Translations under genes and position numbers: made by a program
Notes under the pieces: model-generated
Databases searched by the model: none
What the model was told of the DNA's origin: nothing
The model's input: the letters and a program-made list of their open reading frames with translations, nothing else
Virus record (IMG/VR): IMGVR_UViG_3300032242_002232
Location: 1 to 64,000 of that record
DNA length: 64,000 bases
Strand: one strand, 5' to 3'
Source: a virus
Shown here: positions 1 to 64,000 of the stretch, piece by piece
How positions within the stretch are numbered: the stretch's first letter is position 1
Layout of the letters: each line of letters opens with the position of its first letter

Positions 1-1010
1 CGGTAGAGGATTCTTTAGATTATCTATTAGATCAACTTGTTGAGTTTAGGCGTCGTAATAAGTCTATTGATGTAATCCAACAAGCTGCATCTGCAATTGA
101 GTCTGGGGACCATAACTCCGCTATCTCAATTATGGGTAAAGGATATGCAGCTCTTATAGATGAGGGCGTAGTACTTAGCGAAGACATTGATCTTACAGAT
201 CAACCTATGGAGCGTTACAACTCCTATCTAAATGTTAAAACACGACCAAACGGTCTATTGGGTATGGCTACGGGGTTTCAAGTTATGGACCTTGCAACCG
301 CCGGACTTCAAGGCGGTCAGTTGATTACTATTATTGCTCCACCTAAAACAGGTAAGTCGGTGCTAGCAATGCAGATGGCTGTAAACGTCCACAATGACGG
401 CTGGGTTCCAGCATTTCAATCTTTTGAAATGAGCAACACAGAGCAAGAGCACCGCCATGACGCAATGAGAGCTCATATCTCAAATAACCGTTTGGTTCGT
501 GGATGTCTAAAACCCGCAGAAGAAGCGCGATATCAAAAGATGCTTACAGATATGGAGACTATGCATCATTTTTATTTAACAGAGTCTATCTCAGCATATA
601 GTGTGTCTCAGCTTTCTCTTAAGATGGAAAAACTTCGCCCAAACATTTTATTTGTAGATGGTGTTTACTTAATGACTGACGAGATATCCGGAGAACGTGG
701 AACCCCAATTGCTCTTAGAAACATTACACAGTCATTAAAGCGTGTAGCACAGAAATTTGATATACCGGTTGTACAGACCACTCAGGTACTTAATAGCAAA
801 GTACGGGGGGGACAGATTACTGCAGACTCAATTGCGTTTTCATCTTCATTCCATCAAGATTCAGACGTTATCTTTGCCCTTCAACGCCAAGATGAGGAAG
901 ACGATAGTTCTAGATTATTAAAAATCGTAGCAAGCCGTAATACGGGGCCAGCAGAAGTTGAGCTTCTTTGGGACTGGGAAGAGGGGAAGTTCCAAGAATA
1001 TGGGGCTTAA
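1..1010 (+). CDS. dnaB: DnaB-like replicative helicase (5' truncated by window)
   Basis: Frame is open from base 3; Walker A APPKTGKS, SFEMS, FVDGVYLM, TTQ, QDSDVIFAL, ASRNTG. Confidence 0.92.
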   Translation, partial: VEDSLDYLLDQLVEFRRRNKSIDVIQQAASAIESGDHNSAISIMGKGYAALIDEGVVLSEDIDLTDQPMERYNSYLNVKTRPNGLLGMATGFQVMDLATAGLQGGQLITIIAPPKTGKSVLAMQMAVNVHNDGWVPAFQSFEMSNTEQEHRHDAMRAHISNNRLVRGCLKPAEEARYQKMLTDMETMHHFYLTESISAYSVSQLSLKMEKLRPNILFVDGVYLMTDEISGERGTPIALRNITQSLKRVAQKFDIPVVQTTQVLNSKVRGGQITADSIAFSSSFHQDSDVIFALQRQDEEDDSSRLLKIVASRNTGPAEVELLWDWEEGKFQEYGA

Positions 1011-1272
1011 TTTTGAGTACGAGGAGTATCCTTTTAATGGAACGCAACTCTGTAATGAATCTAATTCAGATTTATTTTTTCCTGAAGAGTATGTAGACCC
1101 AAACAAACTTGCCGCAGCAAGAAGTATCTGTAATGCCTGCCCATTAGTAGCAGATTGTTTAGAGTACGCTATTTCTACTCCTTGGTTGGATGGTATTTGG
1201 GCAGCAACAACTCCTCGTCAACGTAGTCGTATGAGAAGTCAACGTAAAAAGAGGGTACAAAGTGGACATTAG
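1000..1272 (+). CDS. whiB: WhiB-family Fe-S transcription factor #1
   Basis: C-x-DLFFP...C-x2-C-x5-C, GIWAA (variant of G[VI]WGG), basic C-terminal helix. Confidence 0.88.
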   Translation: MGLNFEYEEYPFNGTQLCNESNSDLFFPEEYVDPNKLAAARSICNACPLVADCLEYAISTPWLDGIWAATTPRQRSRMRSQRKKRVQSGH

Positions 1273-1477
1273 GGGAGTACCAACGCACGTATGCCCATGC
1301 GGATCCGAACTGTGGAAAGTACAGACTATATTTAAAGATTATCAAGTTGCTATGTATTTTCTTGATATGGAATGCGCTCTTTGCGGAACTATAGCAACTG
1401 CGCCTACACTTGCAGATATGCCTGAAGATTATGCTCCCGAAGAGCCTTTAGAGGAAGAGGAAGATTATGAGTGGTAG
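1262..1477 (+). CDS. small Zn-ribbon protein
   Basis: CPCG...CALCG, acidic tail, translationally coupled. Confidence 0.6.
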   Translation: MDIRGVPTHVCPCGSELWKVQTIFKDYQVAMYFLDMECALCGTIATAPTLADMPEDYAPEEPLEEEEDYEW

Positions 1478-1736
1478 AGCACAATTAGAACATTCAGATG
1501 TGGTGTTTACACGAGCACATGTTCCTGGAAAATGTAAAGGCAATACTTGTACGTTACATAACCGCAGCAATCATCCCTTGCGAGATTGGCCACAAATTTG
1601 GAACTCAACTGTGTATGCAATGGAGCGTTTATGTCCGCATGGTATTGGTCACGTCGATCCAGATGAAACAAATAAAGATATCGTAGTTAAGTTTGAGCAT
1701 GAAGGAAAATGTGATGGCTGCTGCATTCCGAGATAA
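1467..1736 (+). CDS. Cys/His-rich hypothetical protein
   Basis: CPHGIGH, CDGCC; coupled to neighbours. Confidence 0.6.
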   Translation: MSGRAQLEHSDVVFTRAHVPGKCKGNTCTLHNRSNHPLRDWPQIWNSTVYAMERLCPHGIGHVDPDETNKDIVVKFEHEGKCDGCCIPR

Positions 1737-2676
1737 CGAGGTTTACACCGTACTTGTAAAGCTAGGCATTGATGCATATGAGCATGGCCATGAAATATCG
1801 GGCCACTGCCCTATGCATGTTGAGAGAACGGGTAGAGAAGACATAAACCCTTCCTGGTCTGTAAATTCTGAGACAGGTGTACACAACTGTTTTTCTTGCG
1901 GATATAAGGGTTCATTACTTGGACTTATTTGCGACCTGCGTGAGTTTAAAACTTCCTACGGTTTGTCGGACTACGACGCAGCTAAAGAGTGGTTGTCTTC
2001 AAGCATCGATGTAAATCTCCCACAGTTAATTAAACAAATGGAAGAGTCAAAGCTATCCTACATTCGTCTACCGACCGTAGTTCCTATGAGCGAAGCCAGG
2101 TTAGCTGTGTTTACAGACCCACCAGAGTGGGCTTTAGAAGCCCGTCAAGTTAGTCTTGAAGATTGCAAAAAATATTCAGTAAAGTGGTCTGCTTCTTTAA
2201 ATTCTTGGATTCTTCCTATAAGAGAATCTGAAACAGGGAGCCTAATGGGGTGGCAAGAAAAGGGACAATTAGAACGTCATTTTATGAATCGCCCTACCGG
2301 ACTTAAAAAATCTAAATCTTTATTTGGAATAGCCGCTTGGGAAGGCGGAACTATGGTTGTAGTTGAATCCCCACTAGATGCGGTTAAGTGCGGTGGCGTA
2401 GCGCTTTGTGGAGCAACTGTTAGCGATGCTCAGTACGAGCTTATGCGTAAAGCTGAAAAGTTAATTATTGCTTTTGATAACCCTGATGTTGATCCTGCCG
2501 GGTATAAAGCTTTAGAGGATTTTAAGGTAGAGGCAAGAAAACGCGGCATAGAATACTGGGCATTTAATTATGGTGATACAAATGCCAAAGATATTGGCGA
2601 TATGAGCATGAATGCTGTACGCTGGGGGATTGATAACGCCATTCATTGTGTAAAACTAGGGGGCATCTTAAAATGA
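1714..2676 (+). CDS. dnaG: DNA primase (CHC2 Zn finger + TOPRIM)
   Basis: CPMH...PSWSVN...CFSCG; VVESPLD, AFDN, AKDIGD. Confidence 0.88.
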   Translation: MAAAFRDNEVYTVLVKLGIDAYEHGHEISGHCPMHVERTGREDINPSWSVNSETGVHNCFSCGYKGSLLGLICDLREFKTSYGLSDYDAAKEWLSSSIDVNLPQLIKQMEESKLSYIRLPTVVPMSEARLAVFTDPPEWALEARQVSLEDCKKYSVKWSASLNSWILPIRESETGSLMGWQEKGQLERHFMNRPTGLKKSKSLFGIAAWEGGTMVVVESPLDAVKCGGVALCGATVSDAQYELMRKAEKLIIAFDNPDVDPAGYKALEDFKVEARKRGIEYWAFNYGDTNAKDIGDMSMNAVRWGIDNAIHCVKLGGILK

Positions 2677-3224
2677 TTATTGGATTAACTGGATACGCAC
2701 AGTCGGGAAAAGACACGGTTGCTAAAATTTTGGTAGAGGAACACGGTTTTACTAGGGTTGCTTTTGCCGATAAAATTAGAGAGTTTCTTTACGAGACTAA
2801 TCCTATGTATGACACTATTGCTTTTGAACCACGTTTTGTAAAAGAATGCGTAGATAAGGTTGGTTGGGAAGAAGCTAAACAAAACCCACAGATACGTCGT
2901 CTACTACAAACTTCCGGAGTTGCTGCCCGTAAGATATTTGGGGATGATTTTTGGGTAAAGCAATCTTTAGATGGGCTTGGTTTATTTGGAGCATCTAATT
3001 ATGTTATTACTGACGTTCGTTTTGAAAACGAAGCTGAGGCTATTAAAAAATATGATAATGTTCAATTGTGGAGAATCAAACGTAATGGAGTATCGGCCGT
3101 AAATGCGCACGTATCAGAGTCTCAAATGGATGGCTACCCAGTAGATCAAATCTTTACTAATAATGGGACTATTGCCGATTTAGAGGGACTTGTAAACTCT
3201 AGAATGCAAAACCTTTTGGTATGA
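2673..3224 (+). CDS. deoxynucleoside monophosphate kinase
   Basis: IIGLTGYAQSGKDT, AFADKIR, RRLLQ, ITDVRFENE, HVSE. Confidence 0.9.
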   Translation: MIIGLTGYAQSGKDTVAKILVEEHGFTRVAFADKIREFLYETNPMYDTIAFEPRFVKECVDKVGWEEAKQNPQIRRLLQTSGVAARKIFGDDFWVKQSLDGLGLFGASNYVITDVRFENEAEAIKKYDNVQLWRIKRNGVSAVNAHVSESQMDGYPVDQIFTNNGTIADLEGLVNSRMQNLLV

Positions 3225-4834
3225 GCTTTACAGGCACCTTATTGCCTTATCAGGTAGAGGCAGTAGAGGCTATGGTTTCTCGCAAGCGCATGCTTGTTGC
3301 CTATGATCTTGGGCTAGGTAAAACTGTCCTCACAATTGCTGCTTTGGAAGAACTTAGAGACTCCGGAGATATAACCGGTCCTGGTATAATTATCTGCTTA
3401 TCTTCCCTCAAATATCAGTGGAAGCAACAGATTGAGAAATTTACAAATGGATCTGCAAACGTTGTGGTCATTGACGGAACGCCGTCAAAACGAGCACAAC
3501 AATACACAGAGGCTCTCGACTGGGGGCATACACTCGTTGATTACGTCATTATTAACTACGAGCAAGTTGTTAACGACTGGAAGTGGGTTGAACAACTACC
3601 AAGAGAGTTCGTTGTCTGCGATGAAGCAACAGCAATTAAATCTTTTAAATCAAAACGAGCAAAATACGTAAAAAAATTAAAGAGTCCAGTTAAGTATGCA
3701 TTGACCGGAACCCCAGTAGAGAATGGTAAGCCTGAAGAACTTTACAGCATTATGCAGTTTGTAGATGAAAAGGTTCTTGGAAGATTTGATCTTTTTGATA
3801 ACACTTTTATTGTGCGTAATCGTTTTGGTGGCGTAGAGAGATACAGAAACTTACCTCTTCTAACTAAAACTTTAGGTGGAGCATCAGTACGCAAACGTCA
3901 ATCCGATCCAGATGTTGCCCCATATTTACCAGAGTCTTTGCATGCGGAACCAATTTTTGTTCCTTTTGATCGAGCCGGTAAAAAACTATATACACATATT
4001 GTTCGAGACCTCGTTATAAATTTAGATGATGCGATGGATTCGTTTGGTTCTGGGTTTGATATTTTTTCTCATTACGGTCAAAGCGACCAAGGCGGGATGA
4101 TGGACGAGCTTCGGGGGCTTATAATGTCTAAGATGACTTGTTTACGCTTATTATGTGATGATCCTCAATTATTGTTAAAGAGCGCGGACAAGTTTGACAA
4201 CGGATCGGTAGTGGTTGACGGCACCACGTTAAACATTCCGGGTTTTTACGGTGGGTCGGGTTATGCTTCTGAGTTAAAGGCTTTGGGTTTGTTAGAAGGA
4301 ATGACTTCAGGACCTAAACTTGAAGTTTTAAAACAATACATAAATGATTTTTTGTCTCAATACGATCAAAATAAAGCTGTAATCTTTTCAAGTTTTGTAG
4401 GTATGACGTCATTACTGCAGAACTCCTTGCCTTACGGCTCTGTTGTTTACACAGGTCAAATGAATGCAAAACAAAAAGAAGCAGCAAAGATAAAGTTTCA
4501 AACAGATCCCGAGTGTAGGTTGTTTATATCTTCCGATGCCGGGGGATATGGTGTAGACTTGCCTCAGGCAAACTTGTTAGTCAATTATGATCTACCTTGG
4601 AATGCCGGGTTAGCGGTTCAGCGTAATGGTAGGATTAAACGCGCTTCCAGTACTTGGGAGCGTATTGTCGTACAAGACATACTAATGGAGAACTCACTCG
4701 AGCAGCGTCAACGAGAGATGTTGTTGCAAAAGTCTGCTATAGCTAATGCTGTAATAGACGGCGAGGGTATTAATGACCAGGGTGGGGTAAACCTTACCGT
4801 GGGAACCTTGAGGGCGTTTCTACTAAATACATAG
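3221..4834 (+). CDS. SNF2-family helicase
   Basis: LLPYQ, DLGLGKT, CDEA, ALTGTPVEN, GGYGVDL, YDLPWN, QRNGRIKR. Confidence 0.92.
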   Translation: MSFTGTLLPYQVEAVEAMVSRKRMLVAYDLGLGKTVLTIAALEELRDSGDITGPGIIICLSSLKYQWKQQIEKFTNGSANVVVIDGTPSKRAQQYTEALDWGHTLVDYVIINYEQVVNDWKWVEQLPREFVVCDEATAIKSFKSKRAKYVKKLKSPVKYALTGTPVENGKPEELYSIMQFVDEKVLGRFDLFDNTFIVRNRFGGVERYRNLPLLTKTLGGASVRKRQSDPDVAPYLPESLHAEPIFVPFDRAGKKLYTHIVRDLVINLDDAMDSFGSGFDIFSHYGQSDQGGMMDELRGLIMSKMTCLRLLCDDPQLLLKSADKFDNGSVVVDGTTLNIPGFYGGSGYASELKALGLLEGMTSGPKLEVLKQYINDFLSQYDQNKAVIFSSFVGMTSLLQNSLPYGSVVYTGQMNAKQKEAAKIKFQTDPECRLFISSDAGGYGVDLPQANLLVNYDLPWNAGLAVQRNGRIKRASSTWERIVVQDILMENSLEQRQREMLLQKSAIANAVIDGEGINDQGGVNLTVGTLRAFLLNT

Positions 4835-4841
4835 GAGAGTA

Positions 4842-4985
4842 ATGCCGAATTCACCGAAGACACCAACCCGCACTATTCGTGTCTCAAATGAGCTTTGGAA
4901 CGCTGTAAAAGAGAAGGCTGCCGCTGATAAGCGTACAGTTACAGACGTAATCATCCAGGCTCTAAAGCAATACTTGGAGCAATAG
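4842..4985 (+). CDS. 47-aa ribbon-helix-helix DNA-binding protein (not in ORF track)
   Basis: MPNSPKTPTRTIRVSNELWNAVKEKAAADKRTVTDVIIQALKQYLEQ; SD AGGAG. Confidence 0.75.
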   Translation: MPNSPKTPTRTIRVSNELWNAVKEKAAADKRTVTDVIIQALKQYLEQ

Positions 4986-5012
4986 ACTACATCTAAGAGT
5001 CACCTGCCAGAC

Positions 5013-5052
5013 AACCCCCCGGATTTGACACCGGGGGGTTTTCTGTTAGTGT
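5013..5052 (+). terminator. terminator hairpin overlapping a sigma-70/SigA promoter
   Basis: AACCCCCCGG/CCGGGGGGTT stem + T tract; TTGACA (5025-5030) in the loop, TGt-TAGTGT at 5044-5052. Confidence 0.6.
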
Positions 5053-5091
5053 ATGGCATACCAATCGGCACCAGAACTAAAGGAGCACCAA

Positions 5092-5529
5092 ATGCCACAA
5101 ATTGAGTCATCACCACGAAAAATTTCAGCTAACCCACTTCTTGCAAAAGTTCGAGAATACCTCACTTACAAGAAAAAGATTGATGAGCTCTCCAAATCAC
5201 AGTCTGAAATTAAAAACGAATTAATGGAGGAAGTAGAAAACAACGGCGTAGAGGATGATAAAGGCCATCTATGGCTAGAGCTTCCTGAAGAAGTAGATGG
5301 CTATGTGTCTTTACAGCGTCAGCGCCGTGTATCACAAAAGCTTGACATGGATGCTGCGGTGGTTCTATTAGCTACTAAGGGCCTTGCAGATCGTTGTATT
5401 AAAGCTCTTCCAACAGTTGATGAGGATGAGGTTATGGCTTGTCTTTATGAAGGAAAGCTTTCTGAAAAAGATATTGACACAATGTTTCCTAAGACAGTTA
5501 CCTGGGCGTTTGTCCCAAGCAAGAAGTAA
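5092..5529 (+). CDS. hypothetical coiled-coil protein
   Basis: SD AAGGAG before ATG 5092. Confidence 0.65.
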   Translation: MPQIESSPRKISANPLLAKVREYLTYKKKIDELSKSQSEIKNELMEEVENNGVEDDKGHLWLELPEEVDGYVSLQRQRRVSQKLDMDAAVVLLATKGLADRCIKALPTVDEDEVMACLYEGKLSEKDIDTMFPKTVTWAFVPSKK

Positions 5530-5531
5530 CT

Positions 5532-5711
5532 ATGTATGAGCGCAAAGTTGGTAGAGTTTGGGTTCAATGGGGGTTCTTTACTAAAGCCTTTTCACTTGGA
5601 ATACACCTTTCTACTATTCAATGTTCTCTTGATTTGATTTTATTTTGGATACAGGTAGAGTTCCCCCCATCAAAGCGAACACGTAAAAAGTGGGCAAAGA
5701 AATATGACTGA
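5532..5711 (+). CDS. 59-aa hypothetical protein (not in ORF track)
   Basis: MYERKVGRVWVQWG...KKYD fills the gap and overlaps the next start. Confidence 0.5.
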   Translation: MYERKVGRVWVQWGFFTKAFSLGIHLSTIQCSLDLILFWIQVEFPPSKRTRKKWAKKYD

Positions 5712-6171
5712 TGACGTTATAGATGCGATGTTTGGAAACTTAGGTAAAACTTACCCTGGTTCTAAACAAGTGCGAAAGTCTTTAGCGCACCCTGTAAAAA
5801 AGAAAAAAGAAGACGTAGATTCCTGGGAAGAAAATTCCCAGGTTAAAAAACTGCCTAGCGGCAAAGAGGTTGAGTTATTTAGTGCTGGGGCTCTTGCCTT
5901 GGCTCTAGGTAGGCCTCTCGTAACTGTACGACTTTGGGAACGAAAAGGTTATATACCACGTGCACCCTATCGCTTAAAGTCAATTATTGTTGATGGGAAG
6001 AAAAAGCCTGGCTGGCGTATGTACAGTCGTGATATGATTCTCTCAGTAATAAACAGTTTTCAATCTCGAGGGCTTCTTGAAGCCCCCCGGATTGACTGGA
6101 ATCGGCATCCCGATCTATCGGTAGAAATACTGGAGAACTGGACTAAGATTCATACTCAAGAAACTAACTAA
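5704..6171 (+). CDS. MerR-like HTH DNA-binding protein
   Basis: FSAGALALALGRPLVTVRLWERKGYIP...GWRMYS. Confidence 0.75.
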   Translation: MTDDVIDAMFGNLGKTYPGSKQVRKSLAHPVKKKKEDVDSWEENSQVKKLPSGKEVELFSAGALALALGRPLVTVRLWERKGYIPRAPYRLKSIIVDGKKKPGWRMYSRDMILSVINSFQSRGLLEAPRIDWNRHPDLSVEILENWTKIHTQETN

Positions 6172-6205
6172 TACCTATGGCTAATGGCTAAGAAAGGCGT
6201 CTTAA

Positions 6206-6913
6206 ATGACTCCAGATACAACAGTTCGTCAAGTTCCAAATGTAGCAAGTTACATTGGAAATTCACCGGTAGATCCAACAGTTGATGTTGAAGAAGATCT
6301 ATATGTAGAAGATAGCGAAGAAGAATTTCCTGAGCGCTCTTCTGTAATTCAAACTGGTTGGGCAGCAGCAAAGAAAGCTGTGGCTGAATCAAGCCGTTCT
6401 TATACGAATGATTTTAAGTTCGAAGAGGACGTGCAACTTATTAAGTTCCTATCATCCGAACCAATGGTCTTCTTCCAGCACTGGGTAGACCGCAAAGGCA
6501 AGAAGTCCTTTATTGGTTGGGAAGGGGACCCACTAGCACGCGTTGGCAATAAGCCAGAGCGAAAGTTTGCTTTTAGCGTTGTAAACCTTTCAGATGAAAC
6601 ACCAACAATTCAGTTAATGACTGTTGGTATTCGTTTCTGTGGGCAACTAGAAAAGTTAAACTCAGACAAGAAGACCGGGCCATTAGACCGTCCGGATCTT
6701 TACTGGGCCGTAAGCCGTTCAGGCACAGGCACAAAAACTTCATATTCAATTCTTCCTGTTAAAGAGCGAGATCTCTCAGAGGACTGGGAAATTGACCCAG
6801 TTCAAATGTCAGGCGTTATTTCTCAAATGAAACCACTAGGAGCAGACGCATTGCGTATGTCTACTACTGCTGAACTTGAAGAAATCGCACGAGAAATTCT
6901 GGCTGGCCAGTAA
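6206..6913 (+). CDS. single-stranded DNA-binding protein (gp32-like)
   Basis: FQHW, VSRSGTGTKTSY; lies directly upstream of the polymerase. Confidence 0.6.
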   Translation: MTPDTTVRQVPNVASYIGNSPVDPTVDVEEDLYVEDSEEEFPERSSVIQTGWAAAKKAVAESSRSYTNDFKFEEDVQLIKFLSSEPMVFFQHWVDRKGKKSFIGWEGDPLARVGNKPERKFAFSVVNLSDETPTIQLMTVGIRFCGQLEKLNSDKKTGPLDRPDLYWAVSRSGTGTKTSYSILPVKERDLSEDWEIDPVQMSGVISQMKPLGADALRMSTTAELEEIAREILAGQ

Positions 6914-6920
6914 TCGGGGC

Positions 6921-6966
6921 GTTGGGGGACTCTGTTCTTACCTCCTTTGTTTCAGAGTCCCCTAAC
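6921..6966 (+). promoter_or_regulatory. 14-bp hairpin with an anti-SD loop upstream of the polymerase
   Basis: GTTGGGGGACTCTG/CAGAGTCCCCTAAC, loop TTCTTACCTCCTTTGTTT. Confidence 0.6.
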
Positions 6967-6984
6967 TTAACAAGTGAGGGAAAT

Positions 6985-8967
6985 ATGAATTTTATAACTA
7001 GCATCGAAGATTTAAATGATCTTGTCGAGTATTACTCTGGACAAGACGCGTTTTGCTATGACGTAGAAACTATGGGTGATCATCGAGGCGATCCCCGTAG
7101 AAACATGGTTGTGTGGATTGCTATGGCGACCCATGGTCGAGTCGATGTGATTCCTATGGGCCATCCAAATGGTGAATATCTACGTACAGAGTTTCCTTTA
7201 CTTCCCTCAGCAGTGGCAAAAGCTGAGCGCGGGCAAGAACTACGCCCACAGGATTACAGCAAGGATGAAAAGAAAGCTACAAAGATTTTTGATAAACCCC
7301 CGGCTCAATTAACCCCTGCAGAAGTGTTTTTAGCTATTAAGCCTTTACTTAACAGTTCTAAGGTAAAGGTTGGTCACAACCTTAAGTTTGATTTAGAGAG
7401 CGTTACTAAATATAACAAGGGCTTACCTGCAGCCCCTTATTTTTGTACTTTAAATGCTGCGTTTATTCTTGATAATCGTAATCGTATCTCCCTTGGTCTA
7501 GACGACTGTTTAAAGCGTGAGTTTGGTTACGAGATGGTCAAAGGTGTTGGTAAAGAAATTGAGGCCTATTCTTACCAAGATGTGGGTACATATGCCGGGC
7601 TCGACGCCGAGTGGACCTGGAATTTATATTTAAAGTACAAAGATATGATTGTTGATCAAGGACTTAGTCCTATTTTTAATTTAGAGATGGACGTATTAAA
7701 TGTAATCTGCCACATGGAGTTACGAGGTGCCGATATTGATGTAGACCAGCTATCTCAATTAAAGATTGATCTTGAAAAACAAATTGAAGACACAAAAGGA
7801 AAAATCTTTGGCCTTGCAAAGAGAGCTTTTAATATGAACTCCGTACCAGAAAAACAAGAAATTCTTTTTACTTTGCGTAAAGATGGTGGACGAGGACTTA
7901 AACCAAAGACAATGACCCCGGCAGGTCAAAAGCGTATGGACACAGACGCAAATTATAAACCAACATATAGAGATTATTCTGTATCAGAACCTGCTCTTTC
8001 CGTATTTAGAGGTAGAGACTCTTTGGTAGATCAGCTTCTTACCTATTCAGATTTAAATAAGCTTATGACCACTTACGTAATACCTTACTTAGGTGGAGAC
8101 ATTACACGCACTCTTGCGGGTAAAACAAAGATTACAACAAAAGAAAGCCTCATGTACAAAGGCCGAATCCACACAGACTTTGTACAGTACGGTGCAGATA
8201 CAGGAAGATTTTCTAGCAGAAACCCAAATTTGCAGAATGTGCCCGCCCCTCATACTGCAAACGGTAAGGCTATCAGAAATCTTTTTGTAGCCCCCGAAGG
8301 CCATAAACTAGTAGTGGCGGACTACTCACAGATCGAACCTAGAGTTATTGCTTCTTTTAGTAATGACAGGGTTATGGTTGACGCCTATAAGAATGGCGAG
8401 GACATCTACACAACTATCGGTAATACGATGGGTGTAGACCGAAAGGCAGGCAAAGTCCTGGTCCTCGCCCTTGCTTATGGAGTAGGGCCAGACAAGATTG
8501 CGCGTGAGATTGGCTGTTCTCTTACAGAGGCTAGAGATTTATTAGATAACTTTGGTAAGAAGTTTCCTTCTATTGCTCGTTATAAACGTCAAGTTATTAG
8601 CGATTGTAGGCGTCAAACCCCTATACCTTATGTAACTACTTTATTAAAGCGTAGACGATATCTTCCCGATCTTCGTGCAAAAGACCAGTGGACACGGGCT
8701 AAGGCAGAACGTCAGGCATTTAATACTATGATTCAAGGATCAGCAGCAGACCTCATCAAGGTTGCGATGGTTCGAGCCCAGGCAATGATTCCTGTAGAGT
8801 CTAGCCTTATACTTACTGTTCACGATGAACTTGTAACCATTACCCCAGATCACCTTGCTGAGGAGACAATGGAAGCAATTAGAGGAGCTATGGAAGGCAT
8901 TAATGTGTTGTCAATACCTTTGATTGCAGATGTTAAACTAGTGTCCCGCTGGGGAGAGGCAAAATAA
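6985..8967 (+). CDS. polA: family A DNA polymerase with 3'-5' exonuclease
   Basis: YDVET, GHNLKFD, YAGLDA, TGRFSSRNPNLQN, ADYSQIEPR, KVLVLALAYG, IQGSAAD, TVHDEL. Confidence 0.96.
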   Translation: MNFITSIEDLNDLVEYYSGQDAFCYDVETMGDHRGDPRRNMVVWIAMATHGRVDVIPMGHPNGEYLRTEFPLLPSAVAKAERGQELRPQDYSKDEKKATKIFDKPPAQLTPAEVFLAIKPLLNSSKVKVGHNLKFDLESVTKYNKGLPAAPYFCTLNAAFILDNRNRISLGLDDCLKREFGYEMVKGVGKEIEAYSYQDVGTYAGLDAEWTWNLYLKYKDMIVDQGLSPIFNLEMDVLNVICHMELRGADIDVDQLSQLKIDLEKQIEDTKGKIFGLAKRAFNMNSVPEKQEILFTLRKDGGRGLKPKTMTPAGQKRMDTDANYKPTYRDYSVSEPALSVFRGRDSLVDQLLTYSDLNKLMTTYVIPYLGGDITRTLAGKTKITTKESLMYKGRIHTDFVQYGADTGRFSSRNPNLQNVPAPHTANGKAIRNLFVAPEGHKLVVADYSQIEPRVIASFSNDRVMVDAYKNGEDIYTTIGNTMGVDRKAGKVLVLALAYGVGPDKIAREIGCSLTEARDLLDNFGKKFPSIARYKRQVISDCRRQTPIPYVTTLLKRRRYLPDLRAKDQWTRAKAERQAFNTMIQGSAADLIKVAMVRAQAMIPVESSLILTVHDELVTITPDHLAEETMEAIRGAMEGINVLSIPLIADVKLVSRWGEAK

Positions 8968-9401
8968 TGGGTTTATTTAGTCGAAAGAAAAAGAGAAGGA
9001 TTACAAAGCTTATAGAAATTCGTATGCCTATTTTAATTAGGCAAATGATTTACGATTCTATATTTGATGATCCGGAGCACATAGCAGAAGCTATGGGATT
9101 GCCACCAATTTCACAAGAAGTTTCAGAAATGGAAGAACAAGCAAGCGTAGATCGTTTAGCACAGTTTGCGGCTTTAGTACCATTTTTAGAATCTCACGCA
9201 GATATCGCTGCTAGGATTGCAACTGCTGCTTATAGGATTGAAAGCATAGAAGACACTGCATTAGAAAATTTTATGGATGAAGAGCACCTAGATATGATTT
9301 TAAGTTTGTTTAGAATTGTTTCTTTATCTTCTTCGGTTTCTTCTATAGCAACTCTTATGGATTTAGGACTATTAGAGACGGAGGTACACGTCGATGAGTA
9401 A
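8967..9401 (+). CDS. hypothetical protein
   Basis: Coupled ORF in the replication operon. Confidence 0.65.
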   Translation: MGLFSRKKKRRITKLIEIRMPILIRQMIYDSIFDDPEHIAEAMGLPPISQEVSEMEEQASVDRLAQFAALVPFLESHADIAARIATAAYRIESIEDTALENFMDEEHLDMILSLFRIVSLSSSVSSIATLMDLGLLETEVHVDE

Positions 9402-9786
9402 TGCAGATTGGTACGCAAGAAAAATGGGCGCACAAAAACCCCAACAATCATCGCCACCATCATCCCCACCAGCACCTATGCGTTATACACCGCAACAGCG
9501 TCAAGAACCCAATGTTCCAGTTACATACGATCCTTCTGAAGATCAATTAGTTACTAGAGCTCAAAGTGCAAGAGAGTCTGACATGTGCCCAGGGTGTATG
9601 TCTGGAAATTATTTTGCCCCATTAGGGACACAACGTAAACGCTGTTATGATTGCGGATACCCAATAGTTCAACAAGGTTCCGGTTTATCAAGTTCAGGTA
9701 CAGGAAATGGTACTGTTAAGGCAGCAAGACAAGTAGGGCAAGAAGGCGGATTTAACCCAACAACAATCGTAGATCGGATCGGCTAA
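9394..9786 (+). CDS. Zn-ribbon hypothetical protein
   Basis: CPGC...CYDCGYP. Confidence 0.65.
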   Translation: MSNADWYARKMGAQKPQQSSPPSSPPAPMRYTPQQRQEPNVPVTYDPSEDQLVTRAQSARESDMCPGCMSGNYFAPLGTQRKRCYDCGYPIVQQGSGLSSSGTGNGTVKAARQVGQEGGFNPTTIVDRIG

Positions 9787-10847
9787 TGCCAACAATTAAT
9801 TCAGACGCTCTTAAAGTTATGGCAGTTATTAACAAGAAACTTGGCGCAGGTACAGTTGTCTTTGCAGATGAAGTAAATATTCCTGAGCGAATTACTACAG
9901 GATCATTAACTTTAGATACAGTTTTAGGTGGCGGTTGGCCTATGAATCATTGGGTAGAGCTGGTAGGCGAGGCGTCCCACGGAAAGACGGCTTTAGCACT
10001 TAAGACTATTGCAGCAAATCAATCTCGTAACCCAGATTTTACAGCAGTATGGATTGCTGCAGAGCAGTTTGATTCTGGATATGCAGAGATGTGCGGTGTC
10101 GATACAGCACGCGTAATTATTGTAGAGACTAATAGTATGGAGGACGCTTTTGAATCGGTTATTCAATTTATGGAAAGTAAAGCTGTTGACATGGTTGTGG
10201 TTGATTCCCTTCCTGCCTTGGTTCCTAACGCTGAAGATGAGAAGGCTATGGATGAATTCACTGTGGGTCGTGGCGCACTTATTACCAATAAGTTCTTTAG
10301 AAAAGTATCGGGAGTTACAAAGCGACTAATGGATGGGTCAGAACGCCCTATCCTTGGAATTATGATTAACCAGTACCGCATGAAGATTGGAGTTATGCAT
10401 GGGGATCCTCGAACAACCCCAGGCGGATTAGGTAAAGACTATGCCTACTCTATTCGTTGTGAGGTCAAGCGCGATGAGTGGATCGATGTAGGTACGGGTG
10501 AAAACAAGCGCCGTGTAGGTCAGACTATTCGTGTGCGAACCATTAAAAACAAGACTTTCCCCCCACAACAGACCGCTTATATGGATTTTTACTTCTCAGA
10601 AGGTGGAGAAATAGATGCCGGTGCTTACGATAGCGCCAAGGAGATCGTGGCAATGTCCCTAATTAACGGGGTGGTAGAACGTCGTGGCGGATGGATGTAT
10701 TATGGTGACCGTAAGTGGCAGGGTTCTATAAACCTTCTTAACTCTATTCGTGAAGAGGTTGAGCTTAAGGACGAGCTTACTGAGGCAGTTATGAGTTCGC
10801 TTAAACACGGTTCAGCTTCTATCATTGCAGTAGATGATGAAGAGTGA
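9786..10847 (+). CDS. recA: RecA-like recombinase
   Basis: ITTGSLTLD, GEASHGKT, VVVDSLPAL, INQYRMKIG, TTPGG, KNKTFPP. Confidence 0.95.
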   Translation: MPTINSDALKVMAVINKKLGAGTVVFADEVNIPERITTGSLTLDTVLGGGWPMNHWVELVGEASHGKTALALKTIAANQSRNPDFTAVWIAAEQFDSGYAEMCGVDTARVIIVETNSMEDAFESVIQFMESKAVDMVVVDSLPALVPNAEDEKAMDEFTVGRGALITNKFFRKVSGVTKRLMDGSERPILGIMINQYRMKIGVMHGDPRTTPGGLGKDYAYSIRCEVKRDEWIDVGTGENKRRVGQTIRVRTIKNKTFPPQQTAYMDFYFSEGGEIDAGAYDSAKEIVAMSLINGVVERRGGWMYYGDRKWQGSINLLNSIREEVELKDELTEAVMSSLKHGSASIIAVDDEE

Positions 10848-11154
10848 GGGGCAAAAACAGTCTCTTAAGCATGAAAAGCGTTTAGAGAAATCATTAGGCG
10901 GACAGCGCAGCGCTGCCTCCGGTGCTTTTTGGTCGCGCAAAGGTGATGTTAGGACTGACGACTTACTGATTGAACACAAGTGGACTGGAAAGAAAACTGT
11001 GACAATCAAATCGGAGGTTTTAAAAAAGATTACAAAAGAAGCTATCTTAGATAGCCGTATGCCTGTATTAGGGATTCATCTCGACGGTGAGAACTATGTT
11101 ATTTTGGGAGAGGAGGACTTTCTTGAACTACGTAATTCAATTCGAGGTGAATAG
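10837..11154 (+). CDS. Hjc-type (PD-(D/E)xK) Holliday junction resolvase
   Basis: HEKRL...SGA...GDV...IEHK. Confidence 0.75.
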   Translation: MKSEGQKQSLKHEKRLEKSLGGQRSAASGAFWSRKGDVRTDDLLIEHKWTGKKTVTIKSEVLKKITKEAILDSRMPVLGIHLDGENYVILGEEDFLELRNSIRGE

Positions 11155-11475
11155 TTGTACGAAAAAGATACAGTATCTTGGTCTTGGCGATATGAGGCCA
11201 AGTGCAAAGGCGAAGACACAGAAATGTTCTTTCCTCCCCGAGACAAAGCTTTATACAAGCCCATAGCCGATGCCGCTAAAGCTATTTGTTATGGTCGTGA
11301 TGGAAGGCCCGCATGCCCTGTAAAAGATCAGTGTTTAAAAGAGGCTATTAAAAACGATGAACTACACGGGATCTTTGGCGGTATGAGTCACAGAGAGCGC
11401 AATGCTCTTAAAAGGAAGTATACTAAACAAGGATTAACACTTGACCAATGGCTGGCTAAAAACAAGGAGTTTTAA
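11155..11475 (+). CDS. whiB: WhiB-family factor #2
   Basis: WRYEAKC...FFP...C(x8)CPVKDQC...GIFGGMSHRER. Confidence 0.88.
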   Translation: MYEKDTVSWSWRYEAKCKGEDTEMFFPPRDKALYKPIADAAKAICYGRDGRPACPVKDQCLKEAIKNDELHGIFGGMSHRERNALKRKYTKQGLTLDQWLAKNKEF

Positions 11476-11476
11476 A

Positions 11477-12367
11477 TTGAGAGAAAAAGCAGTATCTAGT
11501 ATCAAGTTAAAAAATTACTTGGAGACTAAAAAGAGAGATACTCGCTTGATGGGCGAAATTGAGCGCCACATTTTATCAAAACCTTTTGAAGAGCGCAGTC
11601 AGACTGTTCTACATCCCTCTGATATTATTAAACCTGAGTGGTGCGCTCTCGCGGCCTATCATGCTCTTAATGGAAATTACATAGAGACTCGAGAGCGGCC
11701 CACTCTTCGACTTCAATCTATTTTTGATACCGGGCACGGAGCTCACGCAAAGTGGCAGGGGTATTTACGTGAGATGGGTGTTTTATTTGGTAAATGGCAT
11801 AACCATCGCACAGGAGATTACACTTGGGCTACTTCTAAAGATATTCGCGGCATAGCTTTACGCGATCTTGAGTATGAGGAAGTACCTTTGTATAGTGCTA
11901 AACACCGCATGTCAGGACACTCTGATGGTTGGGTTAAAGGTTTAGGAGAAGATTTTTTAATTGAAATTAAGACAATCGGTGCCGGAACTATACGCATAGA
12001 GGCTCCAGGGCTATTTGGCGGTAGCAATGATTTAGAGACTGCTTGGAGAAACATACGACAGCCATTCAGAACTCATCAACTTCAAGGCCAGGTATATCTA
12101 CATCTTTGCCACATCATGGCTGAAGAGGGCTCTTTACCCTCGGCGCCTAAGGAAATTGTCTTCATGTACGAACTTAAGTCAAATCAAGACTATAAAGAGT
12201 TCTCTGTAACCTACGATCCTGAATTTTCAAAACCTTATTTTGAAGCCGCTTTAGACGTAGTTTGGGCAGTAGAAAACGAACGCCCACCCGTGTGTACTAT
12301 TGATGCTGTGTTAGGATGTTCTCGTTGCAAGCCATTTAGGGGGGAAGATGTTAATGACATCAAATAA
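11477..12367 (+). CDS. Cas4-like PD-(D/E)xK exonuclease
   Basis: HPSD..C, GHSDG, IEIKT, QGQVY, C-terminal C..CSRC; TTG start after AAGGAG. Confidence 0.8.
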   Translation: MREKAVSSIKLKNYLETKKRDTRLMGEIERHILSKPFEERSQTVLHPSDIIKPEWCALAAYHALNGNYIETRERPTLRLQSIFDTGHGAHAKWQGYLREMGVLFGKWHNHRTGDYTWATSKDIRGIALRDLEYEEVPLYSAKHRMSGHSDGWVKGLGEDFLIEIKTIGAGTIRIEAPGLFGGSNDLETAWRNIRQPFRTHQLQGQVYLHLCHIMAEEGSLPSAPKEIVFMYELKSNQDYKEFSVTYDPEFSKPYFEAALDVVWAVENERPPVCTIDAVLGCSRCKPFRGEDVNDIK

Positions 12368-12848
12368 TGTAGGTCTAAGTCAAGAAGCAATCGCTACGCT
12401 TTCTGATAGCGGTTTTAATCTGCCAAAGAAACCAAACTATGAAATTCCAAGTTTACCTCGAGATATTACTGAATTAGATGATCCCGCACTTATGGATTTA
12501 TTTGTGCAATTTACTCAATGGAATGATCACGCTTCAGGCCTATTTGCCGTAGCTGTTATTGATGAGAGAGAAGCTCAGCGGGCATTAGATAATGCAGAAG
12601 CTGTTGCAATTCTTAGTAATTGGACCGGAGCAAAAGGAACCACAGTAACTTTAGTCAAAGCCACAATTGCCGCTTCTCCTGAAATTCAAAAGCTTTCAAA
12701 AGAGCTAGATACTAAGTATGCCTTTCGTAAATTAATAGAGGCTCGTATGGAAAACGTAGAACGAGACGCCGCGCTAGTTTCACGAGAACTTACTCGTAGA
12801 ACCTCTGATGGGGGGATGCGCTCACGACAGCGTAAATTCACGACATGA
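12354..12848 (+). CDS. hypothetical helical protein (possible recombination mediator)
   Basis: Coiled-coil ORF between the nucleases. Confidence 0.55.
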   Translation: MTSNNVGLSQEAIATLSDSGFNLPKKPNYEIPSLPRDITELDDPALMDLFVQFTQWNDHASGLFAVAVIDEREAQRALDNAEAVAILSNWTGAKGTTVTLVKATIAASPEIQKLSKELDTKYAFRKLIEARMENVERDAALVSRELTRRTSDGGMRSRQRKFTT

Positions 12849-13429
12849 AGTCAAAAACTTTGGTATTTGATGGTGGAGTAAAAGATAACGAAAAGGTTTA
12901 CCTTGGTGTTGATCAATCTCTAACACACTACGGTGTTACCGTGATAAGTGAAGACGGTTTACGATACAAAACTTGGGTTTATTCTTCCCCTTTACGAGGT
13001 GTTGATCGTTTACGAGATATCGCCTTATTTTTTGGAGAAAACATTCTTGAGGCATATGTAATCTTGGATTCAGCTATGGAGGGGTATGCTTATTCTTCCA
13101 CCATGGCACATATGGCTGGTGAGGTAGGTGCCATGACTAAGATGGAAATTGCTTGTTTTTGCTACTATGGAAAAGCAAAATACCCTTTGATTGTTTCCCC
13201 ATCAATGGTAAAAAAATATATAACCGGAAAAGGCACAGGAATTAACAAGAACCAAATTCTTTTAAATGTGTTTAAAAAATGGGGGATCGAGTTTACTGAT
13301 GACAACGCCGCCGACTCCTATGGGTTAGCCCGGATAGCCTCGGGCAGGGCAGACACCGCCTATGAAAAAGAAATAATTACTAAGCTAGAAGACCCAAAGT
13401 TTAGAGAAGGAGTCTATACAGGCAAGTAA
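12845..13429 (+). CDS. ruvC: RuvC-like resolvase
   Basis: GVDQSLTHYG, MEGY, KKYITGKG, DNAADSYGLA. Confidence 0.85.
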   Translation: MKSKTLVFDGGVKDNEKVYLGVDQSLTHYGVTVISEDGLRYKTWVYSSPLRGVDRLRDIALFFGENILEAYVILDSAMEGYAYSSTMAHMAGEVGAMTKMEIACFCYYGKAKYPLIVSPSMVKKYITGKGTGINKNQILLNVFKKWGIEFTDDNAADSYGLARIASGRADTAYEKEIITKLEDPKFREGVYTGK

Positions 13430-13518
13430 ATACACCTTTAGACCCTAAACGGGTATAAAACCAGCAATACTTAGTCCTGAGGGCATCACTATAAATCGAA
13501 CCCAAAGGACTACAAACA

Positions 13519-13797
13519 GTGACAGAAGAAACAGAAGATAAACATTTACGCGTTGGAGCAGGTTCTAACGCTCAATCTGTAGGCTCGGCTATTGCCCATG
13601 CCCTTTATGAATCCCCACAAGTTAAAGTACGCGCTGTAGGCGCCTCTGCTGTAAATCAAGCCGTTAAAGCTATCGCTATTGCCAGCGGCTACGTTGCCCC
13701 TCGAGGAGTGCGATTGGCCTGCATTCCAGGTTTTACTACAGTTGACTCAAGAGACGGCCAAATTTCGGCGATTGTCTTTACAATCTTCGGTCTATAA
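13519..13797 (+). CDS. spoVS: SpoVS-family (Alba fold) protein
   Basis: LRVGAGSNAQSVGSAIA...AVGASAVNQAVKAIAIASGYVAPRG...CIPGF. Confidence 0.9.
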   Translation: MTEETEDKHLRVGAGSNAQSVGSAIAHALYESPQVKVRAVGASAVNQAVKAIAIASGYVAPRGVRLACIPGFTTVDSRDGQISAIVFTIFGL

Positions 13798-13845
13798 CGT
13801 ATTCTTGTACTGAGATCTCAACTCAACCTTAAGGAAGTAGAAACT

Positions 13846-14145
13846 ATGGCACGTCAGACAATGGGTAAAGAAGGAGCGAAGTTTTCTTCACCTTCAGCCT
13901 CACCCAAGGCAGGCAAACTTATGCCTAAGAAAGATTCAAAATCAATGGACCCATACGCCCAGCCAATGGGTAAAAAGGGTATGTCAGCTCCAGATAAAAA
14001 TGGTGCTGCCCATACAATTAAAGCTACATATATGAAGCAAAACGAACCGGCAGCCTCTTCAACTCAGGCAAATGGTCGTATCATGAACCCCGCAATTAAA
14101 AGAAGCGTTGACAGCTTCGGCGAAGGAATGAGCACTTCTTACTAA
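13846..14145 (+). CDS. basic low-complexity hypothetical protein
   Basis: ORF with SD AAGGAAG. Confidence 0.6.
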   Translation: MARQTMGKEGAKFSSPSASPKAGKLMPKKDSKSMDPYAQPMGKKGMSAPDKNGAAHTIKATYMKQNEPAASSTQANGRIMNPAIKRSVDSFGEGMSTSY

Positions 14146-14211
14146 AGTAGTGTAGGATTCTATGTAGGGCCTCTTAACCGAGGCTCTACATAAAGTCCTA
14201 GGAGGGGCAAC

Positions 14212-14445
14212 ATGTTAGACGAGCTTTATGAAGAAGCTAAAGATAAAAGCAAAATTAGTAATCATTGCGTAGTGGGTCAGTGGTCTGTTTCTTTGACTGA
14301 TAGTGACAAGGCTGCGTTTAATACATCAATAAATGATGTAGACTTTTCAACTAGAAGTTTATTTAAGCTATATCAAAAAGCAGGGGCAACCTTCGGCCTA
14401 ACATCTCTGCTTACGCACCGAAACGGAGAATGTGGATGTCCCTAG
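14212..14445 (+). CDS. hypothetical protein
   Basis: SD GGAGG; HRNGECGC; preceded by a long hairpin at about 14153-14200. Confidence 0.65.
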   Translation: MLDELYEEAKDKSKISNHCVVGQWSVSLTDSDKAAFNTSINDVDFSTRSLFKLYQKAGATFGLTSLLTHRNGECGCP

Positions 14446-15614
14446 CAGATGAGTATGATTCTATAATTCAATCAGGTAACCAAGGTTCAGATAAAGTAAA
14501 TAAAAGCATTCCGGATGCTTGGCGTCCGCGTTCTGAAATTGGAACAGATGGTGGTTTTGTAGTTTCTACCCCTCGTCCAGATGGTAATACGCCTGGCGCA
14601 GAAGACATACTTCGTGAAGCAAATTTAAATCCCGAAGAGTGGGCAGTAGTTTCTCATCGTCGTTCTCGTTGGCAAACTTTTAATGGCGATTGGTTAGAAT
14701 CTTTTAGAGTTAACGTAGTCCCAGTACAAGGAAGCGTTGAAAAAGATTACGATTTAGAGCAACTACTCGATACTGTTTCTAAATGGAAACCCGGAAAAGT
14801 TACAGAGTTTAATGGAGATCTTACCGCCGTATACAGCATCGGAGATACTCAGTATGGTAAAGACGATACTCCAGCAATCATTGATCGTGTTTTACGTTCT
14901 TTAGATGAGGCTGTAGAGCATCACAAATATCTTTCAAAGAAGTACGATATAGGTCAAATAGCTTTACCTCAGCTTGGTGATTGCATTGAAGGTATGACAA
15001 GTCAAAAAGGTAAAGTAATGGGACGCCACGATATCGGGGTATCAGAGCAGGTACGTGTAGGTCGACGTATGTTGTTAGCTCAGATTAAAGCAATGGCACC
15101 TTTAGCAAATAAGATTATTGTTCCTGTAGTTCCAGGTAATCACGACGAAGTACAGCGTTTCTTAGTAGGTCGCCCAGAAGATTCATGGCAGATTGAGGTT
15201 GTTTCGCAGGTAGAAGACATCTGCAAAGAAAATGATTTTTTACGAGATCGCGTAGAGTTTAGATATCCAGCTGCAGACGACAGCACTATTGCTGTAAATC
15301 TAAGTGGTGTTTTATTTGGTATGGCTCACGGACATCAATCACGCGATATGGTCAAGTGGTGGGGTGGTCAAGCTATGGGACGTTGTGCTGTAGCAAACGC
15401 AGATATATTAAATGTTGGTCACTATCACCATTATTATGCCAAGAGCGTTGGTCCACGCTTATTTATTCAAAATCCAGCTATGGACAACGGTTCTGCTTGG
15501 TTTAGAGATAAGTCTGGTTTAGAAAGCGCCCCAGGCATAGTGTCTATGGTGCTAGGTGATGGTTTTGATCCTCGCCGAGAACTAATTGTTCTTGGTGGAC
15601 ATAACGATCGTTAA
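14436..15614 (+). CDS. calcineurin-like metallophosphoesterase
   Basis: IGDTQ, LGDCIEG, PGNHD, AHGH, GHYHH. Confidence 0.88.
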   Translation: MSLADEYDSIIQSGNQGSDKVNKSIPDAWRPRSEIGTDGGFVVSTPRPDGNTPGAEDILREANLNPEEWAVVSHRRSRWQTFNGDWLESFRVNVVPVQGSVEKDYDLEQLLDTVSKWKPGKVTEFNGDLTAVYSIGDTQYGKDDTPAIIDRVLRSLDEAVEHHKYLSKKYDIGQIALPQLGDCIEGMTSQKGKVMGRHDIGVSEQVRVGRRMLLAQIKAMAPLANKIIVPVVPGNHDEVQRFLVGRPEDSWQIEVVSQVEDICKENDFLRDRVEFRYPAADDSTIAVNLSGVLFGMAHGHQSRDMVKWWGGQAMGRCAVANADILNVGHYHHYYAKSVGPRLFIQNPAMDNGSAWFRDKSGLESAPGIVSMVLGDGFDPRRELIVLGGHNDR

Positions 15615-15895
15615 GCTTTAGAAGACTTTTTCTTTTCTAATATTAAATCTTCTTCTGTTAAAGACTTGCTGTCAATTTGTGAAAAAGCAGCATCAATTTC
15701 AAGTTTATCAAGCTTGCCATCATCTAGAAATGAGCGGGCAAGTCTTTCTACCACTGTAGCTACGCCAGTAATTCCGGCTACAGCAACAGCTTTGATTGTT
15801 GATATGCCGGCCAAGGCTCCAGCACCAATTACTGATAAACCTGAGGCAGCAAATACTGCAAAAATACGGGCAATTGTGTTAGTTAGTTTGTTCAT
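15611..15895 (-). CDS. small membrane protein
   Basis: Two hydrophobic helices, charged tail. Confidence 0.7.
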   Translation of the reverse strand: MNKLTNTIARIFAVFAASGLSVIGAGALAGISTIKAVAVAGITGVATVVERLARSFLDDGKLDKLEIDAAFSQIDSKSLTEEDLILEKKKSSKA

Positions 15896-16064
15896 CTTTT
15901 TCCTTAGGGTTACGTAGACGATATGTTGCTATCCATAAAAATACGGAGATAAGGATTGCATCTCCAACTACAGTTTTAGCACTACCAGTTAATACCAACC
16001 ATGCAGCAAATAAACCTACAAAGGTCCAAATTTGGTTAGCTAAATCTTGCAAGATGCCTTTCAT
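15879..16064 (-). CDS. small 2-TM membrane protein
   Basis: WTFVGLFAAWLVL, ILISVFLWIATY. Confidence 0.7.
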   Translation of the reverse strand: MKGILQDLANQIWTFVGLFAAWLVLTGSAKTVVGDAILISVFLWIATYRLRNPKEKDEQTN

Positions 16065-17782
16065 TAGAATCTCCTTCTTAGTTGTGAAATTCCAGAGGCA
16101 ACAATTGTGGCTACTAGAATCTTTTTAGCTTTTTTACGTGTAACTGGGGACATGTCATTGCCTATGTTTGCCAAAGCAACATACGCATGGTTTAGTGATT
16201 GAATCGCAGCACCTGCACCAGGGATAGCGTCAAGCGCTGCTGGTAGTTCTACAGGTGTTTCTACGATTGGTACGGCAACGTCTGGTGCGTTAAATGTTGT
16301 TCCGCCTGGTTGTCCGATAAATGTGTCCGTAATTGTAATTGCCTCAGGTGGGATAGGTAATCCTGAACCAGGTGGTGGCGGTGGTGGGGTCAAAGTTCCA
16401 TCCTCTTGAATTACCTGCGGTTGACTTTTAGTACCAAAGAACTCAATACCACCGTTTTCTACACCGGGTTTATCTTCCTGTATGTGCGGTATCAGCAGTT
16501 CCTTTGGCGCTTCTTTAGGTGTATCCTCTGGTAATTGGTTAGGGCTATTAGGTACAAGTCCATCTACAACAGGAGGTTCAGGTGCAGGAGCAGGAGCAGG
16601 TAAAGGTTCGGGAGCAGGTGCAGGTTCTGGTGCAGGCTCTGGCGCAGGCGCAGGATCTGGTGCGGGAGCAGGCTGAGGATCAGGTGCGGGTGTTGGGTCT
16701 GGCGCTGGCTCGGGCCCAGGAGCTGGCTCAGGTTGTGGGTCTGGGGCAGGTGCAGGAGCTGGGTCTGGTGCAGGGGCTGGATCGGGAGCGGGAGCGGGCT
16801 CGGTCTGAGGTTCTAGCGCAGGGGCAGGCTCAGGCTCTGGCGCAGGTTGCGGCGCAGGTTCTACAACAGGTGGCTGACTTACAGGCTCCGGCCTTGGAGC
16901 AGGATCCGGTTGAGGATTTACTGGGGCCGGGTCCACTGGTGGAGTTGTAGGCTGTGGAAGAATTGGGTCCGGAGATGGCGCCGGAGACGGCTGAGGCTTT
17001 GGAGAAGGCTGCACAGTTGGCGTTGGCGAAGGCGTTGGCAAAGGCTCGGGAGAAGAGGTAGGTGATGGAGAAGTGGTCACTGTTGCGGTATCTGATACCG
17101 ATGGTTGTATTGACTCCGGTGTGGGGGATGGTGTTGTTTGCGGTGTGGGTTTTATTGAAGAGGAGGGACTAGGAGATGGCGTTGGTTGCTGTGTTGGTTC
17201 TGGGCTTGGGCTCGGGCTTGGTGTTGGGCTATTGGTCGGCGATGCCGAGGGTGAAGCGCTTGCAGAAGGACTCGGATCACTTGTTAGAGTTGGTGATTGA
17301 GTTGGCTGAGGACTTGGCTTGGGAGTGGGGGTTTGAGTTGGTTTGGGAGCCTGTTCTGGAGCAAGACGAATTTTAACTCCATCTGAAAATGCAGAGTAGA
17401 TGTGGTCTGTGTCATCATCAGCCCTAACTCTAAAATCCCACATAGTTGCAGAAGGAACAATTTGATTTAATATTGCAACAGGTATATTAAATTCGGTTTT
17501 TAAAGATTGTTTATCTCCGCCATTACCTGTAGCCATACCAAAACCTGCTCCACAGCCGTTAAAATCTGTAGGGCAGTTAAAAAAAATTGCGTATCTTTCT
17601 ACTTTTCCTGTTTCTGGCGCTTCCCACTGAAGCTTAACAACCCCGTTATTAACTTCTACTTGAAGATTTGTGGGTGCAGAAAGTGTCGGCTCATCACCGA
17701 AGGCTGTTGATACGATTAGTACTGGGTAGAATGCTGCGAATAGTGCGACGGATAATGCTGCGAGTAGGCGCAGTGCTTTTAT
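16064..17782 (-). CDS. surface protein: signal peptide + FnIII-like domain + Pro-rich stalk + C-terminal anchor (ATA start)
   Basis: Frame stays open 82 codons upstream of track start 17536 to an ATA 6 nt after AAGGAG; SAPTNLQV..VKLQWEAP..RY; PEP/PAP repeats. Confidence 0.75.
   Translation of the reverse strand: MKALRLLAALSVALFAAFYPVLIVSTAFGDEPTLSAPTNLQVEVNNGVVKLQWEAPETGKVERYAIFFNCPTDFNGCGAGFGMATGNGGDKQSLKTEFNIPVAILNQIVPSATMWDFRVRADDDTDHIYSAFSDGVKIRLAPEQAPKPTQTPTPKPSPQPTQSPTLTSDPSPSASASPSASPTNSPTPSPSPSPEPTQQPTPSPSPSSSIKPTPQTTPSPTPESIQPSVSDTATVTTSPSPTSSPEPLPTPSPTPTVQPSPKPQPSPAPSPDPILPQPTTPPVDPAPVNPQPDPAPRPEPVSQPPVVEPAPQPAPEPEPAPALEPQTEPAPAPDPAPAPDPAPAPAPDPQPEPAPGPEPAPDPTPAPDPQPAPAPDPAPAPEPAPEPAPAPEPLPAPAPAPEPPVVDGLVPNSPNQLPEDTPKEAPKELLIPHIQEDKPGVENGGIEFFGTKSQPQVIQEDGTLTPPPPPPGSGLPIPPEAITITDTFIGQPGGTTFNAPDVAVPIVETPVELPAALDAIPGAGAAIQSLNHAYVALANIGNDMSPVTRKKAKKILVATIVASGISQLRRRF
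16560..17360 (-). repeat. Pro-rich low-complexity coding repeats
   Basis: PSP/PTP and PAP/PEP/PDP repeats. Confidence 0.85.
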
Positions 17783-17878
17783 CTAAGTCTCCTTCTGTCA
17801 GTACATGAGTTTAGCATTACAAGGTGTATTATTAAGGGCATATTAGTGTCACTGTACCTACAAACCCCGGAGAACTTA

Positions 17879-18211
17879 ATGACCGCTTCTGACTGGGCAA
17901 CAATTGTTTACTCTTATTTTTTTGTAACTGCCGGTATCGGGGGAGGTTTGTGGTTCGTGTTAAAGAAAGCAATCCAGCACGTAGTAGAAGAAAATAGGGC
18001 AAAAACTAAAGAAGCTATGGCAGAAGCCTCTATAGAGCTTCGACACAATGGTGGCAGCTCCCTAGTAGATGTGGTAAAGTTACAACTATTACCACTAGTC
18101 CAAGAGCTAAGAGCAGGCCAAGTAGAAATTGGTCAAACTGTTTCAAAGCTTGAAGGAAAATTTGAACAACATATTGAGGAGCACTCATGGCCAACGCAGC
18201 AACGGTTGTAG
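17879..18211 (+). CDS. membrane protein upstream of endolysin (holin/lysis accessory)
   Basis: N-terminal TM, NGGSSL.D motif, coiled coil. Confidence 0.65.
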   Translation: MTASDWATIVYSYFFVTAGIGGGLWFVLKKAIQHVVEENRAKTKEAMAEASIELRHNGGSSLVDVVKLQLLPLVQELRAGQVEIGQTVSKLEGKFEQHIEEHSWPTQQRL

Positions 18212-18681
18212 CCACAGCAAAGAAGTACGCTGATCAGGCTTACAAAGAAGGAACAAATAACGACACAGTATTTGGTATTTGGTACGGAATGAACCACCAA
18301 CCTTGGTGCGCAATGTTTGTATCTAAATGCTTTGACGAAGCAGGGCTTGCGCCACTGGTGGCCGCTTCTACAAAAAAAGGTTTTGCAGCTTGCAATGCAG
18401 GCTTTGCATGGTTTCAAAAGAATAATCAAATTGTCCCAGTAGGTAAAGCGCAAGCCGGGGATATCGTATTTTTTAATTTTGATGCTGACGTCCATACAGC
18501 AGAACATGTTGGTATCGTCGTATCAAACGATGGTAAGGGGACCCTAACCACCGTAGAAGGAAACACCTCAGGCGAGTCTCATACCGGTGGTTCCCAAGCT
18601 AATGGAGACGGTGTTTTTATTCGTCACCGCGCTTACTCCTTGGTAATGGGCATTGCCCGGCCAAAATATCCTGTAGCTTAG
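18187..18681 (+). CDS. CHAP-domain endolysin
   Basis: QPWCAMFVS, GDIVFF, HVGIV, TVEGNTS. Confidence 0.88.
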   Translation: MANAATVVATAKKYADQAYKEGTNNDTVFGIWYGMNHQPWCAMFVSKCFDEAGLAPLVAASTKKGFAACNAGFAWFQKNNQIVPVGKAQAGDIVFFNFDADVHTAEHVGIVVSNDGKGTLTTVEGNTSGESHTGGSQANGDGVFIRHRAYSLVMGIARPKYPVA

Positions 18682-18716
18682 GTGTAAGATATAGCTACCC
18701 TATCGAAAGAGGAAAC

Positions 18717-18911
18717 ATGAATTCAAAAGCACTTCAGGCACTAGTAGCTTCATATGCTCGTACCGCTGTATCAGCAGCACTTGGTATGTATATGGCTGGT
18801 CATACAGACGTTAAGTCAATTGGTATGGCAGCAGCCGGCGCAGTGGCTGGCCCATTGCTTCGCGCACTTAATCCAAAAGATGCAGCTTTTGGTATTGGCG
18901 CATCCAAGTAA
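18717..18911 (+). CDS. putative holin
   Basis: 2 TM helices, PLLRALNPKDAAFG; follows the endolysin. Confidence 0.7.
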   Translation: MNSKALQALVASYARTAVSAALGMYMAGHTDVKSIGMAAAGAVAGPLLRALNPKDAAFGIGASK

Positions 18912-18926
18912 CATATTAATGTAAAT

Positions 18927-18960
18927 GGCGGGAGGTAAACCCTCCCGCTTTTTGCTTTTA
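18927..18960 (+). terminator. intrinsic terminator
   Basis: GGCGGGAGG-TAAAC-CCTCCCGCT + T tract. Confidence 0.75.
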
Positions 18961-18976
18961 AGCGTAGAATTACAGC

Positions 18977-19522
18977 ATGCCTCAATCACATCAAAACTGG
19001 CAGTACCTTGGAGCTAATGGCTACGTAGGTGCTTACACAACCACAGGCGGTGGCGGTACCCCAGTCATTCCTCGTTCCGATCTTGATTTTTTGCGGCTTG
19101 GTGTTGGTCGTACTCCCGAGGCAGAATATCCAGATGGCTACCTAGGAACTATTCGTTCTCGTCGTGACGATCGTGGTCGCGCATCATCCACATCAGATAC
19201 AGTTTTAGATTCACTTAAGAATAGACAAAATCAACGTGGATACCAACGCGGTGTTCACAAGGGTGAAAGAATTGATCAAGCTCAATATTTTTGGCCTGAA
19301 GGATTAGCGCCAGATCGCAGATTAAAACAAAATCTTTATTCAGTAGAGTATGTAGATGGCGGCATTGCTATGAAAGTAAACCGCAATACCCCTAAGATGA
19401 AGTTAGCTCCAGCCCCACACCTTGTTAACGACGGTAAAGCAAACATTTCAGCTAATGTACCCGCAGAGTTTAACCCAACAGTTTCTCGCCAGTTCACTCA
19501 CCTACGACCACATTGGAACTAA
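18977..19522 (+). CDS. hypothetical protein (leaderless)
   Basis: TAGAAT-6nt-ATG; AEYPDGYLGTI, YQRGVHKGERID. Confidence 0.7.
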   Translation: MPQSHQNWQYLGANGYVGAYTTTGGGGTPVIPRSDLDFLRLGVGRTPEAEYPDGYLGTIRSRRDDRGRASSTSDTVLDSLKNRQNQRGYQRGVHKGERIDQAQYFWPEGLAPDRRLKQNLYSVEYVDGGIAMKVNRNTPKMKLAPAPHLVNDGKANISANVPAEFNPTVSRQFTHLRPHWN

Positions 19523-19885
19523 ATGAATAGCCCAGACGGAGTATATGATCACTCTAAAGGCCGCCCAATTGTTGGTGAAACAAATGAGCAAGAAATTAGA
19601 TATGACTATATTGGCCCATTTGCAACAGTTCAAGACTCTCTTATATCACGAGCGTTAAATGCTATTACAATGCCAGGTGATCGTCTTCAAGAAATTGTTA
19701 GACCAAATCTTCCACAAATACAGTTACTACCAGCTCAAATGGGGTATAGGACTCGAGCACTCGGCATTAGAGATGTTATAAATGTTAATGAAGATTTCTC
19801 ACCAAATCCAGTTCGTGTAGATACCTATGGATCCGCCGGAGCCCAGGGAACAGCTCGCAACGCTCAAGGGCAAGGGTTTTGGTAA
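19523..19885 (+). CDS. hypothetical protein
   Basis: Coupled ORF. Confidence 0.6.
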   Translation: MNSPDGVYDHSKGRPIVGETNEQEIRYDYIGPFATVQDSLISRALNAITMPGDRLQEIVRPNLPQIQLLPAQMGYRTRALGIRDVINVNEDFSPNPVRVDTYGSAGAQGTARNAQGQGFW

Positions 19886-20064
19886 TGGAGCACGAGCAGA
19901 TCTACACAGAAACTATATATGGTGGGTCAAAAGAGTGCCCTGGTTGTGGCTCATCTATGACCCCAGTAGCCTCAACTTTTGCCGGGTCTACCGGTAAGTG
20001 TTCAGACTGCCGCAATCGTGGCCATGAAAAGAATCTTAAAGCCGCAATGGCAAAACCGCGGTAG
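19885..20064 (+). CDS. small Zn-ribbon protein
   Basis: CPGCG...CSDC. Confidence 0.55.
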   Translation: MEHEQIYTETIYGGSKECPGCGSSMTPVASTFAGSTGKCSDCRNRGHEKNLKAAMAKPR

Positions 20065-20122
20065 TTACACAGACAATCTGCCATAATTAAGGGAAAATAC
20101 AAGGATCTAAGGAAGGATTACT

Positions 20123-20644
20123 ATGGCACGCGAGCAGTTTAACCATGAGTGGGACCCAAAAAAGAAGAAAAAAGATGAGTCCGCTAGGGACAAGAAGTAC
20201 CCTCTGAATCCTGATAAGAAGGCTCCTTATAAAGGCACGCCTAATCCTAAGCCTGGTAATAATTATAACGAGCAGCATGATGTTTCTATGGGTGGAAAAA
20301 AAGAACCAAAGCATACAAACCCAGAAAAACCTAAACCTAAACCAAAAAATCCTTACAATGAAATACGCCACGCTTCTGATATGTCACATAAAAAAGATCC
20401 TCATAAAAATCCAGAAAAACCTAAAGGAACAGAAAAACCTAATCCTAAAAAAGGGTACCCTACTGATGACCTTTTCAAAAAGATGCAAGATCATAAGAAG
20501 TCTGTAAAGATTGAGCCACTTAAGAAAAAGACCACAGAGTCTGTACTTAAAGAAAAGATGGAAGCTAAAGAAAAGCTTAAGAAGAAATCTCCTAAGTCTC
20601 GTGCACGCCCAATGTTGCCAAAGACAAAGAAGAAGAAAAAATGA
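20123..20644 (+). CDS. Lys/Pro-rich basic protein
   Basis: SD AAGGA; NPEKPK repeated. Confidence 0.6.
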   Translation: MAREQFNHEWDPKKKKKDESARDKKYPLNPDKKAPYKGTPNPKPGNNYNEQHDVSMGGKKEPKHTNPEKPKPKPKNPYNEIRHASDMSHKKDPHKNPEKPKGTEKPNPKKGYPTDDLFKKMQDHKKSVKIEPLKKKTTESVLKEKMEAKEKLKKKSPKSRARPMLPKTKKKKK

Positions 20645-20856
20645 AAGCTAGATCTCGCAGGGAGGGGCTTCCACGTAGAGAACATGAGTCAAAGCGTAAA
20701 GCTAACCCTGTTCGTGATCACTATAAGACTATGTCTAATTATCATATTAGCCCTATGGTGTTAGAAGATATCTCTAAAGAATCTGAAAGAAAGCACCAAG
20801 AAAAAAATGATGCTGGAATGAAAAAATTAAAAGCATGGGGAGGACCAAACTCATGA
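20641..20856 (+). CDS. basic hypothetical protein
   Basis: ATGA coupling. Confidence 0.55.
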   Translation: MKARSRREGLPRREHESKRKANPVRDHYKTMSNYHISPMVLEDISKESERKHQEKNDAGMKKLKAWGGPNS

Positions 20857-21182
20857 GTAAACCACGTAGAGAGATGGACCCACGCCGTACAGCTAAGTCT
20901 ATTCGTAATCATGAAAAGACTATGCAAGCCTATGGAAATGCTTCCGGTTGGTTAAGATTAAACAGCAAAGCTTTTGATAACAAGTACGAGACTCATGATA
21001 TTGACGCTATCTACCCTTCCGTAGAACGCGGTGACCGGCCTGCCGGAGATGTTATTCACCCTAAGAATAGTAATCCTCGCAGAGACGCGGAAATGGGTGC
21101 TGTTATGAAGTCTGATAGTGAAAAGTCACGTATTGGACATACAATTGGTAAAGGCCACGTAGCTAAAGCTAGAAAAGGATAA
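20853..21182 (+). CDS. basic hypothetical protein
   Basis: ATGA coupling, SD GGAGG. Confidence 0.6.
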   Translation: MSKPRREMDPRRTAKSIRNHEKTMQAYGNASGWLRLNSKAFDNKYETHDIDAIYPSVERGDRPAGDVIHPKNSNPRRDAEMGAVMKSDSEKSRIGHTIGKGHVAKARKG

Positions 21183-21185
21183 ATA

Positions 21186-21458
21186 ATGGCAACTAACGAA
21201 TCACGCTCACTAAACGAGGGCCTCAATGAAGGCTCTACAGATGGCAAGTACCGCAAGGTGCGCCCTAATACAGAGGTAGACCCTGGTATGGGCGATGAGA
21301 TCGTGCGTGCAAATCGCAGTGCTCTCAATCCTTACTGGAACTATGACTACATCGACCAAGAGTCAGCTACTAAGGTGTCTCCAGGAAAGATTACGGCTAC
21401 AAGCTCAACTCGTCGTATTTCAGACTCATACACTAATAAGATGGGCCCAACTCTTTAA
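21186..21458 (+). CDS. hypothetical protein
   Basis: TDGKYRKVRP. Confidence 0.6.
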   Translation: MATNESRSLNEGLNEGSTDGKYRKVRPNTEVDPGMGDEIVRANRSALNPYWNYDYIDQESATKVSPGKITATSSTRRISDSYTNKMGPTL

Positions 21459-21467
21459 GGAGCCGAC

Positions 21468-21638
21468 ATGGCAAAAAAGCCGGGAATAAAAAAATCCCCA
21501 GCCCTTAAAGTTGTTAAGAAAGTGGCCGGACGTTTAGACAACCTTATTATGGGGTCAACACATGATGCTCCGTCATCCCACCCTGTCCATAATAAAGATT
21601 TACTGGATCGCAAATTTAAAGATATGCAGGGCAAATAA
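21468..21638 (+). CDS. 56-aa basic protein (not in ORF track)
   Basis: SD AAGGAG; MAKKPGIKKS...MQGK; TAATG coupling. Confidence 0.6.
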   Translation: MAKKPGIKKSPALKVVKKVAGRLDNLIMGSTHDAPSSHPVHNKDLLDRKFKDMQGK

Positions 21639-22204
21639 TGGCAGGCAAGTCTCAGTTAGATGGTGCTGCCAGCAAAACCTATTCAAGTTGTCACGGTACT
21701 GGTTGCGAAAGTCCTGCTCGTAAAGCTGTAATGCTTACTTCTATTGACGAACAAGGATCTGAAGCTCACATTGTCCCCCTATGTAAAAACTGTGAGACTA
21801 AAGCACATAAAAATGCTGCAAAACGCGGCCTTGCTGCGCCACAATCTACACGTTTGACAAAGCAAATGGCCCAAAACCTTCGAGGTATGGACGGAGACAC
21901 TCGCCCAATTAATCCTCATAAAGCCAATAAAGAAAGACTTCAAGGCAAGCGTCCAGTTAACAGTAGTCGTAAACATCTTGTAGGACAAGCCCCTGAGTCT
22001 ATGACAAAAGCTCATACAATTAAGATTAATCAACTTGACCCAGAAAGAGCTATGCCTATCAGTGCAGTAGATAGTGATACTCCAATTGGTCGTGCTTACA
22101 GAGACCGTCACATGGAGGTAGCAAAACGACGCAGAACACCTCAACAAAGAGCTGAAATTATTAATCAAGCTATTAAGGGTGTTTACGAAGGCAAGCATGA
22201 GTGA
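21638..22204 (+). CDS. hypothetical protein with N-terminal Cys motif
   Basis: CHGTGC...CKNC. Confidence 0.6.
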   Translation: MAGKSQLDGAASKTYSSCHGTGCESPARKAVMLTSIDEQGSEAHIVPLCKNCETKAHKNAAKRGLAAPQSTRLTKQMAQNLRGMDGDTRPINPHKANKERLQGKRPVNSSRKHLVGQAPESMTKAHTIKINQLDPERAMPISAVDSDTPIGRAYRDRHMEVAKRRRTPQQRAEIINQAIKGVYEGKHE

Positions 22205-22634
22205 AAAAAAAGGTAAAAAATCAGCCCGTCTTGTAACTGGCGCTGTCCCTTTAAGAGTACATTTAGAAGCTTTAAAACAATCAAATGACAAGTATTTAAA
22301 AGACACCGGAAAATCCCAGTTTAATATTGATTCCGGTGAAGGTTCCGCTGGAGCTCAAACTCAAGCAGGATACGAATTAGCTAAGAAGTCTAAAGTTTAT
22401 TATTTTAGAAATCCCGGCAGAAATCGATCTGAACGAGAGGCCGGCGCTGTTCAGCCTGCATACATAAAAGAAGAAAAGATGGATAAGGGCCGAGACCAGG
22501 TTGTTAGTGGAGATATTAAGATTTCTAAGCGTCGTAAAGCTTTTGAAGAGGCTATTGCACCCCGTGTTGAGAAAATTGAGCAAGAGTACTTTGCTAATAA
22601 AGCTGCCGCCGGTAAGGAAATTAAGTTTAAATAG
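22197..22634 (+). CDS. basic hypothetical protein
   Basis: Coupled ORF. Confidence 0.55.
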   Translation: MSEKKGKKSARLVTGAVPLRVHLEALKQSNDKYLKDTGKSQFNIDSGEGSAGAQTQAGYELAKKSKVYYFRNPGRNRSEREAGAVQPAYIKEEKMDKGRDQVVSGDIKISKRRKAFEEAIAPRVEKIEQEYFANKAAAGKEIKFK

Positions 22635-22692
22635 GGGTAGATTATCCCCACAACTTATTCTGGTAGAGTAGTTCTCCTATTGAAGGAGTGCT

Positions 22693-23271
22693 ATGAGCGA
22701 TCTATTTGGAAGTGCCAAAAGCCCTGCTGATCTTGGCGGGGAGTATATTGAAGTAAAAGACGACAGCGATAAAATTCGTCTACTTTACTGCTGGGATTGT
22801 AAAACCATCGAGGAATTACCTGATTTTGAAGGAAATCCCGATGATGACATTACTCTAGAATTTGCTATTGAAAAGCATGAGTCTGCTGGAATTAAACATG
22901 CGGGTTCATTACTAAAAGTTGGAAGTGAAACTTGGGGCAAGGAAGCTGCGCGTAAGCAGATAATTAAGAGTTTACGAGATCAAGCAGGAGGCCTAGGAGG
23001 CGGACTTGCAGATATTGATCCAGAGTACTACCACACTAAATCAACCTTTGGTGAAGATGCTATGAAGTGTTACGACCTACACTTGCGCCCTGCAGGAATG
23101 TGCGCAGACTATGGTTCAGACCGCAAGAAGATCGTACCAAAGACTCAGGCAGATCGTAAAGAGTTGGGACTTCCTGTCTCAACCACTAGTATTTACCTGT
23201 GTGACTTCTGTGTAGTGAAGTCGTTCGTAGTAACAAAACAACGTAAACAAGCCGGCATGTATAACGATTAG
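22693..23271 (+). CDS. Zn-binding hypothetical protein
   Basis: CWDC, H..H, C..H..C, LCDFC; SD AAGGAG. Confidence 0.7.
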   Translation: MSDLFGSAKSPADLGGEYIEVKDDSDKIRLLYCWDCKTIEELPDFEGNPDDDITLEFAIEKHESAGIKHAGSLLKVGSETWGKEAARKQIIKSLRDQAGGLGGGLADIDPEYYHTKSTFGEDAMKCYDLHLRPAGMCADYGSDRKKIVPKTQADRKELGLPVSTTSIYLCDFCVVKSFVVTKQRKQAGMYND

Positions 23272-23280
23272 GAGCAACAA

Positions 23281-23580
23281 ATGACAGAAGTAACAGTAGA
23301 TGACGCAACAATTGTAAATGAAGATGGAACAACTAACGATCAGAAGAGTGCATTACCAAATATTAAGTTTGGTTTTGTAGTTCTTGTAGATACAGACGGA
23401 ACAATGTATATTGAACGTAACAAGGCAGCAATTGCTGGAGTAGACGTAGAACGTGACGCCACCCTAATTGAAGTTCGTCGTTATTGCCAAGAGGTTCTAT
23501 TCGATCTCGCAGCACAAGCCGCTGCCGAATACACCACTCTTCGTCTATCCCCACCAGCTTCACAGGAGCCTACTAACTAA
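23281..23580 (+). CDS. hypothetical protein
   Basis: SD AGGAG. Confidence 0.65.
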   Translation: MTEVTVDDATIVNEDGTTNDQKSALPNIKFGFVVLVDTDGTMYIERNKAAIAGVDVERDATLIEVRRYCQEVLFDLAAQAAAEYTTLRLSPPASQEPTN

Positions 23581-23613
23581 GACGTAACGACAAAAAAGGT
23601 AGATAATTAGACC

Positions 23614-24546
23614 ATGGACAAAGACAGGCTTTTGGCTAAATTTGGTGAAGTGGTTGATATATCTCCAGGGTCAACCTCATACTTCAGCACGCCTGATGCG
23701 GGTTTAGATCCAAACCTTTTTATCGGTAATCACATAAAGCCTTGGGTTAGAAATAACATAGTCCGAATTTTATTTGATCACTTATCTCTTCAGTACTCCG
23801 GACCCAGCAAGTGGGCACATGTATGGCTTGCTGGTTCCGGTGTTTCTTACCAATGGTCTGCACACAGAGATCCTGGTGATTTAGACTGCTTGGTTGGTAT
23901 TAATTATCCAGTTTTTAGACAAGCTAACTTAGAATACGCAGGTTTATCCAATGTTGAGATCGCTTCGATGTTCAATGAGGGTTTTAATGAAGACCTCTTA
24001 CCAGAAACCAAAAACTGGAATGGGTATGAGCTCACCTACTACGTCAACCCTCAGTCAGATATCAAGGATATTAACCCGTACGCTGCTTACGATCTTACTG
24101 AAGATAGTTGGACGGTAGAGCCAAACCCATCAGACCACGCACCTTTTTCTCGTGCTTGGGAACAACAAGCTAATCGTGATTACAATGTTGCTATGGAATT
24201 AGTGTCTAGATATCAACTTGCTTTAGCAGATATTAAGTCTGCACCAAACGACGCTTATAGACTTAATGCTGAAAGACGTTTGATGCTAGCGGTGGACCAA
24301 GCAGTAGCAGTGTATGATGATATACATTCTGGGCGTAAAGAAGCCTTTAGCTCTACAGGTGCGGGTTATTATGATTTTCACAACTATAGGTGGCAAGCCG
24401 GTAAAAAATCTGGCGTAGTTCAAGCTTTGAAGGCAATAAAAAGTTATAAAGATGAGATTCAAAAAGAAAGTCAATTAGAACTATACGGCGTGGAACTTCC
24501 AACAGCCCGAACCCTTATTAGAAGAGTAGCGCAGAAGAAAAAATGA
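23614..24546 (+). CDS. Pol-beta superfamily nucleotidyltransferase
   Basis: hG[S] motif WLAGSGVS plus GDLDCLV (DxD); third acidic residue in YELTYY; leaderless GATAAT-6-ATG. Confidence 0.75.
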   Translation: MDKDRLLAKFGEVVDISPGSTSYFSTPDAGLDPNLFIGNHIKPWVRNNIVRILFDHLSLQYSGPSKWAHVWLAGSGVSYQWSAHRDPGDLDCLVGINYPVFRQANLEYAGLSNVEIASMFNEGFNEDLLPETKNWNGYELTYYVNPQSDIKDINPYAAYDLTEDSWTVEPNPSDHAPFSRAWEQQANRDYNVAMELVSRYQLALADIKSAPNDAYRLNAERRLMLAVDQAVAVYDDIHSGRKEAFSSTGAGYYDFHNYRWQAGKKSGVVQALKAIKSYKDEIQKESQLELYGVELPTARTLIRRVAQKKK

Positions 24547-25007
24547 CAGCATTGGTTTCGTTAGATGGAGTTCTACGAACCGAAGTGGGTGATCCAATAC
24601 ATGAGGGTCTAAAGCTTTATCGAGTTCTCCTAACAAGCTATCGAGTAGTTATAGCTACTGATGGTACGAAAGATGAGGCCGAGCATTGGCTGCGAGCTAA
24701 TATGGTTGTTGGCCATGCCGATTTGCTAGACAATACCCTAGCTTATGAAGGGCAAGACCTTAGATTGAGACAGCTGCAGGTTATGCGGTCTTTGGGGGCC
24801 GTTGAGCTCTTTGTTGATGCTGATGTAGACCGTATATCTAAAGCATACGGGTCGGGAGTAACTTCCCTTATGTTTGCCGCACCTAAATTTGTTAGAACCA
24901 AGCGTCAGGTAAAGCCTTGGGATGAGTTAAAAACAGAGTTAGAGAACCAGAAAGAGCTTCGGGCAAAGCTTGCATTTGACGACCTATCCGCCCATAGATG
25001 GGAATAA
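24543..25007 (+). CDS. HAD-fold protein with degenerate motif I
   Basis: VSLDGVL (Ser at nucleophile Asp), IATD, LFVDAD. Confidence 0.65.
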   Translation: MTALVSLDGVLRTEVGDPIHEGLKLYRVLLTSYRVVIATDGTKDEAEHWLRANMVVGHADLLDNTLAYEGQDLRLRQLQVMRSLGAVELFVDADVDRISKAYGSGVTSLMFAAPKFVRTKRQVKPWDELKTELENQKELRAKLAFDDLSAHRWE

Positions 25008-25010
25008 CGG

Positions 25011-26474
25011 ATGGATATTGTATTTTTGGGTGGAGAAGTCCCCTCTCACCGTAAACTCTTAGAAGAAGCTGGCGTAAAGCATATTGGAGTCAATTACTGG
25101 CGCCTTGTGAAGCGAGGCCTACCCACAACTAAAGACTATTTGATCTCAGATCGCTTTGATGATGCCACACATGTATACGTGACCGCAAAGATCAATAATG
25201 AGAAAGAACTGACCAAGGAAGAGCTGGTTGAGTTTGATACCAACTTTGAAGACTGGGTTATTGTAAACAGCGACCGTATTGACATTGCTATTGAGTTTAA
25301 CTCTTCTCTGGGCAAGGCATACCTTGAAGAGTCTCGAGAGACTTTTTGGACTGACTTTGGACATGACCGATTTGTCCCAATTTGGGACCACACTCAAGGA
25401 CATAACGAGCTTCATCGTTTAGCAAAGAAATACCCTAATGTTGGTATTAACGGTCCGTCCATTAATGAGGATAAGGCGCTAGCTGGCGTTACACGAGCTC
25501 TTGTCACACAGTTTGGTACAAAGTTTCACGCCATAGGATTTATGAACCCAGAGAACCTACGACAGATCCCATTTACCTCTGTAAGTACCTTGGCATGGCT
25601 ATCCCCAATGATGAGAGGTGAAACCATTGTCTGGGATGGTAAGAAACTTCATCGTTACCCTAAGCGCATGAAAGATCAAGCTCGTGCACGCTATAAAGCG
25701 GTCATAGAGAAGGCGGGATTAGACTATGATTTGATCCTAGCCGATGACTCCAATGAGGTAACAAAGCTTGCAATTTGGTCGTATCTACAGTTGGAGAATT
25801 CTTTGAATAATGGTTTTAACCCCTTGTTATCTGATAACAGTGAGTTTAGGGATGATCCAGGTGAAGCGGAAACAGGTGGGGTTGAACCTGATAACAGGGC
25901 TATAGACATGCGGAATAATTTAGAGACAAGAGACCCAGAAACCCTCCAACCTTTGCCGGTTTTTGGCATTTCAAGTAAGACGGTTATGGAAAAAGATGAG
26001 TTTGGGCAAACCACAATTCGGGATGTTCCGGTACTAAACAGCTCTACTGTATCGCTTCGACAGTGCAATACCTGCTTTGTGGCAAACAATTGCCCAGCCT
26101 TTAAACCCAACAACTCATGTGCTTTTAATCTCCCAATTGAGGTAAAGACTAAAGACCAATTAAAGGCTTTATTGAATACAATGATTGAAATACAAGGCTC
26201 CCGCGTTGCTTTTGCTCGATTTGCAGAAGAATTAAACGGAGGATATCCTGACCCAAATACTTCCCAAGAGATGGACCGACTCTTCAAATTGGTCAAGCAA
26301 ATGAAGGAACTGGAGGAGAACAAGGAGTTTGTAAGGATGACAGTAGAGCGCCAGACCTCTGGCGGTGTAATGTCTGCCTTGTTTGGGGATAAAGCCACGA
26401 CTCTTCGTGAGCTCCCAAATGATGGGTTATCTGAGACTGCGGTATCGCAGATCCTCTCAGACGGCCTTGAGTAA
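25011..26474 (+). CDS. TGT/DpdA-like TIM-barrel protein with C-terminal Cys4/helical domain
   Basis: IVFLGG, FVPIWD, KFHAIG, IPFTSVSTLAW; CNTC-x5-C-x8-C. Confidence 0.5.
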   Translation: MDIVFLGGEVPSHRKLLEEAGVKHIGVNYWRLVKRGLPTTKDYLISDRFDDATHVYVTAKINNEKELTKEELVEFDTNFEDWVIVNSDRIDIAIEFNSSLGKAYLEESRETFWTDFGHDRFVPIWDHTQGHNELHRLAKKYPNVGINGPSINEDKALAGVTRALVTQFGTKFHAIGFMNPENLRQIPFTSVSTLAWLSPMMRGETIVWDGKKLHRYPKRMKDQARARYKAVIEKAGLDYDLILADDSNEVTKLAIWSYLQLENSLNNGFNPLLSDNSEFRDDPGEAETGGVEPDNRAIDMRNNLETRDPETLQPLPVFGISSKTVMEKDEFGQTTIRDVPVLNSSTVSLRQCNTCFVANNCPAFKPNNSCAFNLPIEVKTKDQLKALLNTMIEIQGSRVAFARFAEELNGGYPDPNTSQEMDRLFKLVKQMKELEENKEFVRMTVERQTSGGVMSALFGDKATTLRELPNDGLSETAVSQILSDGLE

Positions 26475-26521
26475 TAGCTTCACTGTTATCAGATAATAGC
26501 AATATATACCCTTGAAATGGA

Positions 26522-28570
26522 GTGTCCGTGTTTTCTTTTACCCTAAGCGATGATTTTGTAGGTTCTTACCAAGATAAGAAAGTCCCTTGGGGCTATCAAG
26601 ACGCGGCAGGCAACTCCGTAGGTGAGATCATTTTTCTTAGAACCTACTCTCGTCTTAAGGAAGATGGAACCAAAGAGACTTGGGTTGATGTATGCGAACG
26701 CGTCATTAACGGCATGTACTCACTACAAAAAGATCACGCTAAAACCAATCGCCTACCGTGGTCAGACACTAAAGCCGCGGCTTCAGCTAAAGAGGCTTTT
26801 GACCGCCTATTCAACCTAAAGTGGACACCGCCAGGGCGTGGACTTTGGGTTATGGGAACTCCGCTTGTAAATGTTCAAAAGAATTCAGCCGCCCTTCAAA
26901 ACTGTGCTTTTGTATCTACAAACTCTATGACCAAGAACGACCCTGCTAAGCCTTTTGCTTTTCTTATGGAAGCTTCCATGCTAGGAGTTGGAGTTGGCTT
27001 TGACGATAAGGGTGCAGACAAAGAATTTTCAATTTACTCCCCAACAGAAGGAGATGCCTATGTCATCCCAGACACCAGAGAAGGATGGGTCGAATCAACC
27101 TCAGCCCTCATCAATTCCTACCTTAAGCCAGATCAGAAGCGCCCTGTCTTTGACTACTCCGTCATCCGACCAGAAGGGACTCCGATTAAAACCTTTGGAG
27201 GAACAGCAGCTGGAGCAGATCCGCTCATTAAGCTCCATGGACACATTGATAGGATTTTCAAAGATAGATCTGGACAAAAACTTACTCGCGTAGATATCGC
27301 GGACATTGGCAACCTTATTGGTGTATGTGTTGTTTCTGGTAACGTACGTCGTTCAGCAGAGCTTCTTATTGGCCGAATTGATGACCAGGAGTTCTTAGAC
27401 CTAAAGAATGCTGAAAAGTTCCCTGAGCGTAACTCGTATTCTAAGAAAGCTCCAGGATGGGGTTGGATGTCTAACAACTCCGTAGAAACGTCGGTCGGCA
27501 CAGATCTATCGCCCATTATTGAGGGTATCAGCCGTAACGGAGAGCCGGGCGTAATTTGGATGGATGTAACCCGTAAATACGGTCGTTTAGCGGATCCAAT
27601 TAACAATAAGGACTGGCGAGCTGCTGGGTATAACCCTTGCGCTGAACAGAGCCTTGAGTCATTTGAGTGCTGTACTTTGGTTGAGACATACCTCAACCGT
27701 CATGACAGTTTAGAAGACTACAAGCGCACACTTAAGTTTGCATATCTGTACGCCAAGACGGTAACTCTTGTCCCAACTCATTGGGAAGAAACTAACGCCA
27801 TTATGCAACGCAATCGTCGTATTGGAACATCCATGTCCGGTGTAGCTAACTTTGCTGACAACAAAGGTCTACCAACACTTCGTGAATGGATGGATCAGGG
27901 CTATGGAGTTTTGCAGGCATACGATAAGTCTTACTCAGAGTGGTTGGGTATTCGTGAGTCTATTAAGACCACAACAGTAAAGCCATCAGGAACAGTCTCA
28001 ATCCTAGCGGGAGAATCTCCAGGAGTTCATTGGACTCCAGGAGGTAAGTATTTCCTTCGCACTATTCGTTTTGGTAACACAGACCCAATGCTTCCATTAT
28101 TTAAGTTAGCCAATTACAGAGTGGAGCCGGCAAGCGAATCTCCAGATACAACAACTGTGGTGTATTTCCCAATCAAATCAGACGCTAAGCGCAGTGAAAA
28201 AGAAGTGTCTATCTATGAAAAAATGGCTCTCGCTGCAACGGCTCAGCGTTATTGGTCTGATAACTCAGTCTCTGTGACGGTATCTTTTAACCCCAAGACA
28301 GAGGCGGCTTCTATTGGGACAGCTCTTCATATGTATGATGGTCAATTAAAGACAGTCTCGTTCTTACCAATGGCTACTGGTACATACGAACAAATGCCTT
28401 ATACAACTAGCAATGAAGAAGAGTACGAAGAGGGTAGAATGACCCTATTCCCAATTGACCTAAAAGGGGTTTATGAAGGAATGGCCTTTGACGCAATTGG
28501 AGAGGCTTACTGCACAACAGACGCTTGTGAGGTAAAACTAATTAGAGAGGAAAACAAGAGTGCCAACTGA
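26522..28570 (+). CDS. nrdJ: class II (AdoCbl) ribonucleotide reductase, RTPR type
   Basis: PPGRGLW, LQNC, GNVRRSA, NPCAEQSLE, CCTLVE, TVKPSGT, C-terminal CTTDAC. Confidence 0.95.
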   Translation: MSVFSFTLSDDFVGSYQDKKVPWGYQDAAGNSVGEIIFLRTYSRLKEDGTKETWVDVCERVINGMYSLQKDHAKTNRLPWSDTKAAASAKEAFDRLFNLKWTPPGRGLWVMGTPLVNVQKNSAALQNCAFVSTNSMTKNDPAKPFAFLMEASMLGVGVGFDDKGADKEFSIYSPTEGDAYVIPDTREGWVESTSALINSYLKPDQKRPVFDYSVIRPEGTPIKTFGGTAAGADPLIKLHGHIDRIFKDRSGQKLTRVDIADIGNLIGVCVVSGNVRRSAELLIGRIDDQEFLDLKNAEKFPERNSYSKKAPGWGWMSNNSVETSVGTDLSPIIEGISRNGEPGVIWMDVTRKYGRLADPINNKDWRAAGYNPCAEQSLESFECCTLVETYLNRHDSLEDYKRTLKFAYLYAKTVTLVPTHWEETNAIMQRNRRIGTSMSGVANFADNKGLPTLREWMDQGYGVLQAYDKSYSEWLGIRESIKTTTVKPSGTVSILAGESPGVHWTPGGKYFLRTIRFGNTDPMLPLFKLANYRVEPASESPDTTTVVYFPIKSDAKRSEKEVSIYEKMALAATAQRYWSDNSVSVTVSFNPKTEAASIGTALHMYDGQLKTVSFLPMATGTYEQMPYTTSNEEEYEEGRMTLFPIDLKGVYEGMAFDAIGEAYCTTDACEVKLIREENKSAN

Positions 28571-28712
28571 GAACGAAGACTGGGATAAGATTATTGACGA
28601 GTCCGGTTTAGAAGAAGATGAGCTCGCAGAAGAGTACGAATGGGATGACGAAGACCTCGAAGAATGGGAAGAAGCATTCGACGAGGACCTAGAAGAAGAA
28701 GAAGAGGAGTAG
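28560..28712 (+). CDS. 50-aa hyperacidic protein (not in ORF track)
   Basis: MPTENEDWDKIIDESGLEEDELAEEYEWDDEDLEEWEEAFDEDLEEEEEE; SD GAGG. Confidence 0.6.
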   Translation: MPTENEDWDKIIDESGLEEDELAEEYEWDDEDLEEWEEAFDEDLEEEEEE

Positions 28713-28766
28713 TAGGCAGGCAAACGCAAGTGGGCAGACTACACCGCCGCCGCCAACACAAACATT

Positions 28767-29372
28767 ATGGAAATCAACAATAAAGTATTACCTATTGTTC
28801 TCCCACTTGACCTCTTTGAAGAACTCAAGACTTACACAATGACTGAGTTCGCCAAGGAAAGAGCTAATCCAACACTTCGTACCCGTATTCCAAACACACA
28901 CGGACGAGTTATATTGACGTCAAATGATCGTAGATTCAAAGACGATAAAGAACCAAACGTTATCGGAAAAGTTCACGAGTATTTACTGCCATTCGTGCGT
29001 GATCACTTCAATGATCAGACCTTATTGCCAACAAAAGGAACTGTAGGCATTTACTTTGGCCCAAGAGCAGAGTTACAGGCCCATATAGATGATGATGCTG
29101 CTGAATATTCTTTTGATATGGTTATTTATAAAGAAGAACCTTGGCCTATTCATATCGATGATAAGACATTCGATTTAGAAGAGAACCAAGGCGTGTTCTT
29201 TAGAGGCAACCATCAGTATCACGGCCGAGATGCTTTCCCGCATCCAGAATCAAATGTGTACGCCTCTGCATGGTTTTATTATTGCCCTCCGGACCATTGG
29301 TACTTTACTCATGGCCCAGAGTTCTTATATGTTAAGCGGGGAGTAGATCCGAAGATACCTTATCTTCAGTAG
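28767..29372 (+). CDS. 2OG-Fe(II) oxygenase
   Basis: LQAHIDD (HxD), WPIHID, HQYHGR. Confidence 0.8.
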   Translation: MEINNKVLPIVLPLDLFEELKTYTMTEFAKERANPTLRTRIPNTHGRVILTSNDRRFKDDKEPNVIGKVHEYLLPFVRDHFNDQTLLPTKGTVGIYFGPRAELQAHIDDDAAEYSFDMVIYKEEPWPIHIDDKTFDLEENQGVFFRGNHQYHGRDAFPHPESNVYASAWFYYCPPDHWYFTHGPEFLYVKRGVDPKIPYLQ

Positions 29373-29643
29373 GATTAAAGAAAGCATACTCTTCATTTGA
29401 TCGTATGCATTCAATGCAAACGACCTCATCGTCACCATCTTCGTCAGTAAAGACAAAGAAGGAATCATCTACGAAGTTACAATAATCGCAGATGCTGACG
29501 GTGGGGTCTTTTTCATATATGTAGCAAGCGTGACACATCACGCCATCAATATATTCGTCCGGATATGTAAGCGAGTTACCGCAGATACACCAGCCTTGAT
29601 ATTCTTTACCCTCAATCTTCAGGGTTGTACTCTGTGTCTTCAT
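29332..29643 (-). CDS. Cys-rich hypothetical protein
   Basis: Four CxC/CxxC pairs. Confidence 0.55.
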   Translation of the reverse strand: MKTQSTTLKIEGKEYQGWCICGNSLTYPDEYIDGVMCHACYIYEKDPTVSICDYCNFVDDSFFVFTDEDGDDEVVCIECIRSNEEYAFFNPTEDKVSSDLLPA

Positions 29644-29836
29644 CTATCTGTTCTCCTGTGTTCATGTCCTCGAGTAGGACGATGTCTGTCCAACCATTCT
29701 CTTTATCTAGCATTGTTGCTGGGATACCATCATCGATAATCTCCTGAGCAAGAGCTCGAGCTTCCACCACATCTGTTACCTCATGAAACGGAATGTTGTA
29801 GTACTCAACTTTTTTTACTACTACTTGTATTGCCAT
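29612..29836 (-). CDS. acidic hypothetical protein
   Basis: SD GAAGG. Confidence 0.55.
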   Translation of the reverse strand: MAIQVVVKKVEYYNIPFHEVTDVVEARALAQEIIDDGIPATMLDKENGWTDIVLLEDMNTGEQIDEDTEYNPED

Positions 29837-30299
29837 TAGTCACCTTCTTTACTGTAGTTTTGAGTATGCCTTCTTCCTTAGGCCATAGATATGGAAGATC
29901 GTCTGGTCCAGGAAAGTCATAGTGTATTGGATCTTTGCGTTTTAAGTTTGAGCGATGGCTTCGATGAAAGTAACGATTACCTAGCCACCACGGCTTTCTA
30001 TCTATACCGTCTGTAACTTGAGTACGATACTGTTGACTTAATTCAACTACTTGTTCTCTTATAGTATCCTTAAATCCTCGGTCTTCCCACTCATCACACA
30101 TTGCAATAATGTATGCGCATAGTTGCCATTCGTTACCTCGCCACATTACGGCAGCGGGATGATTGCGCCAACCTTTAGTTAAACCAAGGTTAGCTTTGAG
30201 TATTTGCAGGCCTTCAACGCGTTGCTTACCGAGACGCCTATTGTCTAGGGTTTGGGCTGAGCGTTGAAAGTCTGCGTGTGGGAGAAATGTATTAACCAT
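29805..30299 (-). CDS. pyrimidine-dimer DNA glycosylase-like (DenV/MSMEG_6728 family)
   Basis: NTFLP, LDNRRLGKQRVE, GWRNHPA, PWWLG, HRSHRSNL. Confidence 0.88.
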   Translation of the reverse strand: MVNTFLPHADFQRSAQTLDNRRLGKQRVEGLQILKANLGLTKGWRNHPAAVMWRGNEWQLCAYIIAMCDEWEDRGFKDTIREQVVELSQQYRTQVTDGIDRKPWWLGNRYFHRSHRSNLKRKDPIHYDFPGPDDLPYLWPKEEGILKTTVKKVTNGNTSSSKKS

Positions 30300-30435
30300 T
30301 TAAAATCCAGTCTTCATCAGCGCAGTCGGAGCAGAAGTATCGGACTTGTTCAAAGTCTTCATTTTCTGGTCCGTGTGCGTAGACGTATTGCTTTACATAT
30401 GGGGCGATGACCCCACAAGTTGTGCATTCGTTCAT
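30292..30435 (-). CDS. 47-aa Zn-finger peptide (not in ORF track)
   Basis: MNECTTCG...FCSDC; SD GGAGG. Confidence 0.55.
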   Translation of the reverse strand: MNECTTCGVIAPYVKQYVYAHGPENEDFEQVRYFCSDCADEDWILNG

Positions 30436-30443
30436 GTTTCCTC

Positions 30444-30692
30444 CTATCCTATGCTGATGTTATCGTCTTTGGGATCAAAGCCGATTGACCGAAGATCGCG
30501 GTGGATCTCCAGAACTGTGCGTCTATCTTTAGTTCTTCCTGATGAAACTACTACTTGTCTGCCAGTGTTTGTGTTGACGACCCTAATATGGCCGCGAGAT
30601 GTAAGGCTCACATCCATGCCGGATCTTTTAAGGGATGAGACTAGTTTACGCATATGCTTGTCCTTAACCTTCATTGCAAATAACATATTCAT
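30444..30692 (-). CDS. HicA-like small protein
   Basis: LKRSG..V..TSRGHIRV..TGRQVVV. Confidence 0.5.
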   Translation of the reverse strand: MNMLFAMKVKDKHMRKLVSSLKRSGMDVSLTSRGHIRVVNTNTGRQVVVSSGRTKDRRTVLEIHRDLRSIGFDPKDDNISIG

Positions 30693-30813
30693 TGGGGTGG
30701 ATTACTCCTTTCTTTTTATTTGGTATAGTTGTCTTACTCTTAATTAAAGAGTTTTCTCTGTCGAGAGAGAAAGGCCCGCCTACTAATATTAGGCGGGCCC
30801 CCCTTTCCCTTCT

Positions 30814-30886
30814 TGGACCATAGCTCAGTTGGCAGAGCAGGCGACTGTTAATCGCCAGGTCCCTGGTTCGAGCCCAGGTGGTCCAG
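30814..30886 (+). tRNA. tRNA-Asn (GTT), CCA not encoded
   Basis: TGGACCA/TGGTCCA acceptor, GCTC D arm, GGCGA-CTGTTAA-TCGCC, CCTGG-TTCGAGC-CCAGG. Confidence 0.95.
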
Positions 30887-30891
30887 CTAGA

Positions 30892-31092
30892 TTACGACTC
30901 CTCGTTGGAGATATCTTTACACTCGAGTACAGTTATGTACTCACCCGGCCGAAGATCGTCCGAGTTCAAGGCAGAACGTATGAAGTTGTCATAGAACCAT
31001 AAGTCCCAGTTGGATGCTGAGTCATATGGTGGATCTATTCGACCATCGTATACGTTAACTTCAAATGTTAATCGAAGTTTTATCATTGCCAT
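30892..31092 (-). CDS. hypothetical protein
   Basis: ORF in the early operon. Confidence 0.55.
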   Translation of the reverse strand: MAMIKLRLTFEVNVYDGRIDPPYDSASNWDLWFYDNFIRSALNSDDLRPGEYITVLECKDISNEES

Positions 31093-31097
31093 GTGTG

Positions 31098-31766
31098 TTA
31101 CTCCCCGTCGTTGTCGTTATCCTCACTTAGAGTCAACCAAGATTCGTTGAATGGCTCCAAGTGAAGCTTCATTGTCCGGAAACTTGTTGGGTACTGTACA
31201 CGGTGTTTAATTTTACCGTCAATAGCCAAAGCCCATCCAGACACGTCCTCCTCATCACATGCAATGTCAAATGTATAGTGGAACATCACCTTTGGAAACT
31301 TTTTACTTAGTTGGTGATAGATACCGCTGGGTGGCGCCATAGTTGTATCGAACTTGTATGATGCAACGTGTTCGATAAACAACTTCCCGCCTGTGTTTGA
31401 TAGGAACTTTTGAGTCTGAGTTTCAGACATCTCAACTTCACTACGCTCAATGTTAATGGCTTCACGTGGTGTGCACCATTTTTCCATCTTGTATGTATAC
31501 TTGTCAAGTGCTTCCCACTTAGCAAGTACGCTTGGTTTGATATTTAGAGGGTTGAATGTAAGTAACTCCTCTGGTATTGGGGCTACAGCAGCAAATGAAA
31601 AGTCTGAGTCAGGTGTTGCGATGAAGCTTACAGCTTCAAGCACATCAGCTTTTGGACCAGCCATAGTCATTGTGTTGGTGCAGTCGTATTGTTTGTGTCG
31701 GCGAAGCGAGGAGGAAATGTCATTAGTCTCCTCATCTTTGCCCCTTTCAAACGCGAACTCAGCCAT
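31098..31766 (-). CDS. YubB/DUF1281 ferredoxin-like domain protein
   Basis: FSFAAVAPIPEEL, YKFDTTMAPP...LSKKFPKVMF. Confidence 0.6.
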   Translation of the reverse strand: MAEFAFERGKDEETNDISSSLRRHKQYDCTNTMTMAGPKADVLEAVSFIATPDSDFSFAAVAPIPEELLTFNPLNIKPSVLAKWEALDKYTYKMEKWCTPREAINIERSEVEMSETQTQKFLSNTGGKLFIEHVASYKFDTTMAPPSGIYHQLSKKFPKVMFHYTFDIACDEEDVSGWALAIDGKIKHRVQYPTSFRTMKLHLEPFNESWLTLSEDNDNDGE

Positions 31767-32014
31767 TAGTCATCTCCATGTTCTGCTTTGTGTTTGGATA
31801 TGAGTGCTTCCTCATACTTTGTGATGCGGTCTTGCGACCAGGTGAGCATCTCAAGTAAGATGCCTTCTTTCTCAATCGTGTCCATTAACCAGGTATTCAT
31901 ACCGATCAATGCTTCCATCACCACAGGCTTTAGTGGTTCAGGAACACGATTTATGTCATAGTTAAGAGTTGGTTGCATGATCTCGCTAAAAGATTCAAGG
32001 TCATCCTCGTCCAT
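31766..32014 (-). CDS. hypothetical protein
   Basis: Coupled ORF. Confidence 0.55.
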   Translation of the reverse strand: MDEDDLESFSEIMQPTLNYDINRVPEPLKPVVMEALIGMNTWLMDTIEKEGILLEMLTWSQDRITKYEEALISKHKAEHGDD

Positions 32015-32037
32015 AACTACACCCCCTTTTTCTTTTG

Positions 32038-32607
32038 TTAGTTGATTTGACCTACAGTTTGAAACTGTTGTTCATACTCAGAGATAAGATTGGGAAGGTC
32101 TGAGTAGAACTTAGCATCTAAGAACTCTTCTGCTGATTGCTCAAACAAAGAGATGTATTGGCAGATGCGTTGATAGCGACTAGGTATTTCTTTTTTACCG
32201 TCGCTTGTAACCATAAAAGCTGGCTTTATGGCATTACTTAATTGAGTAAGAGAATGACCTGATACTTCAATTGATGCTTCTCTTGGTGGGAAGTTTGGTA
32301 TGTCGTGTAAGTCTATGTTTATAGTAAACATTCCATTTTCATACCAATTTTGATGCCATTGATTATCAAACCGAAGCGTGGATTCAGTAACAAGTAAATG
32401 ACGAACTTTGTCCCAATTATCTCTGGCCCATTGTTCCACTCGTTTCCTGTCCCACGCATTTGCATCTGCTGCACCAAGCGCTTCATGCTCTCGCACTTGT
32501 TTGTAAGAAGCTTCAAGCCAATCTTTATTAGCAGTCAACTTCTTTACAATCTCAGTTCGTCGCACTAAAAACGGAGATGCTTCTATCTTCTTCGTGGCTG
32601 TTGCCAT
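32038..32607 (-). CDS. hypothetical protein
   Basis: SD GAAGGGG. Confidence 0.6.
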   Translation of the reverse strand: MATATKKIEASPFLVRRTEIVKKLTANKDWLEASYKQVREHEALGAADANAWDRKRVEQWARDNWDKVRHLLVTESTLRFDNQWHQNWYENGMFTINIDLHDIPNFPPREASIEVSGHSLTQLSNAIKPAFMVTSDGKKEIPSRYQRICQYISLFEQSAEEFLDAKFYSDLPNLISEYEQQFQTVGQIN

Positions 32608-32797
32608 CTGTTTCCCCTTCCATAGGCGTGTTATTTAGAACCCAATCTTCAGGTTCCCATAGTGTTTGTATGTCAAATGCCATACCACCATCAGGATCAA
32701 GCAAGTCGCTGGCCTCCATTGTGAAGGCCAGCGCTTGATCCTCAGTCTTGAATGGACCGACTGTTTCGCCGGTTAGTACATCTTTAGCTACGTACAT
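32552..32797 (-). CDS. hypothetical protein
   Basis: TAATG coupling; VGPF. Confidence 0.55.
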   Translation of the reverse strand: MYVAKDVLTGETVGPFKTEDQALAFTMEASDLLDPDGGMAFDIQTLWEPEDWVLNNTPMEGETDGNSHEEDRSISVFSATN

Positions 32798-33252
32798 TAC
32801 TCAAAATCCTCATTGATTAATGTTTCTAGCATATCGATGCGACGAATTGCGCTTTCCAATCCATCTGTAACAATGTCTTCACGCTTTGGTAAACCATCAA
32901 GCGCACCAACTTCGCTAAGCATTGCTGCTTTACCGATAGTCTGGAGCACGGGATGTTCCTTACGCAAAGACATGCCACGCATGAGTGCGTCTTTTGCACG
33001 CTTCATGTCATGGTGTGCACCATCAAAGAAGAACTGTGAAGCTGAGATAGCCCATAGTCCAAGTGATAGTTCGGGTGCGTCTGAGTTTGTGCTTACATCG
33101 TCAGCAAGTTGAAACCAATACTCTGGATCATACTTGGTGAAGTTTGCGTAGTCACAGAACTGAGGTTTGTAGTCAATGAGCACGATCATCTGTGCTACAT
33201 CGGCTTTAACCGCATCCCGCCCTAGCGCCTTGTCCAGAATCTCTCTGAACAT
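32797..33252 (-). CDS. hypothetical protein
   Basis: SD GGAGG. Confidence 0.6.
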   Translation of the reverse strand: MFREILDKALGRDAVKADVAQMIVLIDYKPQFCDYANFTKYDPEYWFQLADDVSTNSDAPELSLGLWAISASQFFFDGAHHDMKRAKDALMRGMSLRKEHPVLQTIGKAAMLSEVGALDGLPKREDIVTDGLESAIRRIDMLETLINEDFE

Positions 33253-33262
33253 ATTGCCTCCC

Positions 33263-35236
33263 TTACCTGCTTATTCTGCGCTTTTTAATAGCGCCTACAA
33301 CTACCGCTTTGGCAAGTTGTAGTAGATCTTTGCCACCCTTAACTCGAGCAAACAATTCAGCACCATGATCTAGATCATAACGCGGAGGTTGTCCTGCGGC
33401 AATGGCCGCTGCGTTCATTTCTGTGAACTGGGTGTAGTCGCTGTCGCTCATGATTAAGACAAGCGTAGTAAGAACACCACGCTTAGACAGGCGCTTGATG
33501 ATGTCATTGTTTTTATTACTGTCAAATACGCCGTCAGTAATAATGAACATCATCTTGTTTGCACGCTGAGACATCATAAAGTTTTTCTCAGCTTGCAGTA
33601 GTGATACGTGGGGATCAGTACCGCCGTTACCAAAGATGAACTTGTATTTAGTACGCTCAGCTTTGGTGTGTTTTGTATAGGCAACCTCATTCTTGTCATC
33701 AAAGGCATAAACTGTTACCGGGCAATCGATGCTCTCAAGAGCACGCTTGATAGTCCAGCAAGCAATAGAAGCCTTACGATCATTACGATCAGATGACATA
33801 GAACCAGAACGATCGACGAGAATTACGGCTTCGATATCAGTGCTATCGTCGCCTTCGGTCCATCGATCAAATGATTTATCTATATCCGCACCACGCATTA
33901 CGCGTAGCACATTTAACTTACCAGAAACAGTCTCACGCTCCCAGCCTGGCTCAGCTTCATCTTTAAGCTTGCGTAATTCATTGGCAAACTTACGATAGTC
34001 AAGCAGAGCATCGGCAGGAACACCAGTGCTTTCAAACTTACCAAGCGGGTTATCTTCGTCCCAGTTTTCATCACCATGGACGATGATATTTTGCTTGCGC
34101 TTGATGTCTTTGATAACTTCCTTGCGGTTATAGATAGATTGGAGATTGTTGTTCATGGCTTCTTTGAGGTCTTTAGGAAGACCACCTTTGCTTTCTACAT
34201 GGCCTTGACCATGTTGTGCTTTGGCTTTGTCTGTCTCATTGAAGCGTTCTTCTCGCTTAGCAAGTTGTTCATCTGCTGTGCTTGAAGTGTCATCGGCACG
34301 ATCTGTACCAGGTGTATAACCAGTAGGACCATTACCTTCGCCTTCACCCTCACCTTGTCCCTCCCCTTGCGGAGCTGGTGTACCACCCTGAGGTGGCGGT
34401 GTTTGTGTTGGTTGGGCTGGTTCTTTGGCTATGTACTCAGACTCTCGCTTGCCTTGGTTGGCAGCGACTCTAGCATCTCGCTCTTGTGCTTTGCCGGGCT
34501 CTGGTCTACCTTTCTTAATTGGTAGACGCGTGTCGCAATTACCAAGACCACACATGGGTGGGATATCCATTTGGGATATAACCAACTCATGGAACTCTTT
34601 GATAAGTGCTTCAGCTCGTTTGTAGTCACGAGGAAATGCAAGTGACCGATACTCATTAGTAATACGTTGAATATCGGGGATGAGTTCTGGCTTGTAGAAC
34701 AGATCTCTAAACGCCTCTCTGATCTCGACATCGATATGTCTACGACCAGCAATGAGAGGATAGTTAGTGAACGCCATATCTTCTGAACCAGTCAGCCATA
34801 CTAAAGCTGCGGCTTGAAGATAGGGCATGATACTTGGATACCTAGCACAGAGTAAAGACTCGATGCGTTGATCCTCCAAGATATTAAATGCGGTATATAA
34901 GTCTTGCGCTATAACCGATTTAACTAACGTAGTTCCTTCTCGAGGAGTATAGAAGTGATGTGCTAGCTCATGATAGTTGAGACCAGATAACTGGGTCAAC
35001 GTCTCCATAGTCATTTCACCTATATGCTTTTCGTTGATGTAGATATTTTCACCATCAGACCAAGTAACCGCTGGACCGTCTGGTACAACATGTACGTTGA
35101 CGGGATCACCAGTGAGGATGCGGTCAGCACCCTCGTAGACCCGAGACATAGCTGAGAGTTGTAACGCTCTCAGCTGTGCCTTTTCGGTCTTGGTTACCAT
35201 GTAATGAGCATCGTTCTCATCTACTTGATAAGCCAT
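33263..35236 (-). CDS. vWA (MIDAS) protein with N-terminal HExxH domain (CobT-like MoxR partner)
   Basis: YHELAH, NILEDQRIE, DRSGSMS, GGT, ITDG. Confidence 0.88.
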   Translation of the reverse strand: MAYQVDENDAHYMVTKTEKAQLRALQLSAMSRVYEGADRILTGDPVNVHVVPDGPAVTWSDGENIYINEKHIGEMTMETLTQLSGLNYHELAHHFYTPREGTTLVKSVIAQDLYTAFNILEDQRIESLLCARYPSIMPYLQAAALVWLTGSEDMAFTNYPLIAGRRHIDVEIREAFRDLFYKPELIPDIQRITNEYRSLAFPRDYKRAEALIKEFHELVISQMDIPPMCGLGNCDTRLPIKKGRPEPGKAQERDARVAANQGKRESEYIAKEPAQPTQTPPPQGGTPAPQGEGQGEGEGEGNGPTGYTPGTDRADDTSSTADEQLAKREERFNETDKAKAQHGQGHVESKGGLPKDLKEAMNNNLQSIYNRKEVIKDIKRKQNIIVHGDENWDEDNPLGKFESTGVPADALLDYRKFANELRKLKDEAEPGWERETVSGKLNVLRVMRGADIDKSFDRWTEGDDSTDIEAVILVDRSGSMSSDRNDRKASIACWTIKRALESIDCPVTVYAFDDKNEVAYTKHTKAERTKYKFIFGNGGTDPHVSLLQAEKNFMMSQRANKMMFIITDGVFDSNKNNDIIKRLSKRGVLTTLVLIMSDSDYTQFTEMNAAAIAAGQPPRYDLDHGAELFARVKGGKDLLQLAKAVVVGAIKKRRISR

Positions 35237-35250
35237 AATCTATTCCTTTT

Positions 35251-36645
35251 CTACTTACTTGTCTTTAGCCAAGCATCGACTTCTTCACCGATGTTTGATG
35301 CTTCAGGTTTCTGTTCTTCTGTCTCAACGAGACCGAAGTCCTCCTTGATGTTGAACTCATGGGTCATCATGACAAGAGCAACTTTTTCTTGCTCTTCTTT
35401 ATCAAAGTGTGCTACGAAATTAGCAATTGCAAACTCATAGTTGAACTTGATAAACTTTTCCAACTCCATGAACATGTTGGTTGATACTGGAGTCTCAAGG
35501 TCACCCTTGGAAGCCTCAGCACGAAGCTGCTTCGCAATAACGAGAAGCGACTTGTGTGTGATGAGCTTAGACTCTACGTCATCATCGTAATCCCACGGGA
35601 CCTGCAACTCAAAGCGATTACGCATCGCAAAGTTGAGTGGCGTTGTACCGGTGTAATCAGGATTCATAGTTGCAAAGATTGCAAGGTCTGGGTGTGCCTG
35701 AATGGTCTCACCATGATGATCGAGCAGGATCAAGCAGCGTCGTCCATCAAGAAGTGAATACAGAATTGTGTAGATTTTTGGCGAGATAAAGTTGAGCTCG
35801 TCAAGAATAAGAGTACCGCCGTTACGTACAACGTCAGTTACTGGACCGTCAATCCACTCGAACCCACCGCTTCCATCTGGTACATATTTACCGATGAGTT
35901 GGCTAGGTTCTAGAGCAGCATTGCCAGATACAGCAGCTAGACGACGTTTACGTGAGGCAGACCATGCAACAATAGACGTAGTCTTACCAGGGCCGGTAGG
36001 GCCGTAGATAAGCGTGGTCAATCCATTATCTAACGCGTAATCAAATAGGTCAAAGTCAAGAATGTCACCCGTAAGTTTACGGTTGACGTACTTGTTGGCT
36101 TGTTCGATTGGGGGAATCGTAGCTAATGCAATCCGAAGTTTTGAGGTTGAGACAAGCTCTGTCTCTTCGACCTCAGGGGCTGCGGATGTTTGTGTTGGCA
36201 TGAATTGCGCTTCTTCTTGTGAGTCTCGTTCACGACGTAGGTCGTTAACATACTCAGTCAATGAAGGATCCACTACATTCACTCTGTTGTATAGCGCAGT
36301 GATGCGGCTTGGTACTGAACCAAACTCTTCATCTTTATCTGCTTTAGCATACGCTGCCATTGCTTTAGTAGACAACACAGGAGACCAACCGGTCTGTGAT
36401 ATTGCCTGCTCATCAGCAAGAGTAACTGTTATGCCAACAGGTGTAGTAGTGATGTATTCATTGCTTGAGATACTCGCAAGCAACTCAGGTAATGATGTGA
36501 TGTCCCAACGATTTGATTTGCCAGGACCACCATCAGTGAGTCTTGAATAGACCTTTGTCTCATCGTTATGAGGTACGAAAAGTATTTGACGCTTCTCGTC
36601 TCCCATCGATGGTTCATAAGTCTCTACGAACATCGCTATATTCAT
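35251..36645 (-). CDS. MoxR/CbbQ-family AAA+ ATPase
   Basis: GPTGPGKT, WIDGP, ILDELN, ATMNP.Y, AMRNRF. Confidence 0.92.
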   Translation of the reverse strand: MNIAMFVETYEPSMGDEKRQILFVPHNDETKVYSRLTDGGPGKSNRWDITSLPELLASISSNEYITTTPVGITVTLADEQAISQTGWSPVLSTKAMAAYAKADKDEEFGSVPSRITALYNRVNVVDPSLTEYVNDLRRERDSQEEAQFMPTQTSAAPEVEETELVSTSKLRIALATIPPIEQANKYVNRKLTGDILDFDLFDYALDNGLTTLIYGPTGPGKTTSIVAWSASRKRRLAAVSGNAALEPSQLIGKYVPDGSGGFEWIDGPVTDVVRNGGTLILDELNFISPKIYTILYSLLDGRRCLILLDHHGETIQAHPDLAIFATMNPDYTGTTPLNFAMRNRFELQVPWDYDDDVESKLITHKSLLVIAKQLRAEASKGDLETPVSTNMFMELEKFIKFNYEFAIANFVAHFDKEEQEKVALVMMTHEFNIKEDFGLVETEEQKPEASNIGEEVDAWLKTSK

Positions 36646-36693
36646 ATTGCCTTTCCCTTCTCACTGGAGAACCCCGATGGTTCTCTCAGCTAG

Positions 36694-36737
36694 TGTGCTA
36701 TCAGGATTCGAACCTGATTACTGCACCACGCTAGCAC
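36694..36737 (-). ncRNA. 44-nt anticodon-less tRNA-like element
   Basis: GTGCTA-GCGTGGTGCAGTAA-TCAGG-TTCGAAT-CCTGA-TAGCAC-A. Confidence 0.65.
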
Positions 36738-36747
36738 TGAGAAAAGA

Positions 36748-36786
36748 GTAAGGACCGGCGCCGATATCAGACACGCCGGTCCTTAC
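36748..36786 (-). promoter_or_regulatory. 13-bp perfect hairpin (terminator/processing site)
   Basis: GTAAGGACCGGCG/CGCCGGTCCTTAC, then TCTTTTC on - strand. Confidence 0.6.
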
Positions 36787-36947
36787 ACCTATTTACTGCT
36801 TACTCAATGAAGAGGATACTTAGTTGGCATAGAAGACCCGATACTCCACGCTATAGACTAAACCGCGATGACCGATATACAGACGTCAATCGTTGAATAG
36901 CTGCTATGACTGATACTCTCTTCCGACCCTGTTTTCCAATAAAGAGC

Positions 36948-37610
36948 CTAGCCCTCAATAGGTTCTTCCTGTGACATCTCACCAGTTACGATATTGAGCC
37001 GTAATGGTTTGGTGATGTCCCACTCCGATAGGATGAACTTACCACCCCATGGAACTTTACCTTTCCCACCACATCTATGACAGTCTGCCTGTTCACGATG
37101 CGGGACATTTCTTGTTTCTCCTTGTTTAGTACAGTTAAGATTGATATGGAATGTTTTATTACGACTGTCAGTGACTGGTCGCCACCCATCTTGTCCTGTA
37201 CACAAGAACGTGTGTCTCTTTTGTCCACTGCAATTGCCACAGCGTCTCTCTTTCAAAGGAGTTTTAGCTGAAGCAGCGGTAGATATCAACAGCTTTTGTT
37301 TACGATAGATTAGATCATTTAAGTTAGCGTAGTTAGCAACTGCCCTACGCCACGATGCTCTCATGAACATAGTTACCGGAGGAATGACAACCATTCCATT
37401 TGGTTCGTAGATAACAAGCGGGTTATCTTTTGACCAATAAGGTGCAATAGATACCTGATCATTCTCTAGTCTAAATGCGTAAAGGCTACGCTCATACAAT
37501 GGGCGCTTGCCTTCTGGATCTTTACCTTCTTCGATATGTTTAATGGCTGAGTCATAGTCATACACTCTCAGCCATTGATTATGGGGAAGAAGTTGAGCTT
37601 TGTCTACCAC
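36948..37610 (-). CDS. protein with DnaJ-type CxxCxGxG Zn motifs
   Basis: CGNCSGQK, CHRCGGKG. Confidence 0.6.
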   Translation of the reverse strand: MVDKAQLLPHNQWLRVYDYDSAIKHIEEGKDPEGKRPLYERSLYAFRLENDQVSIAPYWSKDNPLVIYEPNGMVVIPPVTMFMRASWRRAVANYANLNDLIYRKQKLLISTAASAKTPLKERRCGNCSGQKRHTFLCTGQDGWRPVTDSRNKTFHINLNCTKQGETRNVPHREQADCHRCGGKGKVPWGGKFILSEWDITKPLRLNIVTGEMSQEEPIEG

Positions 37611-37899
37611 GTATATATTCCCTTCTCTCGTCTTCTGTTAAACCACCCCACATGCCGTGGGATTGGTTGGTTCTTATTGAGAAGTCAAAGCATTCCTTTG
37701 TTACAGAGCAGGCATTGCAGATAGCTCTAGCTTTTGCTATTCTATCGGCTTTATCCCCACCCCTTTCTTGGTCTTCATAGAAGAACACGTCCGAATCAAC
37801 TTCCCTACACAACCCGCGTTGTTGCCAATCCCATTGGTTCGGTCTTGGGTCTAACGGCATTGTGTTAGAAGGATATGACTCATACTTTTTCCTAGACAT
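37579..37899 (-). CDS. whiB: WhiB-family factor #3
   Basis: WQQRGLC...VFF...ICNACSVTKEC...HGMWGGLTEDER. Confidence 0.92.
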   Translation of the reverse strand: MSRKKYESYPSNTMPLDPRPNQWDWQQRGLCREVDSDVFFYEDQERGGDKADRIAKARAICNACSVTKECFDFSIRTNQSHGMWGGLTEDERREYIRGRQSSTSSP

Positions 37900-37901
37900 A
37901 A

Positions 37902-38303
37902 TTACATCATGTCTAAGATTTGTTTAGTGATACTGATCTCTTCCTCAGTAGATAGACGAAGAGTAGTCAATAGCTTTTCTCTATGTCCATTGATATGTCC
38001 ATAACCATATCCATTTGTATATAGGTTATTAGACCAATCAGCGGAACGGCTTAGTTGTGGCATTGAAGGTAGGCTTACAGTCTTATCAAAAGTAATGCTT
38101 ATTCCTTTACCATAATTAAGTGTATCAATCTCACACTTGCCTTCTTTTAAAAGCTCAGCAATAGCATTAACATACTTTGTCTTTTCAGCTTCGTATGTAT
38201 CTCTTGCTGTTTTAGCTTTTGCTTTAGCTTCAGCTATGCGTACAGCCTCTGCTTCTTGTTTAGTTTCAAGTTCTTTAATGAACTCTAGTCTATTCAGCTT
38301 CAT
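37902..38303 (-). CDS. hypothetical coiled-coil protein
   Basis: SD GAAGGG. Confidence 0.65.
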   Translation of the reverse strand: MKLNRLEFIKELETKQEAEAVRIAEAKAKAKTARDTYEAEKTKYVNAIAELLKEGKCEIDTLNYGKGISITFDKTVSLPSMPQLSRSADWSNNLYTNGYGYGHINGHREKLLTTLRLSTEEEISITKQILDMM

Positions 38304-38328
38304 GCTTTTCCCTTCTGATATGAGTAAT

Positions 38329-38394
38329 GAGCCTTTTTACCTTAGGTCATGCTCAGGACCAAGTAGCAGTTTTAGTTATCATGCTCAGGATAAT
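38329..38394 (-). ncRNA. two tandem H-type pseudoknots with identical CUGAGCAU loop
   Basis: TTATC-CTGAGCAT-GATAA-CTAAAAC-TGCT and GGTC-CTGAGCAT-GACC-TAAGGTAAAAAG-GCTC. Confidence 0.7.
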
Positions 38395-38456
38395 TGGTGT
38401 AGCGGAAGCGGAGATTTCGACACGCAGTGTCTCCCAATCCAAGTCGCGTACCAATA

Positions 38457-38624
38457 CTATGAAAGAGAGATAGGTTCGCTATCCTCTTTACGGTTAGCTC
38501 GAAGAGTATCGAGCTTTGCATTAAGTGCTTCAAGATCTTTTGTCATTGCATCAAGCTCACGCTCAATAGACTCAAGATATTTGTTGATGTTCTTCATGAA
38601 CTCATTCAGTTCTTCAGGGGACAT
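38457..38624 (-). CDS. small coiled-coil protein
   Basis: MSPEELNEF..., SD GAGG. Confidence 0.6.
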   Translation of the reverse strand: MSPEELNEFMKNINKYLESIERELDAMTKDLEALNAKLDTLRANRKEDSEPISLS

Positions 38625-38626
38625 AA

Positions 38627-38731
38627 CTACCTCTTTCTCCTGTTGATGATTGATGTGAGCACGATAGTAATGCTTAGCATTACCATAATGCAAACGATTG
38701 AGTTCTCAGATATATCAAACGATACTGACAT
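38627..38731 (-). CDS. 34-aa single-TM peptide (not in ORF track)
   Basis: MSVSFDISENSIVCIMVMLSITIVLTSIINRRKR; SD GAAGGG. Confidence 0.55.
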   Translation of the reverse strand: MSVSFDISENSIVCIMVMLSITIVLTSIINRRKR

Positions 38732-38754
38732 ATTGATCCCTTCTATCTACCACG

Positions 38755-39007
38755 ATGGCAGATAAGTACACCAACCTGATATCCCGAATCTATTGTCCAG
38801 ACACGAGTTTTTTACGGACTCATTGTTTTGACTTCTACTTCGTTAGTAGAGACGCGTTTCGGCTACGCCTAACGCCTTCAATGCGTGTCCTCAAGCTGAT
38901 CAATGCTAGATTACAAGGTCTTTTTCCAACATAGAGTTATAGTCAGTTGTGCGCCTATGCCGGGGAAAACGGCGATGTTCAACCAGGTTGATGTACTTAC
39001 CTGCCAT
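38755..39007 (-). ncRNA. about 250-nt structured RNA closed by a 24-bp stem
   Basis: 38755-38778 vs 38984-39007; both mismatches are G-U only on the - strand. Confidence 0.65.
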
Positions 39008-39014
39008 AATAATG

Positions 39015-39166
39015 AGGAGCAAGGCTATGGAAAAGGGAGGAACGTCACCAGCAGCTCCTCTAGCTTTTATTGCACATTCCTTCGAGTTCCGCTGGTCTAC
39101 CAATATGTGGCTGGATATATCGGGGAATATAGAACCACCTAGCATCCTAGTCATAGCCTTGCTCCT
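39015..39166 (-). ncRNA. about 150-nt structured RNA closed by a perfect 15-bp stem
   Basis: AGGAGCAAGGCTATG/CATAGCCTTGCTCCT; strand inferred from the operon. Confidence 0.6.
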
Positions 39167-39196
39167 GCCCTACATTCTGTCTGACGGGACAGAACC

Positions 39197-39298
39197 CTAT
39201 TTGTGCTCTCTCATATGATTCATGAGAGTCATGTATGCAAATGAAGATCTAACCTCAATTTGTTTTTTACATACTTCACATATAACTATTTTGCTCAA
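39197..39298 (-). CDS. 33-aa C2H2 zinc-finger peptide (not in ORF track)
   Basis: MSKIVICEVCKKQIEVRSSFAYMTLMNHMREHK; TTGA coupling. Confidence 0.6.
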   Translation of the reverse strand: MSKIVICEVCKKQIEVRSSFAYMTLMNHMREHK

Positions 39299-39558
39299 GA
39301 CAAGAGCCGTTTCTTGAAGTCTAATGACGCCTCTTCGATTGTCTCAAAATAGTGACCCCAATAACAGCGACCACTTTCATGATGATAAATCCATGTAACA
39401 AATGGGTGATAGGTGCTGGCAGGAGCATGACATAGGATTACATCACACTCGATATCAGCACTAACCTTGTTTGCAAGAATAGTGGCGCCTGTAGAGACAC
39501 CACCATCTCCCTGTAATACTGTGCCTACCTGAATGGTAGATACTATAGGCCGGCTCAT
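39295..39558 (-). CDS. hypothetical protein
   Basis: PFVTW...YWGHYF. Confidence 0.65.
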   Translation of the reverse strand: MSRPIVSTIQVGTVLQGDGGVSTGATILANKVSADIECDVILCHAPASTYHPFVTWIYHHESGRCYWGHYFETIEEASLDFKKRLLS

Positions 39559-40184
39559 ATTGCCTCAATCTCTGCTTTAGCAGCATCAAGTGCTTCTTGC
39601 TGTAATGCTAGTTCAGCAAGCTTGGCTTCTTTGAGCTTTACCTTAGCTGTGCTTAGATAAGACACCAACTCTTCAGCCTCTTGTAGACTGATAGTAATTG
39701 TCTTACCTTTCGTAACTTCAATCTTGTTAGAGTGTGGGTTGATCTCATAACTGAGAGCACTGTCACAATAACAATATGATGAACGACATTTGCACATAGG
39801 TTTATCCTCCTCTTCCTTTTCTTGATTATAGAATTGGGGCTTCTTATCACCCTCTTCTATTAGCCTGATATTACTAAGCCACATAGTTCTACGAACTACG
39901 TTGGCACCTTCTTCATTAGAGCCATAAGACCAGTAGCGGTCGTACATACCAGATTTGTTTGTATATCGGCTGGGCATTTCCATCAGCACAGCGACATCAC
40001 GATTTCTAGCACCTACGGCTACTACCTTCCATTTATGTGTTGCGTACCTATCACGATTAGAGGTGACAGTATCGCCGGGGAATATTTTTGATATACCCCA
40101 GTAGTAATACCGATTCTCTTCTAACTCAGGATAGTCTTTACGAAACCGCTCTAATGTCATAGCATTTGGTAATACTCGACCCAT
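39555..40184 (-). CDS. hypothetical protein
   Basis: SD AAGGAG. Confidence 0.65.
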   Translation of the reverse strand: MGRVLPNAMTLERFRKDYPELEENRYYYWGISKIFPGDTVTSNRDRYATHKWKVVAVGARNRDVAVLMEMPSRYTNKSGMYDRYWSYGSNEEGANVVRRTMWLSNIRLIEEGDKKPQFYNQEKEEEDKPMCKCRSSYCYCDSALSYEINPHSNKIEVTKGKTITISLQEAEELVSYLSTAKVKLKEAKLAELALQQEALDAAKAEIEAI

Positions 40185-40198
40185 TAGAGTCTCCTTTA

Positions 40199-40315
40199 CT
40201 AGTCGTTACACGTCTTATTGTGTAACCTATAAAACAGCGAGTCAACTACTGGAATTTTCCACCAAATTGACCACCATTTATTGTGGTTGTACATACTGCA
40301 GATGAGACTGCTCAT
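40199..40315 (-). CDS. 38-aa peptide (not in ORF track)
   Basis: SD GGAGG; MSSLICSMYNHNKWWSIWW... Confidence 0.4.
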   Translation of the reverse strand: MSSLICSMYNHNKWWSIWWKIPVVDSLFYRLHNKTCND

Positions 40316-40325
40316 GCACCCTCCT

Positions 40326-40469
40326 TTACTTGCAATTAGAGCAATAGTTCATAACTCTTACTTCAGACGGGGCAACAGAATAGACGCGGGAACAATGAGA
40401 GCAGGTAACCTGTGTCATTGGAGTCTTAGTCTTAGGTGTAAACCCCACCTTGATAGATATATGGAACAT
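40326..40469 (-). CDS. Zn-ribbon peptide
   Basis: SD AAGGAGG; CSHC...CSNC. Confidence 0.6.
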   Translation of the reverse strand: MFHISIKVGFTPKTKTPMTQVTCSHCSRVYSVAPSEVRVMNYCSNCK

Positions 40470-40645
40470 AATGCCTCCTTCCACTCCCATAAGGAGTGGG
40501 GGATACACAAGGAAGAATACCTACACACTCATCAAAGAGTCTCAGTAGTAAGTCTTATGTATCCTCCACCTCATACGGAACAGCAGCGCAGCCTTTCGCG
40601 GGGAAAATAGGGGCGAGAGGGCGAACTCATAGTTAAAATGGCAAT

Positions 40646-40692
40646 AAAAAAAGCCCCAGTCATATAGCAATTACACTATACAACTGGGGCTT
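40646..40692 (-). terminator. intrinsic terminator
   Basis: AAGCCCCAGTTGTATAG/CTATATGACTGGGGCTT + T7. Confidence 0.75.
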
Positions 40693-40716
40693 ACGTAAAA
40701 AAAGGGCGGGGGGAAA

Positions 40717-40872
40717 CTAATCTATGGGACTATCATCTATAGAGAGAGCATAAGACTCATCTGCTACACCAGCCTCATAGCCATCCCACCATGCTGTCCT
40801 GTATGTAAAGAACCATACAAGGAAGCCTATAACTAGATCAATCAAGAGATTGAATCCATTGTAGAACATCAT
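40717..40872 (-). CDS. small membrane protein
   Basis: SD AGGAGG; one TM helix. Confidence 0.6.
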   Translation of the reverse strand: MMFYNGFNLLIDLVIGFLVWFFTYRTAWWDGYEAGVADESYALSIDDSPID

Positions 40873-40999
40873 ACCTAACCTCCTAACTAAGAGAAGGAGG
40901 CAAGGCATAGAGGCAGAGCACACTTAGTGATTTAAGCTAATAGCACCTCTACACCTGCCAACCATCTTTTCACCCTCTGAGATAGAGAGTCATAAGCCA

Positions 41000-41015
41000 T
41001 GTTTCACGTGGAACA
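41000..41015. promoter_or_regulatory. parS: parS centromere-like site
   Basis: TGTTTCACGTGGAACA; reverse complement TGTTCCACGTGAAACA fits consensus TGTTNCACGTGAAACA; intergenic. Confidence 0.8.
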
Positions 41016-41124
41016 TAGCCTATGGCAAACTACCTGATAAGAGCAGTCCGCCCCCTCTCCAGAGCTGGTTATATAGATGGAGAGAGGGCAGACCGCTTGA
41101 GCAGTGGCTTTTATTTCCTGCCGA

Positions 41125-41679
41125 TTAGATAATGGCGCTAATCAACGCTTGGACTGCACGGAGTTGAGCCTTCTCAACATCCGAGATGTCCTGACCTAGA
41201 ATTGCCTCAAGTGATGACTTGAAAGCGGGTGTTGTCTCTCCAAGAGAAGCCTTAGAAGCCTTGAGAGCCTCTGACTGAGCCTTCTTAGCAAGAGCAACCT
41301 CAGCAGCGCGTGAGGCTAGAACCTCTGCTGCATCAGCCTTACCGAGTTGAGCCTTGATTTCCTCCCAATGAATTGAGGTGAAAGCGGCAACAACATCAGC
41401 GTCAATGCCCTGAGCAATAAGAGCACCGAGATAGACAGGTCGTTGGAAGCCATTGGTGAGGAACTTCTTATCAACAGACTCAGCGTCTGTCTTGTCCCCA
41501 CGATTAGTCATGGCTTCAACTACCTGAACACGGACATCGCTCAGGATAGAGTCGGGTGTATCCCCACCCATAATGGCGTCCGCAACTGCACGGCGAACCT
41601 CAGGGGCAGAGAGATTAGCATTACCAGCGTCAAAGACGCGGGTTGCTACTGATACACGGGTATCTGTCATTGTAGACAT
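41125..41679 (-). CDS. first gene of the leftward early operon, Ala-rich helical protein
   Basis: SD GAAGG before ATG 41679. Confidence 0.7.
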   Translation of the reverse strand: MSTMTDTRVSVATRVFDAGNANLSAPEVRRAVADAIMGGDTPDSILSDVRVQVVEAMTNRGDKTDAESVDKKFLTNGFQRPVYLGALIAQGIDADVVAAFTSIHWEEIKAQLGKADAAEVLASRAAEVALAKKAQSEALKASKASLGETTPAFKSSLEAILGQDISDVEKAQLRAVQALISAII

Positions 41680-41740
41680 AGTATTACCTTCTAGGAGTAG
41701 GGGTATCCATACACGGTGTATGCGATAGAGCCTACGCCCG

Positions 41741-41813
41741 TGTGCTGTGTGGAATCGAACAGGTAAAGGGAATACCCCCCATAAGGGCACATGGCTAGTC
41801 ACCAGACCAGCAC
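41741..41813 (-). ncRNA. second, degenerate tRNA-like element
   Basis: GTGCTG...GTC-TGGT-GAC...GTTCGATTC-CACA-CAGCAC-A. Confidence 0.4.
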
Positions 41814-42165
41814 GAAGGCAGGATAGAACGCGAGCACACTTGGTAATTTATGGAATAAAAAAACCACAGCGATAACGATTGCCAGAAAATAGGCATAGTT
41901 ATCCTGTGGAGTGTGCGGGCTACATCATCAACCGCGTTCACATATATTCTATTCTTGTTACCATCTTGTCTTTTATGCCCCCTATGGGTTAAATGTGACT
42001 TATGTAACTTATCGCCAGGTGAGACAGGCAACCATGACTATGATTTGTGGGGCAGTGGCCTAAAAATTTTCAAGGTCGGGGGAATTTCAGGCAGTGGCTA
42101 GGAATAAATTCGCTGGGGAAGGTGTTATTGTTAGCTGTCCTGCCCGATCGGGGGGATAAAACAAC

Positions 42166-42185
42166 TTCTCGTCTAAGGAGAGAAA
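42166..42185 (+). promoter_or_regulatory. ROSE-like SD-sequestering hairpin
   Basis: TTCTC(G)TC-TAAG-GAGAGAA masks AAGGAG of hsp20. Confidence 0.5.
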
Positions 42186-42187
42186 GA

Positions 42188-42619
42188 ATGCATACTCATG
42201 TCTACACACCAACACCTAATCTCAACTCTATTTATCCTGGGATCAATCGCTGGGCTATTGGATTTGATCCTCTATTTCAAACGCTGGGGCAAATTTCTCA
42301 AGCTAAAGATACGTATCCGCCATATAACGTCCGTAAAGACGGGGAAAACTACATCCTAGAGATGGCTGTGGCCGGTTTTGCCAAGGATGAGCTATCAGTT
42401 ACAGTCAAGGAGCAGACTCTTACTGTCAAAGGCTCTAAGGAGGACTCAGAGGCTGAATACCTACATCAGGGAATCAGTGCTCGTGACTTCTATCGTGACT
42501 TTGCTTTGGCTGAATACGTCTCTGTCAAGTCAGCAAAGATAGTTGACGGGCTGCTGACAATCGTTCTTCTTCAAGAGTTGCCAGAGGAGAAGAAGGAAAA
42601 GATCATCACTATCAAGTGA
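42188..42619 (+). CDS. hsp20: small heat-shock protein Hsp20/IbpA
   Basis: IGFD, YPPYNV, EMAVAGF, YLHQGIS.R.F.R.F.LAE, DGLLTI, PEEKK. Confidence 0.95.
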   Translation: MHTHVYTPTPNLNSIYPGINRWAIGFDPLFQTLGQISQAKDTYPPYNVRKDGENYILEMAVAGFAKDELSVTVKEQTLTVKGSKEDSEAEYLHQGISARDFYRDFALAEYVSVKSAKIVDGLLTIVLLQELPEEKKEKIITIK

Positions 42620-42631
42620 TATGCTTCGGTA

Positions 42632-42757
42632 ATGACTGAACTTACTAATGTAGAGGGCACTATCAAGGTTTGCAGGGTCTGTAGCCCAACAGCTAAGACG
42701 CCTTGTCAGCTAGCGGCCACAATTTGTCCGTATAGAGACATTAATACTCTAGCTTAA
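42632..42757 (+). CDS. 41-aa Cys4 peptide, leaderless (not in ORF track)
   Basis: TATGCT-6-ATG; CRVC...C...CPY. Confidence 0.45.
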   Translation: MTELTNVEGTIKVCRVCSPTAKTPCQLAATICPYRDINTLA

Positions 42758-42767
42758 GTCATTACCT

Positions 42768-42838
42768 TCCCAGATCGTCTAATGGCAGGACGGGTGCCTC
42801 TGGAGCATCTAATCGTGGTTCGAGTCCATGTCTGGGAG
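42768..42838 (+). tRNA. tRNA-Gln (CTG), CCA not encoded
   Basis: TCCCAGA/TCTGGGA, GGTGC-CTCTGGA-GCATC, CGTGG-TTCGAGT-CCATG. Confidence 0.92.
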
Positions 42839-42842
42839 CAAG

Positions 42843-42871
42843 TTGCGATACAAAATAGTTAATGTTAGGAT
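42843..42871 (+). promoter_or_regulatory. SigA-type promoter for leaderless HNH gene
   Basis: TTGCGA-17-(TGt)TAGGAT-6-ATG. Confidence 0.65.
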
Positions 42872-42877
42872 TTCTTC

Positions 42878-43327
42878 ATGGCTAAACTTAATTACAACGT
42901 ACTTACAGAATCTAACCTTACTGAGGCCTTTTGGTCTAAAATTGAGAAGACAGACAGCTGCTGGTTTTGGAGAGGTCGTCTTGATGATGGATATGGAAGA
43001 GCTCCCCTAGTAAAAGGAAGCCCCTCTCTCTATGGCGTCCATAGAGCTATGTTTGCTATCTTCAACGAACCCACTAAACCTGGTCTGGTAGTAGATCACA
43101 TCTGTAGACAACGCGCCTGTTGCAACCCCGCCCATCTACGCCAAGTCACCATCTCAGAAAATACCAAAGGCCATATACCCAACTCATTCAAAGATATCTG
43201 CCCCAATGGCCATTTCCTCTCTGGAGATGATGCTGAGGTCTATTACAGCATGCGTAAGCCCCGCCATGGAGATGCTGAGGTCTTGCACCTTGTCTGCTCC
43301 ATATGTAACTATCCTCAAGTAGCATAG
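42878..43327 (+). CDS. HNH endonuclease
   Basis: FWSKI..CWFW.G..GYG..VHR..VDHIC..CCNPAHL..EN. Confidence 0.9.
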   Translation: MAKLNYNVLTESNLTEAFWSKIEKTDSCWFWRGRLDDGYGRAPLVKGSPSLYGVHRAMFAIFNEPTKPGLVVDHICRQRACCNPAHLRQVTISENTKGHIPNSFKDICPNGHFLSGDDAEVYYSMRKPRHGDAEVLHLVCSICNYPQVA

Positions 43328-43362
43328 ATGTAAGTACCAAAATCCCCGCGAAAGGTGGCTCC

Positions 43363-43524
43363 ATGCCAAATTATGATTACAAGTGCAGCAGCTGTGGGAT
43401 GACAAGAGAGATCTACCGAGAATTTGGTGAGGACTCTGTACCGACATGTTGTCAGAGCTCTATGGACCGAGTGTGGTCTGCGACACCTACGATCTTCCGT
43501 GGCGGTGGGTGGGGAGGACAATAA
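43363..43524 (+). CDS. FmdB-family Zn-ribbon protein (not in ORF track)
   Basis: MPNYDYKCSSCG...PTCC..MDRVWS...IFRGGGWGG. Confidence 0.8.
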   Translation: MPNYDYKCSSCGMTREIYREFGEDSVPTCCQSSMDRVWSATPTIFRGGGWGGQ

Positions 43525-43571
43525 AGTCCCCAACGTGCTAGGATACTCTCAACAATAACGAGAGGGTATTT

Positions 43572-44138
43572 GTGACTACACTTGCCGCCATTCAAGGCGA
43601 TGGCTGGGCTGTAATTGGTTGCGATTCCCGCGCATCTGATGAGGATGGTCGTTATATGAATCTTGCAACATCAAAGATCATTGATAACTCCGGAGTATTG
43701 ATTGCTGTCTCTGGCGCATCCCGTGGTGGAAACATTGCACAGTTTGGTTGGAAACCACCAAAACCTCGTGTCACTGAAGATTTAGATCTTTTCATGACAA
43801 AAAAGTTTATTCCCTCCCTTCGTGAAGCTTTTATTAAATCTGGCTTTGAAGGTAAGGAAGATGGAGATGCCGCCTGGCACGACTCCAATCTTCTAGTATG
43901 TGTGCGCGGCGTCATCTACCCAATCTTTAATGATTATTCTTGGGACCGTGAAGCCCGCAATGTATACTATGCCGGATCTGGTGGAGACATCGCTCTCGGC
44001 GCTTTAGAAGTTCTTGACTACCAAAAGATTAAATCACCTGCGGCCGCCGAAAAAGCTTTGCGACGTTCCATTGAAGCAGCCATCAAACACGACATCTACT
44101 CTGGTGGAGAGATTCACACTTACGTCCAAGAGGCGTAA
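43572..44138 (+). CDS. HslV/proteasome-beta Ntn peptidase
   Basis: MTTLAA (Thr nucleophile), CDSR, SKI, GSGG..ALGAL, DIYSGG. Confidence 0.85.
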   Translation: MTTLAAIQGDGWAVIGCDSRASDEDGRYMNLATSKIIDNSGVLIAVSGASRGGNIAQFGWKPPKPRVTEDLDLFMTKKFIPSLREAFIKSGFEGKEDGDAAWHDSNLLVCVRGVIYPIFNDYSWDREARNVYYAGSGGDIALGALEVLDYQKIKSPAAAEKALRRSIEAAIKHDIYSGGEIHTYVQEA

Positions 44139-44196
44139 TCACAAAAGTCCCCGCGTTTCGACTAATATATTAAAGATAAACCTGAGACTATTAGCC

Positions 44197-44466
44197 ATGG
44201 CATTAGAAAAAGATCAACTCAAACACGACAAAAAAAGAAAACATCTTATAGTCGGAGGGGTTGTTGTTCCCACATTTAGTTTTTGGGGTGGTGGCTACTA
44301 CAATCAAAATGGGCTGACTATGGCTACACAGGGCGAAGAAGCCCACGAATCCGCTCAAACAGAAGCTTCAGAAAACGAGTCAGGAGAGACCAGTGCTACA
44401 ACATCAGGATCAGCCGCTGCTGGAGGAGACGCCTCAGCCGGTGGAGGAGCTGGGAGCGCGATGTGA
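44197..44466 (+). CDS. hypothetical protein
   Basis: Probably leaderless; low-complexity tail. Confidence 0.5.
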   Translation: MALEKDQLKHDKKRKHLIVGGVVVPTFSFWGGGYYNQNGLTMATQGEEAHESAQTEASENESGETSATTSGSAAAGGDASAGGGAGSAM

Positions 44467-44608
44467 CCGGTGCTCTGCTAGAGCGCTAGTCCTATGCACC
44501 CTTCCTGCGGGAAATCTATACTTCTGCATGCATCATTACAATGATTTCTCCCTTGTCCTTACAAAACAGGGCGCGGTTGCTAAACTTCTTACTTCTGATA
44601 ACAGTTAG
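44393..44608 (+). CDS. small Zn-binding protein
   Basis: RCDRCSA...LYFCMHH. Confidence 0.6.
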   Translation: MLQHQDQPLLEETPQPVEELGARCDRCSARALVLCTLPAGNLYFCMHHYNDFSLVLTKQGAVAKLLTSDNS

Positions 44609-44617
44609 GACGTAGGG

Positions 44618-45244
44618 ATGCCGAATAACAATCCTGGCAACAACCGTTTAGGTTGGTCAGTAAACGCCGGTAACGGATCCGGTAGAGTAATGGGCGGCAT
44701 TTTTGGCGCAGCACTTGGTGCTCTTGGCGACGCTCGTCGTACACAACAGCGTCTCCATGAGTTTGATTACAAAGAAAATGCAAAGCGCGAAACATATATG
44801 CAGCGCAAAGCAGCTGATGCTGCAACTCACTCTATGCGTGTAAACACAAATGAGCAGAGTGTGCTTAAAATAGCGGACATTCATAAAGATAAACAAAATT
44901 TTAATTACAACGCATCCAACGGAAGCATTAACTATTCACAACCATCTGACTATGCTGATAAGATGCAAAAGATTGCTGAAACAAACCTTGCAGCACAGAA
45001 GCTACGTAATCAACCAAGGCCTGACGCTAAAGATGCGGAACCGGCTACTGGAACTAAAAAAGCTCGCTCAACTAAAAAAACAGAAGCAGCAGCTAATGCT
45101 GGGGATGCTTGGGCCGCACAGCCTGTTGCTTCTCGTACTACATCTAACATTACGCCTCCTGCAAGCAATGCAGCACCTAGAGTAAGAAAACCTCGCGCAC
45201 CTCGTGCACCTAAGAACCCTGGACAATCCGGAGGAATGCAATAA
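44618..45244 (+). CDS. hypothetical protein
   Basis: Gly-rich N-terminus, basic tail. Confidence 0.6.
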   Translation: MPNNNPGNNRLGWSVNAGNGSGRVMGGIFGAALGALGDARRTQQRLHEFDYKENAKRETYMQRKAADAATHSMRVNTNEQSVLKIADIHKDKQNFNYNASNGSINYSQPSDYADKMQKIAETNLAAQKLRNQPRPDAKDAEPATGTKKARSTKKTEAAANAGDAWAAQPVASRTTSNITPPASNAAPRVRKPRAPRAPKNPGQSGGMQ

Positions 45245-46950
45245 TGGCAAATCGTGTAATGAAGCAAAAGGATGAAAAAGGAAAGAAGCAAGCTCGCGAT
45301 GCTAGTGAGGCACGTAAGTATGGTGTTAAAGATACAGCTTCTTATCGTAAAGAGATGCTTCATACCACTGAGCGTCCTAAGAAAAAAGACCGCGAAGCTC
45401 AAGACATTGAAGACTCGCAAAGCCGTGCTAAAGCCGTAGACTCTGTTGCCTCAAATAAAGCTAAGCTAAAGCCATTAGAAATTAAAGAAAGTGATCGTGA
45501 GCTTTCAAATAGTGCTGGGCATCAAGATGTAAAACCTGTTGTTAAAAAAACCGCTACTCGTATGCTTTCTGAGCGTGCTCTTGGAATGGGTATGGCACGT
45601 GTAGGTAAGAGTGGCGAAATTCAACCATTAGTTGGTAGAGAAGCACAAGTAGTTAAAAATGATCTTGCTGTAAATGATAAGCAGCTAACAAAAGAAGCTA
45701 ATAAGCGTGCCGCAGCTCGTGATGAAAAAGTCTCTAAAGTAGACAGAACCCCAGAGCAAAAACAAGCTCGTTTAAATATGTTAGCGGGATCCGCAGAAAA
45801 GAAAAAAGCAGCAGCAGCAGCTAAACCTGTAGGTAGCCTTCCAGAGGCGCAAACAGATCGCCCATCAACCAGGCCACTTACAGTTAAACAAGTTAACGGC
45901 AAAAGAATTGTTACCGGTGGAGCGCAAATAATTCCTGGTGAAGGTAATGCGGGTATTCTTAATCCTGGAAATGTGGCCCGTACCGCTGGTACTGTATCCC
46001 AGGGTAAACGTCGACGCATTGAGCGTAAAGCTGCATATAACGCAAAAAAATCTGGAGCTACTAAGGGTTACACCGAGGCATCTAAGTTTGGTTCTAGAAC
46101 TTCTGAAGCAATCAATGCAAAAAATGAAGCAACTAGCATTAAGCTTGATACAAGTGCACGTACTCGTGCCGCAAGAAAAGATGCTAACAAAGAAGCACTT
46201 AAAAACAGCATTCTTAAAAAAGCAGAGAAAATGCCAGAAGGCGCAGCAAAATCTGCAGCAATTCGTTCTGGTGAATCTATTATTCAACCACCAAAGGTTA
46301 ACGGTAAGCGTGGGGGCATGACTGAGGTCAGCTCACGTCCTGATGAAAGAGATATTACAAAGGTTAATACTCGTCCTCGTCCAGTAGGTCAGGGCAGATT
46401 AACTGATGTAGTTGATTCAATGGGTGAAAAGCGTGATGCTCACGGTAAGTCTACGGGAGAAAAAGAACGCCTAAAGATGAGCCAACAAGGCGAAGTTAGC
46501 GTTCAACCAGCTAAAGCTAAAGCAACTCCTCTTGGCGTACTTGCAAGCCATGAAGATCGACTACACAGAATTACAAAAGACTTTCAAGTGCCTGCTGGAA
46601 ATAAAAGCCACGATATCGAGCCTGTACATCTTCGCAGCTATTTAAAGTCTAAAGCGGAATCTTCTGGAGTTCGTTATAACGAACAAGATATGGTTGGTGC
46701 TGTATTTCACGCTAAACATAATAGTCCTGAAAAATATGCGTCTATCCATAAAGAAGCTCTTGCTCATAGAACTAAACGTATTGGTCAGATGACAGAGCAG
46801 CGCGAAACTGCTGCTGCAAAGGCTAAGCAGACACGTGCTATGACAGCGGCTGATCGTGGAGGTAAGCGTCAAGCCTCTAAGGCAAAGCGCGTTGTATCTA
46901 ACGTTCAAAACCGCTTTACAGAGGTGCCTAATGGCGGCAAGGAAGCGTAA
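45244..46950 (+). CDS. large Lys/Arg/Ala-rich protein
   Basis: 568-aa ORF, TAATG coupling. Confidence 0.7.
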   Translation: MANRVMKQKDEKGKKQARDASEARKYGVKDTASYRKEMLHTTERPKKKDREAQDIEDSQSRAKAVDSVASNKAKLKPLEIKESDRELSNSAGHQDVKPVVKKTATRMLSERALGMGMARVGKSGEIQPLVGREAQVVKNDLAVNDKQLTKEANKRAAARDEKVSKVDRTPEQKQARLNMLAGSAEKKKAAAAAKPVGSLPEAQTDRPSTRPLTVKQVNGKRIVTGGAQIIPGEGNAGILNPGNVARTAGTVSQGKRRRIERKAAYNAKKSGATKGYTEASKFGSRTSEAINAKNEATSIKLDTSARTRAARKDANKEALKNSILKKAEKMPEGAAKSAAIRSGESIIQPPKVNGKRGGMTEVSSRPDERDITKVNTRPRPVGQGRLTDVVDSMGEKRDAHGKSTGEKERLKMSQQGEVSVQPAKAKATPLGVLASHEDRLHRITKDFQVPAGNKSHDIEPVHLRSYLKSKAESSGVRYNEQDMVGAVFHAKHNSPEKYASIHKEALAHRTKRIGQMTEQRETAAAKAKQTRAMTAADRGGKRQASKAKRVVSNVQNRFTEVPNGGKEA

Positions 46951-47218
46951 CCAGCGCCCTGCAGCTGGTGAGCTAGCCAAGAAAACAACAAACCTTGGTG
47001 ATGTTAAATGGCATAAGGACGAGCAAAAGCATAGCTGGACCTGCGATAACTGTGGGGAAACCATAAAAGCTGACCCATCTATGCACAATAGCCGCCTTAA
47101 TCTAAGTCAGTTTGCAAAAGAAAATCACACAAACGTTATCTGGGGCAAAGCAATGGACCATGTTCGTAGAAACTGTGGGCCAGAGCCACGTCCCGCACCT
47201 AGAAAAGATCTTGACTAA
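46931..47218 (+). CDS. hypothetical Zn-binding protein
   Basis: SD GAGG; CDNC...H...C. Confidence 0.55.
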   Translation: MAARKRNQRPAAGELAKKTTNLGDVKWHKDEQKHSWTCDNCGETIKADPSMHNSRLNLSQFAKENHTNVIWGKAMDHVRRNCGPEPRPAPRKDLD

Positions 47219-47520
47219 TGGCAACTAAAAAGAAAGCCGTTGCTGGTGGGAAAGTCTACAAAGGGTCTGCTCAAAATGGTGGTCGTGAGATTGTTGTCAA
47301 ACACTATAAAAAAGACGGTAAGTGGCATACCACCTCTACCAATGCTGCTCGTGAGCAGTATGAAAAAGAACACGGCAAAATTAAGTCTAAAAATAAGACT
47401 GTAGACCATAAGAATAACAAGCACAGCGATAATAAGAGTAGTAACCTACAGATATTGGATAAAGGCGCTAATACCGCCAAAGAGAACAAACGACGAGCTG
47501 GTAAGAAGGGTACGAAGTGA
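47218..47520 (+). CDS. HNH-motif basic protein
   Basis: VDHKNN..DN..SNL....N. Confidence 0.65.
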   Translation: MATKKKAVAGGKVYKGSAQNGGREIVVKHYKKDGKWHTTSTNAAREQYEKEHGKIKSKNKTVDHKNNKHSDNKSSNLQILDKGANTAKENKRRAGKKGTK

Positions 47521-47669
47521 ATACTAATCCTTCCTCTAATGTGCGTAAGCGCGATGATGATATTCCAGAAAATGGGGATTGGGCAGCTCTAGAAGCTCAG
47601 GCTCGTAAAGATATGAAGGCAAGTAAAGATTCTATTGAAAGACGTAGAACAACTGATGAGGAATACTAA
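47517..47669 (+). CDS. 50-aa peptide (not in ORF track)
   Basis: GTGA and TAATG coupling on either side. Confidence 0.5.
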   Translation: MNTNPSSNVRKRDDDIPENGDWAALEAQARKDMKASKDSIERRRTTDEEY

Positions 47670-47836
47670 TGGCTAAGAAAAAAGAAGTTTGGGATACTCC
47701 GGATCCAAAGAAAAAAAGCAAACCTTTATCTTCAAAGAAGAAATCTGCAGCTAAAGCACGCGCTAAAGCAGCGGGCCGCCCTTACCCTAATCTTATTGAC
47801 AACATGGCGGCTGCTAAAAAGAAGAAGGCCAAGTAA
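47669..47836 (+). CDS. 55-aa basic peptide (not in ORF track)
   Basis: AKARAKAAGRPYPNLIDNM. Confidence 0.65.
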   Translation: MAKKKEVWDTPDPKKKSKPLSSKKKSAAKARAKAAGRPYPNLIDNMAAAKKKKAK

Positions 47837-48099
47837 TGCCTAAAACTGCTGCTTGGACTCGCAAAGAAGGCAAGAACCCTAATGGTGGGTTAAATGCTAA
47901 AGGACGCGCATCAGCTAAAGCTGAAGGCCATAATTTAAAACCCCCTGTAAAAAAAGCTGAGGCTGCTAAGTCAAAGAAGTCTGCTGCTCGTCGTAAGTCT
48001 TATTGTGCCAGATCTGCCGGCCAAGCTAAGATGTTTCCAAAGGCCGCTAAAGACCCAAATAGCCGCTTAAATAAAGCAAGACGTGCTTGGGATTGCTAG
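47836..48099 (+). CDS. small basic phage protein
   Basis: WTRKEGKNPNGGLN...RKSYCAR...WDC. Confidence 0.75.
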   Translation: MPKTAAWTRKEGKNPNGGLNAKGRASAKAEGHNLKPPVKKAEAAKSKKSAARRKSYCARSAGQAKMFPKAAKDPNSRLNKARRAWDC

Positions 48100-48165
48100 A
48101 TAAACTTATCTGGTCCCTACGCGCATGGGATTGTTAAACCCCCCTCTATATAGAAAAGGTAAATA

Positions 48166-49113
48166 ATGGCCACAAATAACCTAGGTAACTTGCTTGATTC
48201 ATCAGGCAACGTAGCCGTAGATTTCGTATGGGGTAACTTTGCCCCTCAGCCTAACGACGAACGCACAGATGGAACTGCTGTTGAGAAGGTTGCAAACAAT
48301 GCAGCTCAGAACAAGAGCTGGTCTGGCTACTCTGTAAAGCCAAGTGCACGTCTAGATTTCACGCTCGACAGCCACGCTATTCAAGAAGCGGGTTGGTCAA
48401 ACTACCCTTCATTCATTGCTGCTACAGGAAAGTTCAACATTACCCAGGTTTCTGGCGATGGAACAACCGTTCGCTTTGAGTCATACAACACCCTAGCAGA
48501 TGGGGATGTCGTTACTATCACAGGATGCGACACATTCAACCTCTCATCAGCTACAGTTGCTAAGGCTACACGTGATTACTTCACAGTAACCAATTCAACA
48601 ACAGGTTCCCTTATCAACATCAACAACGGTATCGTACAGCTTTCAAATGCTCTTTCAGCAGCTGACGGCGCATTTGTATCCGGAACTGCCTATGTTCGTG
48701 TTCCAAATGTTGTTGGCCTTACAACAACAGCGGCTCAAGATGCCCTTGCTGACGCAGAACTCACAGTTACAACAGCTTCTGGCGTAACTCCAGCTATCTC
48801 TAACGTAGTCCTTACAAGCAACGTAGCAACAATTACTACAGCAGCCGCACACGGATTTGCAGTAGGCGACCTTGTCACAGTTGCGGCCGTTACAGCTACA
48901 ACAATTAACGCAACACTTGCTCCAATCACAGCGGTTACCTCAACAACCTTCTCATATGCTAAGACAGCAACAAACGTTGTTTCAGCAGCAGATACAGGTA
49001 CAGCAAAGGTTCCTGCACGTTTCAGCACAATCAAGACTCAGTCTATTGCTGCAGGCGCTGCCTCAACAGCGATTGGTGCTGCAATTACAATCACACCTTA
49101 CGCAGCCTCATAA
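48166..49113 (+). CDS. Thr/Ala-rich virion protein with PASTA-like segment
   Basis: VPNVVGLT..AQDAL; HGFAVGDLVTV; biased codon usage. Confidence 0.7.
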   Translation: MATNNLGNLLDSSGNVAVDFVWGNFAPQPNDERTDGTAVEKVANNAAQNKSWSGYSVKPSARLDFTLDSHAIQEAGWSNYPSFIAATGKFNITQVSGDGTTVRFESYNTLADGDVVTITGCDTFNLSSATVAKATRDYFTVTNSTTGSLININNGIVQLSNALSAADGAFVSGTAYVRVPNVVGLTTTAAQDALADAELTVTTASGVTPAISNVVLTSNVATITTAAAHGFAVGDLVTVAAVTATTINATLAPITAVTSTTFSYAKTATNVVSAADTGTAKVPARFSTIKTQSIAAGAASTAIGAAITITPYAAS

Positions 49114-49126
49114 TCTCAACACAAAC

Positions 49127-49160
49127 AAAAAGCCCCCAGCTAATAACTGGGGGCTTTTTA
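49127..49160. terminator. bidirectional terminator
   Basis: AAAAAGCCCCCAG/CTGGGGGCTTTTT between convergent genes. Confidence 0.85.
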
Positions 49161-49169
49161 CTTTGTTTA

Positions 49170-49709
49170 TTATCCGGGAAATTTAGATAACCAGATTGTC
49201 ACAGCTGGTTCTGAAGAAGACCCGTCGTATGCGTTAGGGCCTACGCCCCAAGATCCGAAGTCATCCCCATGGGAGCTCATATAGTATGCGGCTTGAGCAT
49301 TTGTAACTGGGTCGAACAGTTCGGCATCTTTAGTGATACCAAACTTTGCTCTTCGTTCTGATCCTAGGCTTCCTCGCATGTTAATTTGAAAAAGCCCATA
49401 AGAATCGTCGCCAGTTGATGCGTTTCCATTATGGGATAGGGGGTGGCCGTGTGATTCTTTCATAACCACAGCCCAGGCCGTTCTTAGAGACTTTCCTGAA
49501 AAACCTACTAACTTAAGTAGATCTATCAGTTGGGTATCTGAGAGGCTTGTTGCTCCCCGATATTGGTCTAAGCCTGTCTTTACTTGTGTAGTTGCGGTTG
49601 ATCCGTCATTAACGGGACCTGCCGGTTCTGCCGCTAAAGCCGATTGACTTAGGGGAAGTAAAACCGTTAAAGCTAATATGCTTACTTTACGTTTTCCATT
49701 AAAATTCAC
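49170..49709 (-). CDS. secreted lytic transglycosylase (SLT/lysozyme fold)
   Basis: Signal peptide, KESHG (catalytic Glu), SYGLFQIN, DPVTNA. Confidence 0.85.
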   Translation of the reverse strand: MNFNGKRKVSILALTVLLPLSQSALAAEPAGPVNDGSTATTQVKTGLDQYRGATSLSDTQLIDLLKLVGFSGKSLRTAWAVVMKESHGHPLSHNGNASTGDDSYGLFQINMRGSLGSERRAKFGITKDAELFDPVTNAQAAYYMSSHGDDFGSWGVGPNAYDGSSSEPAVTIWLSKFPG

Positions 49710-49930
49710 ACTATCTCCTAGGCTAGAGGACCAATCCTGACCATTCTATAACTGTCACTTATAGACTAGCAATTCGGCCTATTTCTACCGAATTCGGTTG
49801 CAATCCTTTTCGTTACATAGATGCGTGATGGCCCAGTTGCCTGGGCCATGGATAAACCCTAGCAGTAGTTACAGGGGGTCTGCAACCGTTATTAGGGTGT
49901 AAACTTATATTTCTTTGAAAGGATTAATAC

Positions 49931-50293
49931 ATGGCAAACCCTGCTAAGAAACCAGAACCAACGGTTGATCCAGTGATTAGTGTAACAAAATGTGATATGT
50001 GCGACAAAGCCGCGGACTTTAAGGTCAGCAACCCTAGCGCAAGAGATCAAAACGTATGTAAGGCCCATTTGCCTTGGATCTACAATATTAACTTTTTACC
50101 TGAAAACGTATCAGCACTTAACTCAGCTAACCAAATCTATGCATCCGCACTTAAAGAAAAAGCATCACGATCTGAAGGAGGTTATAGAGTAGATGAGAGT
50201 GGAGAGAATTCAGACCAAGCAAGCACATCCGGTACCGAGCAAGGTGACAGCCCCAAGGGGACCTTTCCCGCCGGAGATACTGGCGGAAACTAG
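49931..50293 (+). CDS. Zn-binding hypothetical protein
   Basis: CDMC...CKAHLP. Confidence 0.6.
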   Translation: MANPAKKPEPTVDPVISVTKCDMCDKAADFKVSNPSARDQNVCKAHLPWIYNINFLPENVSALNSANQIYASALKEKASRSEGGYRVDESGENSDQASTSGTEQGDSPKGTFPAGDTGGN

Positions 50294-50456
50294 AATAACC
50301 CACGACTACGCTCGTCAAGATGACAGCGGTGGTCAAGACCTTCCTTTAGGAAGCACTGCCCAAAACGATTTTAAACCTACAAGATGGTTTAGCTGCAATG
50401 ATTGTAAAGTTATCGTATCAGAGGCACAACTAGAGACACATACCTGCGGAGACTAA
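50193..50456 (+). CDS. hypothetical protein
   Basis: SD AAGGAGG; CNDC...HTC. Confidence 0.6.
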   Translation: MRVERIQTKQAHPVPSKVTAPRGPFPPEILAETRITHDYARQDDSGGQDLPLGSTAQNDFKPTRWFSCNDCKVIVSEAQLETHTCGD

Positions 50457-50459
50457 TAA

Positions 50460-51068
50460 ATGGCGGATTCAAGAGCAGATAGGGCGGGAAGATTAGCTCG
50501 TCACGCCTTAAATCGTTTCTCTGCAAATGATTCTCAACAAGTAGATGCAATACTTAGTCAAGAAGTTCAAAATCAAGTTAGAAAACAAAGGGCCTCATAC
50601 AATGAAGCCGCTACTTTATTTGGAACAACTGAACCCGGGTACACAACAAATGTGATTGATTCTAGGTATGACACCCGACAATACTATGGTGATGGGGCGG
50701 ATATCATTGAGCCCGACCTCAATGATTTACATGCACCGGTAGATTTTTCAGGCAAAGATGTGCAGGCACCTACCACTACGGGAAAAATTGATCGTCCAAG
50801 AACATTTGCAGCAGCTTTTGATGAAAATAGGTCTATTTTAACTATCGTATTTAGTACCGGAGTTATATACAACTACTATGATGTTGATAGAGACGAATGG
50901 GAAGGGTTTAAGGGGACAATATCAAAGTGGGAATACATCCGCGATGTTCTTGACCCAAAACCTAGAGGATACGCAAGTACCTCAGATGTGCCACCATTGT
51001 TGCAAGCTTATGCGGCTAGGGCTTACAGAACAAGTCAAATTGCTAAATATCTAAATAAAGGGAAGTAA
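50460..51068 (+). CDS. KTSC-domain protein
   Basis: AAFD...LTIVFSTGVIYNYYDV..EWEGF. Confidence 0.7.
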   Translation: MADSRADRAGRLARHALNRFSANDSQQVDAILSQEVQNQVRKQRASYNEAATLFGTTEPGYTTNVIDSRYDTRQYYGDGADIIEPDLNDLHAPVDFSGKDVQAPTTTGKIDRPRTFAAAFDENRSILTIVFSTGVIYNYYDVDRDEWEGFKGTISKWEYIRDVLDPKPRGYASTSDVPPLLQAYAARAYRTSQIAKYLNKGK

Positions 51069-51376
51069 TGGCACGGACACACGACATTGGGTATACATAT
51101 TGGCATACAATAGTTTACGGATTAAGGCCAAAAGAATTGTTTGAAAGGGCTGAAAGTCAAGAGATTGAGCGACCTTTTCGTAAAGGACGTGGAATAGCTA
51201 TTAGACTTCCGTTTACAAGACTAGGTTTAGTAATTGGTAGATGGAAAGATACTCATTTTGATGAAGGTCAAGCCTTAACTTACGCGGTCAATGGTCGCGG
51301 GTTAACTACAAACGAGGTAGACTGGGACTACATAAGATATGGGGCAAAGAATGAATCTACGGTTCAAGAAGCGTAA
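51068..51376 (+). CDS. hypothetical protein
   Basis: TAATG coupling. Confidence 0.6.
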   Translation: MARTHDIGYTYWHTIVYGLRPKELFERAESQEIERPFRKGRGIAIRLPFTRLGLVIGRWKDTHFDEGQALTYAVNGRGLTTNEVDWDYIRYGAKNESTVQEA

Positions 51377-51593
51377 ATCAATAAAACGTGAGGTATCTCG
51401 TGTCCAAAAACGTATTCAACTACTTCCGGACCGAGACATAGTAGCTTGGGCTGAAAGCTCTATTTATGACATTGCCAGAAATTTATCTGCTTGGCAAAAG
51501 AAACAAGATCAGTTTTACTTGAATGAAGCCACCTTGGCTGCCGAGGTCTTATATGAGGCACTTGAGACCGTAAAGAGGAGAACTGATGCGTGA
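51351..51593 (+). CDS. hypothetical protein
   Basis: Directly upstream of terminase. Confidence 0.55.
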   Translation: MNLRFKKRKSIKREVSRVQKRIQLLPDRDIVAWAESSIYDIARNLSAWQKKQDQFYLNEATLAAEVLYEALETVKRRTDA

Positions 51594-53271
51594 TGACTTT
51601 GAATTTAATGACGTTGAGCAAGAAGACGATGAAGAATTTGATATTGAATCAATTCTAGAATATGGGGAGGACGATGATGAAGAAGAAGACGAAAATCTTG
51701 CTATTGATGATGGTGATGATGATCCTGACGGTTTTACTCCCCTACACGAAGAAGATCTTGAGAACCAAGATGATGAAATGGATGAGCTTTCTAGAGAATT
51801 CGTTGCATCACTTGTAGAAAAAATTATGTCTTTCATGAAGCTCCTTGTGGGCCATGATCTACACCCATATCAAAAACCTTTAGCCCGTAGAATTATAGAA
51901 TCCGTTATTATTAACGATGGTGAAGAGATAACCGCTCTTGCATCCCGTCAGTCAGGTAAATCAGAGACTGTCGCAGATACTGTGGCAACTTTAATGGTAA
52001 TTCTCCCAAGACTAGCAAAAATGTATCCAGACCTACTGGGTAAGTTTCAAGACGGTATCTGGGTTGGTATGTTTGCTCCAGTTCAAGCACAGGCAGAAAC
52101 TCTTTACTCTAGAACTGTATCTCGCTTAACTAGCGAGCACGCACTGGAGATTTTGGGTGACCCTGAAATTGACGATGTTACTGCTAAGTCCCCGGGAGTA
52201 ACAAGAAACATTAAACTAAAGCATTCTGGTTCTAGTTTAATGATGATGACAGCTAACCCTAGAGCTAAAATTGAATCTAAGTCATTTCACTTAATGATTA
52301 TTGATGAGTGTCAAGAAGCCGATGACTTTATTGTTTCTAAGTCTATTGCCCCTATGGGTGCGTACTACAACGCAACCATGGTAAAGACGGGAACACCTAC
52401 AACGCATAAAAACAACTTCTATAGAGCAATCTCCCTTAACAAAAGAAGACAGGTGGGTAGAAATGGAAAACAAAATCATTTTCAATGGGACTGGAAAGAC
52501 GTTGCAAAATTTAACCCAAACTACGAAAAGTTCATTCGTAAAGAGATGTTACGAGTTGGTGAAGAATCGGATGAGTTTCAACTTTCATACAACTGTAAAT
52601 GGTTGTTGGAGAGAGGGATGTTCGTCACATCCTCGATTATGGACGACCTCGGAGATACAAGCCAGGAGATTCAGAAAAGCTACCACGTCTCGCCAGTCGT
52701 GGTCGGCATTGACCCGGCACGAAAGATGGACTCAACAGTAGTAACTGTTGTTTGGGTTGACTGGGATAGGCCAGATGAGTTTGGTTACTACGACCACAGA
52801 ATTTTAAACTGGCTTGAAATCCAAGGCGATGACTGGGAAGAACAGTATTTTCAGATTGTAAACTTTTTAGGTAACTATGACGTCTATGCCGTAGCTATTG
52901 ACGCCAATGGTGTTGGTGACGCTGTAGCGCAGCGACTTAAGATGCTTCTACCTAGAGCTGAGGTAATCTCAATTACATCTAGCCCCACTGAGCAATCAAA
53001 GCGGTGGAAGCACCTTCAGGCTCTTATTCAACGTCAATTGATCTCTTGGCCAGCTCACGCCAAAACACGGCGCCTGCGTACTTGGAAGCGGTTCTATCAA
53101 CAGATGACTGATGCCGAAGTTCAATACAAAGGACCTAACTTTTTAGTTGCTGCCCCTGAAGAAGCCCATGCGCACGATGACTTTGTGGACTCATTGTCAC
53201 TAGCTTGCGCTTTAACCCAAGAACTAGTAATGCCTACTGTAGAGGTTAGCTCCTCTCCGTTCTTTAAATAA
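51586..53271 (+). CDS. terL: terminase large subunit
   Basis: HPYQ, ASRQSGKS, IIDECQ, TGTP, GIDPA, IDANGVG, HDDFVDS. Confidence 0.93.
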   Translation: MRDDFEFNDVEQEDDEEFDIESILEYGEDDDEEEDENLAIDDGDDDPDGFTPLHEEDLENQDDEMDELSREFVASLVEKIMSFMKLLVGHDLHPYQKPLARRIIESVIINDGEEITALASRQSGKSETVADTVATLMVILPRLAKMYPDLLGKFQDGIWVGMFAPVQAQAETLYSRTVSRLTSEHALEILGDPEIDDVTAKSPGVTRNIKLKHSGSSLMMMTANPRAKIESKSFHLMIIDECQEADDFIVSKSIAPMGAYYNATMVKTGTPTTHKNNFYRAISLNKRRQVGRNGKQNHFQWDWKDVAKFNPNYEKFIRKEMLRVGEESDEFQLSYNCKWLLERGMFVTSSIMDDLGDTSQEIQKSYHVSPVVVGIDPARKMDSTVVTVVWVDWDRPDEFGYYDHRILNWLEIQGDDWEEQYFQIVNFLGNYDVYAVAIDANGVGDAVAQRLKMLLPRAEVISITSSPTEQSKRWKHLQALIQRQLISWPAHAKTRRLRTWKRFYQQMTDAEVQYKGPNFLVAAPEEAHAHDDFVDSLSLACALTQELVMPTVEVSSSPFFK

Positions 53272-53354
53272 GCTGCGTTTAGCACAAAAAATACACCGAA
53301 TGGCATCAGAATTACACCTGAGGCCCTCAATCTCAACCCTATAGGAGAAAACAA

Positions 53355-53753
53355 ATGGCAATTGCACCAATCCCAGGATCACCTGAGCGAGTAGGCGCTA
53401 CCTACGAACGCAAGATGTCCCCTGCAACACCAGGTCTTCGCGGACCACTTCGCTTTGAAGAAGGCGTAGCAACAGACACAGACGTTCCAAATGAATTCCA
53501 AACAGGAATCAACCAAGGCTACGATGTAGCGCCAAGTCGTCCTAACCATAACTTGGCAGTACATACAAAGTCAGCAGAAGAAACAATGGGCGAGCGTGCT
53601 CACGTTGGTTCAGCTGCATGGGTAGAAGCACCTACTTATATTTCTGAATATGAGTCAGGTAACTTTTCAGATTACGCGGAAGCGTCATTTGAGGAAGTTA
53701 ACCGCAGTGGATCACGTTACCAGCGCCCTAACCCAGCACGAGTTAACGACTAA
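53355..53753 (+). CDS. hypothetical head-region protein
   Basis: GPLRFEEGVATDTDVP. Confidence 0.7.
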   Translation: MAIAPIPGSPERVGATYERKMSPATPGLRGPLRFEEGVATDTDVPNEFQTGINQGYDVAPSRPNHNLAVHTKSAEETMGERAHVGSAAWVEAPTYISEYESGNFSDYAEASFEEVNRSGSRYQRPNPARVND

Positions 53754-53830
53754 ATAAGATACACTAAGGCGGTACCCGGTCTTGTACCCCTTCTCCGAGA
53801 CCGGGCACCCCTTTCTTATTAGGAGATTAA

Positions 53831-54103
53831 ATGGCTGATAAAGTTCCAATGAACGAACAGCTTTGGAATAGCCTTATGCGTCAAGCTAAGGCTAAATATC
53901 CAATTAAAAATCCTAATGCAAAAACAAGTTTTCCAATTAATGAGTGGGTGTCAAAAGAATACGCAAGACAAGGTGGGCAGTACGTTGAGTCTAAATCTCA
54001 AGTGCCACTTAAAATGAGAGATCAAAAAGCTCGTGAAGAGACGAAGAAAAAAGCAAAAATTTCAAAAGCAAAACGAGACAAGAAAAGGGCGGGGTTAATC
54101 TAA
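53831..54103 (+). CDS. basic hypothetical protein
   Basis: SD AGGAG; KEYARQGG. Confidence 0.65.
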   Translation: MADKVPMNEQLWNSLMRQAKAKYPIKNPNAKTSFPINEWVSKEYARQGGQYVESKSQVPLKMRDQKAREETKKKAKISKAKRDKKRAGLI

Positions 54104-54104
54104 T

Positions 54105-55817
54105 ATGAGTGTTGATTTTAGCCCACCGTCGTATAGAGCGGCATCCTCTGATTTAACTATTTCTATTTCCCCACTTGGTCTTGTAGAGCTTGCAGATGAA
54201 GAGTTTGAAGTACACGGCCCTAGACTAAATAGATACTCTCTTAACTGGGCAATGTACCTTGGTCACCACTGGCCATATCGTCGTGAAGTTGGCGAAGCAC
54301 AGATGGTGTACAACTATTACCGAGCTTTTTCAGATTACTTAATTAACTTCACTTTTGGTCGCGGAGCATCATTCCGTAGTCCACATGCAACAGAGGCAAT
54401 TGTTCCGGATATCCTAAAACGTGTTTGGGAAATTGACAACGACAAAGGCGGAGTTCTTTGGGAGATGGGTCAACAGGGCGGAGTCTCTGGGGACTGTTTT
54501 GTTAAGGTAGCTTATGAAGAACCTTTTGTAGATCCTGTTGGCCGTAAACATCCCGGTAAGGTTAGAATCCTCCCACTAAACGCATCTTTTTGTTTTCCAG
54601 AGTTTCACCCCCACGATCGCTCACGCCTTATCCGGTTTAAGCTAAAGTATCGTTTCTGGGGAACTTCCCTAGAGGGCACTCGTCAGGTATATACATATAC
54701 CGAAATCCTCACAGATGAACGAATTGAAGAATATATTAACGATGAGCTAATTGACTCTAGACCAAACCCAATTGGGTTAGTACCTATTATTCATATACCA
54801 AATGTAAGAATCTCAGGCTCCCCATGGGGTCTTTCTGATTGTCACGACGTAATTGTGCTTAACCGTCAATATAACGAAGTAGCTACCGACATAGCAGACA
54901 TCATTAACTACCATGCGGCGCCCGTTACAGTAATTACCGGCGCTAAGGCCTCGTCCCTAGAAAAGGGACCTAAAAAGGTCTGGGGCGGTCTTCCTAAAGA
55001 CGCCCAAGTCTTTAATCTAGAGGGCGGCGGTGCCGGGCTTACTGGCGCCATGCAATATCTAGAAACAGTAAAACGTTCTATGCATGAGATGATCGGTATT
55101 CCTGAATCGGCTTTGGGCCAAATTCAACCTATCTCAAATACTTCTGGAACAGCGCTTGCTATTCAATTCCAACCATTGATGAATCGTTATCAGCAAAAGT
55201 TGGTTCAATATTCAGAGGGTCTTCGTAGAATTAATGAGCTAGTTCTTATGACCATCGGCTTAAAAGAGCCGGAGATGTTCGTATACAACCCCATGTTTAA
55301 CGGGCCGATAGCCAAGGATCAGCTTACACAACTAGACCCTAATGACCCACAAACATATCAGTCTGTGGTTCATTTTCCACAACCACTTCCCCTTGACAAG
55401 CTTATTGTTCTTAATGAAATTCAGAGTAAGATGCAGCTTAACCTTGAAAGCCGTAAGGGTGCTCTACGTACCCTTGGCGAGGAATTCCCAGCTGAGAAGC
55501 TTGAAGAAATTCGTATAGAGCTTATAGAGGATGCTAAATCAGATGGCGCCCTTAACTTACTTCGATCACAGATTAATGCAGCAATTGCATCATTAACCGG
55601 AATCCTTCCAAAGGATGGCGGAGAGATGCCTCCAGGCGCAGAGCCTGGTGATGGTACCGGCCCAGGACCTTCTGGTCAGCCAGGAGTTATGACTCCTTTT
55701 GAGGCCGCAACTATCGACGAGATGACTTCCGAACTAGTAACCAAGGCATATGGAACAACGATTCCAAAAAACCGTGGGGTAGATACGGAAGAGAACAAAT
55801 ACCCAGGTAATGGCTAA
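54105..55817 (+). CDS. portal protein (SPP1 gp6-like)
   Basis: NPIGLVPIIHIPN, WGLSD, SGTAL; between terL and scaffold. Confidence 0.85.
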   Translation: MSVDFSPPSYRAASSDLTISISPLGLVELADEEFEVHGPRLNRYSLNWAMYLGHHWPYRREVGEAQMVYNYYRAFSDYLINFTFGRGASFRSPHATEAIVPDILKRVWEIDNDKGGVLWEMGQQGGVSGDCFVKVAYEEPFVDPVGRKHPGKVRILPLNASFCFPEFHPHDRSRLIRFKLKYRFWGTSLEGTRQVYTYTEILTDERIEEYINDELIDSRPNPIGLVPIIHIPNVRISGSPWGLSDCHDVIVLNRQYNEVATDIADIINYHAAPVTVITGAKASSLEKGPKKVWGGLPKDAQVFNLEGGGAGLTGAMQYLETVKRSMHEMIGIPESALGQIQPISNTSGTALAIQFQPLMNRYQQKLVQYSEGLRRINELVLMTIGLKEPEMFVYNPMFNGPIAKDQLTQLDPNDPQTYQSVVHFPQPLPLDKLIVLNEIQSKMQLNLESRKGALRTLGEEFPAEKLEEIRIELIEDAKSDGALNLLRSQINAAIASLTGILPKDGGEMPPGAEPGDGTGPGPSGQPGVMTPFEAATIDEMTSELVTKAYGTTIPKNRGVDTEENKYPGNG

Positions 55818-55935
55818 TAAGTAGTTTAGCCTGACAAAAACCCTTGTATTTGCGACGCTATACACCACCTAAATCAATCCGCAGGTCATCGTGGCACTAA
55901 TTCGGACAACGACCTCTTACACCTAAGGAACAATT

Positions 55936-56703
55936 ATGTCAGAAGAAACATCTGTTGTTGATTCTCCTGTAGCTATGGAAGCTTTTCAAGCTGAAGTTAA
56001 TGCAGCAGTTGAAAACACACAAAACGTTACACCCATTCAACCACAGTCTAATAAATCTTATACTGAGATGGATATACAGCGGGCGCGTGAGCAAGAGAAA
56101 TCTAAGCTCTACCCTACTATCGATTCACTCAAAGAAGAGGTAAATCTTCTTAAGAAAGACCGTGAAGAACGACTCGCTTTAGCGGAGTTATCTAAAGCCG
56201 AGCAAGAAGCTGAAAACCGTAAAAAGGCCGAAGCTGAGATGGATGTCCGCCAACTCCTTGAAAATAAGGAAAAAGAATGGGCGGAAAAATTAGAAGCCGA
56301 ACGCTCAGAGCGCGAAAAGGCATTCCTACTTTTAGATCGTGAGCGTCAGTATTCAGAACTTACTGAGTACCGTAATGCACGACTTCAACAAGAGCAAGAC
56401 AATATTCTTCCTGAATTGCTTGATCTTATTACTGGTAACAACCAAGATGAGATTGAAGCCAGCATTTCAGGGCTCAAGGAGCGATCATCTCGTATCCTTG
56501 ATTCAGCGCAAGCTGCTACCCAGAGCTTGCGTCGAGAGATGACAGGGACAAGAACTACTTTGCCCCCAACCCTGGAAAATAACTCGGATCAACAACAGTT
56601 TACAGCGGACCAAATTGCCGCTATGTCGGTTGCTGACTATGCAAAATACCGTTCAAAGCTACTTCCAAATGTAGGTGCGAATGGCAAGGGAATCTTCGGG
56701 TAA
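55936..56703 (+). CDS. capsid scaffolding protein
   Basis: Glu/Lys coiled coil, MS..DYAKYR tail, upstream of MCP. Confidence 0.75.
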   Translation: MSEETSVVDSPVAMEAFQAEVNAAVENTQNVTPIQPQSNKSYTEMDIQRAREQEKSKLYPTIDSLKEEVNLLKKDREERLALAELSKAEQEAENRKKAEAEMDVRQLLENKEKEWAEKLEAERSEREKAFLLLDRERQYSELTEYRNARLQQEQDNILPELLDLITGNNQDEIEASISGLKERSSRILDSAQAATQSLRREMTGTRTTLPPTLENNSDQQQFTADQIAAMSVADYAKYRSKLLPNVGANGKGIFG

Positions 56704-56754
56704 GAAAAAGCAATTCAACTTCAATTAATTAATTAACTAAGGAGTAAAACCGAC

Positions 56755-57831
56755 ATGGCATCAGCCGTAACAGGTACCGGCAATCTAGCCGCTGCCCCAA
56801 CAGCGTATTCTGGCGCTAACAGCCAGCTTACACAAGCAATTCAGACCATCTGGTCTAAGGAAATTCTATTCCAGTCAATGCCAATTCTACGCTTCGAGCA
56901 GTTCGCTGTTAAGAAGACAGAACTTGGAGTTGCACCTGGTCTCCAGATCAACTTCATGCGTTATAACAACCTCGGATTTGCATCTTCACTCGTTGAAGGT
57001 GTCCGTATGTCAACAAACGCATTGACAGCACAGCAGTTCTCAATCACTGTTGCTGAGCACGGATACGCAATCGCAGTATCAGAGCTCCTACTTAACGCAT
57101 CATTTGATGACGTTATGGCATCAGCTTCACGTCTTCTTGGACGTAACATGGCTCTCTACCTTGATGGCCAGGCTCGTGACACACTTATGGCAGCATCTTC
57201 TGTCATCTACGGCTATGACCGTACAGGTGTTTCAGGAACTAACTCATGGTACGACGCAGGAACAGCAGCAACATCACGTGCAGAGCTCACAGGTACTTCA
57301 TACCTAACAACAGCAACCGTTAAGGACGCAGTTGAGACTCTAGCAACCAAGAACATCCCTCGCCTAGGTGAGACATATGTTGCTTTCGTTCACCCTCACC
57401 AATCTCGTCGTCTTCGTGACAACGCAGAATTCATCGAAGTTACAAAGTACGCAGCTCCAGGTAACTTCATGCTCGGTGAAATCGGTCGTCTATACGACAC
57501 AGTATTCATTGAAACAACACAGGTACAGAAGGTAACTAACGGAGCTGGCTCAGGCTACTCTGCAGATACTAACGTAGCTGCATCATCAATCGTTTACCCA
57601 ACTGGTGGAGGATACACAACACCAGTAACAAAGACAGGTAATGGTAACAAGGATCGTTACTCAGCTATCTTTATTGGTGACAACGCATTTGGTCACGCTA
57701 TCTCTCTTCCAGTCGAACTCCGCGATGGCGGTATTCTTGACTTCGGTCGTGAGCATGCGCTTGCTTGGTACGCTATCTACGGTCTCGGTCTTATTACTGA
57801 CCAGTCTGTATTGATCGCAGAAACCAACTAA
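56755..57831 (+). CDS. major capsid protein (N4-gp56 type)
   Basis: WSKEIL, LVEG, EHGYAI, FVHP, GEIGRL..FIET, DFGR. Confidence 0.9.
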   Translation: MASAVTGTGNLAAAPTAYSGANSQLTQAIQTIWSKEILFQSMPILRFEQFAVKKTELGVAPGLQINFMRYNNLGFASSLVEGVRMSTNALTAQQFSITVAEHGYAIAVSELLLNASFDDVMASASRLLGRNMALYLDGQARDTLMAASSVIYGYDRTGVSGTNSWYDAGTAATSRAELTGTSYLTTATVKDAVETLATKNIPRLGETYVAFVHPHQSRRLRDNAEFIEVTKYAAPGNFMLGEIGRLYDTVFIETTQVQKVTNGAGSGYSADTNVAASSIVYPTGGGYTTPVTKTGNGNKDRYSAIFIGDNAFGHAISLPVELRDGGILDFGREHALAWYAIYGLGLITDQSVLIAETN

Positions 57832-57901
57832 TTTAAGTAAGGGGAGGCTGGGCTTTAAAATCCAGCCTCCCAACACAAACAATCCAAGGAGAATAATAAT
57901 C

Positions 57902-58267
57902 GTGGCAAAAGCAAAAGTAACAGACGTAACAGGCCGTCAGCGTGAAGAACAGATCAAGGCTAACGCCGAAGAGATCCAAAAACGCGCTTCAGAAATGTCA
58001 ATGGCTTCTATGGAAGCCCAGGCAAAACTAGACACAGAAGTCGTCGACTTAACAGTTGAGGGCAAAGCAACAGTAATTGATGAAGTAGAAGATCTGGGAG
58101 TAGACCTCGCAGATGACACAGCCGTCATTCGTGTTGCAGAAGACCTAGATTTCGTAACAATCGGCGTAGGAAATCATTTTTCTTTTAAAGCCGGACAGAA
58201 GTACAAAGTTGCAAAGCACGTAGCAGTACATTTGCAGGAAAAGGGTTACTTGTACGACCGTCTATAA
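57902..58267 (+). CDS. hypothetical virion-associated protein
   Basis: FKAGQKYKV...HLQEKGY. Confidence 0.65.
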   Translation: MAKAKVTDVTGRQREEQIKANAEEIQKRASEMSMASMEAQAKLDTEVVDLTVEGKATVIDEVEDLGVDLADDTAVIRVAEDLDFVTIGVGNHFSFKAGQKYKVAKHVAVHLQEKGYLYDRL

Positions 58268-58286
58268 CCTGCTACACATCTAGATC

Positions 58287-58334
58287 GCCCAACTCCGACG
58301 ACTGCCCTCTTGTCGGGGTTGGGCCCTTTATTTT
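58287..58334 (+). terminator. terminator hairpin
   Basis: 15-bp stem GCCCAACTCCGACGA/TTGTCGGGGTTGGGC + T tract. Confidence 0.7.
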
Positions 58335-58392
58335 AGGCAGACTATCTTCTTGTATTGCAGGATGATAAGCCCATAGCTATCTGGAGGATTAA

Positions 58393-59481
58393 GTGGCAAC
58401 GATTCAAGTTCTTTCTAATCGGCTTAGAGCTGAGATCGGCGACTTAGGAAGATCGTTTACTGAAACATTTACCGGTGATGGGGTTACTAAAAGATTTCAA
58501 CTCCCTTACGCTCCAGTAAATGGAAGAAGTCTAAGAGTTACAGTAAATGGTTCTGACCAATCCCCAACAACTTCAGTAGAAGAAGTTAACGGTCTATTTG
58601 AGTTAAGCATTATCCCATCTAACAATGCCGTCATCAGTGTTTCCGGCGTTGCTTATAAGTATTTTACCGACACTGAAATTCAATACTACATTAGCCAAGC
58701 TTTCTATGAGCATGCCCATACAGCCACAGATAGCAATGGAAGCCTAAATACCCTAGCTAGCATGCCCTTTGTAGAAGAATATCCGCTAGTAACTCTTGCC
58801 ACCTCTATGGCACTTTATACGCTGGCTACCGACGCCTCTTTTGATATTGACATTGCCTCGCCTGATGGGGTCACTATCCCCCGTTCACAGCGATATCGCC
58901 AACTAATGGAGATGGTACAAAGCAGAAAAGAACAATATAAAGAACTTTGTTCAATGCTGGGTGTCGGTATGTTTAGGATCGAAGTGCAGACTCTTCGCAG
59001 AATTAGCCGACGCACAAACCGTTATGTACCTGTTTATCGTCCTCAAGAACTTGATGACGGATCCCTCCCAATTAGAGTTTCATTACCTATGCCTACTTAT
59101 GGGGACATGACTCCTCCGGGACCCGCGGAACCTAAAGATCTATTTGTTGTTGCCGGAGATAGTTTTTCTAAATCATTTGTTTTTGATCATGATCTTACTA
59201 CCTACACACCAGCGGCCCAATTACGTTTATTTCCCGAAATTCCGGCGGATCAAGTTGGCCCACTGCTTCTTGCAAACTTTACCATTACAAAGTCAGCTTC
59301 AGTTGTGGGGGGCACCTTAAACACCCTAACGCTATACTTAAGCGGTACAGCTACAACAGACTTGCCACGCACATGCTACTGGGATCTTCAGATGACTAAT
59401 AACTCGGACGGAACTGTTAAGACATACGTGTCTGGCAAGTTCTTTACTAAACCTCAAGTTACTACCACCCAAGGAAATTAA
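58393..59481 (+). CDS. head-tail adaptor/neck protein
   Basis: LRAEIGD, FTDTEI, YWDLQ; position after MCP. Confidence 0.6.
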
Positions 59482-61649
59482 TGGCTAACACACCTAATTT
59501 AATCGGAATGCCGGATGATGCAAGTAATGATCCTTCGGTCTATCTCCTTGGAATAAATAACTCTAACGGAGCTACTGGCCCAACAGGAACACAAGGTCCA
59601 CAAGGACCAACAGGACCTACAGGTTCTAAAGGCGCAACCGGTGCTACCGGTGTAGGCGCAACCGGTGCAACTGGTCCATCTGGACCATCAGGTCCAACAG
59701 GTTCTACAGGTCCGCAAGGAAATGTAGGTCCAACAGGTAATACTGGTCCTACCGGTATTCAAGGAAATATTGGAGCAACAGGCCCTACAGGTGCCGCGTC
59801 AACAGTTCCAGGTCCTACAGGTTCACAAGGCTCTACTGGCCCAACAGGTCAACAAGGGCCGACAGGGCCGACAGGATCTAAGGGTGATACTGGTTCAATC
59901 GGTGCTACCGGTTCTACTGGCGCAACTGGTCCTATTGGGCCACTCGGAGCAACAGGTACTCAAGGTCCCACAGGACCAACTGGCTCTACAGGTGCAACAG
60001 GTTTGCAGGGTGTTACTGGACCCTCTGGCCCAACAGGCGGACAAGGAATTCAAGGATCAACTGGTCCTTCAGGAGCTACAGGTGTAGCTGGTCCACAAGG
60101 AAATACAGGACCTACAGGTTCTAAAGGCGACACAGGTCCACAAGGCGTAACAGGTCCACAAGGTCCTTGGGGCGTAACTGGACCTACAGGTTCACAAGGT
60201 ACCCAAGGTTTACAGGGTAATACTGGTCCTACTGGTGCCACTGGTGGTCAAGGTCAAATTGGACCAACAGGTGTAACGGGACCAACAGGCGCTACTGGTG
60301 CTGCATCAACAGTGCCTGGCCCAACTGGTGCACAGGGACCAACAGGTCCACAAGGTATTTCAATCAAATACCAAGGAACACTTGGTAGCGTTGGAGCACT
60401 TCAATCTATTACAGGCCAAACTATAAATGATGCATACATCATTGGTAAAGATCTTTGGGTTTGGGAAGGCAACACTTGGGATAACGTAGGTGCAATTGTT
60501 GGTCCAACTGGTCCTATTGGTTTAACTGGTCCTACTGGAGCTACGGGCTCCACTGGTGCCGCATCTACCGTTGCTGGGCCAACAGGATCAACAGGACCTA
60601 CTGGTTCTGTGGGACCAACAGGTTCTACTGGTCCGCAAGGTACCCAAGGTATTCAAGGTGCAACCGGATCTACTGGCGCAACAGGATCTACTGGTCCTAC
60701 TGGCGCCGCTAGCACAATCCCAGGACCAACGGGATCAACTGGCGCTACCGGTGCCGGACTTAACGTACTCGGCACATACTCAACTCTTTCAGCGCTTCAA
60801 GCTGCGCGCCCAACAGGCACTGCTGGTGATGCATATATTGTTGCAGGCAGTTTATATGTTTGGAATGGTTCTGCATGGACACTTGGTGGAAACATTCAAG
60901 GACCAACAGGCGGTACCGGTGCAACGGGAGCAACAGGATCAACAGGTGCAACAGGTTCTACTGGATCAACTGGCTCTAAAGGTGATACTGGTCCAGGTAA
61001 ATTTACATTTGCAACAACCCCACCATCTAACCCTGTACTCGGAGATCATTGGATTGAAGATGCAACGGGAATTGAATATACATGGAGCACAGATGGCGTA
61101 AGTACTTTTTGGGTAGAGCTTGTTCCTACAGGTTATTTAGGACCTACTGGCCCACAAGGTCCTACCGGAGCAGCCTCTACAATACCTGGCCCTACAGGTC
61201 CGACAGGTAATACCGGTGCTACAGGAGCAACAGGCGCCAGCGTTACTGGCCCACAAGGACCTACAGGTTCTACTGGCGCAACAGGGGCAACCGGCTCAAC
61301 GGGGTCTATCGGCGCTACAGGTCCAGGATCTACATACACAATTTCTTATCCTTCCGGGTCTTATATTGTTACAACTGACGACACAGCCACCTCGTTCTAT
61401 ATGGCCTCAAATACTTCGGTAAACTTTCAGTTGCCGGCTAATATATCTTCACCTATACCTATTGGGTCAACAGTAACAGTTACTCAGTATGGTCTAGGTC
61501 AGGTGACTATCTCCGCCTATTTAGGTACAGCATCTATTGTCTCTAATGCATCTACAGCAAATTCTCCTAAGCTTAGGGCGCAATTTTCTTCAGCAACATG
61601 CGTAAAAATTGGATTAGATTCGTGGCATGTAATTGGAGACATAATTTAA
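59481..61649 (+). CDS. collagen-like fibre protein
   Basis: Long G-X-Y (GPT/GAT/GST) runs with beta-rich inserts. Confidence 0.9.
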
Positions 61650-62533
61650 TGAGGAGCGCGCTGTACATAGCTTCTCAATCCTCACGCCACACAGGGGTTG
61701 TCTATAGACCAGTTAATATGATCCCTACTCCCGTGAGTAACTTTCAAGTTAGGGTTGTATTAACACCTTCCAACTTTAACTACTCCAAAGCAAGGAGTGA
61801 TGGAAGAGACATTAGGTTTTACGAAAATACCAACTTCTCATCACCATTACCTATGTGGTTAGAGTCTTGGAACTATAATGGAAATTCTGCAATATGGGTA
61901 AAGGTCGCGTCACAAAGTAAATCCCTTATGTACATGACCTATGGCAGCTCTTCTTTAACCTCCATATCTAATATTGATACCGTTATGGAAAATGGTATGC
62001 AGTTTGGTTACTTTGCAAGTACCGTACAGGGAGCCGGAGTTGGGGCTTTTAATAGCCTTCAATTTTCTGGTATAGACCCTGTTATGAGCACTGATTGGGG
62101 TTCCGGCACAGTATCTATTAACGGGTTGGGAAGCCTAGCTGACTATGTCTCAATAAGATGGCGTGGATGGGTGAAGCCTTATGAGTCCGGAAACCATACA
62201 TTTTATTTCACAACAGATGATGGAAGCCGAATGTACATAGGCCCAGATTCCTCATATAATTCAAACCCAGCTTGGACAATAAATAGCTGGATTGATCAAG
62301 GTCCAACAGAATATTCAGGAACCGTGTCTATAACCGACGGTGTTCCGAGGTATATGCAAAAAGAGTGGTTTGAAACTGGTGGTGGTGCAACGGCCTTGAC
62401 TGGATGGGCAACCCCTAGCGTACTTAAAGTATACCCAATTACATCTGGTTACTTAAAGGCACCAAAATATGACTCTTCTTATTCAGATTCTTTTGGTTAT
62501 TCCGCAACCGTTGGTTCAGAAATTACTATCTAA
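61649..62533 (+). CDS. DUF2341 + PA14 domain protein (putative glycan binding)
   Basis: DGRDIRF..WLESW..IWVKV; SIRWRG..TTDDGSRM..W.DQG. Confidence 0.75.
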   Translation: MRSALYIASQSSRHTGVVYRPVNMIPTPVSNFQVRVVLTPSNFNYSKARSDGRDIRFYENTNFSSPLPMWLESWNYNGNSAIWVKVASQSKSLMYMTYGSSSLTSISNIDTVMENGMQFGYFASTVQGAGVGAFNSLQFSGIDPVMSTDWGSGTVSINGLGSLADYVSIRWRGWVKPYESGNHTFYFTTDDGSRMYIGPDSSYNSNPAWTINSWIDQGPTEYSGTVSITDGVPRYMQKEWFETGGGATALTGWATPSVLKVYPITSGYLKAPKYDSSYSDSFGYSATVGSEITI

Positions 62534-62555
62534 GAGAGCGTAAGGTAAAAAATAA

Positions 62556-62918
62556 ATGGCAATTAGTTTCCCAGCGTCCCCAACGCTTAATCAAGTCTAT
62601 ACATACGGTAATCGTAGTTGGAAGTGGACAGGTACAGCTTGGGTTTCACAAAGCGTATCTACAGCCCCAACAGGTCCAACAGGCCCAACTGGAGCAACTG
62701 GATCTGCATCTACAGTTCCTGGACCACAGGGACCAACTGGTGCGACAGGATCTACCGGAGCAACAGGCGCCACGGGAGCTGCATCTACAGTTGCGGGACC
62801 GACAGGTTCAACGGGACCAACGGGTGCTCAAGGGTATAGTATTGTCAACTTAGACGGTGGATTTCCAGATAGTACGTATGGTGGAATCACAGCAGTAGAT
62901 CTTGGAGGAGTTAGCTGA
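62556..62918 (+). CDS. short collagen-like fibre protein
   Basis: [17 protein letters not shown] + G-X-Y + LDGG. Confidence 0.8.
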
Positions 62919-63322
62919 TGGCAGTTCAATTTCAGTTTAGACGCGGTACAGCCTCTCAGTGGACCGCAGCTAACACAATTCTTGCATCTGGTGAGCTTGG
63001 ACTAGAATCCGACACAAACAAATTTAAGATTGGTAACGGCACTTCCGGCTGGAATGCGCTATCATATGCCTCAGGTACTGCAGGTGCAAATGGAGCTACA
63101 GGAGCTACCGGAGCAACTGGAGCATCAGTAACTGGAGCTACAGGAGCTACAGGGGCCACCGGTTCAGTTGGAGCCACAGGTCCTGCGGGAACTCCCGGTG
63201 ATTCAAATCTAAACAAAAAAGTAATTGATGATGCATTTCTTGGAACTAACTTTTACTTCAACAAGCAGTTTTTAACATCAACTGTTGCTCAAACTACTAT
63301 TTCACCGATTACGTTAATCTAG
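62918..63322 (+). CDS. Mtd/hyaluronidase N-terminal domain + collagen
   Basis: QFRRGTASQW..N.ILASGELG.E.DT.KFKIGNG. Confidence 0.82.
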   Translation: MAVQFQFRRGTASQWTAANTILASGELGLESDTNKFKIGNGTSGWNALSYASGTAGANGATGATGATGASVTGATGATGATGSVGATGPAGTPGDSNLNKKVIDDAFLGTNFYFNKQFLTSTVAQTTISPITLI

Positions 63323-63334
63323 GAAGGACGTTAA

Positions 63335-64000
63335 GTGTCAAGAAACGTATTATTGGAGTTGGATTATACATTCAACCCAAACACCTATACCCTGGTAGTT
63401 CGCAGATGGATTCCTCAGGAACGCATCATGCTTATTACAAACGTAACTCGAAACGTAGTTTATTATAATTTTTCTGACCCTACAAAATCATTAACATCTG
63501 TAACTAAACTTGATGTTGGTGATGGGCTTCTACATACTCAAATCGTATTAAATCCAGCTTCATTTGCCGGAACAACCAATCTTTCTACAGATAAAATCCA
63601 AGTTTATATTGATGAACCTGCTCAAGTATTTGTTCCAGAAGAAACATTTACAGATGCCGCTCAAAAGCAGCGAGTAACAACCCCACAATCTTTAATTGAT
63701 ACTGACTTTGAGTACTCAATTCAACCTTCTAAATGGGAAACAATCTTTCTTGTAAATAACTACCCATCATACTTCCCTAAGCCTAACGGCGGTAACGCTA
63801 TTACAGCAACCTCTATTTTAGGCGACGGAGATTCACCACGTTCTCTAATTACAGTAACTTCATCTCTTCCGCATGGTTTTGTTGCAGGTAATATCGTAAA
63901 CGTTCAAGAAACTCTAAATTATCGTGTAGAAGGAACTTTCCTTATCACTTCCGCACCTACAGTGTATTCTTTTACATACCGCGCACGCGGCGTTGTATCT
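63335..64000 (+). CDS. virion structural protein (3' truncated)
   Basis: GTG start; YTFNP..LITNVT..YNFSD..RVTTPQSLIDTDFEY, open to window end. Confidence 0.7.
   Translation, partial: MSRNVLLELDYTFNPNTYTLVVRRWIPQERIMLITNVTRNVVYYNFSDPTKSLTSVTKLDVGDGLLHTQIVLNPASFAGTTNLSTDKIQVYIDEPAQVFVPEETFTDAAQKQRVTTPQSLIDTDFEYSIQPSKWETIFLVNNYPSYFPKPNGGNAITATSILGDGDSPRSLITVTSSLPHGFVAGNIVNVQETLNYRVEGTFLITSAPTVYSFTYRARGVVS

Follow-up and report, generated by a model that had tools for sequence, protein, structure and literature searches.

Computational analysis of a 64,000-nt stretch of viral DNA (positions 1 to 64,000 of IMG/VR record IMGVR_UViG_3300032242_002232; hereafter the window) revealed a gene encoding a homologue of the DNA-modifying enzyme DpdA in which all three catalytic aspartates are replaced. 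In related phages this gene is kept together with genes for a Cys/His-rich protein and for a HAD-like protein that lacks its nucleophile Asp. We put the chance at about even that this TGT-like protein is a pseudoenzyme descended from DpdA, with a role as a binding subunit and not as an inserter of 7-deazaguanine. The complete record of the window is a genome of 99,213 bp (CheckV, 100% complete), and the nearest cultured phages suggest an actinobacterial host.

Genetic organization and conservation of the module

The original prediction described three tightly packed genes at positions 23,614 to 26,474, directly upstream of a ribonucleotide reductase (RNR) gene, and the ORF coordinates confirm this arrangement. 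All features described here are on the plus strand. The three genes encode a nucleotidyltransferase of 310 aa (NT; 23614..24546), a HAD-like protein of 154 aa (24543..25007) and the TGT-like protein of 487 aa (25011..26474), and they are followed by a class II (B12-dependent) RNR gene with a GTG start (26522..28570; Pfam RNR_Alpha and RNR-II_ins_dom). The NT and HAD-like ORFs overlap by ATGA, and the gap between the HAD-like and TGT-like ORFs is only 3 nt. The trio is therefore real, but the unit is wider than was predicted, as it also comprises up192, encoding a Cys/His-rich protein of 192 aa (22693..23271), up99, encoding a small acidic protein of 99 aa (23281..23580), and, in distant clades, an extra gene. 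In the window, the module sits among replication and nucleotide genes, and the large terminase and portal genes are located 25 kb away.

The predicted linkage of the module genes was also found in relatives, at more than 100 loci that include those of the cultured Streptomyces phages BRock and GiJojo, and in these loci up192 and up99 are linked with the module as well. The genes for up192, the HAD-like and the TGT-like protein are linked in every examined locus for which the upstream flank is present, in two clades and in the cultured Streptomyces phages, and across the examined loci their start and stop codons frequently overlap. Of the 80 close loci, 78 have the up192 gene upstream of the module, as does every distant locus, that of BRock (gp42) among them. 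Matches to up99 were obtained by tblastn in the closer loci, and similar small ORFs follow up192 in distant clades (112-113 aa in L096, L098 and BRock gp41; 92 aa in L110), which keep a core of the type 'FGFVVL..DG'. In most genomes the NT gene lies immediately before the module; however, it is missing from three complete genomes (CheckV 100%) that retain the rest of the module, and is hence a frequent yet dispensable accessory and not an obligatory component. The predicted adjacency to RNR holds in the freshwater clade, where RNR adjoins the module in most loci with the downstream flank present (74/80), but it is not conserved outside this clade, and no RNR gene was found in the module neighbourhood of BRock-like and other distant clades examined. 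RNR is a neighbour with clade-specific adjacency that may not belong to the module.

The TGT-like proteins form a large family. Among the 8,000 candidates scored, matches were obtained to at least 1,645 clusters at 90% identity; at 50% identity the family has 897 representatives, and most of the members seen are on phage contigs of ~100 kb. Searches for related loci yielded none for P0220, one for P0264, and, for gp021 of phage BCD7, only BCD7 itself.

Two sequence elements precede the NT gene. The -10-like sequence TAGATAAT (23600..23607) ends 6 nt before the NT ATG, which is not preceded by a good Shine-Dalgarno sequence. An AGAATA(G)-type box is present at the same distance from the NT start in many relatives, and TANNNT occurs 5-9 nt upstream in 19 of 66 loci, compared with a background of 6%. 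These features make a leaderless NT start from TAGATAAT a possible candidate; a consensus scan for sigma-70 promoters gave no match at TAGATAAT, and the numbers obtained in sigma-70 and terminator scans equalled chance expectation. The second element is the conserved 13-nt box AAGACGTAACGAC (23579..23591), which relatives retain as GAGACGTAACGAC or GAGACATACACC at the same position and which is unique in the window, where other matches have 3 mismatches and are at chance level.

A DpdA homologue without catalytic aspartates

The TGT-like protein contains a TIM barrel (residues 1-266; 25011..25808), an acidic and mostly disordered linker (residues 267-339; 25809..26027; pI 4.2, with pLDDT <50 at residues 271-304 of the AF2 model) and a C-terminal Cys4 and helical domain (26028..26474). 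It was proposed to have a TGT/DpdA-like barrel, and profile alignment and fold searches show that it is a true DpdA homologue. Alignment of the family by hhalign gave 99.3% (E 4e-20) against phage DpdA and 99.9% (E 2e-32) against BCD7 gp021, and the protein matches PHROG 887 with an E-value of 1e-49. The barrel is modelled by AF2 with a pLDDT of about 97, and in VIA searches it matched DpdA (7ui4) with a Z of 17.1 (pdb_via) and 16.3 (wide search). The five best clusters of the wide search all belong to the TGT family (Z 14.8-16.9, 239-263 residues aligned), including ArcTGT (16.9), Cap10 (15.5), TGT (15.3) and QTRT2 (14.8), while other barrels reached at most 14.2; the alignments of DpdA, ArcTGT and TGT cover 254-263 residues. 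The barrel motifs PIW, FHAIG and PFTSVSTLAW align in register with LPxFH, HGFG and PWYSVDSSSW of DpdA. The protein did not match the Pfam TGT model (PF01702) or PADLOC models, and phmmer and hmmsearch comparisons with PDB sequences gave nothing significant. E. coli TGT used as a tblastn query retrieved only bona fide tgt genes and not phage DpdA. By fold and common descent, the protein belongs to the TGT/DpdA superfamily. Because the fold is genuine and the genes are linked in relatives, the original prediction stands on both points on which it could have failed.

The C-terminal domain contains, as predicted, the motif C352-x2-C355-x5-C361-x8-C370, whose four Cys are invariant in 100 sequences, and a helical tail with predicted helices at residues 381-408, 415-436, 453-465 and 475-486; it also carries an E-x3-GGYPDPN motif. 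Searches of the Cys4 domain against Pfam and PDB sequences gave no match. This domain is shared with BCD7 gp021 (BLASTP 4e-14) and is a separate protein in Bacteroides phage BS162P1.

Residues D95, D130 and D256 of DpdA are invariant in TGT and DpdA, and the substitutions D95A and D256A abolish activity (PMC10164549). The catalytic aspartates were predicted to be absent from the window protein, and indeed its DSG position reads TAK and its DS position ST. According to the hhalign alignments, the general acid/base Asp (DpdA D95, TGT D102) corresponds to T58 (VTAK), the base-recognising Asp (DpdA D130, TGT D156) to N97 (EFN), and the nucleophile Asp (DpdA D256, TGT D280; SVDSSSW) to S192 (SVSTLAW). 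The nucleophile is missing in 156 of the 157 family representatives, the exception being P0135, and among 333 aligned members position 192 is mostly Ser (245), Ala (32), Thr (15) or Gly (13), with no Asp among the tallied residues. The other two positions keep Asp in part of the family (about 55-65% at position 58 and about 80-81% at position 97), with many different replacements at both. The residues seen are S/A/T/G/M/L/I/V/Y at position 192 and D/E/Y/H/T/N/S at position 58, and such drift of former catalytic positions to many different residues is the pattern of relaxed constraint.

In a tree of the 157 representatives, the sister group of the Asp-less clade consists of the Asp-intact forms of BCD7 and Bacteroides phages; their joint node has a support of 0.999, and the monophyly of the Asp-less clade alone has a weak support of 0.57. 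The TNS state of the window protein is nested among relatives with DDS. P0135 is the one member with the full triad, so the loss of the nucleophile may not have been strictly single or irreversible; the source contig of P0135 was not found in viral or metagenome collections. Judged from its sequences, the TGT-like protein appears to be kept under strong selection: E9, E95, W125, H173, W196, G203, E/D204, W208 and the Cys4 residues are invariant or nearly so, and of these E9 (94%), E95 (91-93%), H173 (84-90%) and E/D204 (97-98.5%) are located at barrel strand ends or loops. Charge is uninformative, since the barrel pI (6.0, against 5.6 for the active 9g DpdA) and net charge failed to separate active from inactive DpdA forms, and the net charge of the barrel gave no hint of DNA binding.

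The closest comparison is BCD7 gp021 (YP_007005872; PHROG 887), which has the same order of barrel, acidic linker and C-x2-C-x5-C-x8-C domain with helical tail, and shares E9, E95 and G203-E204 with the window protein. However, its linker is 300 aa long, it keeps all three catalytic Asp (IDSG, ELD and TGDSTTW, against T58, N97 and S192), and its gene directly follows QueD-QueE-QueC-FolE, whereas the window genome lacks preQ0 genes. Homologues of up192, NT and the HAD-like protein were not found in the 10.5 kb around BCD7 gp021. The barrel is also homologous to those of DpdA1 (9g, CAjan) and bacterial DpdA (Salmonella Montevideo, 7UI4), with a conserved motif order (DSG, LPxFH, LD, HGxG, SVDSSSW), but compared with these the window protein lacks the triad and adds the Cys4/helical domain. 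In contrast to DpdA systems, a ParB-like or DpdB partner is absent, as are preQ0 genes, and the associates are up192, the HAD-like protein and NT.

As the original prediction stated, queC, queD, queE and folE are absent from the window, and we found that they are also absent from the complete 99,213-bp genome, as is a canonical TGT gene: the genome has no Pfam QueC or TGT match, and tblastn with FolE, QueD, QueE and QueC of BCD7 or 9g gave nothing better than E 0.19. The window does encode the two tRNAs reported, tRNA-Asn(GUU) and tRNA-Gln(CUG), neither with an encoded CCA. The former belongs to the Q-tRNA class, on which a link with queuosine had been based. This link is unsupported, because the phage lacks a preQ0 pathway and the protein its catalytic triad, and because tRNA genes without encoded CCA are ordinary.

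The partner proteins

The predicted GS and DxD motifs of NT were confirmed: G74-S75, D89-L-D91 and E139 are invariant in 44 relatives, as are R241 and K264, which lie with the invariant W260 and Q261 in its C-terminal helical bundle. The AF2 model has a pLDDT of 92.3, and the N-terminal domain matches 1ylq (Z 6.4), HI0073 (6.4), an MNT antitoxin (6.1), Tailor (5.6), CdnG (5.4) and CCA-adding enzymes (5.3). Its core thus resembles those of MNT, TUTase, CD-NTase and CCA-adding enzymes; the Foldseek E-values, including those of the weak matches to CdnD, CdnG and cGAS, are not significant. Best matched are MNT-type enzymes (HI0073; MntA of HEPN-MNT pairs; Z 5.7-6.4 over ~90-97 residues), which share the GS...DxD...E signature, but sequence similarity is insignificant and NT carries in addition the conserved helical bundle, of 130 residues; a HEPN partner was not identified. 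Pfam, NCBIfam and PADLOC searches with NT, the HAD-like and the TGT-like protein returned only a weak DUF6932 match for NT (in 14 of 44 members), phmmer and hmmsearch of NT against PDB sequences gave nothing significant, and BLASTP detected no similarity between the window NT and the BCD7 'nucleotidyltransferase' gp015. Based on its motifs, we assign NT to the pol-beta superfamily, as the sole module component with a complete catalytic set. We also considered a class II CCA-adding enzyme acting on the CCA-less tRNAs, which was rejected: the structural Z is only 5.3, the gene is absent from some complete genomes, and NT lacks the GGxVRD-type motif A of such enzymes.

The HAD-like protein has, as predicted, a Ser at the position of the nucleophile Asp (motif I, S6-L-D8-G-V-L). 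Throughout its family the first motif I position is S, A, Y, F or M and never Asp, the second acidic position is itself variable (D/E/W/N), and none of the acidic residues is shared by all members. Its ESM Atlas features resemble NIF/HAD phosphatase clusters (0.90-0.91), and hhalign against E. coli KdsC places motifs I and II in register (E 0.066); profile and sequence searches of the PDB and Pfam gave nothing significant. It is a probable pseudo-phosphatase with a putative HAD fold. In up192, residues C33, C36, H62, H69, C126, C137, C170 and C173 are invariant or nearly so; it had no Pfam or PDB match and is a putative metal-binding protein. For up99 no family match was obtained.

Possible functions of the module

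The residue drift on the tree is most economically read in the way originally predicted, with two enzymes that turned into binding subunits. The TGT-like gene would descend from a long-form phage DpdA, of an ancestral type as in BCD7, with barrel, linker and Cys4/helical domain. The nucleophile Asp would have been lost in the ancestor of a very large phage family, and the other two catalytic Asp later in many lineages, including that of the window; TGT/DpdA-type base exchange would therefore be impossible for the descendant, and the phage would make no 7-deazaguanine precursor. The non-catalytic protein would most likely be a nucleic-acid- or base-binding subunit or scaffold, working with the always-linked up192 and the equally crippled HAD-like protein, and NT may add nucleotides to a partner protein or to the end of a nucleic acid. 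The conceptually closest precedent would be QTRT2 (6FV5; Z 14.8, 263 residues), a TGT-fold protein kept as the non-catalytic partner in the eukaryotic TGT; QTRT2, however, pairs with an active paralogue, QTRT1, and the window genome has no active TGT/DpdA paralogue. The triad of P0135, the weak support of 0.57, the uninformative charge and the only putative HAD fold of the second protein are points against this reading. The other part of the prediction, nucleic-acid modification or nucleotide signalling, remains a guess, as no result indicates a substrate.

An unlikely alternative, though the most probable of the rivals, is that the barrel is a re-tooled enzyme. The retained E9, E95, E/D204 and H173 could form an active site that works without a covalent Asp intermediate, for instance in a hydrolytic N-glycosidase or in a free-nucleotide reaction, possibly linked to the neighbouring RNR, HAD-like protein and NT. 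The conservation of these residues at strand ends or loops fits this, as do the specificity of E/D204 for the long-form subfamily (DpdA1 has A, S or N) and the location of the freshwater-clade module among nucleotide-metabolism genes. However, E9, E95 and E204 are also present in BCD7 gp021 alongside the canonical triad and are hence not new acquisitions replacing it; moreover, the drift at positions 192 and 58 indicates relaxed constraint, and the RNR adjacency is not conserved beyond one clade.

A structural or packaging role, as of a terminase-small-subunit-like or DNA-organising protein, is improbable. In its favour, one of the full-length structural neighbours in BFVD (rank 14), a 535-aa protein of Gordonia phage Jumbo, bears the label 'terminase small subunit', the pSt2308 record begins with the TGT-like gene, and the BRock module is interspersed with the endolysin gene and others of lysis type and contains a low-complexity 388-aa gene between the HAD-like and TGT-like genes. 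But that label is unverified and the TM-score is low (0.28), and the large terminase and portal genes of the window, at their distance of 25 kb from a module surrounded by replication and nucleotide genes, have small upstream ORFs of their own.

Still less probable is an NTase-TGT complex analogous to type IV CBASS, in which the phage pair would be a regulator, mimic or decoy of signalling. In this system, the TGT-family protein Cap10 (9NTN) has been remodelled so that it binds a nucleotidyltransferase in place of tRNA, and it keeps D73, D122 and D248 (bioRxiv 10.1101/2025.04.06.647259). It clamps the N-terminus of a CD-NTase carrying a 7-deazaguanine adduct. In favour of the analogy, Cap10 (9ntn_B) ranks third among the fold clusters (Z 15.5, 239 residues aligned), most genomes have the NT gene immediately before the module, and the weak Foldseek matches of NT include CdnD, CdnG and cGAS. 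Cap10, however, has retained its catalytic residues and depends on the QueC-like Cap9 as well as on a CD-NTase whose N-terminus is Gly-rich. In the phage, the base-reading and catalytic Asp are all absent, the genome has no QueC-like Cap9, NT starts with MDKDRLL and lacks a Gly-rich tail, its best structural matches, all weak, are MNT-type rather than CD-NTase, and three complete genomes dispense with it.

The weakest reading, a working DpdA/TGT that inserts host-supplied 7-deazaguanine into phage DNA or phage tRNA-Asn, draws on the PHROG 887, RefSeq and SEA-PHAGES labels ('queuine tRNA-ribosyltransferase' or 'dpdA-like') and on the Q-tRNA class of tRNA-Asn(GUU), but is close to refuted by the replacement of all three invariant Asp, by a genome without preQ0 genes and by the lack of matches to Pfam TGT and PADLOC models. 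For the Asp-less protein, a database label of working tRNA or DNA transglycosylase is almost certainly wrong. Host-supplied precursors are also unlikely if the host is an actinobacterium, because mycobacterial hosts are reported to have none of the Q pathway genes (PMC6884629).

Returning to the pseudoenzyme, the TGT-like protein clearly exemplifies a DNA-modifying enzyme that was put to other use and kept by selection, and its Asp-less family is widespread in ~100-kb phages. There is a clean split in genetic context: Asp-intact relatives adjoin preQ0 genes, and Asp-less ones adjoin up192, the HAD-like protein and NT. Annotation should therefore check the Asp of SVDSxSW, since surveys of phage DNA modification overcount when Asp-less proteins are read as 7-deazaguanine inserters. 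The cultured phages BRock, GiJojo and pSt2308 make the function testable. One tentative and rather unlikely elaboration is that the two Asp-less proteins, DpdA-like and HAD-like, form together with up192 a phage complex built on these two dead enzymes, served by NT in most lineages, that recognises DNA, perhaps in that it flips or reads guanines without exchanging them, so as to protect, mark or organise the phage genome. If true, this would be a previously unrecognised counter-defence or genome-handling system that is abundant in freshwater and soil actinophages.

Gene organization of the module and its relatives

The record from which the window derives is 99,213 bp long and is rated 100% complete by CheckV; the window corresponds to its first 64 kb. 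Its closest cultured relatives are actinobacterial phages. Its ribonucleotide reductase (RNR) gene shares 73% DNA identity with the corresponding gene of Actinomycetia phage DSL-LC01; for the module proteins, identity to their counterparts in the BRock group of Streptomyces phages is 25-38%. The original prediction described three tightly linked genes, and this linkage was confirmed on the plus strand. The NT ORF (nucleotidyltransferase, 310 aa, positions 23614-24546) shares an ATGA overlap with the HAD-like ORF (154 aa, 24543-25007), which is separated by 3 nt from the TGT-like ORF (487 aa, 25011-26474). The gene for a class II RNR (26522-28570, plus strand) is located directly 3' of the latter. 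The genes around the module function in replication and recombination (helicase, DNA polymerase, UvsX-like recombinase and exonuclease), and the terminase, portal and capsid genes are located 25 kb downstream.

In 80 IMG/VR loci (50-97% identity), the gene order is up192 (encoding a Cys/His-rich 192-aa protein), up99 (encoding a small 99-aa protein), NT, HAD-like, TGT-like and RNR. A second clade (24 loci, ~33% identity) and the Streptomyces phages BRock and GiJojo also keep up192, an up99-like gene, NT, HAD-like and TGT-like in co-linear order; in BRock, up192, NT, HAD-like and TGT-like correspond to gp42, gp39, gp38 and gp36, respectively. Because co-linearity is kept in this distant clade and in Streptomyces phages, the genes are linked in relatives, as had been predicted. 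The predicted position directly upstream of RNR applies to the window and most of the 80 close loci, but not to the second clade, BRock and GiJojo, which have no RNR gene nearby. In these last genomes the TGT-like gene is often preceded by an extra low-complexity gene of 390-590 aa that is absent in the window's clade; it lies between the HAD-like and TGT-like genes at L002:4787-5953 (BRock gp37), L096:5628-7001 and L098:5210-6985.

Nine second-clade loci lack NT within 7 kb upstream, and a profile search of five NT-lacking genomes of this clade, three of which are rated 100% complete, found no NT anywhere. Since NT is missing from complete genomes that keep the rest, the constant core consists of up192, HAD-like and TGT-like. 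Eight Cys/His residues of up192 are invariant or nearly so, and sequence searches found no relatives of it among known families. The module is wider, and has another core, than the three genes first described.

Several other features of the window were observed. The RNR gene overlaps at its end with a 50-aa ORF (28560-28712, plus strand) that is nearly all Glu, Asp and Trp (…EEDELAEEYEWDDEDLEEWEE…); this ORF might have arisen by chance or might encode a DNA mimic. A 201-aa protein (28767-29372) matches PHROG 2954 (labelled 'ferrochelatase', E 2e-8), and the minus-strand region 33263-36645 encodes a MoxR/CobS-like AAA ATPase (PHROG 249, 'porphyrin biosynthesis', E 3e-43) adjoining a 657-aa protein; these may be auxiliary metabolic genes. 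Region 16000-18000 has a local GC content of 0.50, versus 0.42-0.46 elsewhere, and a GC skew of 0.24. A minus-strand ORF of 490 aa without a PHROG match (16064-17536) is present in this otherwise plus-strand block.

The TGT-like protein and its catalytic positions

Sequence searches of Pfam, NCBIfam, PADLOC and PDB gave no match for the TGT-like protein, and it matched PHROG 887 (labelled 'queuine tRNA-ribosyltransferase') with an E-value of 1e-49. An AlphaFold2 model generated with 100 diverse homologs as input shows a beta/alpha barrel (residues 1-266, pLDDT ~97), followed by an acidic disordered linker and a helical C-terminal part. In an unbiased comparison of the barrel with 48,161 PDB representatives, all top five fold clusters were TGT-family. 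The Z-scores were 16.9 for ArcTGT 1iq8 (254 residues aligned), 16.3 for DpdA 7ui4 (257), 15.5 for Cap10 9ntn (239), 15.3 for bacterial TGT (261) and 14.8 for QTRT2 (263), versus at most 14.2 for generic TIM barrels (173-236 residues aligned). Profile-profile comparison by hhalign of the TGT-like family with eight phage DpdAs (9g, CAjan, BcepGomr, Dp-1, Qyrzula and others) gave a probability of 99.3% (E 4e-20, 252 columns). The fold clusters and the DpdA profile match therefore uphold the predicted TGT fold and show the third protein to be truly related to DpdA.

In TGT and DpdA, the residues corresponding to Asp95 (acid/base), Asp130 (base recognition) and Asp256 (nucleophile) of DpdA are invariant, and the DpdA variants D95A and D256A have lost exchange (PMC10164549). 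According to hhalign, the DpdA motifs FLDSG, LD(GIG) and PWYSVDSSSW correspond in the window to Y-V-T58-A-K, E95-F-N97 and P-F-T-S-V-S192-T-L-A-W, respectively, so that T58, N97 and S192 occupy the triad positions and the catalytic aspartates are indeed missing, as originally proposed. Among 333 family members, position 192 is S in 245, A in 32, T in 15 and G in 13, the remainder being hydrophobic, with no Asp among the tallied residues; Asp is present at position 58 in 65% and at position 97 in 81%. Only one of 157 representatives, the metagenomic protein P0135 (485 aa), has the full triad (LDSG, EFD, TTADSGSW), and it is placed within the otherwise Asp-less group. Residues E9, E95, W125, H173, W196, G203, E/D204 and W208 are invariant or nearly so in the family, and so are four cysteines, which together with the helical C-terminal part of the model bear out the Cys4 domain and helical tail described earlier.

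Bacillus phage BCD7 encodes a related protein, gp021 (757 aa), with a barrel (hhalign 99.9%, E 2e-32) and a Cys4/helical domain (BLASTP 4e-14) like those of the window protein. Unlike the latter, gp021 keeps all three aspartates (IDSG, ELD, TGDSTTW), and its gene is located directly after QueD, QueE, QueC and FolE. In plain tblastn the BCD7 barrel bridges the two groups, with matches both to the canonical DpdA1 of CAjan and Seurat (1e-4) and to BRock-type proteins (5e-10). Bacteroides phage BS162P1 (L094:3851-5483) has a split long-form DpdA, in which an Asp-intact barrel gene is followed by a separate Cys4/helical gene, which shows the C-terminal domain to be a DpdA accessory module in its own right. 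When the FastTree phylogeny is rooted on DpdA1, the Asp-less family has the BCD7 and Bacteroides forms as its sister group (support 0.999 at the joint node, but only 0.57 for the Asp-less clade being monophyletic by itself). The commonest state in this family at positions 58, 97 and 192 is DDS, and D58 and D97 have repeatedly been replaced by E, Y, H, T, N or S. The window protein, with TNS, branches among DDS relatives, so that its state is a derived one. Such stepwise, many-directional decay at formerly catalytic sites, while the rest is strongly conserved, is the signature of a pseudoenzyme.

The NT and HAD-like proteins and the NT start region

As predicted, NT retains GS and DxD: G74-S75 and D89-x-D91 are invariant, as is E139, and its C-terminal segment is strongly conserved (R241, W260, Q261, K264). 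In the NT model (pLDDT 92.3), an alpha-beta N-terminal domain precedes a helical bundle that gave generic structural matches only. The N-terminal domain resembles minimal nucleotidyltransferases and other pol-beta cores (Z 6.4 for 1ylq and HI0073, 6.1 for MNT antitoxin, 5.6 for Tailor, 5.4 for CdnG and 5.3 for CCA-adding enzymes), and E-values in a Foldseek search with NT were not significant. NT looks like an active NTase.

The HAD-like protein has the HAD motif order. Its nucleophile position, predicted to lack Asp, is S, A, Y, F or M family-wide, and it has no invariant acidic residue. Its Atlas features resemble those of NIF/HAD phosphatases at 0.90-0.91, and hhalign aligned motifs I and II in register with E. 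coli KdsC at an E-value of only 0.066; a HAD fold is therefore plausible.

Six nucleotides separate the NT start codon from an upstream -10-like sequence, TAGATAAT, and relatives have a similar box at the same distance. No convincing Shine-Dalgarno sequence was found upstream of the NT start, and a leaderless start at 23614 is plausible from the sequence. A look-up of public sequencing runs gave no RNA run containing the locus. A 13-nt box, AAGACGTAACGAC, is located at 23579-23591, between the up99 stop, which it closely follows, and the NT start; it occurs once in the window and is conserved upstream of the NT genes in relatives (L005-L058) as GAGACGTAACGAC or GAGACATACACC, ~22-30 nt upstream. 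This box is a candidate operator or promoter element specific to the gene.

Possible roles of the module

The literature searched yielded no description of an Asp-less DpdA-like family; Hutinet et al. (2019) remarked only that functional divergence of 'singleton' DpdAs is possible. The TGT-like protein might be a re-tooled enzyme in which E9, E95, E204 and H173 perform catalysis in the barrel. This explanation is weakened because BCD7 carries the same residues alongside the canonical triad, and we consider it unlikely. A structural or packaging role is suggested only by BFVD entry A0A1B3B0G4 of Gordonia phage Jumbo, a full-length structural neighbour labelled 'terminase small subunit', and by genomic position in some Streptomyces phages, the pSt2308 record beginning with the TGT-like gene (PV588686.1, 408-1832). 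However, that label is unverified and may be either a mis-annotation or a packaging-related hint, and such a role appears improbable. A pairing of the kind formed by Cap10 and CD-NTases is more doubtful still, as Cap10 is catalytically intact and requires a QueC-like partner.

The complete genome gave no match to Pfam QueC or Pfam TGT, and tblastn with FolE, QueD, QueE, QueC and DpdA of BCD7 and 9g gave a best E-value of only 0.19; the absence of queCDE/folE noted for the window thus extends to the whole genome. The phage encodes tRNA-Asn(GUU) and tRNA-Gln(CUG), both without an encoded CCA, as initially noted. No result connects the module to either tRNA, and the proposed tie to the queuosine-class tRNA-Asn was abandoned: TGT action is excluded, there is no source of preQ1 or queuine, and mycobacterial hosts have no Q genes (PMC6884629). 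We give next to no credence to a working DpdA or TGT.

The best-supported reading, which we hold with moderate confidence, is that the TGT-like protein would be a pseudoenzyme of DpdA descent, retained as a subunit for binding or scaffolding together with up192 and the HAD-like protein, to which an active NTase would be an optional addition.

Follow-up and report, generated by a model that had tools for sequence, protein, structure and literature searches.

The early polycistronic mRNA of phage T7 reportedly carries RNase III processing signals, a finding credited to Dunn and Studier, and T4-type phages are said to harbor PeSL (promoter-early stem-loop) cassettes, which Arbiol et al. reportedly described in 2010. 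RNase III cleaves long near-perfect duplexes, and a T-loop arm stacked on an acceptor-like stem is the minimal substrate shape for RNase P. The lambda nut/boxB hairpins and the HK022 put RNAs are further systems for comparison. RNase P cleaves the YrlA RNA of Mycobacterium smegmatis, which has a tRNA-like domain (PMC4201824).

Here we analyzed a 64,000-nt stretch of DNA (the window), part of a ~99-kb record of a WhiB-encoding phage from freshwater metagenomes; the phage is a freshwater actinobacterial phage. Spacers between its small early genes contain conserved RNA stem-loops that are real and belong to no described RNA family. Judging from sequence comparison, these stem-loops most likely serve to cut, stabilize and regulate the early mRNA, and are most likely neither tRNA mimics nor a host-takeover weapon. 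A host-takeover role for the RNA array and its processing into discrete sRNAs, which a sequence-only reading of this DNA had proposed, found no support.

Structured RNA on the sense strand of the early region

All of the inverted repeats listed by the sequence-only reading lie where it placed them, and the leftward operon carries the structures, as it had said, on its sense strand. Against dinucleotide shuffles of the minus strand, the inverted-repeat elements gave MFE z-scores of -3.8 to -6.9. When 120-nt segments were scanned across the genome (composition-corrected z, threshold z < -2), structured segments were enriched within 36600-42100 (17/90, versus 75/1562 elsewhere; odds ratio 4.6, Fisher p = 3.8e-6), and the strongest segment genome-wide was 40981-41100 on the minus strand. 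Of the structures claimed for nearly every gap, most exist, but some turned out to be a DNA site, an insertion or a conserved sequence box.

Comparisons drew on 3-7 lineages per element (L and G numbers) and on sequencing runs with contigs of the region (X numbers), and several depend on one close relative, L062; among the runs listed with this sequence there was no RNA run. The claim that selection acts on the RNA structures held up: greater conservation than neighboring genes relative to L062, compensatory changes, with stems covarying in up to seven lineages, and a preference for G·U on the sense strand. Non-coding elements are 93-100% identical to L062 (CobS leader 97%, I6 93%, I1 arms and 38317-38376 100% each), whereas flanking genes are 71-88% identical. 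Mismatches read as G·U on the minus strand at 2/24 positions of the stem at 38755 and 3/20 of the stem at 41042, and single substitutions in L062 yield G·U pairs. Sense-strand pairs in 15 long stems from the window and its relatives include 26 G·U versus 13 A·C (p = 0.027), an excess of 2:1 only, and G·T is also tolerated by single-stranded DNA. The structures exist, are conserved, covary and prefer the sense strand. Support is strongest for the CobS leader, the I6 domain with its core stem and loop, the long-range I1 stem, the hairpin at 41042-41097 and the leader at 41734-41822.

A search of 4227 Rfam families returned no match to a described RNA in the array and no riboswitch or other cis-regulatory RNA beyond chance, the chance-level matches being mir-1954, DABA-DC-AT, mir-2058 and DUF805b (E 0.1 to 8). 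The Rfam tRNA family had no match within 36400-42700, either at gathering score or at E<=5. Together, ARAGORN and Rfam located tRNAs only at 30814 (tRNA-Asn) and 42768 (tRNA-Gln), and ARAGORN reported none at either of two sites, 36694 and 41741, previously interpreted as tRNA mimics.

The leader of the CobS-like ATPase gene

This leader, on the minus strand, comprises a pair of hairpins that share a conserved GUCUG-N(2-4)-AUCGG loop, a minihelix with a canonical T-loop, and one more hairpin ahead of the ribosome-binding site; the downstream ATPase matches Pfam AAA_5 and the next protein matches VWA_2 (E 0.0023, below gathering score). The first hairpin, HP0 (36861-36896, loop GUCUG-N3-AUCGG), scored 30 bits (E 3e-5) with covariance model R1, and its stem has other sequences in L007/L008 and in L009 with pairing kept. 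HP1 (36748-36786, z = -6.6) is a 13-bp hairpin formed by a 13-nt inverted repeat (36748-60/36774-86), with an HP0-type conserved loop and a pyrimidine tract after it. Across nine copies, both sides have changed in 10/12 of its pairs, and 81.5% of cells are paired as opposed to 58.5% in shuffles, with 0/500 shuffles as high. Assessed as an intrinsic terminator, HP1 offers only a mixed pyrimidine tract, which is missing in three lineages.

The HP0/HP1 motif occurs in only 1-2 copies per genome, invariably ahead of the CobS-like gene, and its conserved loop is a probable binding site for a protein or RNA. The likeness to lambda nut and HK022 put lies in this copy number (1-2 hairpins per genome), in a loop that is conserved while the stem is not, and in a position within the early transcript just before a terminator-like hairpin and U-rich tract. 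Sequence similarity and a boxA are lacking, however, no N-like protein was found, and the function here is putative.

The pyrimidine tract (36738-36747, minus strand) is predicted to be the 5' strand of a closing helix, P1, whose partner, 36654-36663, forms the 5' portion of the Shine-Dalgarno region. We infer P1 from MFE folds of the window, L007, L008 and L009 and from the RNAalifold consensus. HP3 (36666-36686, minus strand), a short hairpin immediately before the ribosome-binding site, has another stem in each lineage, and in L062 one of its A-U pairs has become G·U. P1 and HP3 may partly occlude the ribosome-binding region, and the leader as a whole could be a regulatory module dedicated to the CobS-like/CobT-like gene pair.

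HP2 (36695-36737, minus strand) is a tRNA-like minihelix in which an acceptor-like stem stands on a T-arm with the loop UUCGAAU. It covaries, with 96.7% of cells paired and both sides changed in 7/10 pairs (slid controls at most 50%), and the equivalents of G53, U54, C56, A58 and C61 are invariant in six sequences. The complete T-arm (5-bp stem, 7-nt loop, G53 U54 U55 C56 R57 A58 C61) is present in the window, L062, L007, L008 and L078; L006 carries a G in place of U55, and in L009 and L003 an ordinary hairpin without the T-loop features takes its place. The mimic claimed at 36694 thus shows a canonical T-loop on an acceptor-like stem, but belongs to the tRNA family neither by ARAGORN nor by Rfam, whose tRNA family had no match within 36640-36900 at E<=10. 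Rather than a 7-bp acceptor with a 3' NCCA, HP2 has a stem of 5-6 bp followed by ACUA, ACGG or ACGC.

HP2 shares with YrlA and minihelix substrates a 5-bp stem and 7-nt loop of T-loop consensus set directly on the acceptor-like stem, and is a candidate RNase P substrate. It differs from them in having no D-arm and no 3' CCA, in an acceptor of 5-6 rather than 7 bp, and in the missing T-loop of two lineages. Unlike YrlA, it lies inside an mRNA leader; it matched neither the tmRNA nor the YrlA family of Rfam, and Pfam reported no TROVE (Ro60) match among ten proteins from 31-37 kb and 42-56 kb, so that neither mark of a Y RNA was found.

The remaining spacers and a parS-type site

The tandem pseudoknots proposed at 38329 dissolved on analysis: the gap 38304-38456 has a z of +0.5, a weak consensus fold and zero covariation. 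In their place lies a conserved sequence box (38317-38376, minus strand) that immediately precedes the next start codon; it is 80-83% identical in L007/L008, there ahead of whiB. The hairpin after the 55-aa gene (38394-38455, minus strand) has no significant MFE z-score; relative to L062, three of its pairs changed on both sides, one change is consistent and one disrupts pairing. I3 (40487-40578, minus strand, z = -4.05) is a long hairpin, imperfectly paired, that stops at the ribosome-binding site of the 47-aa gene, with 22/25 positions paired between its 25-nt arms (40487-511/40554-78). These arms are similar to those of three hairpins in L079, and the changes in L062 are mixed.

A terminator scan identified an intrinsic terminator at 40651-40692 (minus strand), 100% identical in L062, in which a 19-bp stem with seven G-C pairs is followed directly by a run of 7 U. 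This strong terminator argues against the single early polycistron that had been postulated, and would leave two or more transcription units in the region. The hairpin at 40899-40959, previously counted as part of the array, lies in a strain-specific insertion (40884-40974, minus strand) that is absent from close relatives (L062, X2) and has other sequence in X4 and X5.

G5b (41042-41097, minus strand, z = -6.9) is a 20-bp hairpin after the 184-aa gene, with 20-nt arms (41042-61/41078-97) that covary in five lineages (the window, L062, L009, L008 and L079) and a conserved loop and 3' tail, UUAUCAGGUAG. The second proposed tRNA mimic, at 41741, has no T stem and no tRNA by ARAGORN or Rfam; it is part of a structured leader of the 184-aa gene (41734-41822, minus strand). 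The closing helix of this leader covaries in three lineages. A further covarying element is a hairpin whose loop reads UCCCUU, while GUUCGAUUCC is conserved and unpaired.

One 'hairpin' proved to be a bona fide parS-type DNA site (41000-41015, no strand assigned), one mismatch away from the 16-bp palindrome TGTTNCACGTGAAACA and present once in 99 kb. It recurs at the same place in L062 (a perfect copy) and L009 (one mismatch); the phage has no ParB_N domain. The site lends some weight to the view that the inverted repeats act as DNA, as protein or recombination sites, a replication origin or cassette boundaries, with RNA folding incidental, and so do the sequence themes common to stem copies, which resemble repeated DNA sites, the 13 A·C mismatches on the sense strand, and the fact that the region is a hot spot at which relatives have gained, lost or replaced cassettes. 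However, the stems covary without constraint on their sequence, which would be incompatible with a sequence-specific duplex DNA site, the G·U excess falls on the sense strand, and the conserved parts are in loops rather than in duplex. Deletion joints, where readable, fall at repeated ribosome-binding sequences and not at hairpins, and we consider a DNA role for the repeats improbable. The same joints distinguish the region from PeSL cassettes, which it otherwise resembles in its hyperplastic early region, tiny genes, repeated stem-loops and gene gain and loss among close relatives; a further difference is that promoter-like sites are not above chance here (13 observed versus 15.1 expected).

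The 38732-39196 block and a model for early mRNA

Two end-paired domains, I1 and I6, occupy this block on the minus strand. I1 (38755-39007, z = -6.9) is closed by a long-range 24-bp stem (38755-78/38984-39007, 24-nt arms with two mismatches; 27 bp in L062). Between arms that are unchanged in L062 its interior is 61% identical, and in runs X2, X3 and X4, with contigs spanning both arm positions, the interior has been swapped. I6 (39015-39166, z = -3.8) is a ~150-nt domain with a perfect 15-bp closing stem (39015-29/39152-66, 15-nt arms) that has other sequences in L008 and L078. In its core (39047-39096), an 8-bp stem that covaries encloses a 34-nt loop; across four lineages, 33/34 loop positions (39055-39088) are invariant and 5/8 stem pairs show compensatory changes. 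A small hairpin (39175-39194, minus strand) follows the stop codon of a 33-aa gene, and also occurs in L008 with altered stem bases.

This conserved 33-aa gene was hidden in 39155-39294, a gap previously taken as non-coding, and might suggest that 38906-39154 and other gaps likewise encode small proteins with the structures as by-products; the frame across the invariant stretch is indeed open (82 aa in the window, 101 aa in L062, 75 aa in L078). Yet the ~10 window-L062 differences in 39008-39154 all change an amino acid and none is silent (alignment by eye), synonymous changes are absent from the 12 conserved codons across four lineages, L008 contains a stop and lacks an upstream start, and protein similarity is absent beyond those 12 residues. 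Coding is highly improbable, and the I6 core has no conserved reading frame.

A free-standing multi-domain ncRNA gene acting in trans through the invariant loop fits other features: the block keeps 2-4 adjacent end-paired domains while gene neighbors change (it follows the 33-aa gene in the window and L008 and precedes a 209-aa homologue in L078), the loop is near-invariant where proteins are 55-73% identical, and the block has neither a conserved reading frame nor an Rfam match. But it is not bounded by promoter-like or terminator-like signals, it is absent from clade members G002, G003, G004 and L003, and a search of 185,579 species genomes for a complementary target gave chance matches only, which together leave such a gene rather unlikely. 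It could correspond to the 'functional sRNA' part of the earlier proposal. Like GOLLD, ROOL and HEARO, the block is ORF-free, multi-domain and several hundred nucleotides long (corresponding blocks are ~560 nt in L008 and ~650 nt in L078) in a lake-metagenome phage; it is much smaller, is only a candidate for a free RNA, and has no Rfam match at gathering score or E<=5. We raise only tentatively, as one joint proposal, that the block and its L008 and L078 counterparts are a new modular class of phage ncRNA and the CobS-like leader a second new motif. Two to four end-paired domains would be released from the early transcript, the almost invariant 34-nt loop of one would bind a conserved host component, and the leader would join protein-binding loops to a tRNA-like processing handle.

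On balance, the spacers probably hold cis-acting sense-strand RNA elements that punctuate mosaic small-gene cassettes, for which we infer roles in cleavage, stabilization, and control of translation or read-through. The long near-perfect stems (I1, I6, G5b, I3, HP1), whose 5' arms are rich in purines and 3' arms in pyrimidines, could be processing and/or stabilizing signals for an RNase III-type host endonuclease. Near-continuous dsRNA of at least ~20 bp, as RNase III calls for, is present in I1 (24 bp), G5b (20 bp) and I3 (22/25), and processing of the early transcript by RNase III and RNase P is plausible. Any cleavage would fall to a host enzyme, since an RNase III gene is lacking in the phage. 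RNase III sites need neither the conserved loops nor the invariant 34-nt loop, which speaks somewhat against this reading and points to further putative partners; I6 may present its loop to a specific one. As in T7, related stems recur on the sense strand between small early genes, with a host enzyme presumed. In this phage the stems are longer and close to perfect (13-27 bp), the T7-type internal loop is absent, domains of 150-250 nt are closed by some of them, several have conserved loops, and the host is an actinobacterium in which cleavage is putative.

Gene expression is almost unstudied in phages of the abundant freshwater low-GC actinobacteria. Our analysis defines several covariation-supported RNA motifs outside Rfam, with coordinates and relatives, and the HP2 minihelix in an mRNA leader and the domain with a nearly invariant loop offer testable handles on early expression in uncultured phages. 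Should the large block prove to exist as a free RNA, the few large structured phage RNAs would be joined by a new one.

Fold strength and conservation across the leftward operon

The window covers the opening 64 kb of an IMG/VR virus record of 99,213 bp that is complete by CheckV. The structured region is a leftward (-) series of small genes whose end comprises whiB (Pfam E 1e-21) and the genes for a 220-aa CxxCxGxG protein, an AAA_5 ATPase resembling CobS and a protein that matches VWA_2 weakly; its right-hand neighbors, on the + strand, are the genes for Hsp20 and tRNA-Gln, an HNH gene, and those for the large terminase and the portal. The WhiB homology points to an actinobacterial host, and the DNA runs that contain the sequence are mostly labeled as freshwater or lake metagenomes; no RNA run was listed for it. 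GenBank phages gave no match by megablast. The 657-aa VWA protein matched nothing in PDB or NCBIfam. Scanning with the CobS-like protein retrieved members of the same ~100-kb phage clade, the protein being 72-73% identical in L007/L008 and 58-59% identical in L003/4/5, L006 and L009. A metagenome scan matched only L062 (~84% DNA identity over 41120-36400) and L063, a motif scan added G001/L078, and the sequence of one further relative, G006, stops 1.9 kb into the region. IMG/VR searches with the 209-aa protein and with its alignment found no match.

All inverted repeats named in the sequence-only reading lie where it placed them, and its G·U counts in the stems were correct. Compared with dinucleotide shuffles, minimum free energies on the - strand were exceptional for the 36748 hairpin (z -6.6), 36650-36745 (z -4.0), 38755-39007 (z -6.9), 39015-39166 (z -3.8), 40480-40585 (z -4.05), 40895-40965 (z -3.8) and 41035-41100 (z -6.9), and ordinary for 41680-41800 (z -0.15). 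In a genome-wide scan of 120-nt windows with composition-corrected scores, z fell below -2 for 17 of the region's 90 windows but for only 75 of the 1562 others (odds ratio 4.6, p 3.8e-6), and no window in the genome was more extreme than 40981-41100 on the - strand. By self-BLAST, none of the elements has dispersed copies in the genome.

Genes in the region are 71-88% identical to those of L062, whereas non-coding elements score higher: 97% for the CobS leader, 93% for the end-paired domain I6 (39015..39166), 100% for both arms of its neighbor I1 (38755..39007; interior 61%), and 100% for both 38317-38376 and an intrinsic terminator at 40651-40692 found by terminator scan. Tandem pseudoknots had been proposed at 38329, but 38317-38376 holds no supported structure and the surrounding gap, 38304-38456, has an ordinary fold energy (z +0.5); the stretch is a conserved sequence box that sits before whichever gene comes next.

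The leader of the CobS-like gene

The leader (36646-36896, -) carries four hairpins. The loops of HP0 (36861..36896) and HP1 (36748..36786) share the motif GUCUG-N(2-4)-AUCGG, which the 99-kb genome contains exactly two times. When nine copies from six lineages are compared, 10 of the 12 stem pairs have changed on both sides, and 81.5% of cells are paired, versus 58.5% in shuffles (0/500 as high) and at most 49% with a slid partner. A covariance model of this motif (R1), run on five whole genomes, found one or two copies in each, every copy directly before the CobS-like gene; a further 52 CobS-like loci, more distant, yielded no copies with either R1 or model R2. In L078 a gene of 58 aa lies between HP1 and the remaining leader, so HP1 is an independent module.

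In HP2 (36695-36737), an acceptor-like stem is stacked on a second stem of 5 bp, which closes a 7-nt loop. Its cells are 96.7% paired (slid controls, 50% at most), with 7 of 10 pairs changed on both sides, and the loop keeps the tRNA T-loop consensus in the window, L062, L007, L008 and L078; L009 and L003 have an ordinary hairpin at this position. The tRNA mimic proposed at 36694 survives as a T-loop minihelix form but not as a tRNA relative, with no tRNA, tmRNA or YrlA match up to E<=10. As modeled, HP2 is tRNA-minihelix-like and outside the tRNA family. HP3 (36666..36686) precedes the ribosome-binding site in all lineages with a different stem each time, and folds predicted for four lineages pair the 5' part of the ribosome-binding region with a pyrimidine tract that comes after HP1.

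The end-paired domains at 38732-39196

I6 (-) is closed by a 15-bp stem, perfect in the window and of other sequence in L008 and L078. Its inner stem, of 8 bp, shows covariation in four lineages: ACCAGCGG, GUCAGCAG, AGAUACAG and GCCAUUGG, the respective 5' strands, each have their own partner, with at least one sense-strand G·U in each version. This stem encloses a 34-nt loop (39055-39088) in which 33 positions are invariant. I1 (-) is held by a 24-bp long-range stem; both 24-nt arms are unchanged in L062, and 94-164 nt of the interior are replaced in contigs of three other runs in which both arm positions are covered.

One rival reading is that such structures are sites acting at the DNA level. 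Over 15 long stems of the window and its relatives, however, we counted 26 G·U versus 13 A·C pairs on the sense strand (p 0.027). A miniature transposon is rejected for I1, which has neither target duplication nor other copies and occupies the same locus in relatives; an invertible segment is rejected too, the interior being collinear in L062 and the sole cross-strand match being the arms themselves. The invariant loop is flanked by a covarying stem, contrary to a phage attachment core, and is single-copy in the genome, contrary to a repeated promoter. Scanning genome contigs with it yielded only chance matches (an alphaproteobacterial repeat, a Bacillus gene) with no common flanks, identifying no host target or attachment site. 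One DNA site does lie at 41000-41015, a single-copy parS-type palindrome common to L062 (perfect copy) and L009. Its position is the same in both and the phage has no ParB domain, which suggests from sequence that a host ParB may be used.

A second rival is that the block encodes small proteins. An 82-aa frame over I6 fails as a gene: about ten window-L062 differences in 39008-39154 alter the residue (called by eye on the alignment), the 12 conserved codons are free of silent substitutions, the frame contains a stop and lacks a start in L008, and no other protein-level alignment was found. The adjacent gap 39155-39294 does encode a 33-aa CxxC...HxxxH protein (ORF 39197-39298, -, overlapping the stop codon of the 87-aa gene); being 72-88% conserved in L062, L008 and L079, it is a real micro-gene. 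Separately, a 34-aa peptide conserved in L062 (38627-38731, -) is hydrophobic, has a basic C-terminus and looks like a small membrane toxin or a peptide of the holin type; its ribosome-binding site begins ~10 nt beyond the 3' arm of the 24-bp stem.

A third rival, a free multi-domain RNA, would be built from tandem end-paired domains with related arms (purine-rich 5', pyrimidine-rich 3'); among the relatives, L008 has three such domains, L078 four and L079 more. The gene neighbors of the block differ among lineages. L079 also has three more long hairpins (3550-3689, 3909-4005, 5090-5372), whose arms GGNGGAAGAUACA / UGUAUCUCNC resemble the window hairpin 40487-40578, pointing to a putative multi-copy stem family in the clade.

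Further elements and a cis-acting reading

The hairpin at 41042-41097 (-) occurs in five lineages with a covarying stem, conserved loop and conserved 3' tail, and that at 38394-38455 gained three compensatory pairs in L062. In the leader of the 184-aa gene (41734-41822), the closing helix covaries in three lineages, a hairpin whose loop is UCCCUU also covaries, and single-stranded GUUCGAUUCC is conserved; the tRNA mimic proposed at 41741 is a real structured leader lacking the T stem. Loops UUCCCUU, UUCCCCG and UUUUCCC at 41775, 39125 and 38965 (-) are complementary to AAGGGAA ribosome-binding boxes used across the operon.

The operon also turns over. An insertion at 40884-40974 is missing from L062 and sequencing run X2, and gene cassettes in 39549-40321 are gained or lost among close relatives: the 209-aa gene is missing in X2, and a 38-aa frame is missing in L062 and X3 by deletion between two AGTAAAGGAG ribosome-binding repeats. 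Between the operon and the Hsp20 gene, non-coding block 41960-42100 is conserved far beyond coding level in L008, L079, L009, L003 and G006 and is probably a divergent control region; within it, two GGCCACTGCC boxes spaced by 38-39 nt are followed by CTGTCNNACCTGGCGAT and TAACCCATAGGGG. A third box, GCCACTGC, comes after the 184-aa gene at 41101-41108 and is present in L009 and L062 as well.

The RNA-based host takeover proposed earlier found no support. The best-supported reading is a set of cis-acting mRNA elements, in which RNase III-type stems would serve to process and stabilize mRNA. Alongside them are a dedicated regulatory leader that bears a tRNA-like handle, a single terminator, and a domain that would bind a putative specific partner. 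Since the phage has no RNase III gene, host enzymes would act on these stems; cleavage and discrete RNAs are inferred.

Follow-up and report, generated by a model that had tools for sequence, protein, structure and literature searches.

Tandem H-type pseudoknots in an IMG/VR phage belong to a widespread family of small intergenic RNAs that may act as mechanical roadblocks

REP hairpins, tRNAs and ribozymes that punctuate transcripts are found at gene ends, in the same orientation as the genes, and are thought to block 3' exonucleases or to mark processing; REPs near stop codons also affect terminating ribosomes. Pseudoknots that stimulate -1 frameshifting or read-through are placed behind a spacer of 5–9 nt. 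In plant, fungal and picorna-like RNA viruses the coremin element, usually located in the 3' UTR and sometimes doubled, consists of a hairpin of 3–4 bp closed by a C-G pair, a spacer of conserved sequence (GUUAAACUAC) and a second, indispensable hairpin (PMC6546385, PMC10520033, PMC10321173). The first hairpin (hp1) is 3–5 bp long and requires a pyrimidine-purine closing pair, either C-G or U-A (PMC6546385). In the Watson-Crick variant, xrRNA-WCC, a GAG/CUC stem 2 was proven by compensatory mutants, and both coremin and this variant stall Xrn1 (PMC6546385, PMC10321173, PMC10520033). Coremin also halts ribosomes during scanning and stimulates frameshifting (PMC10520033, PMC10321173). STAXI (RF01728) is a small pseudoknot, often in tandem, that is found near DNA-handling and antirestriction genes of mobile elements and has no assigned function (PMC2864571).

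The window analysed here, a stretch of 64,000 nt, belongs to an IMG/VR virus record of 99,213 bp that is rated complete and has about 43% G+C; the DNA sequencing runs that bear the site are freshwater or lake metagenomes. Inspection of the sequence revealed two tandem H-type pseudoknots on the minus strand (38328–38393, Table 1). Each unit has a stem 1 of 4–5 bp, the loop C-UGAGCA-U, an A-rich linker and a 3' strand complementary to the loop; the units are unequal in length (29 and 33 nt), and a C-G pair closes the loop in both. Tandem mini-pseudoknots at 38329–38394 had been proposed in the initial annotation of this DNA. Both units were recovered with the covariance model R1, which was built on copies from other phages: unit 1 scored 34.9 bits (E 1.3e-8) in a scan of the window, and the scan of the whole genome gave 33 bits for unit 2 (E 7.9e-8) and 30.3 bits for unit 1 (E 5e-7), this being the sole site of the motif in all 99,213 bp. 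The location proposed was right and its start was one base off, position 38394 being an unpaired A. It had also been noted that stem 1 differs between the units and yet stays paired, and that the identical loop pairs with the 3' end after an A-run. Both observations hold: UUAUC/GAUAA in one unit corresponds to GGUC/GACC in the other, the loop–tail helices have 4 and 5 bp, and the family shows covariation in stem 1 and compensatory changes in stem 2 (see below).

The shared 12-mer TCCTGAGCATGA occurs only twice in the 64-kb window, once in each unit, and the bare loop 8-mer is present at chance level (3 observed vs. 2.6 expected). Folding with nested pairs only gave no signal at the site (z +1.08), as expected for a pseudoknot, because its key helix is non-nested. 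The tail of unit 2 is the 'AAAAG-GCUCA' variant, which was found in other phages too. On the minus strand, 38351–38358 and 38383–38390 read UCCUGAGC, a motif-wide stretch that is complementary to GCUCAGGA, which we take to be the 5'-end segment of 16S rRNA at the 27F primer site, in its Gram-positive form; the tail variant GGCUCA presumably equals 16S nt 21–26. These correspondences were spotted post hoc and are probably due to chance.

Table 1. Positions of the two pseudoknot units, their parts and the neighbouring features in the window.
Feature	Position	Strand	Description	Basis
Upstream small ORF	38457–38693	-	78 aa from TTG; 55 aa from ATG 38624; coiled-coil-like	
TAG stop of upstream small ORF	38459–38457	-	about 62–63 nt (38456–38394) ahead of unit 1	
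Imperfect hairpin, stop codon to unit 1	38395–38455	-	-16.6 kcal/mol, z -0.88	
Pseudoknot unit 1	38365–38393	-	UUAUC-CUGAGCAU-GAUAA-CUAAAAC-UGCU	sequence and family model R1
Unit 1, P1	38393–38389 with 38380–38376	-	5 bp, UUAUC/GAUAA	
Unit 1, loop CUGAGCAU	38388–38381	-	L1 = C38388, L2 = U38381	
Unit 1, P2 5' strand	38387–38382	-	UGAGCA	
Unit 1, L3	38375–38369	-	CUAAAAC	
Unit 1, P2 3' strand	38368–38365	-	UGCU; P2 only 4 bp (AGCA/UGCU)	
Pseudoknot unit 2	38328–38360	-	GGUC-CUGAGCAU-GACC-UAAGGUAAAAAG-GCUCA	sequence and family model R1
Unit 2, P1	38360–38357 with 38348–38345	-	4 bp, GGUC/GACC	
Unit 2, loop CUGAGCAU	38356–38349	-	L1 = C38356, P2 5' strand 38355–38350, L2 = U38349	
Unit 2, L3	38344–38333	-	UAAGGUAAAAAG, long	
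Unit 2, P2 3' strand	38332–38328	-	GCUCA; P2 5 bp (UGAGC/GCUCA)	
SD GAAGGGA	38315–38309	-	starts 12 nt past unit 2; outside the fold	
133-aa ORF, function unassigned	37902–38303, ATG 38303	-	downstream of the SD	
WhiB gene	37579–37899	-	directly after the 133-aa ORF	

The units occupy a 153-nt spacer on the minus strand between the small coiled-coil ORF upstream and the 133-aa ORF downstream. For the upstream ORF, the coiled-coil matches in Pfam and PADLOC were all sub-threshold. The imperfect hairpin ahead of unit 1 is no better than shuffled sequence, 36 of 200 shuffles being equally stable. The 133-aa protein shows a weak resemblance (hhalign probability 35%) to c2, a 140-aa protein family that is flanked by pseudoknots in other phages; an HMM search of this genome did not confirm it, and the viral contigs searched contained no relatives of the 133-aa protein. 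A search of the genome found no DUF932, GP88 or c2 block, and DNA similar to the window was absent from 50,697 phage records. Downstream of whiB, genes for a MoxR/CobS-like AAA_5 ATPase and a VWA-domain protein adjoin each other (33263–36645, minus strand), and the window carries two phage tRNAs, Asn-GTT and Gln-CTG (30814–30887 and 42768–42839). In a contig from a related metagenome (run X3), position 37733 is joined to 38301, with 163 other letters replacing 567; this exchange removes the 133-aa gene together with the first part of whiB and spares the knots and the start-codon region. A 151-nt contig from another freshwater run (X6) matches 38327–38364, that is unit 2 alone, with 2 differences and unrelated flanks, indicating that the long-linker variant exists in another genome context.

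Searching with both 12-mers in tandem returned one other phage contig, L001 (IMGVR_UViG_3300025759_000173), with three units of the form CCUC-CUGAGCAY-GAGG-NNAAAC-UGCUCA. With the one-unit pattern TCCTGAGCAYGA-N4-9-AACTGCT, matches were obtained in at least 119 viral contigs, as compared to 11 for a composition-matched scrambled control, and in at least 120 bacterial or archaeal contigs from many phyla. The recurrence that the initial annotation had proposed as a check is thus observed, with compensatory changes in both stems, and the element is not an orphan. Among the bacterial and archaeal matches listed, a valid stem 1 was present in 82 of 134 copies, and chance matches inside genes numbered 19 of 134. 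Around the viral matches listed, 235 copies were counted in 1.06 Mb, with 1 to 8 per locus and loci of 30–64% G+C; most copies are single rather than tandem. The units in the window are members of a widespread family of about 28–34 nt that is located between genes of phages and mobile elements and is absent from catalogues.

No structured-RNA family for the motif was detected when the window was scanned with Rfam 15 at gathering scores, nor was there a match at E<=10 in the region 38000–38800, preQ1-I (RF00522), SAM-II (RF00521) and other riboswitches included; that the sequence could not be assigned to a named family had been stated before and is borne out by these scans. Permissive Rfam scans of L001 and five carriers yielded only tRNAs and chance-level rows, and the STAXI model had no match at E<=10, either in this genome or in the four further carriers of the motif to which it was applied. 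A full-text literature search for the motif sequence returned only unrelated eukaryotic primers. A stretch of about 470 nt in L001 (3894–4360) is free of ORFs and contains the three canonical knots and a look-alike at about 3986. It ends in the T-arm/acceptor-like GUGGGUUCGACUCCCAC-CUCUACCA, with a possible 5' partner GGUAGAU at 3952 and a tRNA-Leu directly after it. The stretch could be a divergent tmRNA-like gene or a tRNA fragment of an att site; neither ARAGORN nor Rfam called either of these there.

The family fold comprises, from 5' to 3', the 5' strand of stem 1, loop 1 (C), the 5' strand of stem 2, a one-base junction (U, C or A), the 3' strand of stem 1, an A-rich linker ending in AAAC (less often AAAAG) and the 3' strand of stem 2. 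The core has a 4-bp stem 1, with a single C spanning stem 2, whose strands are UGAGCA and UGCUCA; the linker ending in AAAC can fit the groove of stem 1. Among the matches listed, the outer pairs of stem 1 are kept in 140 and 122 of 142 distinct copies, where about 60 are expected. All four Watson-Crick types are represented at these pairs, and the third position outward is unpaired; the inner U-A pair also swaps to A-U or C-G. In a looser script search for variants, in which pairing of stem 2 was not required, 37 of 43 loop substitutions stayed paired, 21 of them via a changed partner, and the stem-2 variants were UGAACA/UGUUCA, UGGACA/UGUCCA, UGACCA/UGGUCA, UAAGCA/UGCUUA and UGGGUA/UACCUA. 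Since both stems are kept by compensatory changes, the H-type fold is well supported. Wobbles on the gene-sense strand were 17 G-U vs. 6 A-C at one stem-1 pair and 14 U-G vs. 1 A-C at one stem-2 pair, and the orientation of copies relative to genes was same/same in 147 cases and opposite/opposite in 1. The excess of G-U over A-C on the gene-sense strand and the co-orientation with genes indicate that the fold acts in the transcript.

The near-invariant sequence of stem 2 suggests that something reads the sequence as well as the shape. A conserved host or mobile-element protein might bind the UGAGCA/UGCUCA helix and the AAAC linker, for instance to repress translation or to recruit a nuclease, or the knot might draw off a host defence protein as a decoy; a protein-binding site was among the options of the initial annotation. 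Such a site would account for a stem 2 that is nearly fixed although the compensatory variants show that pairing suffices structurally, and it would suit the clustering of copies in early or anti-defence-like regions near DUF932, GP88, RadC, DUF3768, recombinase and primase genes. However, no protein family travels with the motif (the present genome is without DUF932, GP88 and c2), and the neighbours vary between phages, mobile elements and chromosomes. Moreover, the c2 model matches no RNA-binding fold and PADLOC detected no adjoining defence or toxin family, and we consider a binding site of this kind unlikely.

Copies of the family typically start 5–11 nt past a stop codon; the distances break off sharply below 5 nt and have a mode of 5–6 nt (more broadly 5–9 nt) and a median of 15 nt; the distance of 5–11 nt is typical of the family and not universal. 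Long read-through or frameshift frames past the knots were not found; in each of the three frames the next stop comes after a median of 7 codons. In addition, 26 copies are located 3–13 nt ahead of a tRNA (21 of them tRNA-Asp, largely in one conserved arrangement), and 0 just after one. A classical hairpin-plus-U terminator is present within 70 nt of 1 out of 181 knots, as compared to 93 out of 1528 other gene ends. Within one large lineage, a knot stands behind each gene of an early block, in the order GP88, 55-aa, 140-aa, 138-aa and DUF932, and then tRNA-Asp. In bacterial and archaeal contigs the neighbours are mobile-element genes (DUF7249, DUF3768, RadC, serine recombinase, primase and DUF932), and in bacterial chromosomes terminators are often present behind the knot. 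In about 28 bacterial copies, the loop holds the UGA stop of an SD-led, Cys-rich micro-ORF (MKRF.VPRV.HC..GC...S), with a normal terminator behind it. No positional promoter signal was found at the 5' edge of the knots beyond the A/T-rich neighbourhood of the stop codon, and promoter-like sites were not enriched downstream of the knots.

The micro-ORFs are 20–25 aa long (for example L192:1678–1760, L240:6578–6660, L164:2724–2820 on the minus strand and L177:7570–7668 on the minus strand) and are found in chromosomes of Aminicenantes, Clostridia, Acidimicrobiia, Desulfobacterota and others, where the neighbouring genes are not conserved; the micro-peptide matched no NCBIfam model. The 140-aa protein family c2 (L066:6101–6523 on the minus strand, alignment A3) has knots on both sides in many phages. 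Its confident structure model (pLDDT 85) consists of a long helical hairpin and a small beta sheet; comparison with the PDB gave no fold match, and the protein belongs to none of the Pfam, PHROG or PADLOC families.

The hard floor of 5 nt and the mode of 5–9 nt match the spacing seen with frameshift and read-through knots, and they would suit an element directed at the ribosome. The knot would then stand at the mRNA entry channel when the ribosome reaches the upstream stop, where it could tune termination or recycling, or stop sliding, and so insulate neighbouring cistrons. The approximately 28 bacterial copies with the UGA stop of a micro-ORF inside the loop fit such a role, and so does the effect of coremin on scanning ribosomes and frameshifting (PMC10520033, PMC10321173). 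On the other hand, there are no extended frames to recode into, and copies are also found directly ahead of tRNAs. The knots in the window start 62 nt past the stop and thus beyond the reach of the terminating ribosome; overall, we give the ribosome a small chance of being the target.

The knots that punctuate every gene of the conserved block and the depletion of classical terminators would also be compatible with processing of polycistronic early transcripts into single-gene units, either by a small self-cleaving ribozyme or through an endonuclease that recognises the knot as its signal. Conserved unpaired bases within a covarying scaffold, and the varied, mobile-element-rich contexts in many phyla, would be in keeping with this. 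However, none of the ribozymes in Rfam matched, no conserved flanking cut site was found, and at about 30 nt the knot is below the size of the known natural self-cleaving classes; such an activity is quite improbable.

In the leading idea of the initial annotation, the downstream gene would be controlled by an orphan riboswitch that senses a ligand and is built like preQ1-I or SAM-II. In size and topology the units do resemble small pseudoknot aptamers, with a short stem, an A-rich tail and a loop–tail helix, and here they are in tandem and end 12 nt ahead of an SD. But no riboswitch model, preQ1-I and SAM-II included, matches at E<=10, and one locus can carry as many as 8 copies, behind the stops of unrelated genes and before tRNAs. 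The SD lies outside the fold, the knots have neither a terminator nor an antiterminator to pair up with, and the downstream genes are not consistent in function, this phage having an unassigned 133-aa ORF followed by WhiB rather than queuosine or methionine genes. Given the copy number, the varied contexts and the lack of an expression platform, the riboswitch is poorly supported and, in our view, very improbable indeed.

Other candidates were set aside. For a type III toxin-antitoxin system (ToxI-like), which would call for regular tandem repeats just upstream of a ToxN/AbiQ-type endoribonuclease gene, no toxin family of PADLOC or Pfam was found in the flanking genes, the units are unequal and most copies are single. 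A stimulator of -1 frameshifting or read-through was discarded because long frames are absent family-wide and the stop in the window is 62 nt off. Selenocysteine insertion or read-through at the UGA of the loop was discarded as well, since the frame that follows has no consistent stop and phage variants carry UGG or UAA.

Compared to the family, both units in the window have the canonical 4 bp of stem 1 (two covarying outer pairs and the inner U-A and C-G pairs), the loop C-UGAGCA-Y with a pairing 3' tail (4 bp and 5 bp), an A-rich linker ending in AAAC or AAAAG (CUAAAAC and UAAGGUAAAAAG) and a significant R1 score. A shortened stem 2 like that of the window is found in about 10% of the family copies. 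The linkers, 8 and 12 nt by the family count, are longer than the family mode of 6 nt (186 of 238 copies). The pair is intergenic and co-directional with the genes, yet it does not start 5–11 nt past a co-directional stop, being 62–63 nt after the TAG. In unit 1, relatives from freshwater metagenomes lack the loop base U38387. Phage L246 also has the extended linker UAAGGUAAAAC of unit 2, there with a full UGCUCA and 6 nt past a stop codon. Unit 1 may be decaying, because it has only 4 stem-2 pairs and relatives have lost a loop base. The site looks like an isolated, doubled and partly eroded one in a phage outside the main carrier lineage; it is a marginal member of the family with slightly worn copies, and the window is thus a boundary case.

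Out of a riboswitch, a protein-binding site and an RNase J roadblock, the three functions put forward in the initial annotation, a roadblock plausibly fits best and a riboswitch does not. We tentatively favour, at somewhat less than an even chance, a family knot that serves as a compact mechanical roadblock, similar to coremin and other xrRNAs, and protects or defines the ends of mRNAs. This reading is based on a fold that is in the RNA sense, intergenic and just beyond the terminating ribosome, that abuts RNase P sites, replaces terminators, can be doubled and resembles coremin. The knot would be mechanically stable, such that processive enzymes could not easily unwind it. It would stop exoribonucleases, whereby the ends of messages would be fixed and shielded; here, we infer both the nuclease and the side that is blocked. 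In the majority of the family, shielding would apply to the 3' end of the cistron upstream, following a cut just past the knot. Where RNase P makes this cut at a neighbouring tRNA, only 3–7 nt would be left behind the knot. A tail of 3–7 nt is too short for PNPase, RNase II and RNase R to engage. In this phage, the doubled knot ahead of the 133-aa gene and whiB might separate decay of the upstream small gene from the downstream message, and the two copies could provide redundancy, comparable to tandem xrRNAs of RNA viruses.

With regard to the side that would be shielded, the anatomy of the family points more to a 3' shield of the upstream message than to a block of RNase J for the downstream message. 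In the window, with 62 nt separating the pair from the stop and 12 nt from the SD, shielding of the downstream message at its 5' end against RNase J, in line with the initial annotation, would fit at least equally well. Several observations speak against a roadblock: the terminators behind knots in bacterial chromosomes would make a 3' shield redundant there, the second hairpin that is required for coremin-type stalling is not enriched in the family, stem 2 of unit 1 has only 4 pairs, and the near-invariant sequence of stem 2 suggests that more than the shape is read.

A bolder version of the roadblock reading, which we regard as possible but doubtful, is that the knot represents the first prokaryotic class of exoribonuclease-resistant RNA, a 30-nt structural cousin of coremin. 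With the same reserve, it would be used by DNA phages, by conjugative or integrative elements and, in chromosomes, by some micro-genes, in many phyla. The element would, again only if this doubtful version is correct, cap ends against RNase J-type and/or 3' exonucleases, stop ribosomes and punctuate operons independently of terminators. If the roadblock reading is true, bacterial viruses and mobile elements would share a trick of eukaryotic RNA viruses, and a minimal knotted RNA, a portable part of about 30 nt, would set the ends and lifetimes of messages. It would add a new class to bacterial RNA decay, explain the terminator-poor early operons of many uncultured phages and offer a very small insulator or stabiliser for synthetic biology. 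Even without an assigned function, a sequence-conserved structured RNA with strong covariation in many phyla that is missing from Rfam merits curation and biochemistry.

How does the family relate to the described systems? Like REP hairpins and tRNA or ribozyme punctuation, its members are intergenic or at gene ends and run with the genes. Those elements are plain hairpins, tRNAs or ribozymes and species-specific, whereas the family is one sequence-conserved pseudoknot in many phyla. With STAXI the family shares the small size, the frequent tandem repetition and the mobile-element gene context, but STAXI has UUCG tetraloops and is enterobacterial, and its sequence and loop-pairing scheme are unlike those of the family. 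The -1 frameshifting pseudoknots of luteoviruses and poleroviruses (e.g. BWYV, about 28 nt) are alike in size and H-type topology; a loop 1 of 1–2 bases with a C, an A-rich loop 3 that suits minor-groove triples and the distance of 5–9 nt from the codon in the ribosome are also alike. In contrast to these, the family has no slippery site and no overlapping or extended frame, and it has many copies per genome, some of them before tRNAs.

The likeness to coremin (xrRNA-C) is striking: the family has in common with it a short 5' hairpin, a U-A followed by a C-G pair that closes the loop, and GUCC...GAC. Many family copies read CGUCC-UGAGCAU-GACG-UUAAAC-UGCUCA, and the coremin spacer GUUAAAC-UAC nearly matches their GACG-UUAAAC-UGCUCA; in both systems the loop contacts the end of the spacer. 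The units of the window also agree with hp1 of coremin in having 3–5 bp and a C-G closing pair. The carriers differ: the family is found in DNA phages and mobile elements of bacteria, and coremin in RNA viruses. Xrn1 is absent from bacteria, where RNase J would be the analogue. Stem 2 has 5–6 bp in the family vs. 0–3 in coremin, and the loop 8 nt vs. 4–6 nt. The coremin loop is YGAD (4 nt) or YGNNAD (6 nt) (PMC10520033), and the 8-nt CUGAGCAU of the window fits Y-G-NNN-A-D only when its first C is left out. Finally, coremin needs hp2 after a spacer of about 10 nt, whereas a hairpin within 6 nt was present in 21 of 184 family copies vs. 23.5 in shuffles. Because the family is without this second hairpin, coremin is taken here as an element that the knot may work like and not as a class of which the knot is a member, and the likeness between the two may be convergent.
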